Source: an uncultured Bacilli bacterium (GTDB lineage: Bacteria; Bacillota_I; Bacilli_A; RF39; UBA660). Taken from it: a DNA stretch of 39,539 nucleotides. The position numbers were made by a program, and so were the translations under genes. The stretch is from positions 1 through 39,539 of the forward strand of contig CALVWG010000036.1 in assembly GCA_944364655.1 (NCBI GenBank). Direction: 5' to 3'. The notes beneath the pieces were generated by a model. It ran no database searches. It worked only from the letters and a program-made list of their open reading frames with translations, and was not told the DNA's origin. This document shows, piece by piece, positions 1-39,539 of this stretch; position 1 is the stretch's first letter; every line of letters begins with the position of its first letter.

Positions 1-60
1 AATTTAAAATATATTCCTTTAGGAGAGCTTGATATGAACTTTATTCTCACTAAAAAATAG
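1..60 (+). CDS. 3' end of an unidentified CDS entering from upstream of the window (..NLKYIPLGELDMNFILTKK*)
   Basis: Frame 1 is open from base 1 to the TAG at 58-60 and runs straight into a hairpin terminator. The fragment is too short to assign a family. Confidence 0.3.
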   Translation, partial: NLKYIPLGELDMNFILTKK

Positions 61-82
61 GCATATTCGTTTGCCTATTTTT
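52..82. terminator. bidirectional rho-independent terminator between convergent gene ends
   Basis: Stem AATAGGCA (56-63) / TGCCTATT (72-79) with an 8-nt loop, an A-run on the left and a T-run on the right. Confidence 0.6.
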
Positions 83-140
83 CAAAATTCGAATATCTAT
101 TTCGAATATCCGAACTTAAATCGACCCGAAAAAATATCTT

Positions 141-1145
141 TTATTTAGAAATGCACATTTTTTGTAATTTTTGACGTAATATAAGCTCATCATCAGAATA
201 TAAACTATCTGGAATATATCCTTTTAAATTTTGAACGATTTCTTTGATATAATCATTATTATTTTCAAATATAGTTGAATTAAAATAATTGCAAATACTA
301 AAATATAATTTTAATATTTCTTTACGTTCTTGTTCTTTTAATGGCCAATTTAAAATATAACAAGCTGTTGCTAAGATAAATTTCACTTCAATATCGTTTA
401 ATGTATCTTTATAATTATTAAATAACTGCCATTCAATTAATAATCTTCTTATTTCTTCTAAATCATCAATAATGTCTAAAATTTGATAATTTGGTTTCAT
501 AGTGTTTGACATTATACCATTGGAATTAGTTCGATAAAAATAACAATTTTCATTTATTTTTAATTGTTTGTCAGCTTTAAGTAAAACCGGAAAAGTAAAA
601 GCTACATCTTCGTATTTTTTTCCATTTAGAAATTGGATACCTTTTAATAGTTCATGTTTAAATAATCGATTACAACAGCTTGGCGTTTCAAAAATTAATT
701 TATTTTTATTTTTGGACAAGCAATATAAATGTTTTTCTTGATTAACGTTAGTTACTAATTGTTTAAATCCTTCATTAACTTGTTCAATTTCTCCAGAAAC
801 TACTGACACATTATATTGTTTAGCTAAATAATAAAAATCTATGTACATATTTAGTGATACCATGTCGTCGCCGTCAACAAAACCAATAAATTCACCATTT
901 GCTTCTTTTAATCCTCTATTTCTGGCTGCTGAACATCCTGTTTCAGTTGTTAAGTTTATAGTTTTTATTTTATGAGGATAGTCTTTTTCATATTCTTTTA
1001 AAATGCTTAATGTGCTATCAGTACTATGATCATTTACAGAAATAATTTCTAAATCCTTTAGTTGTTGATTTAATAATGATTCTAAACAATTTTTAATATA
1101 TTTGTACACATTGTAACACGGTACAATTACAGAAACTTTTGCCAT
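141..1145 (-). CDS. family 2 glycosyltransferase
   Basis: N-terminus VSVIVPCYNVYKYIKNCLESLLNQ..ISVNDHSTD and a FVDGDD motif are typical of GT2 (GT-A fold). I prefer the ATG at 1145 (MAKVSVIV), preceded by AAGGGTG, over the GTG at 1154 given in the ORF track. Confidence 0.85.
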   Translation of the reverse strand: MAKVSVIVPCYNVYKYIKNCLESLLNQQLKDLEIISVNDHSTDSTLSILKEYEKDYPHKIKTINLTTETGCSAARNRGLKEANGEFIGFVDGDDMVSLNMYIDFYYLAKQYNVSVVSGEIEQVNEGFKQLVTNVNQEKHLYCLSKNKNKLIFETPSCCNRLFKHELLKGIQFLNGKKYEDVAFTFPVLLKADKQLKINENCYFYRTNSNGIMSNTMKPNYQILDIIDDLEEIRRLLIEWQLFNNYKDTLNDIEVKFILATACYILNWPLKEQERKEILKLYFSICNYFNSTIFENNNDYIKEIVQNLKGYIPDSLYSDDELILRQKLQKMCISK

Positions 1146-1201
1146 AATAAACACCCTTTTTAATGGGTTTTATCCTAGCATAATTTTTTTAATGTGTCAA
1201 A

Positions 1202-1870
1202 TTAACAATTTTCAATAATCATTTCACTTATAAATCGATGCGCTTTATAATTAAAATAAAAATTGTTGGGAAGAAAAAAATATTCTTTATTTTGAACTAT
1301 ATTACTAATGTCTACAAAATGTATTTGGTATTGATCACATAGTTCTTTTAATCGGTTATTAATAATATTTGTTTTTTCTTGATCTATTTTTGTTGTTGGA
1401 TATAAACTTAATACAAAAATTGATTTTTTATTATATATTCTAAATATTTTTAGTATTTTATCCATATTTTTAAGATATTCATCTATAATTTTAGTGGTTA
1501 TTTCTTCTTTATTGTTTAATTCATTCATTCCTAAAGATAATGTTAATATTTTAGCTTTAGATATGGCTTGAGTAATAGAAGTATTGGTACTTTCTAAAGT
1601 ATAATTGTTTTGTAATTTTAATAAAAGCGTTTTTGATGTTTCTTCTAAATCCATAAATTCAGTTATATATTCATTTAAAATACTACTATGTTCAAAATAA
1701 TCTTTTAAATAATCATTATAGCTATATCCGACTACATTGTATGCTGTTTGACCCATTGCTACACTATCTCCTAAAGCAACAATATTCATATCTTCATGAT
1801 AATTATATTTATAAATTAAAAATGTTAATATTGATCCAATTAAAATAGTTAATATTATTATTTTTTTCAT
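1202..1870 (-). CDS. membrane-anchored SGNH/GDSL-family hydrolase
   Basis: N-terminal hydrophobic anchor (KKIIILTILIGSILTFLIY) followed by the block I motif ALGDSVAMG. Confidence 0.7.
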   Translation of the reverse strand: MKKIIILTILIGSILTFLIYKYNYHEDMNIVALGDSVAMGQTAYNVVGYSYNDYLKDYFEHSSILNEYITEFMDLEETSKTLLLKLQNNYTLESTNTSITQAISKAKILTLSLGMNELNNKEEITTKIIDEYLKNMDKILKIFRIYNKKSIFVLSLYPTTKIDQEKTNIINNRLKELCDQYQIHFVDISNIVQNKEYFFLPNNFYFNYKAHRFISEMIIENC

Positions 1871-1925
1871 ATTACACCTATTTAATTTTATGAAAAAAAA
1901 AAGAAAAAAGCACTTTTTTTAAACT

Positions 1926-3179
1926 TTATTCTTCAATAATATTTATATCAGCACCAACTTGAGTAAGTTTTTCAATGATATGTTCATAACCTCTTAATAT
2001 ATGTTCTATACCACTTATTTTGGTTACACCATTAGCAATCAATCCCGCGATTATTAAAGAAGCTCCGGCTCGTAAATCACTTGCTACAACATCATTTCCA
2101 TAAAGAGGTGTCTTTCCTTTAATAAAAGCTATTTGATTTTTAGTTGTTATATCAGCTCCCATTGAATTTAAATACTTGATTTGCCCCATTCGATTATTGT
2201 ATATAGTTTCTTCTAAAATGCTTATTCCTTCACATTGAGTCATTAATGTTGTCATTGGTTGGGCTAAATCGGTTGGAAATCCGGGATAAATTAAAGTTGT
2301 AATATTAAAAGCTTTTAATTTTTCAGATTTATTAATTAATAAATTGTTGCCATTCACTTCAATTGAAGCTCCTATTTCATTTAGCTTGCTTAATAAAGCT
2401 GTAAGATGATCTTTAATTATATTTTTAATGAGTAGATTTTCTCCTAACAATGTTCCTAATATTATATAAGTTCCTGCTTCTATTCGATCAGGAATAACTT
2501 CTATAATTGCTTTATGTAAATAATTTACACCTTCAATTGTTATTTTACTTGTCCCAGCACCAGTTATTTTGGCTCCCATATTATTTAAAAAGGTCGCAAC
2601 ATTGACTATTTCTGGTTCTTTGGCAGCATTATTAATCGTAGTAATTCCTTTGGCTTTTACAGCCGCTAACATAACGTTAATTGTTGCTCCTACACTAGCA
2701 AAGTCAAAATATATTTTATTACCGATTAATTTGTCGGCTTTGATAATATATTTGTTATCTTCCAAAGTGATTGTTGCTCCTAAAGCTTTAAATCCTTTCA
2801 AATGATAATCTATTTTTCGATCACCAATTTTACAGCCACCAGGCAAGGATATTTCCACATATTTATCTTTTCCTAATAAAGCTCCCATAAAATAATAAGA
2901 TGCTCTTAATTTAGAAGATAAAGTCTCAGGTATATAAGTATTTTTAAATTTTTTTGTATTGATAGTAATCGTGTCATTTGAAGTTTTAACTTCAACATTT
3001 AAAGTTTCAATTATGTTAATTAAATTGTCTCGATCAGATATTTCAGGAACATTATAAATTTTAGTTTCTTCATCACATAAAATAGCGGCTGGTATTAAAG
3101 CAACAGCACTATTTTTAGCGCCAGAAATTGTTATAGTTCCTGTTAACTTTTTACCTCCATGAATTAATATTTTTTGCAT
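1926..3179 (-). CDS. murA: UDP-N-acetylglucosamine 1-carboxyvinyltransferase
   Basis: 417 aa. Carries ISGAKNSA near the N-terminus, an active-site-loop-like PGGCKIGDRKID, and GFPTDLQ-like PGFPTDLAQP. Confidence 0.95.
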   Translation of the reverse strand: MQKILIHGGKKLTGTITISGAKNSAVALIPAAILCDEETKIYNVPEISDRDNLINIIETLNVEVKTSNDTITINTKKFKNTYIPETLSSKLRASYYFMGALLGKDKYVEISLPGGCKIGDRKIDYHLKGFKALGATITLEDNKYIIKADKLIGNKIYFDFASVGATINVMLAAVKAKGITTINNAAKEPEIVNVATFLNNMGAKITGAGTSKITIEGVNYLHKAIIEVIPDRIEAGTYIILGTLLGENLLIKNIIKDHLTALLSKLNEIGASIEVNGNNLLINKSEKLKAFNITTLIYPGFPTDLAQPMTTLMTQCEGISILEETIYNNRMGQIKYLNSMGADITTKNQIAFIKGKTPLYGNDVVASDLRAGASLIIAGLIANGVTKISGIEHILRGYEHIIEKLTQVGADINIIEE

Positions 3180-3242
3180 TTAATCATTCCTTTTTCTTCT
3201 ATTATATATCAAAATTTAAGCTTTTTTTAAATATTTTACTTA

Positions 3243-3782
3243 TTATTTACATAAATGAAATATACCTAAGGTAATTAATAAAATAAAGCCTATTATACTA
3301 GCTTTACTTCCTAATTTTTGAGATGCAAATTTACCTATACTTAAACCTAGTAAAGTAAAAGAAAAACTGACTATTGAAAATATAGTTAAAGCAACAAATT
3401 TATTTTCTGTTAAGGCTGATAAGGCTAATCCTGTTGAGAATGCATCAATGGATACACCAAAAGCAAATAAAAACATGCCTGGCAAAGATAAATCTAGATT
3501 TGTTACTTCCTCTTTTTTTAAAATATCTACCAAAAGATTTAAAGCAATAAATATAAGTATACACCCTAGAAAGAGGTTGCTATTTAAAGTAAAAAAATTC
3601 ATTATTTTTGTTCCTAGTATATTTCCTAAAAAAGGCATAATAAAGTGCATAATACCAACTAGTATACTTAGTTGTAAACATTTTTTTAAAAGCAAATTAT
3701 AAGTACCTATACCTAAAGACAAACTAAAAGTATCCATACTTAAAGCAACACCAATTAAGATAATATTAATTATTTCAGTCAT
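3243..3782 (-). CDS. mntP: MntP/YtaF-family membrane protein (putative manganese efflux pump)
   Basis: 179 aa and polytopic. The two-fold repeat signature ALSMDTFSLSLG / GVSIDAFSTGLA is typical of the MntP (DUF204) family. Confidence 0.65.
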   Translation of the reverse strand: MTEIINIILIGVALSMDTFSLSLGIGTYNLLLKKCLQLSILVGIMHFIMPFLGNILGTKIMNFFTLNSNLFLGCILIFIALNLLVDILKKEEVTNLDLSLPGMFLFAFGVSIDAFSTGLALSALTENKFVALTIFSIVSFSFTLLGLSIGKFASQKLGSKASIIGFILLITLGIFHLCK

Positions 3783-3809
3783 AAAAAATCCCCATTAAAT
3801 TGTATGGGG
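3783..3809 (-). terminator. hairpin plus U-run after spoIIR, overlapping the mntP ribosome binding site
   Basis: On the minus strand: CCCCAT-ACAATTTA-ATGGGG followed by ATTTTTT and then the mntP ATG. Plus-strand stems are at 3790-3795 and 3804-3809. Confidence 0.5.
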
Positions 3810-3821
3810 TTAAATTAATTT

Positions 3822-4328
3822 TTATGAAATGTATTTATCAATTATTTCTTTTACGTAAAACTTATAATTTATATCATCATTATTTTCATTTTTACCTTCT
3901 AATAAACATAATGGTGGAAACATAACACACCACCAATTTTTTCCTATTCCATTTCCTAAAGTTATGACAAGGGAATTATAATTTCCTTCTGGATAAGTTA
4001 CTCCTTTGTACTCTTTTTCAGGAAAATAATTTAATCCTAAAGAAACAGTATAATTAGAAGTATAATTGTTAATAACTGCTTTGATGTTCTCTAAATTATT
4101 TTCAATTATTTTTTCAGCTTCTTGGCTATTTTTTACATTAGACAATTGGTTGGCAAGTTCCCGTTCAACTGCCTCTTTTATTTGAAATTTTAACTGTTGG
4201 TCATTTTCATTATCACTATTAGCAATTATTCTAAATCTAATTGCATCATTGGGAATTAAAATTTCTTTTTGATTAACAAAACCATATATTAAGAATAAAA
4301 CAAATAAAACAGGAATTATTTTCTTCAT
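3822..4328 (-). CDS. spoIIR: stage II sporulation protein R
   Basis: Signal peptide, then IRFRIIANSD..DQQLK and the NWWCVMFPPLC motif characteristic of SpoIIR. Confidence 0.85.
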   Translation of the reverse strand: MKKIIPVLFVLFLIYGFVNQKEILIPNDAIRFRIIANSDNENDQQLKFQIKEAVERELANQLSNVKNSQEAEKIIENNLENIKAVINNYTSNYTVSLGLNYFPEKEYKGVTYPEGNYNSLVITLGNGIGKNWWCVMFPPLCLLEGKNENNDDINYKFYVKEIIDKYIS

Positions 4329-4367
4329 TGTATCACCTGTTTTATTTATGGTAAAAACTGTTTTATT

Positions 4368-5096
4368 TTATTCAAATTCAATAAAAAGATAACGATCTTT
4401 ATTAGCTAAATCTTTTAATATTGATACTTTTGCTTGTTTTAAATATTTATTTATTATTTTTTCTAATTCTTCTTTTTGATTCATTCCAATTTCAAAAGCT
4501 ATTAATTTAGGCTTTTTAACTAATTTGCTTATTTTTTTAATTATTTCTTCATAAAAATATAAACCTTTATTTGGGGCAAATAAAGCATTTTGTGGTTCAA
4601 ATTTTGTTTCTTCGCCTACTTTTTCATCATAAGCAACATAGGGTGGATTACTTATAATTACATCATAGTTACTTAAATCTTCTTTTAGCATGTCACTTTG
4701 GTAAAAATTAATTGTAACATTATTTAATGAAGCATTTTCCATAGCTAGTGTAAGAGCTTTTTTAGATATATCAATTGCTTTTATTGTACATGGGATATTT
4801 TTCTTTAAGGCAATTGATATACAACCACTACCGGTTCCTAATTCTAATATTTTGGGATTTTGAATCTTTCTTTTTTTTATTTTTTCAATAGTATGCTGAA
4901 CTAAAAATTCTGTTTCAAAACGAGGAATTAAAACCCTTTCATCTACTTTAATTATTGTATTAATAAATTCAACATTGCCAATTAAATATTGAACTGGATA
5001 ATGTTCGTTTAATTTTTTGATTATATCGTTTAAGTTGTTAGGATATTTTTTCTTTAAAATTTGCCAATCTATATCAGTTATAAAATCTGGTTTCAT
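4368..5096 (-). CDS. prmC: release-factor glutamine N5-methyltransferase
   Basis: VLIPRFETE, the SAM motif LELGTGSGCI and NPPY. It lies directly downstream of prfA, as is usual. Confidence 0.9.
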   Translation of the reverse strand: MKPDFITDIDWQILKKKYPNNLNDIIKKLNEHYPVQYLIGNVEFINTIIKVDERVLIPRFETEFLVQHTIEKIKKRKIQNPKILELGTGSGCISIALKKNIPCTIKAIDISKKALTLAMENASLNNVTINFYQSDMLKEDLSNYDVIISNPPYVAYDEKVGEETKFEPQNALFAPNKGLYFYEEIIKKISKLVKKPKLIAFEIGMNQKEELEKIINKYLKQAKVSILKDLANKDRYLFIEFE

Positions 5097-5123
5097 TTTT
5101 TCTCCCTTTAATTAAAAAACAGG

Positions 5124-6179
5124 TTATTCGCCTGCTAATTTTCTTTTTAAATCCTCAGTTATTAAGGCTTCAATTATTGGATCTAATTCGCCATCCATAA
5201 CTCTATCTAAACTCATAACAGAAAATCCTATTCGATGATCTGTGACTCTATTTTGAGGATAATTGTATGTTCTAATTTTTTCTGAACGGTCTCCTGTTCC
5301 AATTTTACTTTTTCTAGCACAGCCAACTTCTTTTTCTTTTTCAGCTTGCATTTGATCATATAATTTGATTTTTAATAATTTCATGGCCTTATCTTTGTTT
5401 TTTAATTGGCTTCGTTCATTTTGACAAGTTACAACGGTATTAGTTGGAAGATGAGTTATTCTGACTGCAGAATTTGCTGTATTTACTGATTGTCCACCAG
5501 CGCCACTAGAATGATATACATCTATTTTTAAATCACTTTCTTTAATATCGATATCAATATCTTCAACTTCTGGCATTACTAAGACTGTAGCTGTTGAAGT
5601 ATGCACTCTACCTTGAGTTTCAGTTACTGGTACTCTTTGAACACGATGAGCTCCACTTTCATATTTTAATTTACTATAAACATTTTCACCTTTAATTGTA
5701 CAAGATACTTGAGAAAATCCACCTGAAGTTCCTTCTACTTGATGATCTATTTCAATTTTCCATCCTTGCTTTTCAGCATAATAAGTGTACATTCTAAGCA
5801 AATCGCCAGCAAAAATGTTTGCTTCGTCTCCACCAGCAGCTCCTCTTATTTCCATAATAATATTTTTACCATCATTTTCATCTTTAGGAATTAGTAAAAT
5901 TTCTAATTCATGATTAATTTTTTCTAATTTTTCAGTATTATCAATTATTTCTAACTCGGCCATTTCTTTTAATTCTGGATCATTTACTAATGATTTAGCT
6001 TCATTTAAATTGTTTTCAGCTGTTAAATATTCTTCATATTTATCAACGATTTCTTTCAAATCGCTTTGTTCTTTTGAAAGTTTTTTAACTGTTTTAAAAT
6101 CATTCATTACTTCAGGATCCATAAGTTCTTTGTTAATTTCTTCATAACGAGCTTTAATACTTTCTAACCGTTCTTTCAT
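5124..6179 (-). CDS. prfA: peptide chain release factor 1
   Basis: PVTETQGRVHTS (PxT-type recognition region) and the SGAGGQSVN GGQ motif, with no frameshift. Confidence 0.95.
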   Translation of the reverse strand: MKERLESIKARYEEINKELMDPEVMNDFKTVKKLSKEQSDLKEIVDKYEEYLTAENNLNEAKSLVNDPELKEMAELEIIDNTEKLEKINHELEILLIPKDENDGKNIIMEIRGAAGGDEANIFAGDLLRMYTYYAEKQGWKIEIDHQVEGTSGGFSQVSCTIKGENVYSKLKYESGAHRVQRVPVTETQGRVHTSTATVLVMPEVEDIDIDIKESDLKIDVYHSSGAGGQSVNTANSAVRITHLPTNTVVTCQNERSQLKNKDKAMKLLKIKLYDQMQAEKEKEVGCARKSKIGTGDRSEKIRTYNYPQNRVTDHRIGFSVMSLDRVMDGELDPIIEALITEDLKRKLAGE

Positions 6180-6216
6180 CTAAATCCGTCCTTTCTTTAT
6201 TTTTTAAGAAAAGAAT

Positions 6217-6636
6217 CTACATATTTTCTTCATCTTCATCTATAATTACTATATCTTTTAAATCGTCATCATCTGGGTCGTCATCTCGATCTTCATCATA
6301 ATATGATTCATCAGTTTCTTCTTCAACTGGTTCTTCTTCAATGACATCTTCATATTCTTCATCGTCTTCTTCAACAACAAATTTTTCACTGTGGCGTGTT
6401 CTTAAATCCCAATATCCATTTTCTAACATAATAAATTTTTTATCAGTTGTTAACATTCCAAAAAAATCAGCAATTTGATTTTCAAAATCTTTTTCTGTAA
6501 GACCAAGAAGATCACATATTTTATGAAACAAATCAGTAATTTTCATTTTTTTATTAGATTCTTCTAATATCAAATATGCTATATCATCATAGCCCATTAA
6601 TTCTAATTCATCTTTAGGTATATCTTTTAATTTCAT
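6217..6636 (-). CDS. rpoE: DNA-directed RNA polymerase delta subunit
   Basis: N-terminal HARE-HTH-like domain (MGYDDIAYLILEE...GYWDLR) followed by a long D/E-rich acidic tail. Confidence 0.85.
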   Translation of the reverse strand: MKLKDIPKDELELMGYDDIAYLILEESNKKMKITDLFHKICDLLGLTEKDFENQIADFFGMLTTDKKFIMLENGYWDLRTRHSEKFVVEEDDEEYEDVIEEEPVEEETDESYYDEDRDDDPDDDDLKDIVIIDEDEENM

Positions 6637-6648
6637 TTTTTTATCTCC

Positions 6649-8346
6649 TTACATTCTTTCTGGTATTTTTATGCTTAATAAGTCTAGCATTTCTTTAATA
6701 ATATTATTTGCTAATCTTAATACAAATAACCAATCATTTTTTTTATTTTGATCATCTAGATTATTTATATGATTATTTTCATAAAAAGCATTCAAATTTA
6801 CACATAATTCATATAAATAATTGGCTAATATCGAAGGTAATCTTGTATTAGCACTGTAAATTAGAGTATTTTCTAATTCTAATATTTTTATTCGCAAATT
6901 ACGATCAACATTATTATAAATTACGTTACTTAAATTTGATTCAACTTTTTCTTCATTATTTAAAATGTTAGCAATTCTTAAATAAGTATATAAAATATAT
7001 GGTCCAGTTTTGCCAACAACTTCTGAAAATTTGGTTATATCAAAAATATAGTCCTTTTCTCTGTTATTCTGTAAATCAGCAAATTTAATAATTGCATTTA
7101 CTAAAATATCTAAATCTTCTTCTTTCATATTAGTATTTTTCGAATTAGACTTTAAAAAAACTTCTTTGGTTTCTTTAAATAATTCATCAAGTTTTGGAGC
7201 TGTTCCAGCTCTTGTTTTAAATGGTTTTCCATCTTTACCATTGACTGTTCCAAATCCTAAGTGTTCAAATTTTATATGATTTGTTAAGCCAAGTTTTTCA
7301 CAAACTCGAAATAATTGCGTAAAATGCATTTTTTGACGTAAATCAGTAACATATATAATGTTATCTGGTTTAAAGTCTTCTATTCTTTGATAAATAGTTC
7401 CTAAATCTGTAGTTCCGTATAAATAAGCTCCATTGCTTTTTTGAAAAATGAATGGTGGTACTTCTACTTCATCAGTTGGTTTAGAAACATTTACAATTTT
7501 TGCTCCATTACTATCTACCAATAAATTTCGTTTTTCTAAATCTTTTTTTACTTTATCAATGTATGGATAAGCATCAGATTCACCATACCATAAATCATAA
7601 TGAACGTCTAAATAATTATAAATTCTTAAAATATCATCTCCAGATACTTTACGAATCAATTTAAAATATTCTTGGTATTCTTCATTACCATCTTGTAATT
7701 CTTTCGTTATTTCAGCACATTTTTGTTTAATTTCTTCATTTTCTTTACATTTTTGACTCATTTCTGGATAAATTTGATCAAGTAATTCTATTGTTATATT
7801 TTCTTTGGCAATATTTTTTTCTTTTAAACCATATATTACTTGTCCTATTTGCAAACCATAATCGCCTAAGTGAACATCTCCTATTACTTCATTGTTAAAA
7901 TATTTTAATATTCTTTTAATTGATTCACCAACGATAGCACTTCTTAGATGGCCAACATGAAGAGGTTTTGCAATATTTGGTCCACCATAATCAATAATAA
8001 TTTTTTGTGGTTGTGGTAAAGATATATTAAATTTTTCATTTTTACTCATATCAACTATTAAATTATTTATAAATTTATCACTCAAAGTAAAATTAATAAA
8101 TCCAGGCCGAACAGCTTCTATTTTGCTAAAGTAATCTTCTGTTTCATATATCTCATTAAATTTATTAACAATATTTAAACTTATATCATAAGGATTTTGA
8201 TGTAATATTTTGGCGTATGAAAATGCACCATCAAATTGATAATCACATAAATCTTTACGATTAGAAATTATTACTTTTGCTTTGATATCATAATGCAAAG
8301 TATCTAAGACTTTTTGTAATTTTTCTTCAATAAAATTATTGATCAC
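6649..8346 (-). CDS. argS: arginine--tRNA ligase
   Basis: 565 aa. Carries the PNIAKPLHVGHLRS (HIGH-type) motif and class I ArgRS architecture. It overlaps the upstream DUF1934 gene by 4 nt. Confidence 0.93.
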   Translation of the reverse strand: MINNFIEEKLQKVLDTLHYDIKAKVIISNRKDLCDYQFDGAFSYAKILHQNPYDISLNIVNKFNEIYETEDYFSKIEAVRPGFINFTLSDKFINNLIVDMSKNEKFNISLPQPQKIIIDYGGPNIAKPLHVGHLRSAIVGESIKRILKYFNNEVIGDVHLGDYGLQIGQVIYGLKEKNIAKENITIELLDQIYPEMSQKCKENEEIKQKCAEITKELQDGNEEYQEYFKLIRKVSGDDILRIYNYLDVHYDLWYGESDAYPYIDKVKKDLEKRNLLVDSNGAKIVNVSKPTDEVEVPPFIFQKSNGAYLYGTTDLGTIYQRIEDFKPDNIIYVTDLRQKMHFTQLFRVCEKLGLTNHIKFEHLGFGTVNGKDGKPFKTRAGTAPKLDELFKETKEVFLKSNSKNTNMKEEDLDILVNAIIKFADLQNNREKDYIFDITKFSEVVGKTGPYILYTYLRIANILNNEEKVESNLSNVIYNNVDRNLRIKILELENTLIYSANTRLPSILANYLYELCVNLNAFYENNHINNLDDQNKKNDWLFVLRLANNIIKEMLDLLSIKIPERM

Positions 8347-8702
8347 TTTTCTCTTCCTTTCTCCAATTTTATAATTAAAACATTTTCATGGTCATCAGTT
8401 TCAATAAAATAAGATAATTGGATTTCATTTTTATTCTTCAATAGATTAGCATACTCTACTAAAACTTGCAAGTTATATTGTTCTTTTTTTAATATTATTT
8501 GACTTTTTTTATTTTTTATGTCAATTAAAAAAGCATATTCATTATTTTCTCTAATAAATTCTCCAGTAATTAAGTTTATATTATGATGCATTTCATTAAG
8601 ATCAAACGATAAATTATTATCTATAATCTGGCCTAAAATATTTTTTTCATTAATAACTTCTTTATCTCCATTTTTTAAAATAATTTGTAAATTATGTTGC
8701 AT
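8343..8702 (-). CDS. DUF1934 (YwiB-like) beta-barrel protein
   Basis: A small protein translationally coupled upstream of argS, the usual Firmicute position of DUF1934. The sequence itself is only weakly diagnostic. Confidence 0.55.
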   Translation of the reverse strand: MQHNLQIILKNGDKEVINEKNILGQIIDNNLSFDLNEMHHNINLITGEFIRENNEYAFLIDIKNKKSQIILKKEQYNLQVLVEYANLLKNKNEIQLSYFIETDDHENVLIIKLEKGREK

Positions 8703-8894
8703 AATTCACCTCTTTTTTCCGGAACATTATAGCATGAATAAGAAAGAAAAAAAAGAATAATTTTTGTTGGTTTTAAAGCAAATTAAAAATTATTTATATA
8801 ATTATTTTAAATAGTTTTAATGCTTATTTTTTAAATTAAATATTTTTTCTTATATTTTTTATTTTTTTACTCATAATAATTTTAGGTGTTTTTC

Positions 8895-10835
8895 ATGAAA
8901 AAATTTAAATTTATAAGTCGATTATTTTTGTTTTTTTTGTTAAGTGGCATTATATGTTTAACCGGTATTTATGTTTATGCTTTTTTCTCACCTAAATTGG
9001 AACTTAAAAATATGGGAAAAGTATTTATATATGATAATGAAAATAATTTAATATATCAAGGATCAGGTTCGAATGATTGGATAAGTTTAAATGATATATC
9101 TCAAAATTTAATAGACGCTGTGATTAGTGTTGAAGATAAAAATTTTTATAATCATCATGGATTTGATTTTTTAAGAATTGGCAAGTCATTAGTAACAAAT
9201 ATTAAAAATAATACTAGAATTGGTGCTTCTACAATTAGCCAACAATATATAAAAAATATGTTTTTAACTTTTGATCAAACATGGGCTAGAAAAATAGAAG
9301 AAGCTTTTTTAACAATTGAGTTAGAGGTACATTATAGTAAAGATGAAATTTTAGAAGGCTATTTAAATACTATAAATTATGGTGAAGGAAATTATGGAAT
9401 TGAAGATGCTAGTCATTATTATTTTAATAAAAGCAGTAAAGATTTGACTTTAGAAGAAGCTATAATGTTAGCCGGAATTCCTAAAAATCCTAGCAATTAT
9501 AATCCGGTTAGTGATTATGAAGCGTGTATTGAAAGAGCTAAGGTTGTAGCTTTAAGTATGCTAAAAAATAAATATATTACTGAAGAGGAATATAATGGTT
9601 TATTTCAAAAAGAAATTCCTATTTATGGCAAAAGAGAACAAAATAATTCACAGATGATATTGTATTATCAAGATGCTGTTTTAAACGAATTATCAAATAT
9701 TAAATCAATTCCAACTTCTTTAATTGAATCCGGTGGTTTAAAAATTTATACTACTTTTGATATGGATGCTCAGACTAAAATGGAAGAAAATATTTTAAAA
9801 TATATGGGTAATCAAGACGAATTACAAATTGCTAGTGTTATGATTAATCCAACAACAGGTGGTGTAATGGCTTTAACTGGTGGATTAAATTATGCAAAAA
9901 GTCAATATAACCGGGCTATTCAAAGTAAAAGACAAGTTGGTAGTACTATGAAACCTTTTTTGTATTACGCTGCTTTAGAAAATGGTCTTGTTGCATCATC
10001 AACATTTAAAAGTGAAAAAACAACTTTTTATTTTTCAAATAATCAAACTTATTCTCCAAATAACTATAATAATATTTATGCTAATGAAGAAATCACCATG
10101 GCAGCGGCTATCGCTTTTTCTGATAACGTTTATGCCGTTAAAACACATTTATTTTTAGGTTCTGATGTTTTGGTTGATACAGCTCATTTAGCGGGGATTA
10201 ATGAAGAATTAGTTGGAAATCCTTCCCTAGCGCTTGGAACTAGTGAATTAAATATGCTTGACTTTGCAAATGGTTACACTACTTTGGCAAACGGAGGAGA
10301 TCAAAAAGATTTATATTTTATCTCTAAAGTAGAAGATTTAAATGGAAATGTTTTATATGAACATAAAAATAAACATAATTATGTTTTGAATAGTAATAGT
10401 GTTTATATTCTAAATGAAATGTTAACAAGTACAACAAATTCAGCTTATAGTAGTTACACTACACCGACAGCATTGTCTTTAGCATCTAAAATGAGTAGAA
10501 AATATGCTTTAAAAACTGGTACAACTAATACGGATTCATGGGTGGCTGGTTATAATCCGGAACTTTTAATGATGGTTTGGATAGGTAATGATGACGCTAA
10601 AGAAATAGATTCTACTGCTAGTTATTATTCTAAAAACATTTGGCTTGATACAATGGAAAGTTATTTAAGTGGCCATGAACCAATATGGTATGAAAAGCCT
10701 CAAAATGTTATTGGGCTTATTAGAGATGGAATAACTGGTAAAGAAGATCCTGAAAGCAAAAATAGTACTGTTCTTTATTATGTAAAAGGAACTGAGCTTA
10801 ATATTGAATCTGTTAGCACAAATGAAAAAGAATGA
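8895..10835 (+). CDS. class A penicillin-binding protein (glycosyltransferase GT51 plus transpeptidase)
   Basis: EDKNFYNHHGFD and RIGASTISQQ (GT51), then STMKP (SxxK), SDN (SxN) and KTGTT. I prefer the ATG at 8895, behind AGGTG, over the GTG at 8886. Confidence 0.92.
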   Translation: MKKFKFISRLFLFFLLSGIICLTGIYVYAFFSPKLELKNMGKVFIYDNENNLIYQGSGSNDWISLNDISQNLIDAVISVEDKNFYNHHGFDFLRIGKSLVTNIKNNTRIGASTISQQYIKNMFLTFDQTWARKIEEAFLTIELEVHYSKDEILEGYLNTINYGEGNYGIEDASHYYFNKSSKDLTLEEAIMLAGIPKNPSNYNPVSDYEACIERAKVVALSMLKNKYITEEEYNGLFQKEIPIYGKREQNNSQMILYYQDAVLNELSNIKSIPTSLIESGGLKIYTTFDMDAQTKMEENILKYMGNQDELQIASVMINPTTGGVMALTGGLNYAKSQYNRAIQSKRQVGSTMKPFLYYAALENGLVASSTFKSEKTTFYFSNNQTYSPNNYNNIYANEEITMAAAIAFSDNVYAVKTHLFLGSDVLVDTAHLAGINEELVGNPSLALGTSELNMLDFANGYTTLANGGDQKDLYFISKVEDLNGNVLYEHKNKHNYVLNSNSVYILNEMLTSTTNSAYSSYTTPTALSLASKMSRKYALKTGTTNTDSWVAGYNPELLMMVWIGNDDAKEIDSTASYYSKNIWLDTMESYLSGHEPIWYEKPQNVIGLIRDGITGKEDPESKNSTVLYYVKGTELNIESVSTNEKE

Positions 10836-10853
10836 TTTTAATTAATCATTCTT
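10828..10853. terminator. hairpin spanning the convergent stop codons of the PBP gene and the Noc-like gene
   Basis: AAGAATGATT (10828-10837) / AATCATTCTT (10844-10853) with a 6-nt loop. The flanking A/T runs are weak. Confidence 0.4.
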
Positions 10854-12053
10854 TATATTTATAGTCATTTGGTAATTTCCATTTAAATCAATTTCATCTA
10901 AAGATATTTTAAATCCTTGTTTTTCCATTTTTCTTACCATATCTCTGACTTCATTAATAGCTGTTTTTAAATCTATTCCTTTAGATTGCTCAACTATTTG
11001 TTCATAATTTGGATCTAATTTTATAACAGAATCCATTGGATCAACAATCTCATTTTCTTTTGAATCTTTTACTTCCTCAATAACATTATTAATGGAAGGT
11101 TGTTGTTCATCAAAAAGAAATGGCATTACAGTTTCATTTTCAGAATTTTTAACTGATTCATTTTCATTTAAACTAGAATCATCAAGTACTTCTATATTAT
11201 CTAATGAAGAATTCTTATTATTTTCAGGATTTGCTTCACTCATACTCATATTAGCAGCTTCATCTTCTAAGAAATTAAAAAATTTATTTGGAATATTTTT
11301 AATTTCTTTTTTTGTTTCATTTATTTGATTTGTATCTTGTTCCATTGAATTAACCTCTCTAATAGTATTTTGTTTATTAATATCAGTTGCGTTATTAATC
11401 AATTTATTCATATCAGGATTTATATTTACTAATGGCACATCCTCAGTTTTTTCACCTTTAGCTTTTTTTATTTCCATATCTAATTGCCTAACAGTCATTC
11501 TTTTAGCAATTATTTTTTTTAACCATTCTGCTTGCTCTTCTTTAGGAAGTACTAATAAACTTCTAGCATGTCTCTCGCTAATTTTTTCTTGTAATAAAGC
11601 ATCTTGAACTTCAGGAGCTAAATTTAAAAGACGTAGTTTATTGGCAATAGAACTTTGACTTACTCCCATCTTTTCAGCTAATTGTTCTTGAGTCATATAT
11701 CCTCTATCTAATAGATTTTTATAAGATTTAGCTTCTTCAATTGGTGTTAAATTTCTTCTTTGAATATTTTCAACTAAAGCTATTTCAGCACTTTTATTAT
11801 CATCTATGTTTGAAATAATTGCAGGAACTTGACGAAGTCCAGCCATAGTTGCAGCTTTAAATCTTCTTTCACCCGCGATTATTTCAAATTTGTTTCCTAA
11901 TCTTCTTAAAACCAAAGGTTGAATTATACCATGTTGTTTAATTGATTCTGATAATTCTTTTAAACCATCTTCATCAAATGCTAATCTAGGTTGAAATCTA
12001 TTAGGAATAATATCTTCTATTGCCACTTGTAATACTTTTTGTTCTGTGTTCAC
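10842..12053 (-). CDS. noc: ParB/Noc-family CTP-dependent DNA-binding protein, Noc-like, with a long low-complexity insert
   Basis: IPNRFQPR, GERRFKAA (the CTP-binding GERR box), and the HTH/recognition region GVSQSSIANKLRLLNL..ISERHARSL. The C-terminal domain TAINEVRDMVRKMEKQGFKISLDEIDLNGNYQMTINI resembles Noc as I recall it. It starts at a GTG behind AAGGGG and lies immediately downstream of rsmG. Confidence 0.8.
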   Translation of the reverse strand: MNTEQKVLQVAIEDIIPNRFQPRLAFDEDGLKELSESIKQHGIIQPLVLRRLGNKFEIIAGERRFKAATMAGLRQVPAIISNIDDNKSAEIALVENIQRRNLTPIEEAKSYKNLLDRGYMTQEQLAEKMGVSQSSIANKLRLLNLAPEVQDALLQEKISERHARSLLVLPKEEQAEWLKKIIAKRMTVRQLDMEIKKAKGEKTEDVPLVNINPDMNKLINNATDINKQNTIREVNSMEQDTNQINETKKEIKNIPNKFFNFLEDEAANMSMSEANPENNKNSSLDNIEVLDDSSLNENESVKNSENETVMPFLFDEQQPSINNVIEEVKDSKENEIVDPMDSVIKLDPNYEQIVEQSKGIDLKTAINEVRDMVRKMEKQGFKISLDEIDLNGNYQMTINIKND

Positions 12054-12089
12054 AAAAATCAGCCCCTTAATGCCTATTTTCTATAATCT

Positions 12090-12118
12090 ATTTTAGCAAG
12101 AATTTCCAATTTAAGCAA
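12090..12118 (-). promoter_or_regulatory. candidate sigma-A promoter for the Noc-like gene
   Basis: On the minus strand: TTGCTT (12118-12113), a 17-nt spacer, then TAAAAT (12095-12090). Confidence 0.4.
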
Positions 12119-12162
12119 TATTTATTTTTAAAATTATATGGCTTTTAAAAAAATAAGTTATA

Positions 12163-12192
12163 AACAAAAGAAGCTTATAGCTTCCCTTTTTT
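12163..12192. terminator. short hairpin terminator after rsmG
   Basis: GAAGCT (12170-12175) / AGCTTC (12179-12184) with a 3-nt loop. T-rich runs follow on both strands. Confidence 0.45.
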
Positions 12193-12222
12193 AGATAATT
12201 TTTTATTTAAATATTTTATTAT

Positions 12223-12924
12223 TTATAATTTTTTCTTTTTGATTTTATCATAAGTTCTTGGATATATTAAGTTTGTAACTTTATTCTTTTTTATGTTAAC
12301 AAGTGTTCTTAATCCACCATTTTCTGGTAGTTCAAATTCTTTTTGATCAATTATCTGACATGATAATTTATCAATAGTACTTAATGAATTTTTTAATTCT
12401 TCAGATACATTAGCTTTCATTACTAAAAAATTGCCATTTACTTTTAAAGCTGGAATATTTAGCTCCAACAAAATACGTAATTCAGCTACCGCTCTAGATG
12501 TTACAAAATCAAAATATTCACGATGACATCTTGTATAATCTTCTGCTCTACTATAGACTGTTTGAACATTTTTTAATTCTAATTTTTTAATGCATTCATT
12601 TAAAAAAGTAATTTTCTTATTGTTACTATCTAATAATGTAACTTCTAAATCTGGAAATATTATGGCCAACACAAGTCCAGGAAAACCTGCACCCGTTCCA
12701 ACATCTAAAAGTTTTCCTGTTTTTAAATTAGCAATTTTAACTAAAGTTAAAGAATCATAAAAATGTTTTAAATATATTTCATCAATTGTTTTAATAGCTG
12801 TTAAATTGGTATGTTGATTATATTCAATTAAAAATTGAGCATATTTGTCCAATTTTTCTTGCATGTCCTTTGTTAAATTAATATCTAATTTTTTTATTTC
12901 ATCATAAAATTCATTTTTGTTCAT
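12223..12924 (-). CDS. rsmG: 16S rRNA (guanine527-N7)-methyltransferase
   Basis: LLDVGTGAGFPGLVLAI SAM motif, with the conserved position downstream of mnmG (14-nt overlap). Confidence 0.93.
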   Translation of the reverse strand: MNKNEFYDEIKKLDINLTKDMQEKLDKYAQFLIEYNQHTNLTAIKTIDEIYLKHFYDSLTLVKIANLKTGKLLDVGTGAGFPGLVLAIIFPDLEVTLLDSNNKKITFLNECIKKLELKNVQTVYSRAEDYTRCHREYFDFVTSRAVAELRILLELNIPALKVNGNFLVMKANVSEELKNSLSTIDKLSCQIIDQKEFELPENGGLRTLVNIKKNKVTNLIYPRTYDKIKKKKL

Positions 12925-14782
12925 CTTTACCGTATTCTTTCTTTAAATAAACACTTAATATTGAAATATCTGCAGGATTAACGCCGCTTATTCTTGTTGC
13001 TTGACCTAATGATATGGGTCTTATTTTTTCTAATTTCTGACGTGCTTCAGATGCTAAATTTTTTACTTTTTGATAATCAATATCTTTAGGAATCATTTTT
13101 TCTTCTAACTTTTGCATTTTAGCAACTTCTTTGTATATTTTTTTAATATAACCATCATATTTGATCATTATTTCTAATTCTTCTTTTATTTCTTCAGAAA
13201 ATGGAATATTTACCATTTTTTCTAAAAATGTCAATGTTATTTCAGGACGTTTTATTAAATCATATAATGTTTCTGTTGAAGCTGGAATTTCTTTCTGATT
13301 TTCAACACATATTTTTTTATTATCTTCAGTAATTTTTAATTTAGTTTCTTTTAAGTATTCTTCACCTTTTTTAATAGCATTTAATCTATTTAAATAATTT
13401 TGGTATTGTTCTTTAGTAATACTTCCTACTTTATTCGCATATTCTCTTAATCTTAAATCAGCATTATCATGCCGTAAAATCAATCTAAATTCAGCGCGGG
13501 AAGTTAACATTCTATAAGGTTCAGCTGTTCCTTTTGTTACTAAATCATCAATTAATACTCCTATATATGCATCATTTCTTTTTAAAATTAATGGATCTTT
13601 ATTTTCTAGTTTTAATGCAGCATTAATACCGGCAATTAAACCTTGTCCTGCTGCTTCTTCATAACCACTTGTGCCATTTATTTGACCAGCAGTAAATAAA
13701 TTTTCAATTATTTTTGATTCAAGTGATGGTTTGATTTGTAAAGGATCTATTGCATCATATTCAATTGCATATGCATATTTAGTTATAATTGCATTTTCTA
13801 AGCCACTTAAACTATGAACCATTTTCTCTTGAATATCACGTGGCATAGAAGTTGAAAATCCTTGTAAATACCATTCATCATAATATAAACTTTCTGGTTC
13901 TAAGAATAATTGGTGTCTTTCTTTATCTTTAAAACGAACTAATTTATCTTCAATACTAGGGCAATATCTTGGACCTATTCCGGTAACATATCCTCCATAC
14001 ATTGCTGACTTATTTAAATTATCTAAAATTACTTTATGAGTATTTTGATTAGTATAAATTAAATAACATCTTTGTTGTTCATTTATTTTATAAGCTGGTG
14101 GATTATCAAAAGAAAATGTCCAATACCTGTTATCTCCATATTCTGGTTGCATTTTAGAAAAATCGATTGAGGAAGCTTTAATTCTTTGGGGCGTTCCAGT
14201 TTTTAATCTTTGAATATTAAAGCCATATTTTTTTAAATTGTCACTTAAATAATTACTTCTTGGTTCGCCATGAGGTCCTGATGGCGTATTTTCTGAACCA
14301 ATTAATACATTAGCTTTTAAATAAGTTCCTGTTGTTAAAATTACGGCATCGCAAAATATTTTATTTTGATCAGCAGTTATTACTCCTTTTACTTTATCTT
14401 TTTCTATTATTAAATCTTCTACTGTTGCTTCTAAAATGTCCAAATTATTTGTTTTTTCTAAGGCTTCTTGCATGTTTTTAGGATAAGTTACTTTATCTGC
14501 TTGAGCTCTTAATGATCTTACAGCAGGGCCTTTAGAATTATTTAACATTTTGATTTGAAAATGAGAAATATCAGCAATTCTACCCATTAATCCCCCTAAG
14601 GCATCTATTTCACGAACAATAATTCCTTTTGCAGTTCCACCAATAGATGGATTACAAGGCATATCACCAATATTTTTTTTATTCATTGTTATTAACAATG
14701 TTTTATGTCCTTTAAATGCAGCAATGTGAGCAGCTTCTATGCCAGCATGTCCACCACCTACTACTATAATTTCATATTTCAT
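12911..14782 (-). CDS. mnmG: tRNA uridine 5-carboxymethylaminomethyl modification enzyme
   Basis: YEIIVVGGGHAGIEAA FAD motif and GidA-length protein. I prefer the ATG at 14782; the ORF track starts at the GTG at 14791. Confidence 0.95.
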   Translation of the reverse strand: MKYEIIVVGGGHAGIEAAHIAAFKGHKTLLITMNKKNIGDMPCNPSIGGTAKGIIVREIDALGGLMGRIADISHFQIKMLNNSKGPAVRSLRAQADKVTYPKNMQEALEKTNNLDILEATVEDLIIEKDKVKGVITADQNKIFCDAVILTTGTYLKANVLIGSENTPSGPHGEPRSNYLSDNLKKYGFNIQRLKTGTPQRIKASSIDFSKMQPEYGDNRYWTFSFDNPPAYKINEQQRCYLIYTNQNTHKVILDNLNKSAMYGGYVTGIGPRYCPSIEDKLVRFKDKERHQLFLEPESLYYDEWYLQGFSTSMPRDIQEKMVHSLSGLENAIITKYAYAIEYDAIDPLQIKPSLESKIIENLFTAGQINGTSGYEEAAGQGLIAGINAALKLENKDPLILKRNDAYIGVLIDDLVTKGTAEPYRMLTSRAEFRLILRHDNADLRLREYANKVGSITKEQYQNYLNRLNAIKKGEEYLKETKLKITEDNKKICVENQKEIPASTETLYDLIKRPEITLTFLEKMVNIPFSEEIKEELEIMIKYDGYIKKIYKEVAKMQKLEEKMIPKDIDYQKVKNLASEARQKLEKIRPISLGQATRISGVNPADISILSVYLKKEYGKDEQK

Positions 14783-14806
14783 AATTTTCACTTCTTTTCT
14801 AGTTTT

Positions 14807-16162
14807 TTACTTTCCTAAACAAAATCTTTTAAAAATATTATCTACTAATTCTTCTTCGTAAGATTCTCCAATAATTTTACCTAAGTTTTCCCATGCTTCT
14901 TTTATTTCTATAGCTAACATGTCAACAGGAATATCTTTTTTGTTTTCTTCAATAACATGTTCAATATTTTTTAAAGCTTGTTTTGCTAATGTTATTTGTC
15001 TAGTATTAAATAAAAATGTTAAATCTTTGTAGCTCATATCATTTAATGAAAAAATATTTAATATTTCTTGTTTTAATTCTTCAATGCCTTTTTTATTAAC
15101 GGTGCTACCATAAATTATTTTTATTGATGTTTTAAATTCTGTTATTTTTGTTTCAAGATCAGTTTTATTTATAAATATTAAAGATTTTTCTTTTGGTAAT
15201 TCTTTCATTAAATTCTTATCTTCTTCTGTTAGATTTTCATTATTATTCAAAACTAAAATAGATATATCAGCTTTATTAGCTACTTCTTTACTCTTTTTTA
15301 CCCCAATTTGTTCTACTAAATCTTTTGTTTCTCTAATGCCAGCTGTATCTATAAAATTTAAATTTATACCGTGATAAGTAATTGTTCCTTCTACAATATC
15401 TCTTGTTGTTCCTGATATGTCAGTTACGATGGCTTTATCTTCTTCTAATAAAGTATTTAATAATGATGATTTGCCAACATTAGGTCGACCAATAATAGCT
15501 ATATTAATACCATTTTTAATAAGTTTGCCATTTTCTGATTCACTGACAATTTTTTGAAGTTCATTTTTTATTTCTGTTAAAGTTGGCTCAATATTCTCTT
15601 TAGTAATTATCAACTCATCAATATATTCCGGATAATCAATATTGACTTCAATATTAGCTAGTAATTGAACCATCTTTTCGCGTAAAGATTGAATTAATGA
15701 AGTTGTTTTACCACTTAAGCCATTTAAAGCCATTTTTCGAGCATTTTCATTTTTGGCTTCTAGTAAATCACTGACACTTTCAGCTTCTAATAAATTGATA
15801 CGTCCATTTAAAAAAGCTCTTTTTGTAAACTCACCTGGTTCAGCTAATTTAGCTCCATTAATTAGTAATAATTCTAGTATTTTATTTGCAGTTATATTTC
15901 CACCATGACAATTAATTTCAACTACATCTTCCTTTGTGTATGTTTTAGGTGCTCGCATAAGCATTACTAAAACTTCATCTATTATTTTTTCACCATCTTT
16001 TATAAAACCATAATGAATTGTATGTGATGGAGCTGTAATAAATTTTTTATTACTAAATATTTTATCTACTATAATTATAGCTTCTGGTCCACTAACTCTT
16101 ACAATATTTATTGCTCCAACTCCTAAACTACTTGTTGAAATCGCGGCAATTGTAGAATCCAT
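14807..16162 (-). CDS. mnmE: tRNA modification GTPase
   Basis: GRPNVGKSSLLN (G1), DTAGIRET (G3), NKTD (G4) and the C-terminal FCLGK motif. Confidence 0.95.
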   Translation of the reverse strand: MDSTIAAISTSSLGVGAINIVRVSGPEAIIIVDKIFSNKKFITAPSHTIHYGFIKDGEKIIDEVLVMLMRAPKTYTKEDVVEINCHGGNITANKILELLLINGAKLAEPGEFTKRAFLNGRINLLEAESVSDLLEAKNENARKMALNGLSGKTTSLIQSLREKMVQLLANIEVNIDYPEYIDELIITKENIEPTLTEIKNELQKIVSESENGKLIKNGINIAIIGRPNVGKSSLLNTLLEEDKAIVTDISGTTRDIVEGTITYHGINLNFIDTAGIRETKDLVEQIGVKKSKEVANKADISILVLNNNENLTEEDKNLMKELPKEKSLIFINKTDLETKITEFKTSIKIIYGSTVNKKGIEELKQEILNIFSLNDMSYKDLTFLFNTRQITLAKQALKNIEHVIEENKKDIPVDMLAIEIKEAWENLGKIIGESYEEELVDNIFKRFCLGK

Positions 16163-16213
16163 TTAAATTCACTTCCATTCGCGGGTATTATATCATTTTT
16201 TTGTTAATAAGTA

Positions 16214-16241
16214 AAAAATTATTTCCCGGGAAATAATTTTT
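16214..16241. promoter_or_regulatory. Noc-binding-site (NBS) palindrome, embedded in a 28-bp perfect palindrome that probably also terminates jag
   Basis: AAAAATTATTTCCCGGGAAATAATTTTT. The core TATTTCCCGGGAAATA at 16220-16235 matches the published B. subtilis NBS consensus ATTTCCCGGGAAAT. Confidence 0.7.
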
Positions 16242-16287
16242 AGTTTTAAAAGATTTTTATCATATATTATTAAATTTAAAAAGCAGA

Positions 16288-16890
16288 TTATTTATCTTCT
16301 GCTTTAATGATAATGTGACGATTAGGTTCTTCTCCTTCACTGACCGTTGAAACGCCTTTAAATTTTGCTAATTTATTATGAATTATTCTTCTTTCATATG
16401 AATTCATGTTTTCCAAAATTGCATCAGTTTTTGTTTCTCTAACTTCTTTAGCAACTTTTAAAGCTAATCTTTCTAAATATCTAATTCTTTTTTCTTTGTA
16501 ATTTTCAACGTCTAAAACTACTTTAGGATGAACATGCCAATCATTATTTATTTTGGCTTTTAATAAAGTTTCTAAAGCTTTTAATGTTTGACCATTTTTT
16601 CCAATCAAAATTGAATTATTATTTGAATACATAGTAATATTATATATTTCATCGTTAATACTTGTTTCAAATTTTACTTCTAAGCCTAATTCTACTATTA
16701 CATCTTTTAAATAATTCTTCATTTCTTCTAAAAGTTCTTGATATGAAATAGCAGAAACTTGATATATTTTTCCTTTAAATAGCCCTCCTTTTTTTTCTTC
16801 AGTAGTATAATATATATTATCTGTATGAAGAATGTTTTTTGCTTCTTCTACTGCTTCAATTAAAGTTTTTGCTTCTACTAAAGTTGGCAT
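16288..16890 (-). CDS. jag: Jag/KhpB RNA-binding protein (KH plus R3H domains)
   Basis: The C-terminal R3H-type ERRIIHNKL..STVSEGEEPNRHIII and the conserved position downstream of yidC. Confidence 0.88.
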   Translation of the reverse strand: MPTLVEAKTLIEAVEEAKNILHTDNIYYTTEEKKGGLFKGKIYQVSAISYQELLEEMKNYLKDVIVELGLEVKFETSINDEIYNITMYSNNNSILIGKNGQTLKALETLLKAKINNDWHVHPKVVLDVENYKEKRIRYLERLALKVAKEVRETKTDAILENMNSYERRIIHNKLAKFKGVSTVSEGEEPNRHIIIKAEDK

Positions 16891-16891
16891 T

Positions 16892-17920
16892 CTACTTCAC
16901 TTCCTTTTTGCTTTTTTTCTTTTCAACTTTTTTTTCTTTATGTTTAATTTCAATAACTTTTGAATCATGCTGATCTTTTGCTAATATTCTTTTAATTATA
17001 TAATTTTGAATTACAGCAAAACCATTTGTAACTATCCAATAAAAGGCTATGGCTGTAGGTAAACTAAATGAAGCTATAGAGATACTTATAATCATAAACA
17101 TAAACATAAAATTCATTTGTTTCATCATTTCATTATTTTGATCATTTTTCATAGTATTTTTAAATGAAATATATGTTGTAGCAACTATTAAGAATATTAA
17201 AACTATATAAATATATTGTCCTTCAGCTAAGCCTTTCCAAGGAGTCATACCAAGGTGCATTCCAAATAGCTGTCCTTCAAAAATTGCTGGAACTTCATTA
17301 ATAGCTGCTAAAAATGCAAAGAATAACGGAATTTGAATTAATGCAACTAAGCAGCCAGATACGGGATTAATTTTATATTTTTGATATACCATCATAGTTT
17401 CTTGACTTTTAGCCATCATAGCATCACTGTCTGTTCTGCCAGCATATTTCTTTTCTATTCGCGCAATCTCTGGTTGAGCTTTTTGTAAATTGTTTGACTG
17501 ACGCATGCTTTTAATTGATAGTGGCATTAAAATTAATCTAATTAATAACCCAACAATCATTACAGAAATACCAAAGTTATTAAATAAAAAGCCAACTTGC
17601 AAAATAATATAAGCTAATGGTCTTACCAATAAAGCTTGCCACAAACCATCATACTTATTTGAATTTAAATTGAAATCCTTACAAGAAGGTAGTTCCTCTA
17701 CAGGGGTATTTAATTGATCTGCATGACTTTCATATATTCTATATAACTCAGAATCTTTTTCTGGTTGGCATAATATATTTTTTTGAACACTTTGCCCAGT
17801 TACTTCATTTACAAGAATATTTCCATTCTCATCTTTTAAATAATCGTCAGAGCCACAGCCGCTTGCCATAAAAATAATGGCAATTAAAATTAATGCTAAT
17901 ACTCTATTTTGTTTTTTCAT
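16892..17920 (-). CDS. yidC: membrane protein insertase YidC/SpoIIIJ (lipoprotein type)
   Basis: Lipobox MASGCGS, multiple TM segments, the Oxa1-type core (LLIRLILMPL..) and a basic K-rich tail. Confidence 0.92.
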   Translation of the reverse strand: MKKQNRVLALILIAIIFMASGCGSDDYLKDENGNILVNEVTGQSVQKNILCQPEKDSELYRIYESHADQLNTPVEELPSCKDFNLNSNKYDGLWQALLVRPLAYIILQVGFLFNNFGISVMIVGLLIRLILMPLSIKSMRQSNNLQKAQPEIARIEKKYAGRTDSDAMMAKSQETMMVYQKYKINPVSGCLVALIQIPLFFAFLAAINEVPAIFEGQLFGMHLGMTPWKGLAEGQYIYIVLIFLIVATTYISFKNTMKNDQNNEMMKQMNFMFMFMIISISIASFSLPTAIAFYWIVTNGFAVIQNYIIKRILAKDQHDSKVIEIKHKEKKVEKKKSKKEVK

Positions 17921-18248
17921 TGTTTCTCCTTTTCTCTACTAAATCTAAAAAACTTGATTTTAAATCCTCAAAATTTAAATCTTTAGTGCTTTCTTTCATT
18001 ATTATAATATAATCTTTATTGATGTTCAAATTTTTTTTCCATTCATCTATAATAACCCGCATTCTTCTTTTTAATTTATTTCTGTTTACTGCATTACCTA
18101 ATTTTTTTGAAACTGCTATTCCAAAGTGTGGATAATCATAATTTCCTTTCCTTATATATATAGTGAAATTTTTATTCTTAATATATTTTTCATTTTTGAT
18201 AATTTTGTTAAACTCTTCATGCGATTTAATCATTTCTATTTTTTTCAT
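17904..18248 (-). CDS. rnpA: ribonuclease P protein component
   Basis: 114 aa and basic. GIAVSKKLGNAVNRNKLKRRMR matches the RNR motif region. It lies between rpmH and yidC. Confidence 0.92.
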   Translation of the reverse strand: MKKIEMIKSHEEFNKIIKNEKYIKNKNFTIYIRKGNYDYPHFGIAVSKKLGNAVNRNKLKRRMRVIIDEWKKNLNINKDYIIIMKESTKDLNFEDLKSSFLDLVEKRRNNEKTK

Positions 18249-18266
18249 TAGTGTTCTCCCCTATTC

Positions 18267-18293
18267 AAAAAAAAAGCCACATAAAAGATGTGG
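18267..18293 (-). terminator. hairpin plus U-run between rpmH and rnpA (attenuator)
   Basis: On the minus strand: CCACAT-CTTTT-ATGTGG followed by 9 T. Plus-strand stems are at 18277-18282 and 18288-18293. Confidence 0.6.
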
Positions 18294-18295
18294 TT

Positions 18296-18418
18296 TTATT
18301 TACATAATTTTTTGCGTCCTTTTTTTCTTCTGTTTTTTAAAATATTTGTTTCTTTACGAGCAAAAAAGCCATGTTTTTTTGCTTTTTTACGTTTATTTGG
18401 TTGATAAGTTCCTACCAT
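18296..18418 (-). CDS. rpmH: 50S ribosomal protein L34 (not in the ORF track; hand-translated)
   Basis: The minus strand reads MVGTYQPNKRKKAKKHGFFARKETNILKNRRKKGRKKLCK*, preceded by GGAGGAAAG. This is the typical L34 sequence and position. Confidence 0.9.
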   Translation of the reverse strand: MVGTYQPNKRKKAKKHGFFARKETNILKNRRKKGRKKLCK

Positions 18419-18449
18419 AGTTCTTTCCTCCTTTTTCTAAAGCTCTCTT

Positions 18450-18479
18450 ATTATAATATTAAAATTGTAAAAAAGTCAA
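18450..18479 (-). promoter_or_regulatory. candidate rpmH promoter
   Basis: On the minus strand: TTGACT (18479-18474), an 18-nt spacer, then TATAAT (18455-18450). Confidence 0.55.
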
Positions 18480-18503
18480 TAATTACTGGCTAATTAAGTG
18501 CAT

Positions 18504-18702
18504 TGTTGATAATTAATAACATTTCTAATAGCTTTATTTTTAATATTTATCGTAAAAAAAATTATTTATCAACTTATACACAGAATGTTAATAACTTTTA
18601 TTAACTTTATAAACTTGTTAACAAGTTAAAATTTATTTCAATGTGGATAATGTGGATAACTGCTTTTAAATATTATTAATAAAGAAATAATTTTGTTGAT
18701 AA
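18504..18702. other. oriC, upstream DnaA-box cluster (rpmH-dnaA spacer)
   Basis: Two abutting perfect boxes TGTGGATAA are at 18642-18650 and 18651-18659. One-mismatch boxes are TGTTGATAA (18504-18512 and 18694-18702) and TTATACACA (18574-18582). Confidence 0.85.
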
Positions 18703-18796
18703 GTTGTTAATAGTATGTTAGTATACATTTTAGACTTTTAAATTTATTGAAAAAAGTGTAGAATAATGTTAGTTATTGTTAAAGCGGGGTGGTTTC

Positions 18797-20200
18797 ATGG
18801 GCGAAAAAGATCTTTGGCAATCGGTTTTAGATGAAATATATCCAGAAGTTAATACAGCTTCTTTTCATGCTTGGTTTAATGACTTAAAACTAATAAAAAT
18901 AGAGAATAATAAAGTGTATATTCAAGTGCCTATGGAAATACATAAGCGAATTTTAACGCAAAACTATTATACTTTAATAGATGATGCTTTTTATAAAGTT
19001 ACTAATCACAATTATGAATTCGAATTTTTATTAAAAGAGGAAATTGATTCAAAAATTAAAGTTTATAATTTAGAACAAAATGTGGATAATGTTAATAATG
19101 TGGATAACTCTTTAAATTCGACTAAACCAAAAGTGGAAAAAGAAGATGAAAAATGGGAATCAAATTTAATTCCAGAGTTAAATTTTGATAATTATGTAGT
19201 GGGGGATTCTAATAGGCTGGCTAAGACGGCTGGAATGATTGTTGCTGAACAGCCTGGTAAAGTGCATAATCCTTTATTTATATATGGAAAAAGTGGTTTA
19301 GGTAAAACTCATTTAATGCACGCGATAGGAAATTACATTGTTAATAACTCACATAAAAAGGTTTTGTATACAACTAGTGAAATGTTTAAAGATGATTATA
19401 TTAACATTATTAATACAGAAAATAAGGGAAATAATATTCAGGTAGCGGCTGACTTTAAGAAAAAATATCGAGAAGTTGATGTTTTAATTATTGACGATAT
19501 TCAATATTTAGTCGGAGCCGAGAAAACACAGCAAGAATTCTTTCATACGTTTAATGCTTTACATCAAGCAAATAAGCAAATAATTATTAGTTCTGATCGC
19601 AGTCCTGATGATTTAAAATTACTTGAAGAAAGACTTAGAAGTCGATTTATGTGGGGATTACCTGTTGATATTTATCCACCTGATTTTGAACTTCGATGTA
19701 AAATAATTAAATCCAAAATAAAAAATACGTCTATTGCTAATAAAATTGACGAAAATGTTATTGAATATATTGCTAATAATTGTCAAAATGATGTTAGATT
19801 TCTAGAAGGGGCAATTAATAGGCTTATGGCCTATACTGCGATGATTGTACCTGATGTAATTGATTTAAACTTTGCTATAGAAGCTTTAGCTGATTTTGTA
19901 AATCATAATATTTATAGTAAAAGTAGTATTGAGAGTATTCAAAAAGCTGTAGCAGATTATTACAAGATTACTATTGATGATTTAAAAGGAAAAAAGAGAA
20001 GTGCTAATATAGCTTATCCTAGACAAATAGCTATGTATTTATCAAGAACATTAACAGAAGAAAATTTAAATAGAATAGGGTTAGAATTTGGAGGAAGAGA
20101 TCATTCAACAGTTATTCACGCATGTGATAAAATAACAAGTGATTTAAAAAACAATCCAGCTTTAGAACAACAGCTTAAGGAAATTCAAAATAAAATGTAA
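18797..20200 (+). CDS. dnaA: chromosomal replication initiator protein DnaA
   Basis: Walker A GKSGLGKTHL, box VII/sensor motifs, and the C-terminal DNA-binding domain (..IAYPRQIAMYLSR..GGRDHSTVIHA). I prefer the ATG at 18797, behind GGGGTGG, over the TTG at 18776. Confidence 0.96.
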   Translation: MGEKDLWQSVLDEIYPEVNTASFHAWFNDLKLIKIENNKVYIQVPMEIHKRILTQNYYTLIDDAFYKVTNHNYEFEFLLKEEIDSKIKVYNLEQNVDNVNNVDNSLNSTKPKVEKEDEKWESNLIPELNFDNYVVGDSNRLAKTAGMIVAEQPGKVHNPLFIYGKSGLGKTHLMHAIGNYIVNNSHKKVLYTTSEMFKDDYINIINTENKGNNIQVAADFKKKYREVDVLIIDDIQYLVGAEKTQQEFFHTFNALHQANKQIIISSDRSPDDLKLLEERLRSRFMWGLPVDIYPPDFELRCKIIKSKIKNTSIANKIDENVIEYIANNCQNDVRFLEGAINRLMAYTAMIVPDVIDLNFAIEALADFVNHNIYSKSSIESIQKAVADYYKITIDDLKGKKRSANIAYPRQIAMYLSRTLTEENLNRIGLEFGGRDHSTVIHACDKITSDLKNNPALEQQLKEIQNKM

Positions 20201-20340
20201 TGTTGATAATTATTTTAATTGTGCATACTTATTAACTTAAAAATTGGTCTTTAAAGCCTTTAGTATAAGCATTTTTAAAGAGTTATCCACATTATCCACC
20301 GTATTAATAATATAAATATATAAATTATAATAAGAAAGAG
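20201..20340. other. oriC, downstream DnaA-box cluster plus AT-rich unwinding region (dnaA-dnaN spacer)
   Basis: TGTTGATAA at 20201-20209, then abutting TTATCCACA (20283-20291) and TTATCCACC (20292-20300). An almost pure A/T stretch follows directly at 20301-20334. Confidence 0.8.
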
Positions 20341-20348
20341 GGAAAAAA

Positions 20349-21467
20349 ATGAAATTTGCAATTGAAAAAAGTATATTATTAGAAAATTTAAATAATGTTA
20401 TAAGAGGAATATCAACAAAAAATGTTATACCTGTATTAAATGGTATAAAATTTGAATTAAAAGATGAAGGTTTAACATTAATTGCTAGTGATAGTGAATT
20501 AACTATTGAATCTTTTATTGAAAGTAAATATATTAAAAATATAGAAAGTACTGGAACAATAATTATTAGTAGTAAGTATATACTAGATATAATAAGAAAA
20601 ATGCCTAGTGATATTATAAATTTTGAAATGATGGATAGTTTAAAAATTAAAATTTATTCTGATTTTAATCAATATAATTTAAATTGTTTAGATCCAAGTG
20701 AATATCCTGCAATAAAGTTGATAAGTCATAAAGATCCTATAATTATAAAAGCTAATGTTTTAAAAGAGTTGATAAACCAAACTTCTTTTGCAATATCTAC
20801 TCAAGAGTTAAGACCAATATTAACTGGTATTAATATGAAAATAAATGGTGATTTGTTTGAAGTTATTGCAACAGACTCTTATCGTTTAGCTAAAAAAAAT
20901 ATAAAATTGGATAATACTGTGGATAACGATGTTAACATTGTTATTCCTGGAAAAAATATTATTGAATTAGAGCATATTTTAGTTGATGATGAAGATGTTT
21001 ATATGAATGTCTTTAATAATAGAGTATTATTTCAATATAAAAATTTGAAATTTCAAACAAATATTTTATCTGGAAGTTATCCAAATACTTCAAACTTGAT
21101 TCCAACCGAATTTGAAATAATAGTTCAAACTAAAAAAAGTGAATTTATGGGAGCAGTTGATAGAGCAGCATTACTTACTCAAGGAAAAGATAAAAATATT
21201 ATTAAAATGAAAATAGAAAATAAAGAAATGATTATTAATTCCTATGCTTCTGAAATAGGTAAAACAGAAGAAAAATTGATGATTGATACTGATGAAAAAT
21301 CAAATATTGATATATCTTTTAGTGCTCGTTATATGATGGATGCATTAAAAACGATTAAAGACGATGATATTTTAATTTTATTAAATAATGATGTTAAACC
21401 TATTGTTATTAAATCTTTAACTGATGAAAGTTTAATTCAACTTATTTTACCTATTAAAACTTATTAA
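20349..21467 (+). CDS. dnaN: DNA polymerase III beta sliding clamp
   Basis: 372 aa with three-domain clamp length, motifs ..ATDSYRLA.. and ..GSYPN.., and the conserved position after dnaA. Confidence 0.95.
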   Translation: MKFAIEKSILLENLNNVIRGISTKNVIPVLNGIKFELKDEGLTLIASDSELTIESFIESKYIKNIESTGTIIISSKYILDIIRKMPSDIINFEMMDSLKIKIYSDFNQYNLNCLDPSEYPAIKLISHKDPIIIKANVLKELINQTSFAISTQELRPILTGINMKINGDLFEVIATDSYRLAKKNIKLDNTVDNDVNIVIPGKNIIELEHILVDDEDVYMNVFNNRVLFQYKNLKFQTNILSGSYPNTSNLIPTEFEIIVQTKKSEFMGAVDRAALLTQGKDKNIIKMKIENKEMIINSYASEIGKTEEKLMIDTDEKSNIDISFSARYMMDALKTIKDDDILILLNNDVKPIVIKSLTDESLIQLILPIKTY

Positions 21468-21468
21468 A

Positions 21469-21492
21469 AATGTGTAAATTGCACATTTTTTT
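21469..21492 (+). terminator. rho-independent terminator after dnaN
   Basis: AATGTG (21469-21474) / CACATT (21482-21487) with a 7-nt loop and a T-run running to 21492. Confidence 0.55.
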
Positions 21493-21567
21493 GTTTGTTC
21501 GACATATTTTTTCTATTTTATATGATAGCCTAAATGCAATTTTCATATGAAATGGGGGAAATTTGTT

Positions 21568-22029
21568 ATGGAAACACAATATGAAATTAATGAAGAAACG
21601 ATGGCTATTTTAACTATTGATAATAATAGTTCAGAAGTATTTGAAGTTAATAACCATTATATTATATCTAAGGCTTCAAATAAGATAATGGAAGATAGTT
21701 GTCGATATTTTGGAAGTTCTTTAGATGGACGACGAAAAGGTACTGAATATATGATAGGCATTTCTTATAAACCTCCTATTATAGTAGAAGAAAGTAAAGA
21801 ATTAATTTTTTTTCCTACTTCTAATTCAAGAGAGAATAGTAATTGGATAGGTTTAAAATATATAAAATCATATTATAGAGAAGGAGAAAATTTGTTTTTA
21901 AAATTTCAAAATGATGTTAAAGTACAGCTTAATATATCATATGGTATTTTAGATAATCAGGTTTTAAGAGCTACTAGGTTAGAAAGTGCTTTAAGAGGAA
22001 GGAAAATAGCAAAAAAAACTATAAAATAG
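21568..22029 (+). CDS. comK: ComK-family competence transcription factor
   Basis: EDSCRYFGSSLDGRRKGT, YKPPIIVEESKELIFFPTSNS and ISYGILDNQVLRATRL align with B. subtilis ComK blocks (DRSCRFFGSSYAGRKAGT, HKPPIMVDPSNQIFLFPTLSS, ISYNSFENQVYRTAWL). The ATG at 21568 sits 7 nt after GGGGGAA. Confidence 0.85.
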   Translation: METQYEINEETMAILTIDNNSSEVFEVNNHYIISKASNKIMEDSCRYFGSSLDGRRKGTEYMIGISYKPPIIVEESKELIFFPTSNSRENSNWIGLKYIKSYYREGENLFLKFQNDVKVQLNISYGILDNQVLRATRLESALRGRKIAKKTIK

Positions 22030-22051
22030 TCAAATTTTATGATATAATGTT

Positions 22052-22087
22052 TATAGGTATAGGAGTATTAGTATACCTATATTTTTT
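22052..22087 (+). terminator. rho-independent terminator after comK
   Basis: 10-bp stem TATAGGTATA (22052-22061) / TATACCTATA (22072-22081), followed by TTTTTT. Confidence 0.7.
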
Positions 22088-22115
22088 CTATAAATAAAAA
22101 TTAAGGGGCAATTTT

Positions 22116-23222
22116 ATGAGAATTGATGTTTTAAAGTTATATAATTTTCGAAATTATAGACAATTAACTATTTCTTTTCATCCACAACTTAATATTATTT
22201 ATGGAAAGAATGGTTCAGGAAAAACAAATTTAGTAGAAGCAATTTATGTTTTAGCTTTATCAAGGAGTTTTCGATTAGTAGGAGATAAAACGTTAATAAT
22301 GGATGATTTTTCTAAATGCATTATTGAAGGAAAAATTGTGGATAACTATGTTAATTATTATCAGATAATCTTAACAAAAGATGGTAAAAAGGTATCTATT
22401 GATCACAACAAAGTTGCTAAATTATCTGATTATATATCTAAAATTCCAATAATTTTATTTCATCCTGACGATTTAAGATTTATTAAAGATACTCCAAGTA
22501 CCAGACGAAAAACAATAAATATTTCTATTTCAGAATTAGATATTAATTATCTTAAATATTTAAACAATTATAATAAACTATTAAAACAGCGCAATGCTTA
22601 TTTAAAGCAAATGTTTATAAATGGTAATAGTGAAAGTGATTATTTAGATATTTTAACAGATAAGCTAATTAAATATGGCATTTTAATTAATGAAAAAAGG
22701 GCTGAATTTGTAAATCTAATTAATTCTTTTATTGATGATTTTTACACTAAAATATCTGGTATAGAAAAATTAGAAATTAATTATATTTCTTCTTTTAATG
22801 GTTTAAATAAAGATCAAATTGTTGATTTATATAAAAAATCATTAGCAAAAGATTTAAATTTTGGTAAAACAAATATTGGTGTTCATATGGATGATTTAAA
22901 ATTTTTATTGCAAAATAAAGATTTAAGAGATTATGGGAGTGAAGGCCAACAAAAAAACGCTATTATAGCGTATAAGTTTAGTGAAATAGAAATATTTAAA
23001 AAATTAAAAGGTTGTTATCCAATTTTAATTTTAGATGATTTATTTAGTGAATTAGATAGTGATAAGATTAAAAATATTTTATTTTTATTAAAAAAGGATG
23101 TTCAAACTTTTATAACAACAACGGAAGTTGATAAGTTTAAGCTTTTGGATAAATTAGCTTATAAACAAATAAGAATTCAAGATGGTGAAGTAGTAGAGGA
23201 GAGTGAATATGAAAGAAGATAA
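22116..23222 (+). CDS. recF: DNA replication and repair protein RecF
   Basis: N-terminal Walker [15 protein letters not shown], the signature GSEGQQKN and Walker B ILILDD. Confidence 0.95.
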
Positions 23223-25122
23223 TAATTATGGAGATAGTGCTATTCAAGTTTTGGAAGGCTTAGAAGCAGTTAGAAAACGTCCAGGAATGTACATAGGTAA
23301 TACTAACGAAGCCGGATTACATCATTTAGTATGGGAAATTGTTGATAATGCTGTTGATGAAGCTTTGGCTGGTTATTGTGATGATATCGAAGTAGAAATT
23401 GAAAAAGGAAATGCTATTACTGTTAAAGATGATGGTCGTGGTATGCCAACTGGTATGAATAGTAAAACTGGTTTATCAACAATTGAAACAATCTTTACAG
23501 TGTTACATGCTGGTGGTAAATTTGGTGGCGGCGGATACAAGGTCAGTGGTGGCTTACATGGTGTAGGTGCTAGTGTTGTTAATGCTTTATCTGATTGGTT
23601 AGAAGTAAGAGTTTATCGTGATGGTAAAGTTTATTTTCAACGTTTTGAAAATGGTGGACATCCTGTAGAACCTTTAAAGGTAATTGATAAATGTAGTGAA
23701 GATAGAACTGGTACAACCGTTACTTTCCATGCTGACCCAACAATGTTTGAAACAACTATTTATAATTGGGATATTTTATATAAAAGATTGCAAGAAATGG
23801 CTTTTTTAAATAAAGGAATTAGAATTACTTTAATTGATCATCGTGAAGATGAAAAGAAAGTTATTTTTCATTATAATGGCGGTATTATTGAATATGTTCA
23901 AATGCTTAACAAAAATAAACAACCTTTATTTGATGATGTTGTTTATGTTGAAGGAAAAGAAAATGATGTTTTGATAGAAGTAGCTATGCAATATAATGAT
24001 AGCTATAATTCAGCAATTTATTCTTTTACCAATAATATTCACACTACTGAAGGTGGAACTCATGAAGATGGGGTAAAACAAGCTTTAACAAGAGTTATTA
24101 ATAATTATGCTAAACAAAATAAACTTTTAAAAGATAATGATGATAGTTTGACAGGTGATGATGTAAGAGAAGGAATTGTTATGATTGTTTCTTGTAAGCA
24201 TCCAAATCCTCAATTTGAAGGACAAACTAAGACAAAATTAGGTAATAGTGAAGTTAAAAAGATTGCTAGTGATGTTTTTGGAAATGGTTTAGAACGTTTT
24301 TTAATGGAAAATCCAGATGCTGCAAGAGCAATTGTTGAAAAATGTATGACTGCTTCTAGAGCTCGTTTAGCAGCTAAAAAAGCTCGTGAATTAACCAGAC
24401 GAAAAGGGGATTTAGATATTACTAATTTTTATGGAAAGTTATCAGATTGTAAGAGCAAAGACCCTTCTGAATGTGAAATTTTTTTAGTCGAGGGTGATTC
24501 AGCTGGTGGATCTGCTAAAAAAGGCAGAAATAGTATGACTCAAGCTATATTACCTTTACGTGGTAAAATTTTAAACGTTGAAAAAGCTCGTTTGGATCGT
24601 GCTTTATCTAATGAAGAAATTAGAACGATTATTACTGCTTTTGGTACTGGTATAGGCGATGATTTTGATTTATCTAAGCTTCGTTATAATAAAATCATTA
24701 TTATGACTGATGCAGATGTTGATGGTGCTCATATTAGAGTTTTGTTATTAACACTGTTTTACCGCTTTTTTAAACCAATTGTTGAAGCTGGACATGTTTA
24801 TGCAGCTCAACCACCTTTGTTTAGTATAAAGCATGGTAAAAACATAAAATATGTTTTAACAGAGGAAGAAAAAAATGATTATATTTCAAAATTACCATCT
24901 AATACTAAATATGAGATAGCTAGAATGAAGGGGTTAGGCGAAATGGACGCTGATGAACTTTATGAAACTACAATGGATATCGAAAAAAGAATATTAAGAC
25001 AAATAACAGTTGATGATACAATAGCAGCTGATGAGATTTTTTCTACTTTAATGGGTGAAGAAGTTGAACCTCGTCGAAAGTTTATTGAGGAAAATGCTCA
25101 GTATGCTGATTTGGATATTTAG
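23209..25122 (+). CDS. gyrB: DNA gyrase subunit B
   Basis: [14 protein letters not shown], the GHKL ATPase motifs, Toprim [12 protein letters not shown] and [10 protein letters not shown]. The ATG at 23209 lies behind GAGGAGAG; the ORF track starts at the GTG at 23203. Confidence 0.97.
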
Positions 25123-25132
25123 GAGGTAAATG

Positions 25133-27565
25133 ATGGATAAGTTAGAAAAAAATAATATTGTAACAGAAGTTAGTAAATCATTTGTTGATTATTCCGTTAG
25201 TGTAATTACATCTCGGGCATTACCTGATTTAAGAGATGGTTTAAAACCTGTTCATAGAAGAATTTTATATTCTATGTATCAATCAGGATATACATCAGAC
25301 AAGCAACATAAAAAATGTGCTCGTATTGTCGGTGATGTTATGGGAAAATTTCACCCTCATGGTGATTCATCAATTTATGATGCTTTAGTAAGAATGGCTC
25401 AAGATTTTAGTTATCGTTATCCTTTAATTGACGGTCATGGAAATTTTGGTAACATGGATGGTGATGGTGCCGCTGCAATGCGTTATACTGAGTCACGTTT
25501 AGCTAAAATTTCAAATGAATTATTAAGAGATATTAATAAAAATACAGTAGATATGACACCAAATTTCGATGAATTGGAGGTTGAACCAGTAGTTCTTCCT
25601 AGTCGTTTTCCAAATATTTTAGTTAATGGAACTATGGGTATTGCTGTTGGTATGGCAACTAATATACCACCACATAATTTAGGAGAAGTTATAGATGGTT
25701 GTGTTGCTTATATAGATAATCCAGAAATTGATACTGTTGGTTTAATGCAATACATTAAAGGTCCAGATTTTCCAACAGGCGCAACAATTTTAGGTAATAG
25801 TGGTATTAAAAAGGCGTATGAAACAGGACGAGGAACTATTACTATTAGAAGTAAGGCTTCTATTGAAGAAAAGAATGGAAGGTATCAAATTGTATTTAAT
25901 GAAGTTCCATATGGTGTTAATACTTTGGAATTAAAAAATAAAGTTGCTGAATTAGTTCATAATAAAATAATTGAAGGAATTTCAGATTATCATTCTGATT
26001 TAAAAGATGGTATAAAAATTACAATTACTTTAAAAAGAGATGCTAATCCACAAGTTGTATTGAATAATCTTTATAAACATACATCATTTCAAACAACTTT
26101 TGGAATTATATTGTTAATGATAGATCAAGGTGTTCCAAAAACACTTGGTTTAAAGGATATTATTAGTAAATATATTGATTTTCAAAAGGAAGTTATAATT
26201 CGAAGAACAAAATTTGATTTGGAAAAAGCTGAGGCTAGAGTTCACATTTTACAAGGTTTAAAGATAGCTTTGGATCATATAGATGAAGTTATTAAAATTA
26301 TTAAGGAAAGTAAAACTGATGTTCAAGCTAAGGAAACTTTAATTAATCGTTTTGGATTAACTGAAATTCAATGTGACGCTATTTTAGAAATGAAGTTAAG
26401 ACGTTTAACAGGATTAGAAAAGGAAAAAATCGAATCTGAATTAAATGAATTATTGAAAAAAATAGAAGAATTAAAATCAATATTAGCTAGTGATGAGAAA
26501 GTTTTAAGTATTATTCGTACTGAATTATTGGAAATTAAAGATAAATATGCAGATGAACGTCGAACAGATATTGATATGACTGCTATTGAATATATTGAGG
26601 ATGAATCTTTAATTCCAGAAGAAGATGTTATGGTAGCATTAACTAATAAGGGTTATATAAAAAGAACAACGACAGACACCTTTAAAGCTCAAAATAGAGG
26701 CGGTGTAGGTGTAAAAGGAATGGCTACTAATGATGAGGATTTTGTTGAACACTTAATTAACTTATCAACTCATGATTATGTCTTATTTTTCACAAATAAA
26801 GGCAAAGTTTATCGTTTAAAAGGATATGAAATACCAGAATTTAGTAGACAATCTAAAGGTATTCCAGTTATTAACCTTTTACAAATAGATAAAGATGAAT
26901 CAATTAATTCTATTATACGTATAGATAAAGATAACAAATTTAAGTATTTACTTTTTGCAACTAAGAAGGGTATTATTAAGAAAACATCAATTGAGGAATT
27001 TGATAATATTAGAACAAATGGTAAAATTTGTATTACATTGCGTGAAAATGACGAATTGATCGGAGTTAGAAAAACTACTGGTAATGATATGATAATTCTT
27101 GGTTCTAGCGCTGGTAGAATGGTTAAGTTTAATGAAAATGAAATTCGTGTTATGGGTAGAACCGCAAGTGGTGTAAAGGGCATTAATTTAAATGATAACA
27201 ATTGTATTGGTGTTGAAATTGCTAATGATGATGATAAAATTTTGATTGTAACTGAAAAGGGTTATGGTAAGCAAACAAACGTTCGAGAATATCGCCAAAC
27301 CAGCCGTGGAAGTAAAGGAGTGAAAGCCTTAAATATAACTGATAAAAACGGAAGTATTGCTGCATTTAAATTGGTTGGTAATGACAATGATGTTGTTATT
27401 ATTACTAATACTGGTATGATTATTAGATTACCTTTAGATCAAGTTTCAACTCTAGGCAGAGTTACACAAGGTGTTAGATTAATACATTTGAAAGATGGTC
27501 AATTTGTTGCAACCATAAGTATTGTTGATCATGAAACGAAGGAAGATAATATTAGTGAAGAATAA
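25133..27565 (+). CDS. gyrA: DNA gyrase subunit A
   Basis: [12 protein letters not shown], the QRDR-like [17 protein letters not shown], the catalytic-Tyr region AAMRYTE and a C-terminal beta-pinwheel. The start is the ATG at 25130 or 25133; AGGAGG spacing favours 25133. Confidence 0.97.
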
Positions 27566-27582
27566 TATTATCTTTTTTTATA

Positions 27583-27598
27583 TGTTCCACGTGGAACA
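27583..27598. promoter_or_regulatory. parS site 1
   Basis: TGTTCCACGTGGAACA. The palindrome extends to 24 bp (27579-27602). Confidence 0.8.
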
Positions 27599-27621
27599 TA
27601 TAAAAAATGTTTATAACTTAA

Positions 27622-27637
27622 TGTTTCACGTGAAACA
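27622..27637. promoter_or_regulatory. parS site 2
   Basis: TGTTTCACGTGAAACA, a perfect 16-bp palindrome. Confidence 0.8.
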
Positions 27638-27749
27638 TATAAAATACGATTATATTAATATATAATAAATTAAATTATTTTTAAAATCATTTTATAAATC
27701 ATCAATTTTTACTAATCAAAGCATTTTTAAAAATTAAATGTTTATAACA

Positions 27750-27765
27750 ATGTTCCACGTGGAAC
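27750..27765. promoter_or_regulatory. parS site 3
   Basis: TGTTCCACGTGGAACA. Confidence 0.8.
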
Positions 27766-27896
27766 ATAAATAATCAAATTAGAAAATAATTTAATATAAT
27801 TTTAATATTAAATACTTATTTATTTTAAATTCTATATATTTTTTAAAATTATTTTTATTTTAGTTTATAAATAATAAATAATAAGTGGATAACCAA

Positions 27897-27912
27897 TGTT
27901 CCACGTGGAACA
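27897..27912. promoter_or_regulatory. parS site 4
   Basis: TGTTCCACGTGGAACA. The palindrome extends to 28 bp (27891-27918), and AGTGGATAAC lies immediately upstream. Confidence 0.8.
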
Positions 27913-28015
27913 TTGGTTTTTATATGTATAAAATTATATTGAATATTAAAGTAATAATTAAAAAAAAAATTATTTATAATATAATTTATAATAAATTTTT
28001 AAAAGTTAACAACTA

Positions 28016-28031
28016 TGTTTCACGTGAAACG
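28016..28031. promoter_or_regulatory. parS site 5 (one mismatch)
   Basis: TGTTTCACGTGAAACG. Confidence 0.7.
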
Positions 28032-28186
28032 TTAAGTTATTTAAAAAATATAATATTTTAGTTAATAAAATAAATAAGTATGTAATTTTCAAAAAAATAA
28101 AAAATTTTAATTGTAGTTTAATATTAAATTTTGAATTTTATTTAATATTTATTTAATATTTGGCTTTTTTATTAGTGGATAACTAA

Positions 28187-28202
28187 TGTTCCACGTGGAA
28201 CA
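28187..28202. promoter_or_regulatory. parS site 6
   Basis: TGTTCCACGTGGAACA, with AGTGGATAAC immediately upstream. Confidence 0.8.
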
Positions 28203-28318
28203 TATGTGATTAATAAATATAATTTATGAAAAGTGTACAATTAATTTTAAATTATAGTTAAAAAAGTTTAATATTGGATATTTTAAACATACATTTTTAT
28301 TATATGTTAATAAGTCTA

Positions 28319-28334
28319 TGTTTCACGTGAAACA
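28319..28334. promoter_or_regulatory. parS site 7
   Basis: TGTTTCACGTGAAACA. Confidence 0.8.
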
Positions 28335-28399
28335 TGTTGAAATAATTGTATTTTTTATTAAAAATTATAAATTGTTTTGATTATAACTAAAATTTTTAA

Positions 28400-28415
28400 T
28401 GTTCCACGTGGAACA
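28400..28415. promoter_or_regulatory. parS site 8
   Basis: TGTTCCACGTGGAACA. Confidence 0.8.
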
Positions 28416-28428
28416 TATGATTTTTTGG

Positions 28429-28457
28429 TTGCTTTTTCTTTAATATTTTGATATAAG
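28429..28457 (+). promoter_or_regulatory. candidate ffs promoter with an extended -10
   Basis: TTGCTT (28429-28434), a 17-nt spacer, then TG-a-TATAAG (28449-28457). This places the transcription start at about 28464. Confidence 0.55.
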
Positions 28458-28463
28458 TATTTT

Positions 28464-28540
28464 GTGCAACAAATAAATTGTAATCTGGTCAGGATCGGAA
28501 GATAGCAGCCACATCAATCCCTGTTTGTGTGCACTTTTTT
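28464..28540 (+). ncRNA. ffs: signal recognition particle RNA, short (4.5S-like) form
   Basis: CUGGUCAGGAUCGGAAGAUAGCAGCC matches the conserved domain IV (GGUCAGGUCCGGAAGGAAGCAGCC, GGAA tetraloop). The 5' GTGCAACAAA pairs with the 3' TTTGTGTGCAC and a T6 run follows. It sits in the usual ffs/tadA/dnaX neighbourhood. Confidence 0.8.
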
Positions 28541-28555
28541 ATTGGAGGAATTTAA

Positions 28556-28993
28556 ATGGTGCACTTTTTTGATATTTGTATAGAAGAAGCAAAAAGAAGT
28601 TATCAACATGATGATGTGCCTGTTGGAGCTATTATTGTAAAAGATAATGAAATTATTGCTAAATCTCATAATACTAGGCAAAAAAATAATGATATTTTAG
28701 GTCATGCTGAAATTAATGTAATAAAAAAAGCCGCTAAAGCATTAAATCGCTGGAATTTAAGTGATTGTGAGTTATATGTAACTTTAAAACCTTGTTCTAT
28801 GTGTTTAGAAGTAATAAAACAGGCTAAAATATGCAAAGTTTTTTATTTATTAGATAAACTTGACTATAAAAAAGAGTTTAATAAATGTAAAATGTGTAAA
28901 GTTAATGTAAATCAAGAAGGAAATATCGAACAAATGTATTCTGAGATGCTTTCTGATTTTTTTAAAGAAAAAAGAAGAAAAAATATGTTATAA
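28556..28993 (+). CDS. tadA: tRNA-specific adenosine-34 deaminase
   Basis: HAEINVIKKA and PCSMCLEVI zinc-binding CDA motifs, 145 aa. Confidence 0.9.
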   Translation: MVHFFDICIEEAKRSYQHDDVPVGAIIVKDNEIIAKSHNTRQKNNDILGHAEINVIKKAAKALNRWNLSDCELYVTLKPCSMCLEVIKQAKICKVFYLLDKLDYKKEFNKCKMCKVNVNQEGNIEQMYSEMLSDFFKEKRRKNML

Positions 28994-29024
28994 TATTTTT
29001 GTTTAATTTTATTGGGAGGTTGTT

Positions 29025-30662
29025 ATGGAATACAAAGTTTTATATAGAAAATATAGACCCGATTCTTTTAAGAAAATTATAGGTCAAGATTATACCGTTA
29101 AAATGCTTCAAAATGCAATTATTCACAATAAAATTGCTCATTCTTATCTTTTTACTGGACCAAGAGGAACTGGTAAAACTAGTACAGCTAAAGTTTTTGC
29201 TAAAACTATCAATTGTGAGCATCTTGTGGATGGTGAGGCATGCGGTAAATGTAATTCTTGTTTATCATTTAATAATAGCCCTGATATAATTGAAATAGAT
29301 GCAGCTTCAAATAATGGTGTTGATGATATAAGAGAACTTATTAACAATGTTAAAATAGCCCCTACTGAAAGTAAATATAAAATTTATATTATTGACGAAG
29401 TTCACATGATGACTCCTAGTGCTTTTAATGCATTATTATTAACTTTGGAAGAACCACCAGCACATGCTATTTTTATTATGGCAACTACGAATGTTGAAAG
29501 TGTACCTATAACTATATTATCTAGATGTCAGAGATTTAATTTTAATAAAATTTCTCTTGATGATTTAGTAAAGCAAATACATACAATATGTACCGAAGAA
29601 AATATTTCAATAACTGATGATGCTGTTTTGGAAATTGCAAATTTATCAGAAGGTGGAATGCGAGATGCACTAAGTTTACTAGATCAATTATCTGCTACTG
29701 GTGATGAAATAACTATTGATAAAATATTGGTAAATTATGGTTCTATTTCATTAAAATTTATTAAAGATTTATTAAAATTTGTTGAAAATAAAGATATTGA
29801 AAATATTCATAAAGCTTTTTTAGAGTTACAAAATACTTCTTCAGATTATAAGGTGTTTATAAAAAAAATTGTGCAAGAATTGTCAAATGAAGGTATATCT
29901 ATTCTTGAATCTAATTATTCTGGCAACTTTAGTTATAAGCAAATTAAAAAAATAGTCTTTGAATTAAATGATATTTTAAATAAAGTAAATATAAATATTA
30001 ATCCTTTTATTTTGATTGAAATGGTTTTTTTAGAATCTTTAAATTATGAAAATAATGAAATAGAAAATAAAAATGTTAATAACTATATGGAAAACGTTGA
30101 TAATATTTTAAATAATAGCAATGAAAAAAAGAAAATTGATTTTGGTTTAAAGGAAAATAAAAAAGAAAGTAAAGTTATTGAAAAAGAAAATGATAAGGAA
30201 TATTTGGAAAAATTAAAAAAAATAAGAGTTAATAATTGTTTTTCTAATGCAAAAAAAGAATTTTTAAATAATTTTCAGTCGAAATGGCAAGAAGCAATAG
30301 ATGATGACAATATTAAGCCTAATATAAAGTCCTTTTTATTGGATTCTAAAATAGTTGCAGCATCTGATGAAAATTGCATAATTACGGCTAAATTAAAAAG
30401 TACTGTTCATTTAATTAATCATAATTTAGATGAATTAACTAATGAATTAAATAAGTATTTTGAAAAAAAAGTATGTTTCATAGCGTTAGATGAAAATGAA
30501 TGGCAAAGTGCTCGGCAAGAATATGCTCAAACTATTAAAAATGGTGGGACATATACTAAAATGTCAGAAGATGAAATTGAAGAATTAAAGCCAAAAAACA
30601 AATCTGATATTGAAGAAATTGCCACAAATGTATTTAATCGTGATAAAATAGAAATGGTTTAA
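29025..30662 (+). CDS. dnaX: DNA polymerase III subunit tau/gamma
   Basis: YRKYRP..F..IIGQ, Walker A GPRGTGKTS, the zinc module CGKCNSC, DEVHM and SRCQRF. Confidence 0.95.
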   Translation: MEYKVLYRKYRPDSFKKIIGQDYTVKMLQNAIIHNKIAHSYLFTGPRGTGKTSTAKVFAKTINCEHLVDGEACGKCNSCLSFNNSPDIIEIDAASNNGVDDIRELINNVKIAPTESKYKIYIIDEVHMMTPSAFNALLLTLEEPPAHAIFIMATTNVESVPITILSRCQRFNFNKISLDDLVKQIHTICTEENISITDDAVLEIANLSEGGMRDALSLLDQLSATGDEITIDKILVNYGSISLKFIKDLLKFVENKDIENIHKAFLELQNTSSDYKVFIKKIVQELSNEGISILESNYSGNFSYKQIKKIVFELNDILNKVNININPFILIEMVFLESLNYENNEIENKNVNNYMENVDNILNNSNEKKKIDFGLKENKKESKVIEKENDKEYLEKLKKIRVNNCFSNAKKEFLNNFQSKWQEAIDDDNIKPNIKSFLLDSKIVAASDENCIITAKLKSTVHLINHNLDELTNELNKYFEKKVCFIALDENEWQSARQEYAQTIKNGGTYTKMSEDEIEELKPKNKSDIEEIATNVFNRDKIEMV

Positions 30663-30678
30663 GAAAGAGGGTAATTGT

Positions 30679-30975
30679 ATGAATATGCAAAGTATAATGG
30701 CTCAAGCACAAAGAATGCAAAGAGATATTCAGAAAAAAAAGGATGAAATTAATGCAAAATTATTTCCCGGGAAATATGAATTTGTCGAAGTTACTTTAAA
30801 CGGTAAAAAGGAAATGGTACGTTGTAAAATAAATAAAGAAAGTTTAGATGCATCTGATATGGAGTTATTAGAAGACTTTATTGTATTAGCAACAAAAAAT
30901 GCAATTCAACAAATTGATCAAGAAATTCAAGCTAAAATGGGTCAATATGCTGGGATGTTAGATGGTTTGATGTAA
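30679..30975 (+). CDS. ybaB: YbaB/EbfC nucleoid-associated protein
   Basis: 98 aa beginning MQSIMAQAQRMQRDIQKKKDE, in the conserved dnaX-ybaB-recR context. Confidence 0.9.
   Translation: MNMQSIMAQAQRMQRDIQKKKDEINAKLFPGKYEFVEVTLNGKKEMVRCKINKESLDASDMELLEDFIVLATKNAIQQIDQEIQAKMGQYAGMLDGLM
30761..30776. promoter_or_regulatory. Noc-binding-site palindrome inside ybaB
   Basis: TATTTCCCGGGAAATA. The shared upstream flank AAAAT (30756-30760) matches the other two copies. Confidence 0.65.
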
Positions 30976-30976
30976 A

Positions 30977-31582
30977 ATGGGAATTTATCCAAAAACTTTT
31001 GAAAATTTAGTTGAATCTTTTAAAAAATATCCTGGTATTGGCGAAAAAAATGCTGAAAGAATGGCCCTTGCTACATTAGATATGCCGTTAGAAGATATTG
31101 ATTTAATGAGTGAATCTTTAGTAAATGGGAAAAAAAAATTACATCCTTGTAGTATATGTGGTTATATGACTGATCAAGATATTTGTAGTATTTGTAGTAA
31201 TGAAAATAGAAATAAAAATTTGATTTGTGTAGTTGAAGATTATAGAAGTGCATTTGCTTTTGAAAAAGTTGGAAAATTTAATGGAGTATATCATGTTTTA
31301 AATGGATTAATTTCACCTATGTTAAATATTGGATACGATGATATAAATTTAGCTTCTTTAATAAAAAGAGTTGATAAATTAGAAAATCCCGAATTGATTT
31401 TAGCTTTAAAAAGTACAATGGAAGGAGAAACAACAACTGCATATATTAAAAAGAAATTTGAAAATAAAAATGTTATTATTAGTAGACTATCTTATGGAAT
31501 TCCTATGGGAGCGGAGATTGAATATTTAGATATGGTAACTTTAGATAAAGCTTTGTATGATAGGAAAATAATATCTAAATGA
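30977..31582 (+). CDS. recR: recombination protein RecR
   Basis: HhH motif YPGIGEKNAERMAL, the C4 zinc finger CSICGYMTDQDICSICS, and Toprim ICVVEDYRS. Confidence 0.95.
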   Translation: MGIYPKTFENLVESFKKYPGIGEKNAERMALATLDMPLEDIDLMSESLVNGKKKLHPCSICGYMTDQDICSICSNENRNKNLICVVEDYRSAFAFEKVGKFNGVYHVLNGLISPMLNIGYDDINLASLIKRVDKLENPELILALKSTMEGETTTAYIKKKFENKNVIISRLSYGIPMGAEIEYLDMVTLDKALYDRKIISK

Positions 31583-31632
31583 TTGTTTTAAATTAAAAAT
31601 TATGCTATTATTGTTTTAATGGAGGGATATTT

Positions 31633-32208
31633 ATGACTAATGAAATAATAAGATCTTATTTGCTTGCAAATAAATTAAAAGATGTTTTACGTACTGGATG
31701 GTTGGAAGTTAAAATTTCTGGAGAAAGAATTGAATCAGTAGCTGAACATATTTATGGAAGTATTGTTTTGGCTAATATAATGAATAAAGTATATGAATTA
31801 AATTTAGATATGTTAAAAGTTATTAATATGATTATTGATAAGGAATCAGAAAAAATTTTTATGGCTAAAGAAAATACTCCAATTAGTAATGATTCAACTA
31901 ACAACGATGTTAATAATAATTCTCAAAGTGAATATTTAGCCGAATTTAATCTTGGTGAATCTAAAGAAGCTATTTTTTGCAAACAAATTTTAAAAATTGA
32001 ATCTGATTTGCAAGCTAAAATTTATGAATTAAATGGTAATTTTAGTTTAGAAAATGCTTTGAATGATGTTAAAAATTTTGGTGAGCCTTTAGCAAGTCAA
32101 ATTTTACCAAATGTAAAAAAGCCAAGTGATGGATGGTTAGAGTACAATAGACAATTTTACTCTGATGAAATATTTAAAAATTTATCAAATGAAATTCAAA
32201 AATTGTAG
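31633..32208 (+). CDS. HD_3/YfbR-like HD-domain protein with an apparently degenerate metal site
   Basis: LRTGWL....ESVAEHIYGS matches the N-terminal block of the HD_3 family. The position where the HD dyad is expected reads IIDKE. Confidence 0.45.
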   Translation: MTNEIIRSYLLANKLKDVLRTGWLEVKISGERIESVAEHIYGSIVLANIMNKVYELNLDMLKVINMIIDKESEKIFMAKENTPISNDSTNNDVNNNSQSEYLAEFNLGESKEAIFCKQILKIESDLQAKIYELNGNFSLENALNDVKNFGEPLASQILPNVKKPSDGWLEYNRQFYSDEIFKNLSNEIQKL

Positions 32209-32214
32209 CAAAAG

Positions 32215-32242
32215 AAAATCAGAATAAAATCTGATTTTTTTT
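32215..32242 (+). terminator. rho-independent terminator after the HD-domain gene
   Basis: AAATCAGA (32216-32223) / TCTGATTT (32230-32237) with a 6-nt loop, followed by a T-run. Confidence 0.7.
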
Positions 32243-32266
32243 AATATATTTTAATGAGGGAAAACT

Positions 32267-32455
32267 ATGTTAAAAAAAATAGCTATAATTTTAAAGAAAA
32301 TCGTTTTAGCTTTTTTAATGTTATATGGATTGAATTATTTTATTTCATCTTTGCAAATATATATTCCAATTAACCTTATTACTGTTAGTATTGTTAGTTT
32401 ATTAGGTGTTCCAGGGCTTTCTTCTTTAATTATTTTATATTTTATAGTAAAATAA
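32267..32455 (+). CDS. bofA: pro-sigma-K processing inhibitor BofA (short form)
   Basis: IYIPINLITVSIVSLLGVPGLSSLIILYFIV aligns with B. subtilis BofA IHVPINLVTTAISGILGIPGIAALVVIKQFI. It lies near recR, as in Bacillus. Confidence 0.75.
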   Translation: MLKKIAIILKKIVLAFLMLYGLNYFISSLQIYIPINLITVSIVSLLGVPGLSSLIILYFIVK

Positions 32456-32471
32456 TATTGGGTGAGCAAAT

Positions 32472-33317
32472 GTGGATAACAAAGTTTTTTTTGAATTAGT
32501 GCACTCATACCGTGAGAATAAATTGGCTCACGCTTTTTTGCTTGAAACAAATAATCCTGAAAAGTGTTATAATATGATACGACAATTTTTAAAGTTAATT
32601 AATTGTCCTAAAGAATATAAAGAAAATTGTCATGATTGCAATTTATGTCATTTGATTGATACATTTTCTTTACCTAGCTTAATTACTATTTATCCTGATG
32701 GAATTAATATTAAAAAAGAGCAAATTTTGGATTTAAAAAAAGCTTTTCAAACTAAACCTGTTTTTTCTAAATATAATATGTATATAATTATGGGAGCCGA
32801 AAATTTAAATGCTTCAAGTGCCAATACAATGTTAAAATTTTTAGAAGAACCAGAAGATAATATATTAGGATTTTTTATTACTAATAATAAAGAAAACGTT
32901 ATTGATACAATAAAAAGTCGTTGTCAAATATTATTAGACTATTATGAAACAAATTCTAGTTCTTTAATTAATGATGATTATTATGATATAGCAATAAATT
33001 ATATAGTTGAATTAGAAAGTGTTAAAATAGAAGCGCTTCTTTATAATAAAGATGTATTACTTCCGATTATAAAAGATAAAAACACGTTAATTTTGATATT
33101 TAAAAATATGTTATTTATATATCAAAATGTTTATTTTAGTAAACTTAATTATGAAAAATTAAATGATAAAAATGATAAGGTTGCATTTTTGTTAAAAAAA
33201 GATAGTAATTATTTATTAAAAAAAATTGAATTAATTTTAAAATTGTTAGATGAATTAAATTATAATTTAAATCTTTCTTTAGTAATAGATCGTTTTGTAT
33301 TAGAAAGTGGTGATTAA
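32472..33317 (+). CDS. holB: DNA polymerase III delta' subunit
   Basis: LAHAFLLE, a Cys/His cluster (CHDCNLCH), LKFLEEPE and TIKSRCQIL. The GTG start lies behind GGGTGAG. Confidence 0.85.
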   Translation: MDNKVFFELVHSYRENKLAHAFLLETNNPEKCYNMIRQFLKLINCPKEYKENCHDCNLCHLIDTFSLPSLITIYPDGINIKKEQILDLKKAFQTKPVFSKYNMYIIMGAENLNASSANTMLKFLEEPEDNILGFFITNNKENVIDTIKSRCQILLDYYETNSSSLINDDYYDIAINYIVELESVKIEALLYNKDVLLPIIKDKNTLILIFKNMLFIYQNVYFSKLNYEKLNDKNDKVAFLLKKDSNYLLKKIELILKLLDELNYNLNLSLVIDRFVLESGD

Positions 33318-34112
33318 ATGAATGTATATGGTGTAATTTTTAAAGATAAAGGTAAATCTTATTATTTCAATGGTCATGATTTAAAAATTCCAAATCGAGT
33401 AACTGTTATTGTTGAAACAGAAAAAGGCGAGCAATTTGGAAGAGTTGTAAATAAATTAGATAATGATAGAATTAAAAATATAAAAACTGAATTAAAAAAT
33501 ATTTTAAGAATTGCAACAAAAAAAGATTATGAACAATATTTAAATAATTTAAAAGATGCCAAAAAAGCTTTAGAAAGTGCTAAAAAATTTAGTGAAGAAT
33601 TAAATTTAGAAATGAATTTTATTGATGCTACTTTTACTTTTGATCGTAAACAATTATTATTTAATTTTTATGCTGATGAAAGAGTCGATTTTCGGGAACT
33701 TGCTAAAAAATTAGCTAGTGTATATCATACAAGAATTGAATTAAGACAAATTGGAGCACGTGATAAAGCTGAACATGTTGGAGGTATTGGAATTTGTGGT
33801 CGTACTCTTTGCTGTGCAAGTTGTTTAACTCATTTGGATTCTGTAACGATGAATATGGCAAAAAATCAAAATTTAGCTTTAAATCCTTCAAAAATAAATG
33901 GGGTTTGTGGAAGACTTCTATGCTGTTTAGCTTATGAAGATGCCCAATATATTGAAGCAAATAAAGAAATGCCTAGTGTAGGTGAAGAAGTTGATTCAAT
34001 TTTTGGCAAAGGGAAAGTTATTTCGATAGATATACTTAATAAAAAATATAAAATATTAATTAATGATGAAGTAAAGGAAATAAATTTAAATAAAAATGAA
34101 AAAACAAATTAA
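33318..34112 (+). CDS. ricT: PSP1-domain protein RicT/YaaT (stage 0 sporulation protein)
   Basis: PSP1 C-terminal domain with the Cys cluster GICGRTLCCASCL..GVCGRLLCCLAYE, immediately after holB as in Bacillus. Confidence 0.88.
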   Translation: MNVYGVIFKDKGKSYYFNGHDLKIPNRVTVIVETEKGEQFGRVVNKLDNDRIKNIKTELKNILRIATKKDYEQYLNNLKDAKKALESAKKFSEELNLEMNFIDATFTFDRKQLLFNFYADERVDFRELAKKLASVYHTRIELRQIGARDKAEHVGGIGICGRTLCCASCLTHLDSVTMNMAKNQNLALNPSKINGVCGRLLCCLAYEDAQYIEANKEMPSVGEEVDSIFGKGKVISIDILNKKYKILINDEVKEINLNKNEKTN

Positions 34113-34803
34113 TTGGTTATTTGATTATCCAAATTTACAAGTTTATCAATATGCTGAAGGATTTAAATTTTCTTTAGATTCAATTTTATTGGCGGAGTTT
34201 GCTAAAATTAAAAAAAGCGATGAAAAAATAATTGATTTATGTACAGGTAATGCTGTTATTCCAATTATTTTAAATTTTAAATTTCATAAAAAAATAATTG
34301 GTGTTGAATTACAAAAAGAAATATTTGATTTAGCAAAAGATTCTGTTTCTATTAACCATATGGAAAAGGAAATAAATTTGTTAAATGAGAATGTTTTAAA
34401 TTTAGAAAATTATTTCCCGGGAAATAATTTTGATGTTGTTTTATCAAATCCGCCATATTTTAAGTATCATCATGAAAATTTTATAAACAAAAATTTAACA
34501 AAAAGCCTTGCTAGACATGAAATAACAATAAATTTGGAATCATTAATAAAAATTGCAAGTTATTTACTAAAAAGTAAAGGACGATTTTATCTAGTACATA
34601 TTCCTAGTAGAATAGATGAAATAATTGTTTTTGCGAAAAAATATAATTTTGGAATAAAAGAAATTCAATTTGTTCATTCTAAAATTGAAGAATCGCCAAT
34701 AATAGTTTTGATAACTTTAATTAAAGATGGAAAATTTGGAACAAAAGTTAAACCACCAATAAGTATTTTAAATTTAAATACTTATCAAGGTTTATTTGAA
34801 TAG
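34096..34803 (+). CDS. TrmN6/YabB-like SAM-dependent methyltransferase (tRNA m6A37-type)
   Basis: GFKFSLDSILLA, the SAM-binding IIDLCTGNAVI and NPPYF. It overlaps ricT by 17 nt. Confidence 0.8.
   Translation: MKKQINWLFDYPNLQVYQYAEGFKFSLDSILLAEFAKIKKSDEKIIDLCTGNAVIPIILNFKFHKKIIGVELQKEIFDLAKDSVSINHMEKEINLLNENVLNLENYFPGNNFDVVLSNPPYFKYHHENFINKNLTKSLARHEITINLESLIKIASYLLKSKGRFYLVHIPSRIDEIIVFAKKYNFGIKEIQFVHSKIEESPIIVLITLIKDGKFGTKVKPPISILNLNTYQGLFE
34411..34426. promoter_or_regulatory. Noc-binding-site palindrome inside the methyltransferase gene
   Basis: TATTTCCCGGGAAATA, within the 26-bp perfect palindrome AAAATTATTTCCCGGGAAATAATTTT (34406-34431). Confidence 0.65.
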
Positions 34804-34814
34804 TAGGTGAAATA

Positions 34815-35360
34815 ATGAAAATGATTGTTGGGTTAGGAAATCCTGAAAAAAAATATGAATTAACAAGACATAATATAGGTTTTATGGTTTTAGATTCATT
34901 TAATTTGAATTTTAAAGAAGAAAAAAAATTTCAAGCTTTGATATGTAAAAAGAAATTGAATAATGAAGATGTTATTTTTGTTAAACCTTTAACTTATATG
35001 AATTTAAGTGGAATTTCGGTTATAAAAATAAGTAATTATTATCATATTATGCCAAAAGATATTTTAGTTATTCAAGACGATTTAGATTTACCTGTTGGTA
35101 AGTATAAATTGAAAACTAATAGTTCTTCTGGAGGACATAATGGAATTAAATCAATTATAGAAAATTTAAAAACTAATGAATTTTGTCGTTTAAAAATAGG
35201 AATTAGTCATGATAGAAATATATCTACAATTGATTATGTTTTAGGAAAATTTAGTAAAGAAGATTTAAAAGTTTTAGAAGATCAGTTTAATCTTTTTAAA
35301 GAAATAATAGAATCTTTTATTAAAGATGGTATTGATAAAACTATGAATAATTTTAATTAA
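34815..35360 (+). CDS. pth: peptidyl-tRNA hydrolase
   Basis: IVGLGNPEKKYELTRHNIGF, with GGHNGIKS near the middle. Confidence 0.95.
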   Translation: MKMIVGLGNPEKKYELTRHNIGFMVLDSFNLNFKEEKKFQALICKKKLNNEDVIFVKPLTYMNLSGISVIKISNYYHIMPKDILVIQDDLDLPVGKYKLKTNSSSGGHNGIKSIIENLKTNEFCRLKIGISHDRNISTIDYVLGKFSKEDLKVLEDQFNLFKEIIESFIKDGIDKTMNNFN

Positions 35361-35371
35361 GTGGTGAAGAT

Positions 35372-38300
35372 ATGAAAATATTTGATAAATTTATTTATAA
35401 TAATGGGACAATAGTTGAAGGTTTAACAAATGAGTTAGCTGTTTTTTATGTTTTAAATTATTTTCAAAAAACTAATAATAATGTTATTATTTTAACTAGT
35501 AACTTATATCATGCAAATCTTATTTTTAAATCATTAGAAACTTATACAGATCAAGTTTTATTATTTCCGATGGATGATTTTTTTACATCAATGGCTGTAG
35601 CGGTTTCTCCAGAGTTAAAATTAAAAAGACTGGAAACTTTAAATAGATTAAAAAGTGGACATCATATTGTTGTAACAAATTTAATGGGATATTTACATTT
35701 TTTACCTAATAAAAAAGAACAAGAATCTTTAGAAGTTGTTTTAAAAAAGGGAATGGATATCAGTAGAGATAAAGTTGTTGAAATTTTGACTTCTTTAGGT
35801 TATGTAAGAGATTCAATAGTTACTTCAACTGGAGAATTTGCAGTTAGAGGTTTTGTTGTCGATGTATTTTTTCATAGTGAAGAACATCCAATTAGAATTG
35901 AATTTTTTGGCGATACAATTGAAGAGATAAGATATTTTGATGAAGATTCACAACTTTCGTTAAAAAAAGTTGATGAAGTAAAATGTCAGGCTAATGAAGA
36001 AATAAGTGTTGGTAAAGCAAATTCTTTATTTGATTATATGGATAATCCAACTTTAATTACTTTTGATAAAGAACAAATAATGATAAGTTATGAAAAATTG
36101 TTGGAAGAAATGAATAATTTTAATTTAGAACAACAAACTTTAAATAAAAAGCATTTTTGGTTAATGGATGAATTGCATCCTCAATTCAATTTGTATATTA
36201 ATCAAGTTACAAATGATATGAGTAAAGATGTATTAAAATTTAGTACTCATGAAATTGAAAACTTTAGAAGTGATTTTGATAAATTAAAAAGTACAGTTTT
36301 GGGTTATGCTTTAAAAAATAAATCAATTACATTTGTTTTGTCTAGACATGCTCAAATTAAAACAATTCAAGAGTTAATTGAAAATGCTATTTTAGTGAAA
36401 GAACCAACTTTTGAAAAAGGAAAAATTGAAATTGTTGAAGGAAAAATAAATAAAGGTTTTATATGGGATGATATAGTAGTTATTTCTGAATTTGATATTG
36501 AAGAAATAAAAGAAGAAATAAAATATAAAAGTCCAATTAGAATAGGTAAAAAAGTTTCAGCTCTTGATTCTTTACAACTTGGTGATTATGTTGTTCATAG
36601 AGTTCATGGAATAGGGATTTATAATGGAGTTGTTACATTAGAAAATCATGGTAATAAGAAAGATTATATTCAAATTACTTATTTAGGAAATGATAAGGTT
36701 TATATTCCTGTTGAAAAAATTTCGACAATTTATAAATATAGTGATAAAGATGGCTTGAAACCACAAATAAATAAACTTGGTTCAACTGCTTGGCTAAAGA
36801 AAAAGCAATCTGTACAAAAAAGAATAAGAGATATTTCTAAAGAATTAATTAATTTATATGCTAAACGTAATCAAGTTGTCGGAGTTGCATATATAGATTA
36901 TCCAGAAGAAGAGGTTTTTGCTAGTACTTTTGCTTATGAAGAAACAAGGGATCAATTAAGAGCTATTCAAGATATAAAGAAGGATTTAAATAGTACTGTT
37001 CCTATGGATAGACTATTATGTGGTGATGTTGGTTTTGGTAAAACAGAAGTTGCTTTTAGAGCAATGTTTAAAACAATTTGTAATAATTTTCAAGTAATGT
37101 ATTTATGTCCAACAACAATTTTATCTAAACAGCAATATGAATCAGCTAAGGAGCGTTTTAAAGATTATCCTATTGAAATTGCTTTATTAAATCGTTTTAC
37201 GACTCCGAAAGAAACTAAAAGAATTATTGAAGATTTAAAAAATGGAAAAATAGATATTGTTTTTGGAACACATCGCTTATTAAGTAATGATATTAGTTTT
37301 AAAAGATTAGGATTAATGGTTATTGATGAAGAACAGCGTTTTGGAGTAACTCATAAGGAAAAAATTAAACAGTTTAAAAACGATGTTAATGTTTTAACTT
37401 TATCTGCAACGCCAATTCCTAGAACTTTAAAGATGGCTTTATCTGGATTAAGAGATTTATCAATTATTGATACGCCTCCCGTTAATCGTTATCCTGTTCA
37501 AACCTATGTTATTGCTGAAAGTGATATGCTTATTAAAGACGCGATTTATAAGGAATTAGCGCGTAATGGTCAAATATTTGTTTTGTATAATAGAGTAGAA
37601 ACAATAGAAGATATAATGTATAAATTAAGAAAGTTAGTTCCAGAGTCTAGAATTCGTTATGCACATGGTCGAATGAATAAGCAAGAATTAGATTCTATTA
37701 TGGATGATTTTATAAATTATAAATTTGATATTCTATTAAGTACAACTATTATTGAAACTGGAATAGATATACCAAACGCTAATACATTAATTATTTATAA
37801 TGCTGATTATTTTGGTTTAAGTCAACTTTATCAATTAAGAGGTCGAGTTGGAAGAAGTAATAAAATAGCTTATGCTTATTTAATGTATCAAAAAACAAAA
37901 ACTTTAAATGATATAGCTGTTAAAAGACTACAAGCTATTCGTGATTTTACTGAATTAGGAAGTGGTTATAAAATCGCTATGCGCGATCTATCTATAAGAG
38001 GTGCTGGAGATATTTTAGGCAGTGAACAAGCTGGTTTTGTTGATTCTGTAGGTATAAGTTTATACATGAAAATGATTGAAGAAGAAATGAAACGATTAAA
38101 AGGTGAAGAAGTAGAAGAAGATGAAGAAAAAGAATCTTTAATTAATGTTGAAACACATATTTCGAATGAATATGTAGAAGATGAATCAGTTAGAATAGAG
38201 ATACATCAAATGATCAATGAAATAGATTCTTATGAGAAATTAGAAGAGATAAAACAAAAATTAATTGATCGTTTTGGTAAAATTACTGAAAAAATGGAAA

Positions 38301-38584
38301 TATATATGTATGAAGAATGGTTTGAAAAATTAGCTTTGAAGTTAAAAATAAAAGAAGTAAAACAAACAGAAAGGTTTATTACTATAAATTTACCTGTTGA
38401 AATTTCAGAAAAAATTAAAGGCGATAAATTATTTTTGGAAGCATATAATATAAATCCAAAATTTCAGTTAAAATATGAAAATAAAAAAATTTCTATAACT
38501 TTAAATATTTTAAATCAAAAAAAGCATTTTATATATGACGTGGTTAAATTAATTGAATTAATTGCTAAAGATTTACAAGTATAA
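35372..38584 (+). CDS. mfd: transcription-repair coupling factor
   Basis: UvrB-homology N-terminus, RNAP-interaction (CarD-like) domain GDYVVHRVHGIG, helicase motifs GDVGFGKTEVA, DEEQRFG and QLRGRVGRS, and the TRG region. Confidence 0.95.
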   Translation: MKIFDKFIYNNGTIVEGLTNELAVFYVLNYFQKTNNNVIILTSNLYHANLIFKSLETYTDQVLLFPMDDFFTSMAVAVSPELKLKRLETLNRLKSGHHIVVTNLMGYLHFLPNKKEQESLEVVLKKGMDISRDKVVEILTSLGYVRDSIVTSTGEFAVRGFVVDVFFHSEEHPIRIEFFGDTIEEIRYFDEDSQLSLKKVDEVKCQANEEISVGKANSLFDYMDNPTLITFDKEQIMISYEKLLEEMNNFNLEQQTLNKKHFWLMDELHPQFNLYINQVTNDMSKDVLKFSTHEIENFRSDFDKLKSTVLGYALKNKSITFVLSRHAQIKTIQELIENAILVKEPTFEKGKIEIVEGKINKGFIWDDIVVISEFDIEEIKEEIKYKSPIRIGKKVSALDSLQLGDYVVHRVHGIGIYNGVVTLENHGNKKDYIQITYLGNDKVYIPVEKISTIYKYSDKDGLKPQINKLGSTAWLKKKQSVQKRIRDISKELINLYAKRNQVVGVAYIDYPEEEVFASTFAYEETRDQLRAIQDIKKDLNSTVPMDRLLCGDVGFGKTEVAFRAMFKTICNNFQVMYLCPTTILSKQQYESAKERFKDYPIEIALLNRFTTPKETKRIIEDLKNGKIDIVFGTHRLLSNDISFKRLGLMVIDEEQRFGVTHKEKIKQFKNDVNVLTLSATPIPRTLKMALSGLRDLSIIDTPPVNRYPVQTYVIAESDMLIKDAIYKELARNGQIFVLYNRVETIEDIMYKLRKLVPESRIRYAHGRMNKQELDSIMDDFINYKFDILLSTTIIETGIDIPNANTLIIYNADYFGLSQLYQLRGRVGRSNKIAYAYLMYQKTKTLNDIAVKRLQAIRDFTELGSGYKIAMRDLSIRGAGDILGSEQAGFVDSVGISLYMKMIEEEMKRLKGEEVEEDEEKESLINVETHISNEYVEDESVRIEIHQMINEIDSYEKLEEIKQKLIDRFGKITEKMEIYMYEEWFEKLALKLKIKEVKQTERFITINLPVEISEKIKGDKLFLEAYNINPKFQLKYENKKISITLNILNQKKHFIYDVVKLIELIAKDLQV

Positions 38585-38634
38585 ATTAATGAAAAAAAGG
38601 CAAAATAATTCTTAGATTGGAGTGAATTTAAGAA

Positions 38635-39147
38635 TTGAAAGATACTGGTGTTATTAGAAAAATTGATGAGTTAGGAAGAATAGTTATTCCAAAAGAAATA
38701 AGAAGAAGTTTAGGAATTAGAGATGGTGAAAATTTAGAAATTTTTGTTAATAATAATGGAATTACTTTGCAAAAACATTCGAGACTAATTAATTATCAAG
38801 AACTAGCTAATCAATTGGCAAATTTAGCTTATGAAATGATGGATTATAAAATATTAATTTTTGATCGTGATGAAGTAATGGCTGCGTTTAAAAACGAATA
38901 TAAACATATATTAATAAATCAAAAATTACAAAAACTTTTAGAAAATAGAGAAAATTATGAATCTTTAAATAAAGAAATTATTTTAGATGAAATAGAGGCA
39001 TGTTATTATCTTATTTTACCAATTATTATTTCTACTGATGTTGTTGGTTTAATAGTGATGATTAATGATAAATTGTTTGTAAATGAACAAAGAAAATTTT
39101 TAAAATTTTTAAATAAGCTTTTAGTTAATAAAATTGATATATTATAA
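38635..39147 (+). CDS. spoVT: stage V sporulation protein T (AbrB-family SpoVT)
   Basis: The N-terminal swapped-hairpin domain KDTGVIRKIDELGRIVIPKEIRRSLGIRDGENLEIF plus a ~120-aa C-terminal GAF-like part. It has a TTG start and the conserved position after mfd. Confidence 0.85.
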   Translation: MKDTGVIRKIDELGRIVIPKEIRRSLGIRDGENLEIFVNNNGITLQKHSRLINYQELANQLANLAYEMMDYKILIFDRDEVMAAFKNEYKHILINQKLQKLLENRENYESLNKEIILDEIEACYYLILPIIISTDVVGLIVMINDKLFVNEQRKFLKFLNKLLVNKIDIL

Positions 39148-39164
39148 ATGATTTTAATGGATAT

Positions 39165-39192
39165 TTGACTTTTAAAAAAACTATGTTAAAAT
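39165..39192 (+). promoter_or_regulatory. promoter of the metG T-box leader
   Basis: TTGACT (39165-39170), a 16-nt spacer, then TG-t-TAAAAT (39184-39192). Confidence 0.6.
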
Positions 39193-39202
39193 AAGTTTAA
39201 TC

Positions 39203-39402
39203 AATGATGAAAGAAAGAGTATATAATTAGTTTTTTTAAGAGAGTTTACGTTGGTGAAAGTAAATAAAAGCTTATTATAGAAGATGGCTCTGGAGTTAAA
39301 ACGTTTAAATCGCGTTAAGAAAAAAGAGCATGGAAACATGAATTAAGGTGGTACCGCGGATCTAACAGTTATTCGTCCTTTAGGATTGATAACTGTTTTT
39401 TA
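39203..39402 (+). promoter_or_regulatory. T-box riboswitch leader, AUG (Met) specifier
   Basis: Stem I start AATGATGAAAGAAAGAGTA, AGAGAG and GGTGAAAG distal elements, and a specifier loop GAAGAUGG with AUG at 39284-39286. The T-box sequence AATTAAGGTGGTACCGCG is at 39341-39358 and a terminator follows. Confidence 0.88.
39364..39402 (+). terminator. T-box terminator hairpin
   Basis: AACAGTTAT (39364-39372) / ATAACTGTT (39389-39397) followed by a T-run. Its 5' arm can alternatively pair in the antiterminator. Confidence 0.8.
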
Positions 39403-39423
39403 TTGTTTAGAAAGGATGTTATT

Positions 39424-39539
39424 ATGGAAAAATATTATATTACAACTGCGATTGCATATGCTTCTGCTAAACCTCATATTGGAAATACTTATGAAATTGT
39501 TTTAGCTGATGCAATTGCTCGTTATAAAAGATTAAAAGG
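39424..39539 (+). CDS. metG: methionine--tRNA ligase, N-terminal fragment running off the window
   Basis: MEKYYITTAIAYASAKPHIGNTYEIVLADAIARYKRLK is a class I HIGH-region (here HIGN) MetRS-type N-terminus, consistent with the AUG specifier of the leader. Confidence 0.75.
   Translation, partial: MEKYYITTAIAYASAKPHIGNTYEIVLADAIARYKRLK

Follow-up and report, generated by a model that had tools for sequence, protein, structure and literature searches.

A Noc-type protein subfamily of uncultured gut Bacilli with a helix-like motif in the linker as a candidate membrane tether

The gene directly downstream of rsmG in a 39.5-kb origin window (the whole stretch of DNA analysed here) encodes a ParB/CTPase-family protein that, judged by its sequence, is very probably a Noc-type NBS binder. 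We favor, at a probability of about 0.6, the reading that it is a Noc-type protein of a distinct and very populous subfamily, tethered by a motif that resembles the membrane-targeting helix of Noc and lies inside a long disordered linker. The protein would nucleate at NBS sites; its CTP-dependent clamp would then close and the protein would spread along the DNA. The NBS-loaded DNA would be tied to the membrane by the conserved amphipathic motif NKFFNFLEDE in the linker (the FF motif), not by an N-terminal helix, and a separate canonical ParB with R173 and G201, encoded outside the window, would serve the parS array by gyrA.

Results

The coding sequence of the Noc-type protein (10842..12053, minus strand; 403 aa in the ORF list) runs from a GTG start codon at 12053-12051 to a stop codon at 10844-10842. 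We confirmed an earlier sequence-only reading of this DNA in that it is the single ParB-family gene after rsmG and is separated by 6 nt from the PBP gene convergent with it (Transgly and Transpeptidase), which ends at 10835. The rsmG gene (PF02527) occupies 12223-12924, and the Noc-type gene follows immediately downstream in the origin cluster. Between the two genes lies a palindromic hairpin (12170..12184) that contains GC and has T-rich tails. It is probably the rsmG terminator; if so, the Noc-type gene would have its own promoter region.

Direct reading of the DNA showed a ribosome-binding site, AAGGGG (12063..12068, minus strand), 9 nt 5' of the GTG and, upstream of the GTG, an in-frame TAG (12081..12083, minus strand) that closes the frame; the sequence-only reading had already placed this TAG. 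Because only 16 residues lie ahead of P17, there is no space for an N-terminal helix. The number of residues preceding this proline was 14-20 in 88 relatives. We also considered whether the longer N-termini of three gene calls (P0022, P0055 and P0111) hide a helix, and treated them as mis-called starts because the same DNA in the window is a ribosome-binding site and a stop codon.

The protein begins with a ParB N-terminal, CTP-binding domain (residues 6-98; 11760..12038, minus strand; Pfam ParB_N, E = 7e-33), followed by a ParB HTH DNA-binding domain (residues 101-199; 11457..11753, minus strand; HTH_ParB, E = 2e-33). The residues of PNRFQPR, GERR and ENxQR were invariant in the 88 relatives, and the AlphaFold2 (AF2) pLDDT exceeded 90 across most of the N-terminal domain. 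All the motifs that the sequence-only reading had quoted were found in the protein (IIPNRFQPR at residues 15-23, GVSQSSIANKLRLLNL at 130-145, ISERHARSL at 158-166 and TAINEVRDMV...YQMTINI at 364-400). The recognition sequences that it had given for B. subtilis Noc and Spo0J were correct (PDB 7ol9 and 6sdk), and the C-terminus of G. thermoleovorans Noc (P0271) is closely similar to the string that it had given for B. subtilis Noc.

Family models and AF2 identified residues 350-403 (10845..11006, minus strand) as a Noc-type C-terminal domain, made up of a short helix (350-357), a second helix (362-378) and a beta hairpin (383-400). The only match of this domain alone was TIGR04285, at model positions 210-254, the C-terminal end of the model. 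An HMM of the Noc C-terminal domain, built on 116 Bacillaceae sequences, matched residues 361-401 of the window protein, all eight relatives tested and a clostridial Noc-like protein, and gave no match to a Spo0J. The top NCBIfam model for the whole protein was nucleoid_noc, TIGR04285 (E = 1.6e-83), with a score of 280 bits that is under the NCBI cut-off of 315, the match being split into two stretches by the long insert.

G. thermoleovorans Noc was the best match in a PDB search, in which Thermus Spo0J ranked above B. subtilis Noc. Identity across the N-terminal and DNA-binding domains gave little separation, 47-54% to Noc and 46% to Spo0J, with B. subtilis Noc itself at 47%. The ranking and these identities are what would be seen if the protein were a Spo0J orthologue that has diverged and come to resemble Noc by convergence, in a genome that has lost the true noc. 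We regard this as very improbable, given that the gene sits directly after rsmG, the position of noc, and that the protein has a Noc-type C-terminal domain, the Q..R signature and the Noc-helix-like motif described below. Together with the tree, which groups the window protein with Noc-type proteins (53% bootstrap support), the specificity residues, C-terminal domain and rsmG synteny back the earlier assignment as Noc-type, not Spo0J-type.

In a neighbor-joining tree (183 columns), the window protein and its relatives formed a monophyletic subfamily with 94% bootstrap support, and Bacillaceae Noc plus the clostridial Noc-like proteins came out as its sister group, with 53% support for the clade uniting all Q..R proteins. 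The subfamily is large, and its sources are uncultured gut Bacilli of low GC content (Ca. Ventrenecus and its relatives). Its members lack an N-terminal extension and have a disordered linker of about 150-600 aa. When 1.84 billion proteins were searched, the 150 best-ranked representatives of clusters at 50% identity all belonged to it. Among the matches listed, every one derived from an uncultured MAG or a metagenome, and where a source name was given, in a few cases, the annotation was only 'ParB/RepB/Spo0J family'. The text of Garcia et al. 2021 has nothing specific on Noc or ParB in this lineage.

We aligned the recognition segment (11571..11657, minus strand), in which Q133, K139, N144 and R161 correspond to positions 173, 179, 184 and 201. 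A change from RTAG to QKKR at these four positions switches ParB to Noc specificity (Jalal et al. 2020, PMC7383237), and both the positions and the change had been given as published in the sequence-only reading. According to that study, Q173 reads A1, R201 reads C6, and a single Lys, at either 179 or 184, is enough to license binding. The NBS-preferring class is defined by Q173, R201 and K or R at 179 or 184. In its scan of 160,000 variants, R173 was invariant in parS binders and most dual-specificity variants had T or S at 201. The window protein has just the residues of the published Noc rule (Q173, R201 and one Lys at 179 or 184), and its Q-K-x-R falls in the NBS-preferring class when set beside the engineered Caulobacter ParB 'PtoN' and the deep-scan variants. 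The 13 reference ParB/Spo0J proteins of the alignment all had R..G at 173/201, where the window protein has Q and R.

The Q-K-N-R signature was common to 70 of 88 diverse relatives, with Q in 86, K in 86 and R in 87 of them; the third position was N, S, T, A or G, and K or R in none. The exact Q-K-N-R combination does not occur in the portions of the text and supplement files of PMC7383237 that were accessible. The sequence-only reading had called the signature a hybrid one. That was an interpretation rather than an observation, and it was not supported: the signature is Noc-type by the published rule and fixed across a huge family, and it is not intermediate because position 184 is permissive. 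Asparagine at 184 is thus the subfamily norm at a permissive rather than specificity-determining position.

Site counts confirmed three perfect NBS and eight parS sites in the window, as had been claimed. The NBS (TATTTCCCGGGAAATA plus flanking bases; over 16 bp identical to the Noc NBS) occur between jag and mnmE (16221..16234), within ybaB (30762..30775) and within a methyltransferase gene (34412..34425), three against 0.22 in shuffled sequence even when two mismatches were allowed. The parS sites, seven perfect and one with a single mismatch, all lie in an array at 27583..28415, in the non-coding DNA that separates gyrA from the SRP RNA, where 0.04 were expected. Related metagenome loci, 14 in all, and a further locus, L041, have arrays in the corresponding position, between gyrA and tadA. 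In four relatives an NBS is embedded in the parS array. About 0.84 Mb of lineage DNA contained 20 perfect NBS, three of them in the window and 17 more in lineage loci, where about 0.002 would be expected in total. The sites in this DNA sorted into 95 pure parS, 20 pure NBS and two single-base half-hybrids.

A six-frame phmmer search of the window found neither a second ParB nor a Soj/ParA, in agreement with the sequence-only reading. None was found in the loci of 42 GTDB species, examined at +-10 kb, or in any lineage locus among 120 metagenome loci with paired parS sites. These 42 and 14 lineage loci each cover at most about 21 kb, a few percent of the genome concerned. Searches with the genes at the edges of the window turned up no contigs that reach further. 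The earlier claim that soj-spo0J is missing from the canonical locus therefore applies to the window and to 42 of 42 related species loci. Several candidates were discarded. A low-GC Spo0J followed by parS (L176) proved to be from a Clostridium locus, with the order spo0J-DUF4446-yyaC and a Spo0J 58% identical to that of C. massiliamazoniense, and three other loci (L138, L116 and L078) are Bacteroidota. A Soj-sized ORF of 253 aa in the noc/dnaA interval of L041 reads by inspection as a short-chain dehydrogenase, and phmmer with Soj found nothing in that locus.

These searches bear on whether the window protein is the sole ParB of its genome, a dual-specificity or intermediate protein serving both NBS and parS. 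That neither a further ParB nor a Soj turned up in the window, in the 42 species loci or beside the lineage parS arrays is what such a protein would predict, and the embedded NBS and the absence of Lys or Arg at 184 point the same way. Nevertheless, we consider it improbable. R173 is invariant in parS binders and dual variants mostly have T or S at 201, whereas Q and R are fixed here; the N-terminal ParA-activating peptide is absent and the C-terminal domain is of the Noc type; and the loci searched are a small part of each genome. In addition, parS and NBS form two sharp classes with essentially no intermediates, a pattern that one relaxed reader would not keep. The cleanly bimodal sites and the Noc-type residues do not support the proposal of a natural dual-specificity intermediate. 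The parS array at 27583..28415 is not a predicted target of the window protein, and it implies a separate parS-binding ParB. We are fairly confident that a ParB with R173 and G201 encoded outside the window serves the array, and it probably has no neighbouring Soj. Of the two options that the sequence-only reading had offered, a separate Spo0J elsewhere is likelier than dual specificity.

The DNA-binding and C-terminal domains are joined by a linker (residues 200-349; 11007..11456, minus strand) that is mostly predicted to be disordered (about 225-349). Its length and sequence vary across the subfamily, but a few short motifs are conserved. One of these, PNKFFNFLEDEA (residues 255-266; 11256..11291, minus strand), was missed in the sequence-only reading and is a reciprocal best match of the Noc membrane-targeting helix, NKFFNFLEDE in the linker aligning with FSRFFNFGEKE in canonical Noc. 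A PSSM of the linker-motif family picked residue 5 of both B. subtilis and G. thermoleovorans Noc at 10.5 bits, a score reached at 6 of 723,446 null positions, whereas the next-best position in Noc was below -2. With the reverse PSSM, the best position in the window protein was residue 254 (null fraction 3e-4). Natural Noc N-termini include MKHPFSRFFNFGEKE. Individual HMMER alignments of canonical Noc N-termini with the linkers were not significant (E = 0.03-2), and many of 150 distant representatives have no recognisable motif. We also considered whether the linker might be left over from a noc gene once duplicated in tandem (helix, spacer, first beta strand); this idea remains speculation because the HMMER alignments, though starting at the right place, were not significant. 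Other conserved islands in the linker are IEVLDD, MPFLF and DPMDSVIKLDPNY.

The N-terminal amphipathic helix (residues 1-10 to 1-15) is needed for the function of B. subtilis Noc (PMC4331003). The three Phe needed for membrane binding by that protein have aromatic or hydrophobic counterparts in the linker motif, and the hydrophobic moment of the motif is 0.59, compared with 0.43 for B. subtilis Noc. From this resemblance, the linker motif could be a membrane anchor, at slightly less than even odds. The motif was not helical in the AF2 model (pLDDT about 50), its single basic residue is a Lys, and acidic residues come after it. In apo-Noc the canonical helix packs onto residues of the N-terminal domain (PMC8429893), and most of these helix-contacting residues are conserved here (I44, Q45, I59, R64 and Q98).

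These last properties would also suit a Noc-type NBS binder whose FF motif docks onto a partner (a factor of the divisome, of replication or of segregation) or onto its own N-terminal domain, as the canonical helix does in the autoinhibited state, and which would function without direct membrane contact, as the helix-less clostridial Noc-like proteins must. The disorder in the AF2 model, the acidic C-terminal side with one Lys and the mostly conserved helix-contacting residues are each consistent with this, as are the other linker islands, which also resemble binding motifs, and the clostridial proteins, which pass TIGR04285 although they lack both the N-terminal helix and the motif. We nonetheless think docking rather unlikely, although a good deal less so than a sole ParB, since the FF motif is the reciprocal best match to a proven membrane-binding sequence, is at least as amphipathic by hydrophobic moment as B. 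subtilis Noc, and retains counterparts of the membrane-binding Phe residues.

Discussion

To our knowledge, the N-terminal helix of Noc has been treated as a defining and universally conserved feature of the protein. What is new here, from the sequence comparisons, is a helix-like motif inside the linker of a large and unstudied Noc subfamily.

The window protein is like the Noc of B. subtilis and G. thermoleovorans (7ol9, 7nfu, 7ng0, 6y93; TIGR04285) in that its gene follows rsmG and it has the ParB_N and HTH domains; it shares with Bacillus-type Noc intact CTP-binding motifs, Q173, K179 and R201, and the same type of C-terminal domain. Unlike canonical Noc, it lacks both the N-terminal amphipathic helix and alpha2, so that CTP-gated autoinhibition cannot operate here as it does in G. 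thermoleovorans Noc. It further differs in having N, not K, at 184, in belonging to a clade of its own, and in what joins the DNA-binding domain to the C-terminal one, a disordered insert that is about 150 aa long here, reaches about 600 aa in relatives and contains the helix-like motif.

A short N-terminus is also found in clostridial Noc-like paralogues (gene order rsmG-noc-soj-spo0J; for example Clostridium massiliamazoniense, L045), which likewise lack the membrane helix, have the Q..R residues and a Noc-type C-terminal domain, and show about 50% identity. Unlike the window protein, they are only about 260-290 aa long, lack the long linker as well as the FF motif (their best PSSM score is -0.1), carry K at 184, adjoin soj-spo0J and reach the TIGR04285 cut-off with 316 bits. 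Spo0J/ParB proteins (B. subtilis 6sdk, T. thermophilus 1vz0, C. crescentus 6t1f) share the fold and the CTP-clamp family at about 39-46% identity, and their parS sites occur in the window too. They differ from the window protein in R173 and G201, in the C-terminal domain, in a usually adjacent soj, and in an N-terminal extension with the ParA-activating peptide, which is 36-53 aa when counted before the equivalent Pro in full-length, locus-derived Spo0J/ParB, the PDB chains being truncated.

Noc-type proteins thus also exist in nature in a form whose helix-like motif is internal and carried by a flexible tether and, in Clostridia, in a form with no such motif. The subfamily is a natural test of whether anchor position and N-terminal autoinhibition matter for nucleoid occlusion. 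An over-reading of the four-residue specificity code is also corrected, in that position 184 is permissive. We tentatively propose, with slightly less assurance than for the anchor itself, that the membrane-targeting sequence has been relocated from the N-terminus to the linker, where it would escape gating by N-terminal autoinhibition, and that Noc and ParB may load side by side. If this is true, the CTP-dependent autoinhibition that acts through the N-terminus of canonical Noc would cease to gate the membrane tether and, with parS gathered in one array by gyrA, sometimes together with NBS, Noc and ParB may co-load at the origin.

A single ParB-family gene follows rsmG

The gene in question occupies 10842..12053 on the reverse strand, starts with GTG and encodes a protein of 403 aa, here called the window protein, in which Pfam recognizes ParB_N (residues 6-98) and HTH_ParB (residues 101-199). 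Reading of the same strand places an AAGGGG ribosome-binding site 9 nt upstream of the GTG and finds the frame closed by a TAG at 12083-12081, so an earlier start is impossible, and only 16 residues precede the proline of PNRFQPR. The expectation that there would be no space for an N-terminal helix was thus correct. The upstream neighbor is rsmG (12223-12924), with a palindromic hairpin with T tails (12170-12184) between the two genes, and a convergent gene running from 8886 to its end at 10835 encodes a class A PBP in which Pfam recognizes both a transglycosylase and a transpeptidase domain. A six-frame search of the 39.5-kb window with clostridial Soj, Spo0J and Noc-like queries found no second ParB-family or ParA-like ORF.

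The surroundings have the origin layout typical of Bacilli, with rnpA-yidC-jag-mnmE-mnmG-rsmG-noc on one strand and dnaA-dnaN-comK-recF-gyrB-gyrA on the other. The comK gene (PF06338; 21547-22029) lies between dnaN and recF, an arrangement conserved across the lineage (related loci L033, L039, L041 and L026). The contig, with a G+C content of 25.5%, carries spoIIR (3822-4328) and spoVT (38635-39147, SpoVT_C), both assigned by Pfam, and a murA-like gene (1926-3179) assigned by sequence inspection, along with the class A PBP gene; Rfam places a T-box leader at the right edge of the window (39198-39383). Public records label some relatives 'Tenericutes' or 'Mollicutes'. The lineage looks walled and is probably spore-forming.

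We scanned one genome per species in GTDB and obtained 42 related loci, titled 'uncultured Bacilli', 'Tenericutes', 'Mollicutes' or Candidatus Ventrenecus (a few are evidently mislabelled), whose isolate names lead to chicken, rabbit and mouse-gut catalogue samples. Within 10 kb on either side, each contained a single ParB-family gene and lacked Soj, so the absence of soj-spo0J from the canonical locus extends from the window to all 42 loci. In contrast, clostridial loci from the same scan carried the classical noc-like, soj and spo0J trio. Loss of soj-spo0J from the locus has a precedent in Streptococcaceae, where the locus was broken up and parA lost (Garcia et al., PMC8136486).

The window protein is of the Noc type

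How similar the N-terminal and DNA-binding domains are overall does not settle the choice between Noc and Spo0J: the window protein is 54% identical to G. thermoleovorans Noc and 47% to B. subtilis Noc, but also 46% to the Spo0J proteins of B. subtilis, Thermus and clostridia, and in a PDB search Thermus Spo0J outscored B. subtilis Noc. Four more specific tests decide it. First, a common alignment showed R..G at published specificity positions 173 and 201 in every reference ParB/Spo0J and Q..R in every Noc or Noc-like protein, and the window protein reads Q-K-N-R at positions 173, 179, 184 and 201. The B. subtilis recognition sequences that the sequence-only reading had quoted were correct when compared with PDB entries 7ol9 (Noc) and 6sdk (Spo0J). 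Second, the last 68 residues match only TIGR04285 (nucleoid_noc), at the C-terminal end of the model. From the C-terminal 62 residues of 116 Bacillaceae Nocs we built an HMM, which matched residues 361-401 of the window protein, all eight relatives tested and one clostridial Noc-like protein, and left the Spo0J control unmatched; AlphaFold2 predicts this domain with pLDDT >90 as a short helix (350-357), a longer helix (362-378) and a beta hairpin. Third, the gene directly follows rsmG in the window and in all related loci examined. Fourth, a neighbour-joining tree calculated from 183 columns grouped the window protein with its relatives in one clade in 94% of bootstraps, sister to Bacillaceae Noc and the clostridial Noc-like proteins; the clade of all Q..R proteins had 53% support. 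These results agree with the initial assignment: the gene is a Noc-type paralogue.

The window protein shares with Bacillus-type Noc the ParB_N and HTH domains, the Q..R residues, the C-terminal domain, the rsmG synteny and the NBS sites, but it lacks the N-terminal helix and falls below the NCBIfam cut-off: its best model, TIGR04285, scored 280 bits against a cut-off of 315, and a relative accordingly bears no more than the NCBI name 'ParB/RepB/Spo0J family partition protein'. In locus L045 the clostridial Noc-like protein (Q-K-K-R) has a short N-terminus without any helix and still reaches that cut-off with 316 bits, so helix-less proteins accepted as Noc by the NCBI model are not rare outside Bacillales.

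Two site classes and probably two readers

Jalal et al. (2020, PMC7383237) showed that Q173 reads adenine 1 of NBS and R201 cytosine 6, and that both function with a permissive K at 179, 184 or both. In their parS-binding variants R173 was invariant and any residue was tolerated at 184; residue 201 was T or S in most dual-specificity variants. Q-K-N-R (Q133, K139, N144 and R161 of the window protein) is by these rules a Noc-type signature rather than an intermediate one. The supplement files examined for that study did not contain this precise combination. We aligned 88 diverse relatives (44-84% identical), in which Q was conserved in 86, K in 86 and R in 87, while the third position was N in 70, S in 9, T in 6, A in 2, G in 1 and never K or R. 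Q-K-N-R is thus not peculiar to this gene, and the hybrid or dual-specificity interpretation proposed for it is not supported.

Site scans confirmed three perfect NBS 14-mers (16221, 30762 and 34412) and eight parS sites, seven of them perfect, in the window, both counts being far above the shuffled expectation. All window parS sites form an array (27583-28415) in an 886-nt non-coding gap between the end of gyrA (27565) and a small SRP RNA (28452-28550, Rfam). Directly 5' of two of them, inside a repeated AGTGGATAAC[CT]AATGTTCCACGTGGAACAT unit, stands GTGGATAAC (27885-27893 and 28175-28183), an 8/9 match to a DnaA box on the reverse strand. Locus L041 has three parS directly after gyrA (21432-21590), and 14 low-GC metagenome loci have 2-8 parS between gyrA and tadA-dnaX; these loci were chosen for paired parS, which accounts for the presence of the arrays but not for their constant position, and in the 5 that are cut by a contig end only one flanking gene is visible. 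Array loci besides L041 include L058, L071, L075, L086, L108, L117, L122, L136, L143, L151 and L154, four of which (L136, L143, L151 and L154) have a perfect 16-bp NBS within the array. A further low-GC lineage, whose gyrA is more distant, has 11 parS in about 1.45 kb adjoining gyrA (L127, 2802-4256; L160, 10993-12447).

Counting over the window, the 42 GTDB loci and 16 low-GC metagenome loci (the 14 above plus L127 and L160) gave 95 pure parS, 20 pure NBS and 2 half-sites differing by a single base; about 0.002 perfect NBS would be expected in this DNA. Because the two classes are sharply separate and strongly maintained, two readers are indicated, and because Q and R are fixed in the Noc-type protein, the parS reader should be an R..G ParB elsewhere. 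We estimate a probability of roughly 0.85 that a separate canonical R..G ParB, encoded outside the loci examined, reads parS. No R..G ParB occurred in any lineage locus examined, each of which covers a few percent of its genome. That one dual-specificity protein serves both NBS and parS, as the sequence-only reading had entertained, is very improbable given two such distinct site classes and a fixed Q..R pair that is Noc-type by the published rules.

A large subfamily with a long disordered insert

A family search of 1.84 billion cluster representatives showed that the best 150 matches considered all have the architecture of the window protein. Each scored at least 258 bits, whereas solved canonical Noc chains scored at most 196 bits in a separate PDB search, below all 150. 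Nearly all start 14-21 residues ahead of PNRFQPR and most are 340-850 aa long; six entries of 227-263 aa are probably fragments. Three relatives (P0022, P0055 and P0111) are annotated with an N-terminal extension of 16-21 aa ('..KIGxKGLI[LF]V'). The homologous DNA of the window (12054-12083) holds the ribosome-binding site and the TAG, so the extensions probably result from wrongly called starts, not from a concealed helix.

AlphaFold2, run with an 88-sequence alignment, was confident for residues 1-200 and 350-403 and left about 225-349 disordered; the linker of relatives spans about 100 to >600 residues and differs in composition. An ordinary Noc with a Spo0J elsewhere comes close to the truth, except that the window protein is not an ordinary Noc: it belongs to a large, coherent, uncharacterised Noc-type subfamily that lacks the N-terminal helix, has a long disordered insert and seems to carry the Noc membrane motif within that insert.

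A possible Noc-like membrane motif inside the linker

The strongest conserved island in the linker is N256-K-F-F-N-F-L-E-D-E265..N268-M269, with F258 conserved in 71, F259 in 70 and N260 in 70 of 88 sequences. Canonical Noc begins with MKHSFSRFFGLGEKE in B. subtilis and MKHPFSRLFSFGEKE in G. thermoleovorans, forms such as MKHPFSRFFNFGEKE occur among 120 Bacillaceae Nocs, and F5, F8 and F9 of B. subtilis Noc are required for membrane binding and function (Adams et al. 2015, PMC4331003). When a PSSM of family residues 255-266 was scanned over the B. subtilis and G. thermoleovorans proteins, the top score of 10.5 bits fell exactly on FSRFFGLGEKEQ / FSRLFSFGEKEQ at residue 5, with runner-up positions at -2.6 and -8.1; only 6 of 723,446 positions in unrelated ORFs scored at least as high. 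Conversely, a PSSM of 37 distinct canonical Noc N-termini scored highest at residue 254 of the window protein (null fraction 3e-4); of 150 family representatives, 31 had hits above the 99.99th null percentile, 30 of them internal. The 11-residue hydrophobic moment was 0.59 for IPNKFFNFLED vs 0.43 for residues 1-11 of B. subtilis Noc. The family PSSM found the motif nowhere in clostridial Noc-like proteins. Other conserved linker islands are IEVLDD (287-292), MPFLF (310-314) and DPMDSVIKLDPNY (338-350), together at about 11004-11194, and the FF motif and IEVLDD are spaced in a way loosely reminiscent of the helix-spacer-first-strand layout at the N-terminus of canonical Noc.

The match in both directions suggests that the membrane-targeting sequence may have been displaced from the N-terminus into the linker rather than lost. 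The reported lack of a membrane helix is right for the N-terminus, but a resembling motif is present inside the protein. Against a membrane anchor, AlphaFold2 gives no helix there, the motif has a single basic residue and an acidic tail, it is absent from many distant family members, and a HMMER comparison of canonical Noc residues 1-60 with the linkers found the right start residue without significance. As a rival reading, the motif could be a docking peptide that binds either a partner or the N-terminal domain of the same protein. In the apo state, canonical Noc keeps its helix bound to the N-terminal domain, and CTP-induced engagement is proposed to set it free (PMC8429893). An anchor lying beyond the DNA-binding domain, if true, would mean that gating as in canonical Noc is not possible in this subfamily.

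What the first reader, a model, noticed from the sequence alone, without database searches (positions are those of the whole stretch)
27579..28416. Eight parS palindromes packed into the ~1 kb non-coding gyrA-ffs spacer (centromere-like array)
The 16-bp cores, read directly from the sequence, fall into three forms. TGTTCCACGTGGAACA is at 27583-27598, 27750-27765, 27897-27912, 28187-28202 and 28400-28415. TGTTTCACGTGAAACA is at 27622-27637 and 28319-28334. TGTTTCACGTGAAACG, with one mismatch, is at 28016-28031. All eight are flanked by A...T, giving an 18-bp unit ATGTT[C/T]CACGTG[G/A]AACAT, and two palindromes extend further (24 bp at 27579-27602, 28 bp at 27891-27918). Both variants fit the Firmicute parS consensus TGTTNCACGTGAAACA bound by ParB/Spo0J. 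Spacings are irregular (39, 128, 147, 119, 171, 132 and 81 bp). The DNA between sites is almost pure A/T and has no ORF of 60 aa or more on either strand. In well-studied chromosomes, parS sites are dispersed singly over the origin-proximal region and are mostly inside genes. Eight sites in under 850 bp of dedicated non-coding DNA, about 7-8 kb from the dnaA-dnaN unwinding region, look more like a plasmid-type centromere. Such an array would be a very strong ParB-CTP clamp and SMC loading point. It also occupies the position downstream of gyrA where B. subtilis carries an rRNA operon.
Basis: partly seen in the sequence, partly recalled or inferred. Interest (0 to 1): 0.8.

Follow-up and report, generated by a model that had tools for sequence, protein, structure and literature searches.

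The report
Conserved parS centromere array beside gyrA
Eight copies of the bacterial centromere sequence parS are packed into 0.83 kb of non-coding DNA 7 kb from the replication origin of an uncultured gut bacterium; relatives conserve the array, but the protein that should bind it was not found near the origin.

Summary
Eight 16-bp parS palindromes lie between the gyrA stop (27565) and the SRP RNA gene (28452). No other match exists in the 39.5-kb window, even at 3 mismatches.

The array is conserved. In 51 related uncultured Bacilli genomes (around Candidatus Ventrenecus; DnaN identity 100-46%), the gyrA-tadA spacers hold 280 parS in 43 kb. The 990 kb outside them hold 17. Among close relatives only the parS cores stay invariant. 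Some relatives carry regular tandem arrays of 10-14 sites.

I read it as the main origin-proximal ParB loading platform, with no linked partition operon.
- The only ParB-family gene near the origin is Noc-type (Q-K-N-R, not R-T-A-G) and lacks Noc's membrane helix. No soj/spo0J lies nearby. The cognate ParB is unidentified.
- Many parS in relatives carry a one-sided DnaA box 2-6 bp away, degenerate in this window. Noc-binding sites interleave with or bracket the arrays in several clades.
- Dense parS arrays are widespread in metagenomes, usually beside parAB, so this is a new variant of a known kind.

The parts
27583..27598 (.). parS 1, TGTTCCACGTGGAACA; centre of a 34-bp perfect palindrome (27574-27607), 18 bp after the gyrA stop
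27622..27637 (.). parS 2, TGTTTCACGTGAAACA; preceded by the DnaA-box-like TGTTTATAA (27608-27616), gap 5 bp
   Evidence: (box and site invariant in 6 genomes)
27751..27766 (.). parS 3, TGTTCCACGTGGAACA; preceded by TGTTTATAA (27739-27747), gap 3 bp
27897..27912 (.). parS 4, TGTTCCACGTGGAACA; centre of a 28-bp palindrome (27891-27918)
27884..27892 (-). DnaA-box-like TTATCCACT (1 mismatch to TTATCCACA), 4 bp from parS 4
28016..28031 (.). parS 5, TGTTTCACGTGAAACG (1 mismatch)
28187..28202 (.). parS 6, TGTTCCACGTGGAACA
28174..28182 (-). DnaA-box-like TTATCCACT, 4 bp from parS 6
28319..28334 (.). parS 7, TGTTTCACGTGAAACA; preceded by TGTTAATAA (28305-28313), gap 5 bp. Four close relatives (L003, L005, L006, L025) have a Noc-binding site just upstream of the equivalent position; the window does not
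28400..28415 (.). parS 8, TGTTCCACGTGGAACA; 37 bp upstream of the SRP RNA gene
25130..27565 (+). gyrA, left border of the spacer
   Evidence: NF004043, 1161 bits
28452..28550 (+). ffs (small SRP RNA), right border of the array
   Evidence: RF00169, 55.6 bits
10842..12053 (-). The only ParB-family gene in the window. It encodes a 403-aa Noc-type CTPase-fold protein with Q-K-N-R specificity residues. It has no N-terminal membrane helix and a long N/E/D-rich linker. It is the probable binder of the NBS sites, not of parS
16221..16234 (.). Perfect Noc-binding site ATTTCCCGGGAAAT in the mnmE-jag spacer; the position is conserved in relatives
30762..30775 (.). Perfect Noc-binding site inside ybaB; the position is conserved in relatives
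18127..20300 (.). oriC: DnaA-box clusters flanking dnaA. The dnaA-dnaN spacer has two tandem boxes followed by AT-rich DNA. Gene orientation and GC skew flip here

Best explanation
The gyrA-ffs spacer is the main origin-proximal centromere of this chromosome. It is a dedicated AT-rich gap with no ORF and no recognised RNA gene. It holds eight canonical parS sites that load a parS-specific ParB (R173/G201-type) encoded somewhere outside the 40-kb origin region.

Inferred from established ParB biology: each site nucleates CTP-bound ParB clamps that slide onto the flanking DNA. Eight sites in 0.83 kb would act as one high-flux loading point, building a single partition complex about 7-8 kb from the dnaA-dnaN unwinding region. 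That complex would recruit Smc-ScpAB.

The ancestral noc-soj-spo0J cluster has been reduced here to a single Noc-type gene. The array therefore probably serves origin organisation and SMC loading rather than ParA-driven transport.

Shown: selection keeps the sites while the DNA between them turns over. Relatives remodel the array by tandem and segmental duplication, giving up to 14 sites.

A secondary layer is shown in relatives and is only vestigial here. A DnaA box is fused to one side of many parS sites, and Noc-binding sites interleave with or bracket the arrays. This suggests the locus also couples the centromere to the initiator DnaA and to the Noc-type protein.
For: Sequence identity and exclusivity:
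- Eight matches to TGTTNCACGTGNAACA against 0 expected, and none elsewhere in the window even at 3 mismatches.

Position:
- The array lies 7.2 kb from the dnaA-dnaN spacer, where DnaA boxes, the strand switch and the GC-skew switch place oriC.

Conservation:
- All 49 of the 51 related loci that hold a complete gyrA-tadA spacer with any parS have 2-14 sites there.
- The other two (L071, L074) have their two sites just downstream of tadA.
- In total there are 280 sites in 43 kb of spacer against 17 in 990 kb outside.
- No parS occurs in the 20 kb left of dnaA in relatives.

Footprint:
- In six genomes with 93-100% DnaN identity, the invariant columns are almost only the parS cores and an adjacent ATAAC box.
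- The rest of the spacer is 58% identical with many indels.

Array dynamics:
- Relatives have 14 x 40 bp, 11 x 36 bp and at least 10 x 63 bp tandem arrays and higher-order repeats.

Precedent:
- Metagenome contigs with dense parS arrays mostly carry parA-parB next to them, so such arrays are ParB centromeres elsewhere.
- Tight clustering avoids Smc collisions (PMC8357415).

Secondary layer:
- A DnaA box lies 2-6 bp from parS on the gyrA side in 45 of 142 unique sites (78 of 142 with 1 mismatch), against 0 of 142 on the mirror side.
- The window has 5 of 8 with 1 mismatch.
- In a distant clade the box variant used at oriC (TTTTCCACA) is the same one found in the spacer.
- Noc-binding sites are about 20-fold denser in spacers and often sit 25-40 bp from a parS.
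Against: - No parS-type ParB gene was found. The window's only ParB-family protein is Noc-type at the four specificity residues. Orthologues in 40 related loci where the motif could be read are Q/K/N-S-T-Q/R; one (L043) has T at 179. None has R173 or G201.
- Relatives on 90-113-kb contigs show no soj/spo0J within 10 kb of that gene.
- Genome-wide exclusivity of the array is untested beyond about 40 kb.
- Binding, spreading and SMC recruitment are inferred from other organisms.
- The DnaA boxes in this particular window are degenerate: none is perfect and two are TTATCCACT.
Confidence: 0.7

Rival explanations
1. The lineage has no canonical ParB. The parS array, together with the Noc-binding sites, is read by the single MTS-less Noc-type protein, either through dual specificity or together with an unknown partner. 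The centromere system would then be Noc-derived and independent of ParA.
For: - It is the only ParB-family gene within about 20 kb of oriC in the window and within 10 kb in relatives. The ancestral soj-spo0J neighbours are gone.
- The protein lacks Noc's membrane-targeting helix and so resembles a soluble ParB-like clamp (PMC8429893).
- NBS and parS are tightly interleaved in several clades.
Against: - In the systematic and one-hybrid screens, parS-specific variants always had R at 173. Q173/R201 variants preferred NBS-type bases (PMC7383237).
- 280 sites keep the exact canonical parS bases (G at position 1 and A at position 6 of each half-site) instead of drifting to NBS. This implies a binder tuned to parS.
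- Perfect NBS sites coexist as a separate class.
- Orphan parB genes relocated away from noc/dnaA occur in other Firmicutes (PMC8136486).
Confidence: 0.12
2. The spacer is primarily a DnaA-box cluster, a datA/DBC-like element that controls replication initiation. The parS sites would be an accessory that recruits ParB to modulate DnaA.
For: - Relatives have 5-11 consensus DnaA boxes in the spacer, each fused to a parS.
- In B. subtilis, oriC-proximal DnaA-box clusters repress initiation and act synergistically with Spo0J (PMC3245932).
Against: - The parS sites are universal in the lineage, whereas the boxes are present only in some clades. They are absent from L028, L055, L058, L062-64, L078 and L081.
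- In this window no box is perfect.
- The alignment footprints are centred on parS.
Confidence: 0.08
3. The palindromes act as DNA or RNA structures (bidirectional terminators or insulators, or cruciforms), or as operators of an unrelated regulator. The match to parS would be coincidental.
For: Three sites score as hairpin-plus-T-run terminators, against 0.2 expected in shuffles.
Against: - All 16 core positions, not just base-pairing potential, are conserved across genomes down to 46% DnaN identity. A purely structural element would show compensatory changes.
- The sequence is the pan-bacterial parS.
- Eight terminators in a gap with no ORF and no recognised RNA gene have no rationale.
Confidence: 0.03
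4. The spacer is part of the replication origin, either a second oriC module or the unwinding region.
For: It is an AT-rich 1-kb non-coding stretch with DnaA-box-like motifs, and relatives have real box clusters there.
Against: - Gene orientation and GC skew switch at 18-18.7 kb, not at 27.6 kb. The skew stays positive from 19 to 39 kb.
- Perfect DnaA boxes cluster around dnaA. The dnaA-dnaN spacer has the classic arrangement of two tandem boxes followed by AT-rich DNA.
Confidence: 0.02

Closest known systems
Chromosomal parS / Spo0J (ParB) sites of Bacillus subtilis and other Firmicutes
   Same: The same 16-bp consensus TGTTNCACGTGAAACA, an origin-proximal position, and the expected role as a ParB-CTP clamp loading site and Smc-ScpAB recruitment site.
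   Different: B. subtilis has eight oriC-proximal sites, and Bacilli scatter their parS widely. Here eight sit in 0.83 kb of dedicated non-coding DNA. No soj-spo0J operon is nearby, and the cognate ParB is unidentified.
parS clusters beside parAB in other bacteria (Caulobacter, Corynebacterium, Myxococcus with 22 sites; uncultured lineages)
   Same: Multiple canonical parS concentrated near the origin. Metagenome contigs show comparable or larger intergenic arrays: L088 has 15, L186 has 17, L108 has 14 and L121 has 10.
   Different: Those arrays usually lie in the rsmG-parA spacer or next to dnaA, beside the partition operon. This one lies between gyrA and ffs and is unlinked to any par gene. 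Model-organism clusters span 5-40 kb, not under 1 kb.
Plasmid iteron centromeres such as F sopC (12 tandem 43-bp repeats; stated from my own knowledge)
   Same: Many ParB-family binding palindromes within 1 kb or less of non-coding DNA. Relatives L028 (14 x 40 bp), L081 (11 x 36 bp) and L078 (at least 10 x 63 bp) are true tandem-repeat centromeres.
   Different: The context is chromosomal and the sequence is the chromosomal-type parS. Spacing in this window is irregular (39-171 bp). There is no adjacent parAB.
oriC-proximal DnaA-box clusters of B. subtilis (Okumura 2012) and DnaA binding at the Caulobacter centromere (Mera 2014; stated from my own knowledge)
   Same: DnaA boxes outside oriC but close to it, with a functional link between DnaA titration or binding and ParB.
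   Different: Here each box is physically fused, 2-6 bp away and on one side only, to a parS. The feature is clade-specific and degenerate in this window.
Noc-NBS nucleoid occlusion system
   Same: Perfect NBS sites (ATTTCCCGGGAAAT) and a ParB paralogue with Noc-type residues Q173, K179 and R201.
   Different: The protein lacks the N-terminal membrane-targeting helix that nucleoid occlusion requires. In relatives, NBS sites are interleaved with parS inside the centromere array. There is none inside this window's array.

Membership tests
Chromosomal parS centromere site (ParB/Spo0J-bound) | 16-bp palindrome matching TGTTNCACGTGAAACA | tested here: met
   Seven perfect matches and one with 1 mismatch to TGTTNCACGTGNAACA; 0 expected
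Chromosomal parS centromere site (ParB/Spo0J-bound) | Origin-proximal location | tested here: met
   7.2-8.2 kb from the dnaA-dnaN spacer; skew and strand switch at about 18.5 kb
Chromosomal parS centromere site (ParB/Spo0J-bound) | Sites maintained by selection in related genomes | tested here: met
   280 sites in 51 spacers against 17 outside; invariant islands in alignment A1
Chromosomal parS centromere site (ParB/Spo0J-bound) | A parS-specific ParB (R173...G201-type recognition residues) encoded by the organism | tested here: inconclusive
   Not in the 39.5-kb window or within 10 kb of the noc-like gene in relatives. The only homologue is Q-K-N-R. Whole genomes could not be searched
Chromosomal parS centromere site (ParB/Spo0J-bound) | ParB binding, CTP-dependent spreading and SMC recruitment at the sites | not testable with these tools
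   Needs EMSA/BLI, ChIP-seq and Hi-C
Plasmid-type tandem-iteron centromere (e.g. F sopC) | Head-to-tail repeats of fixed period, each carrying one binding site | tested here: not met
   Window spacings are 39-171 bp with no common unit beyond the site and box. The feature is met in relatives L028, L081 and L078
Plasmid-type tandem-iteron centromere (e.g. F sopC) | Adjacent to its own parA-parB operon on a mobile replicon | tested here: not met
   Flanked by gyrA and ffs-tadA-dnaX in a conserved chromosomal context
DnaA-box cluster (DBC / datA-like) | Several consensus DnaA boxes (TTATNCACA) within a few hundred bp outside oriC | tested here: not met
   The window spacer has 0 perfect boxes and 2 x TTATCCACT, plus 3 further one-mismatch boxes at the same offset. 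The feature is met in relatives L015 (11), L012 (8), L017 (7) and L013 (5)
Noc-binding-site cluster | ATTTCCCGGGAAAT sites in the element | tested here: not met
   None in 27566-28451. Three perfect sites lie elsewhere in the window. NBS sites are present inside the spacer in 19 of 51 related loci
oriC | Coincides with the strand/skew switch, has clustered consensus DnaA boxes, and is adjacent to dnaA | tested here: not met
   The switch and the perfect boxes are at 18.1-20.3 kb

The most novel reading that the evidence does not exclude
This gut Bacilli lineage may have lost not only soj-spo0J from the origin cluster but canonical ParB altogether. The conserved composite of parS, Noc-binding sites and DnaA boxes downstream of gyrA would then be an 'origin organising centre'. 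It would be read by a Noc-derived CTPase without a membrane helix, together with DnaA. That would be a ParA-independent, Noc-derived centromere that physically couples the replication initiator to the segregation and SMC-loading site.
Probability: 0.12. Interest if true: 0.8.

Novelty: new variant of a known kind. Interest (0 to 1): 0.5.

Why it matters
- Bacilli are the textbook case of scattered parS sites. Here a deep, uncultured, probably spore-forming gut branch of Bacilli concentrates its origin-region parS in one sub-kilobase, fast-remodelling array. The array is unlinked to any partition operon. The ancestral noc-soj-spo0J cluster is reduced to a Noc-type gene without its membrane anchor.
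- This is a natural experiment on three questions: how many loading sites a chromosome needs and how closely spaced; the idea that clustering avoids SMC collisions; and what a Noc-type clamp does without its membrane anchor.
- In relatives, DnaA boxes are fused to parS on one side and Noc-binding sites interleave with parS. This gives concrete short DNA substrates for testing direct crosstalk between DnaA, ParB and Noc in vitro.
- The metagenome scan shows that very dense parS arrays are common in uncultured bacteria. I found no description of such sub-kilobase arrays in the literature I could search.

Tried and rejected
1. Search for the cognate ParB.
- tblastn of the Noc-like protein against all 80 related loci found one ParB-family gene per locus.
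- All 41 whose recognition motif could be read lack R173 and G201.
- Context look-ups of two orthologues on 90-113-kb contigs showed no second PF02195 gene within 10 kb.
- A homology search returned only orthologues of the Noc-like protein.
- The window's SpoVT was looked up to extend rightwards, but the contigs end there.

2. The spacer as oriC. Rejected on skew, strand switch and box distribution.

3. Generic dispersed repeat or MITE. Rejected: there are no copies elsewhere in the window or in about 1 Mb of related origin regions outside the spacer, apart from 17 sites that are mostly just downstream of tadA.

4. An RNA gene in the spacer. No Rfam family reaches threshold except ffs at its edge.

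5. Promoter scan. Promoter-like hits are not enriched (12 found against 16.5 expected). This is uninformative in 17% G+C DNA.

6. Taxonomy and literature. NCBI places Ca. Ventrenecus only in Bacteria incertae sedis. The naming paper's held text does not contain the name. Livny 2007 is not held.
Full report
**Observation**

The eight palindromes are real. TGTTNCACGTGNAACA with up to 1 mismatch matches at 27583, 27622, 27751, 27897, 28016, 28187, 28319 and 28400. None of 100 dinucleotide-preserving shuffles gave a match. Relaxing to 3 mismatches adds nothing anywhere in the 39.5-kb window.

Two details need correction:
- The third site starts at 27751, so the spacings are 39, 129, 146, 119, 171, 132 and 81.
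- The first palindrome is 34 bp (27574-27607), not 24 bp.

The array fills the gap between the gyrA stop at 27565 and the small SRP RNA gene at 28452-28550. The gap has no ORF of 60 aa or more and is 17% G+C.

**Setting**

The window is a Firmicute origin region. Its gene order is:
- on the minus strand: ...argS, PBP1A (plus strand), a ParB-family gene, rsmG, mnmG, mnmE, jag, yidC, rnpA;
- on the plus strand: dnaA, dnaN, a ComK-family gene, recF, gyrB, gyrA, [array], ffs, tadA, dnaX, ybaB, recR ... mfd, spoVT.

Gene orientation and GC skew flip at about 18.5 kb. Perfect DnaA boxes cluster on both sides of dnaA. The dnaA-dnaN spacer has two tandem boxes followed by AT-rich DNA. oriC is therefore at dnaA, and the array lies 7.2-8.2 kb to its right.

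DnaN is 94% identical to that of uncultured 'Bacilli' MAGs from chicken and human gut, and 91% to Candidatus Ventrenecus.

**Conservation**

One scan of species-representative genomes with DnaN returned 80 related loci with 94-46% identity. Fifty of these loci, plus the window itself, hold the whole gyrA-tadA spacer. In 49 of the 51 the spacer carries 2-14 parS. The other two have their two sites just beyond tadA. In total there are 280 sites in 43 kb of spacer against 17 in 990 kb outside. The 20 kb to the left of dnaA in relatives has none.

I aligned the window's spacer with five genomes that share 93-94% DnaN identity. The invariant columns are almost only the parS cores and an ATAAC motif beside them. 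The rest is 58% identical and full of indels. This is a clear footprint of selection on the sites themselves.

Relatives also show how the array evolves:
- L028 has 14 sites at a 40-bp period.
- L081 has 11 sites at 36 bp.
- L078 has at least 10 sites at 63 bp, with an assembly gap inside.
- L012 and L015 have higher-order duplications.

**What should bind it**

The only ParB-family gene in the window is 10842-12053 on the minus strand, next to rsmG. It has the ParB N-terminal (CTP-binding) and HTH domains. Its best matches are Noc structures. It scores 280 bits on the NCBI Noc model, below the cutoff of 315.

In the ungapped alignments, the four residues that set parS versus NBS specificity read Q-K-N-R. 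ParB has R173 T179 A184 G201 and Noc has Q-K-K-R (PMC7383237). Thermus Spo0J in the same output reads R-A-Q-G.

I extracted the orthologues from 49 related loci; in 40 the recognition motif could be read. All have Q at 173 and R at 201. Position 179 is K in 39 and T in one, and 184 is N, S, T or Q. All begin directly at the ParB-N domain. In the window this is a GTG start with an AAGGGG ribosome-binding site. They therefore lack the 10-residue amphipathic helix that B. subtilis Noc needs for membrane binding and nucleoid occlusion (PMC8429893). They also lack any ParA-interacting N-terminal peptide.

The window contains three perfect Noc-binding sites, ATTTCCCGGGAAAT, at 16221, 30762 and 34412. 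This protein therefore has its own sites.

No soj or spo0J follows it. A convergent PBP1A gene does instead, and the same order holds on 90- and 113-kb contigs of relatives. The ancestral Firmicute cluster noc-parA-parB (PMC8136486) has thus been reduced to one Noc-type gene.

In the mutational screens, parS-specific variants always had R173. The 280 sites keep exactly the parS-defining bases. I therefore infer a separate, canonical ParB encoded elsewhere, as happens in Streptococcaceae. I could not find it, and the collection scans were exhausted. This is the main gap in the argument.

*DnaA boxes.* In the clade closest to the window (DnaN at least 80%), a DnaA box lies 2-6 bp from parS on the gyrA side. 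It reads TGTGNATAA or TGTTGATAA, the reverse complements of TTATNCACA and TTATCAACA.
- 45 of 142 unique sites have a perfect box, and 78 of 142 have one with a single mismatch.
- The mirror side of the palindrome has none.
- L015 has 11 of 11 and L017 has 7 of 7.
- In the window the boxes are degenerate. Five of eight sites have a one-mismatch box at that offset, including two TTATCCACT at 27884 and 28174.
- A distant clade (L046-L048, L061) has the box in the other orientation. There the unusual variant TTTTCCACA occurs essentially only around dnaA and in this spacer. This argues that these are genuine DnaA boxes.
- Other clades have none.

*Noc-binding sites.* These are about 20-fold denser in the spacers than outside them.
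- They often sit 25-40 bp from a parS.
- They alternate strictly with parS in L048.
- They bracket the array in L015, L017, L047, L051 and L061.
- Four close relatives (L003, L005, L006, L025) have one just upstream of the seventh site; the window has lost it.

**How unusual is it?**

Most bacteria cluster parS within 5-40 kb (PMC8357415).

- Most of these triplets lie between rsmG and parA, beside parAB.
- Several are large arrays: 15 sites upstream of dnaA in L088, 17 in L186, 14 in L108, and 8 at 22-23-bp spacing in L167.
- Several of the low-GC hits have the same gyrA-tadA context as this window.

Dense non-coding parS arrays are thus a widespread form of the chromosomal centromere, though I found no description of them in the literature I could search. 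The following features are specific here:
- the position between gyrA and ffs;
- the lack of any linked par operon;
- the occurrence within Bacilli;
- the Noc-type protein without a membrane helix;
- the fused DnaA boxes and the interleaved NBS sites in relatives.

**Mechanism**

*Shown:*
- canonical parS sequence;
- exclusivity to this spacer within the sequence examined;
- proximity to the origin;
- purifying selection on the sites;
- turnover of the array by duplication.

*Inferred from established ParB biology:*
- A parS-specific ParB loads as CTP clamps at each site and slides outward.
- Eight sites in 0.83 kb behave as a single high-flux loading point.
- That point builds one partition complex and recruits Smc-ScpAB while avoiding collisions between SMC complexes loaded at distant sites.
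- With no ParA gene in the origin cluster, the role is more likely origin organisation than ParA-driven transport.

*Speculative:*
- The fused DnaA boxes let DnaA and ParB compete or cooperate at the centromere. This could be titration like the B. subtilis DnaA-box clusters, which act synergistically with Spo0J (PMC3245932).
- The Noc-type clamps may delimit or reinforce the complex.

**Rivals**

The probabilities I assign to each rival are in the Rival explanations section.
- The Noc-type protein itself reads parS.
- The element is mainly a DnaA-titration locus.
- The palindromes act as structural elements such as terminators. Three sites score as terminator-like, but full sequence conservation argues against a purely structural role.
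- The spacer is part of oriC. The skew and box distribution argue against this.

**Verdict**

The feature is real, selected and conserved across the lineage. It is best filed as a new variant of the chromosomal parS centromere. It overstates how exceptional the array is, and it rests on a ParB that has not been found.

Noticed in passing
window 10842-12053 (-): The only ParB-family gene near the origin is a 403-aa Noc-type protein (Q173 K179 N184 R201). It starts directly at the ParB-N domain, so it lacks Noc's membrane-targeting helix. About 140 residues of N/E/D-rich linker precede the C-terminal domain. NCBI's pipeline names orthologues 'ParB/RepB/Spo0J family partition protein'. soj and spo0J are absent downstream; a convergent PBP1A gene follows.
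   Followed up: yes
window 16221-16234, 30762-30775, 34412-34425: Three perfect Noc-binding sites (ATTTCCCGGGAAAT) occur in a 25% G+C window. The mnmE-jag and ybaB positions recur in many related loci. Density near the origin is roughly 1 per 13 kb.
   Followed up: partly
L015, L017, L012, L013, L041, L046, L048, L061 (gyrA-tadA spacers): In relatives many parS carry a DnaA box 2-6 bp away, on one side only. In one distant clade the orientation is reversed, and the box variant TTTTCCACA is shared between oriC and this spacer.
   Followed up: yes
L048 17585-18600; L046 9462-10455; L079 17415-18340; L015 11588-13425: Noc-binding sites alternate with parS (nPnPnP...) or bracket the parS array, typically 25-40 bp from a parS.
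   Followed up: partly
L028 17423-17960; L081 17379-17755; L078 17426-18075: These are true tandem-repeat parS arrays: 14 x 40 bp, 11 x 36 bp and at least 10 x 63 bp. L078 has a run of N inside the array, so the array is probably collapsed or longer in reality.
   Followed up: partly
L088 1044-2027; L186 2508-3963; L108 1306-2172; L167 1997-2230: Unrelated metagenome contigs (35-56% G+C) carry still larger canonical parS arrays. L088 has 15 sites upstream of dnaA. L186 has 17 and L108 has 14, both with an RbfA-like gene nearby. L167 has 8 sites at 22-23-bp spacing. The organisms and the cognate proteins were not examined.
   Followed up: partly
window 21547-22029 (+): A ComK-family protein (PF06338, E = 9.5e-36) is encoded between dnaN and recF. 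The same arrangement is seen in relatives L202, L203 and L205.
   Followed up: partly
window 19081-19107, 20918, 22337, 32471: Perfect DnaA boxes (TTATCCACA) lie inside coding sequence: two 18 bp apart within dnaA itself, and single ones in dnaN, recF and at the start of the holB-like gene.
   Followed up: no
window 27543-27579: An AT-rich hairpin (AAGATAATATT / AATATTATCTT) overlaps the gyrA stop codon and is followed by a T-run that leads straight into parS 1. It is a probable weak gyrA terminator. Relatives have clearer hairpin-plus-T-run terminators immediately before their first parS. The consensus scan did not list it because it has too few G-C pairs.
   Followed up: partly
window 39198-39383 (+): A T-box leader (RF00230, 102.5 bits) lies at the right end of the window. 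Contigs of relatives that carry the same SpoVT end just after spoVT.
   Followed up: no
window 3822-4328, 38635-39147; L203 19210-20172: Sporulation genes (spoIIR, spoVT, a BofA-family gene, and spoIID in relatives) are present in a lineage that public records often label 'uncultured Tenericutes'. It is probably a spore-former.
   Followed up: no
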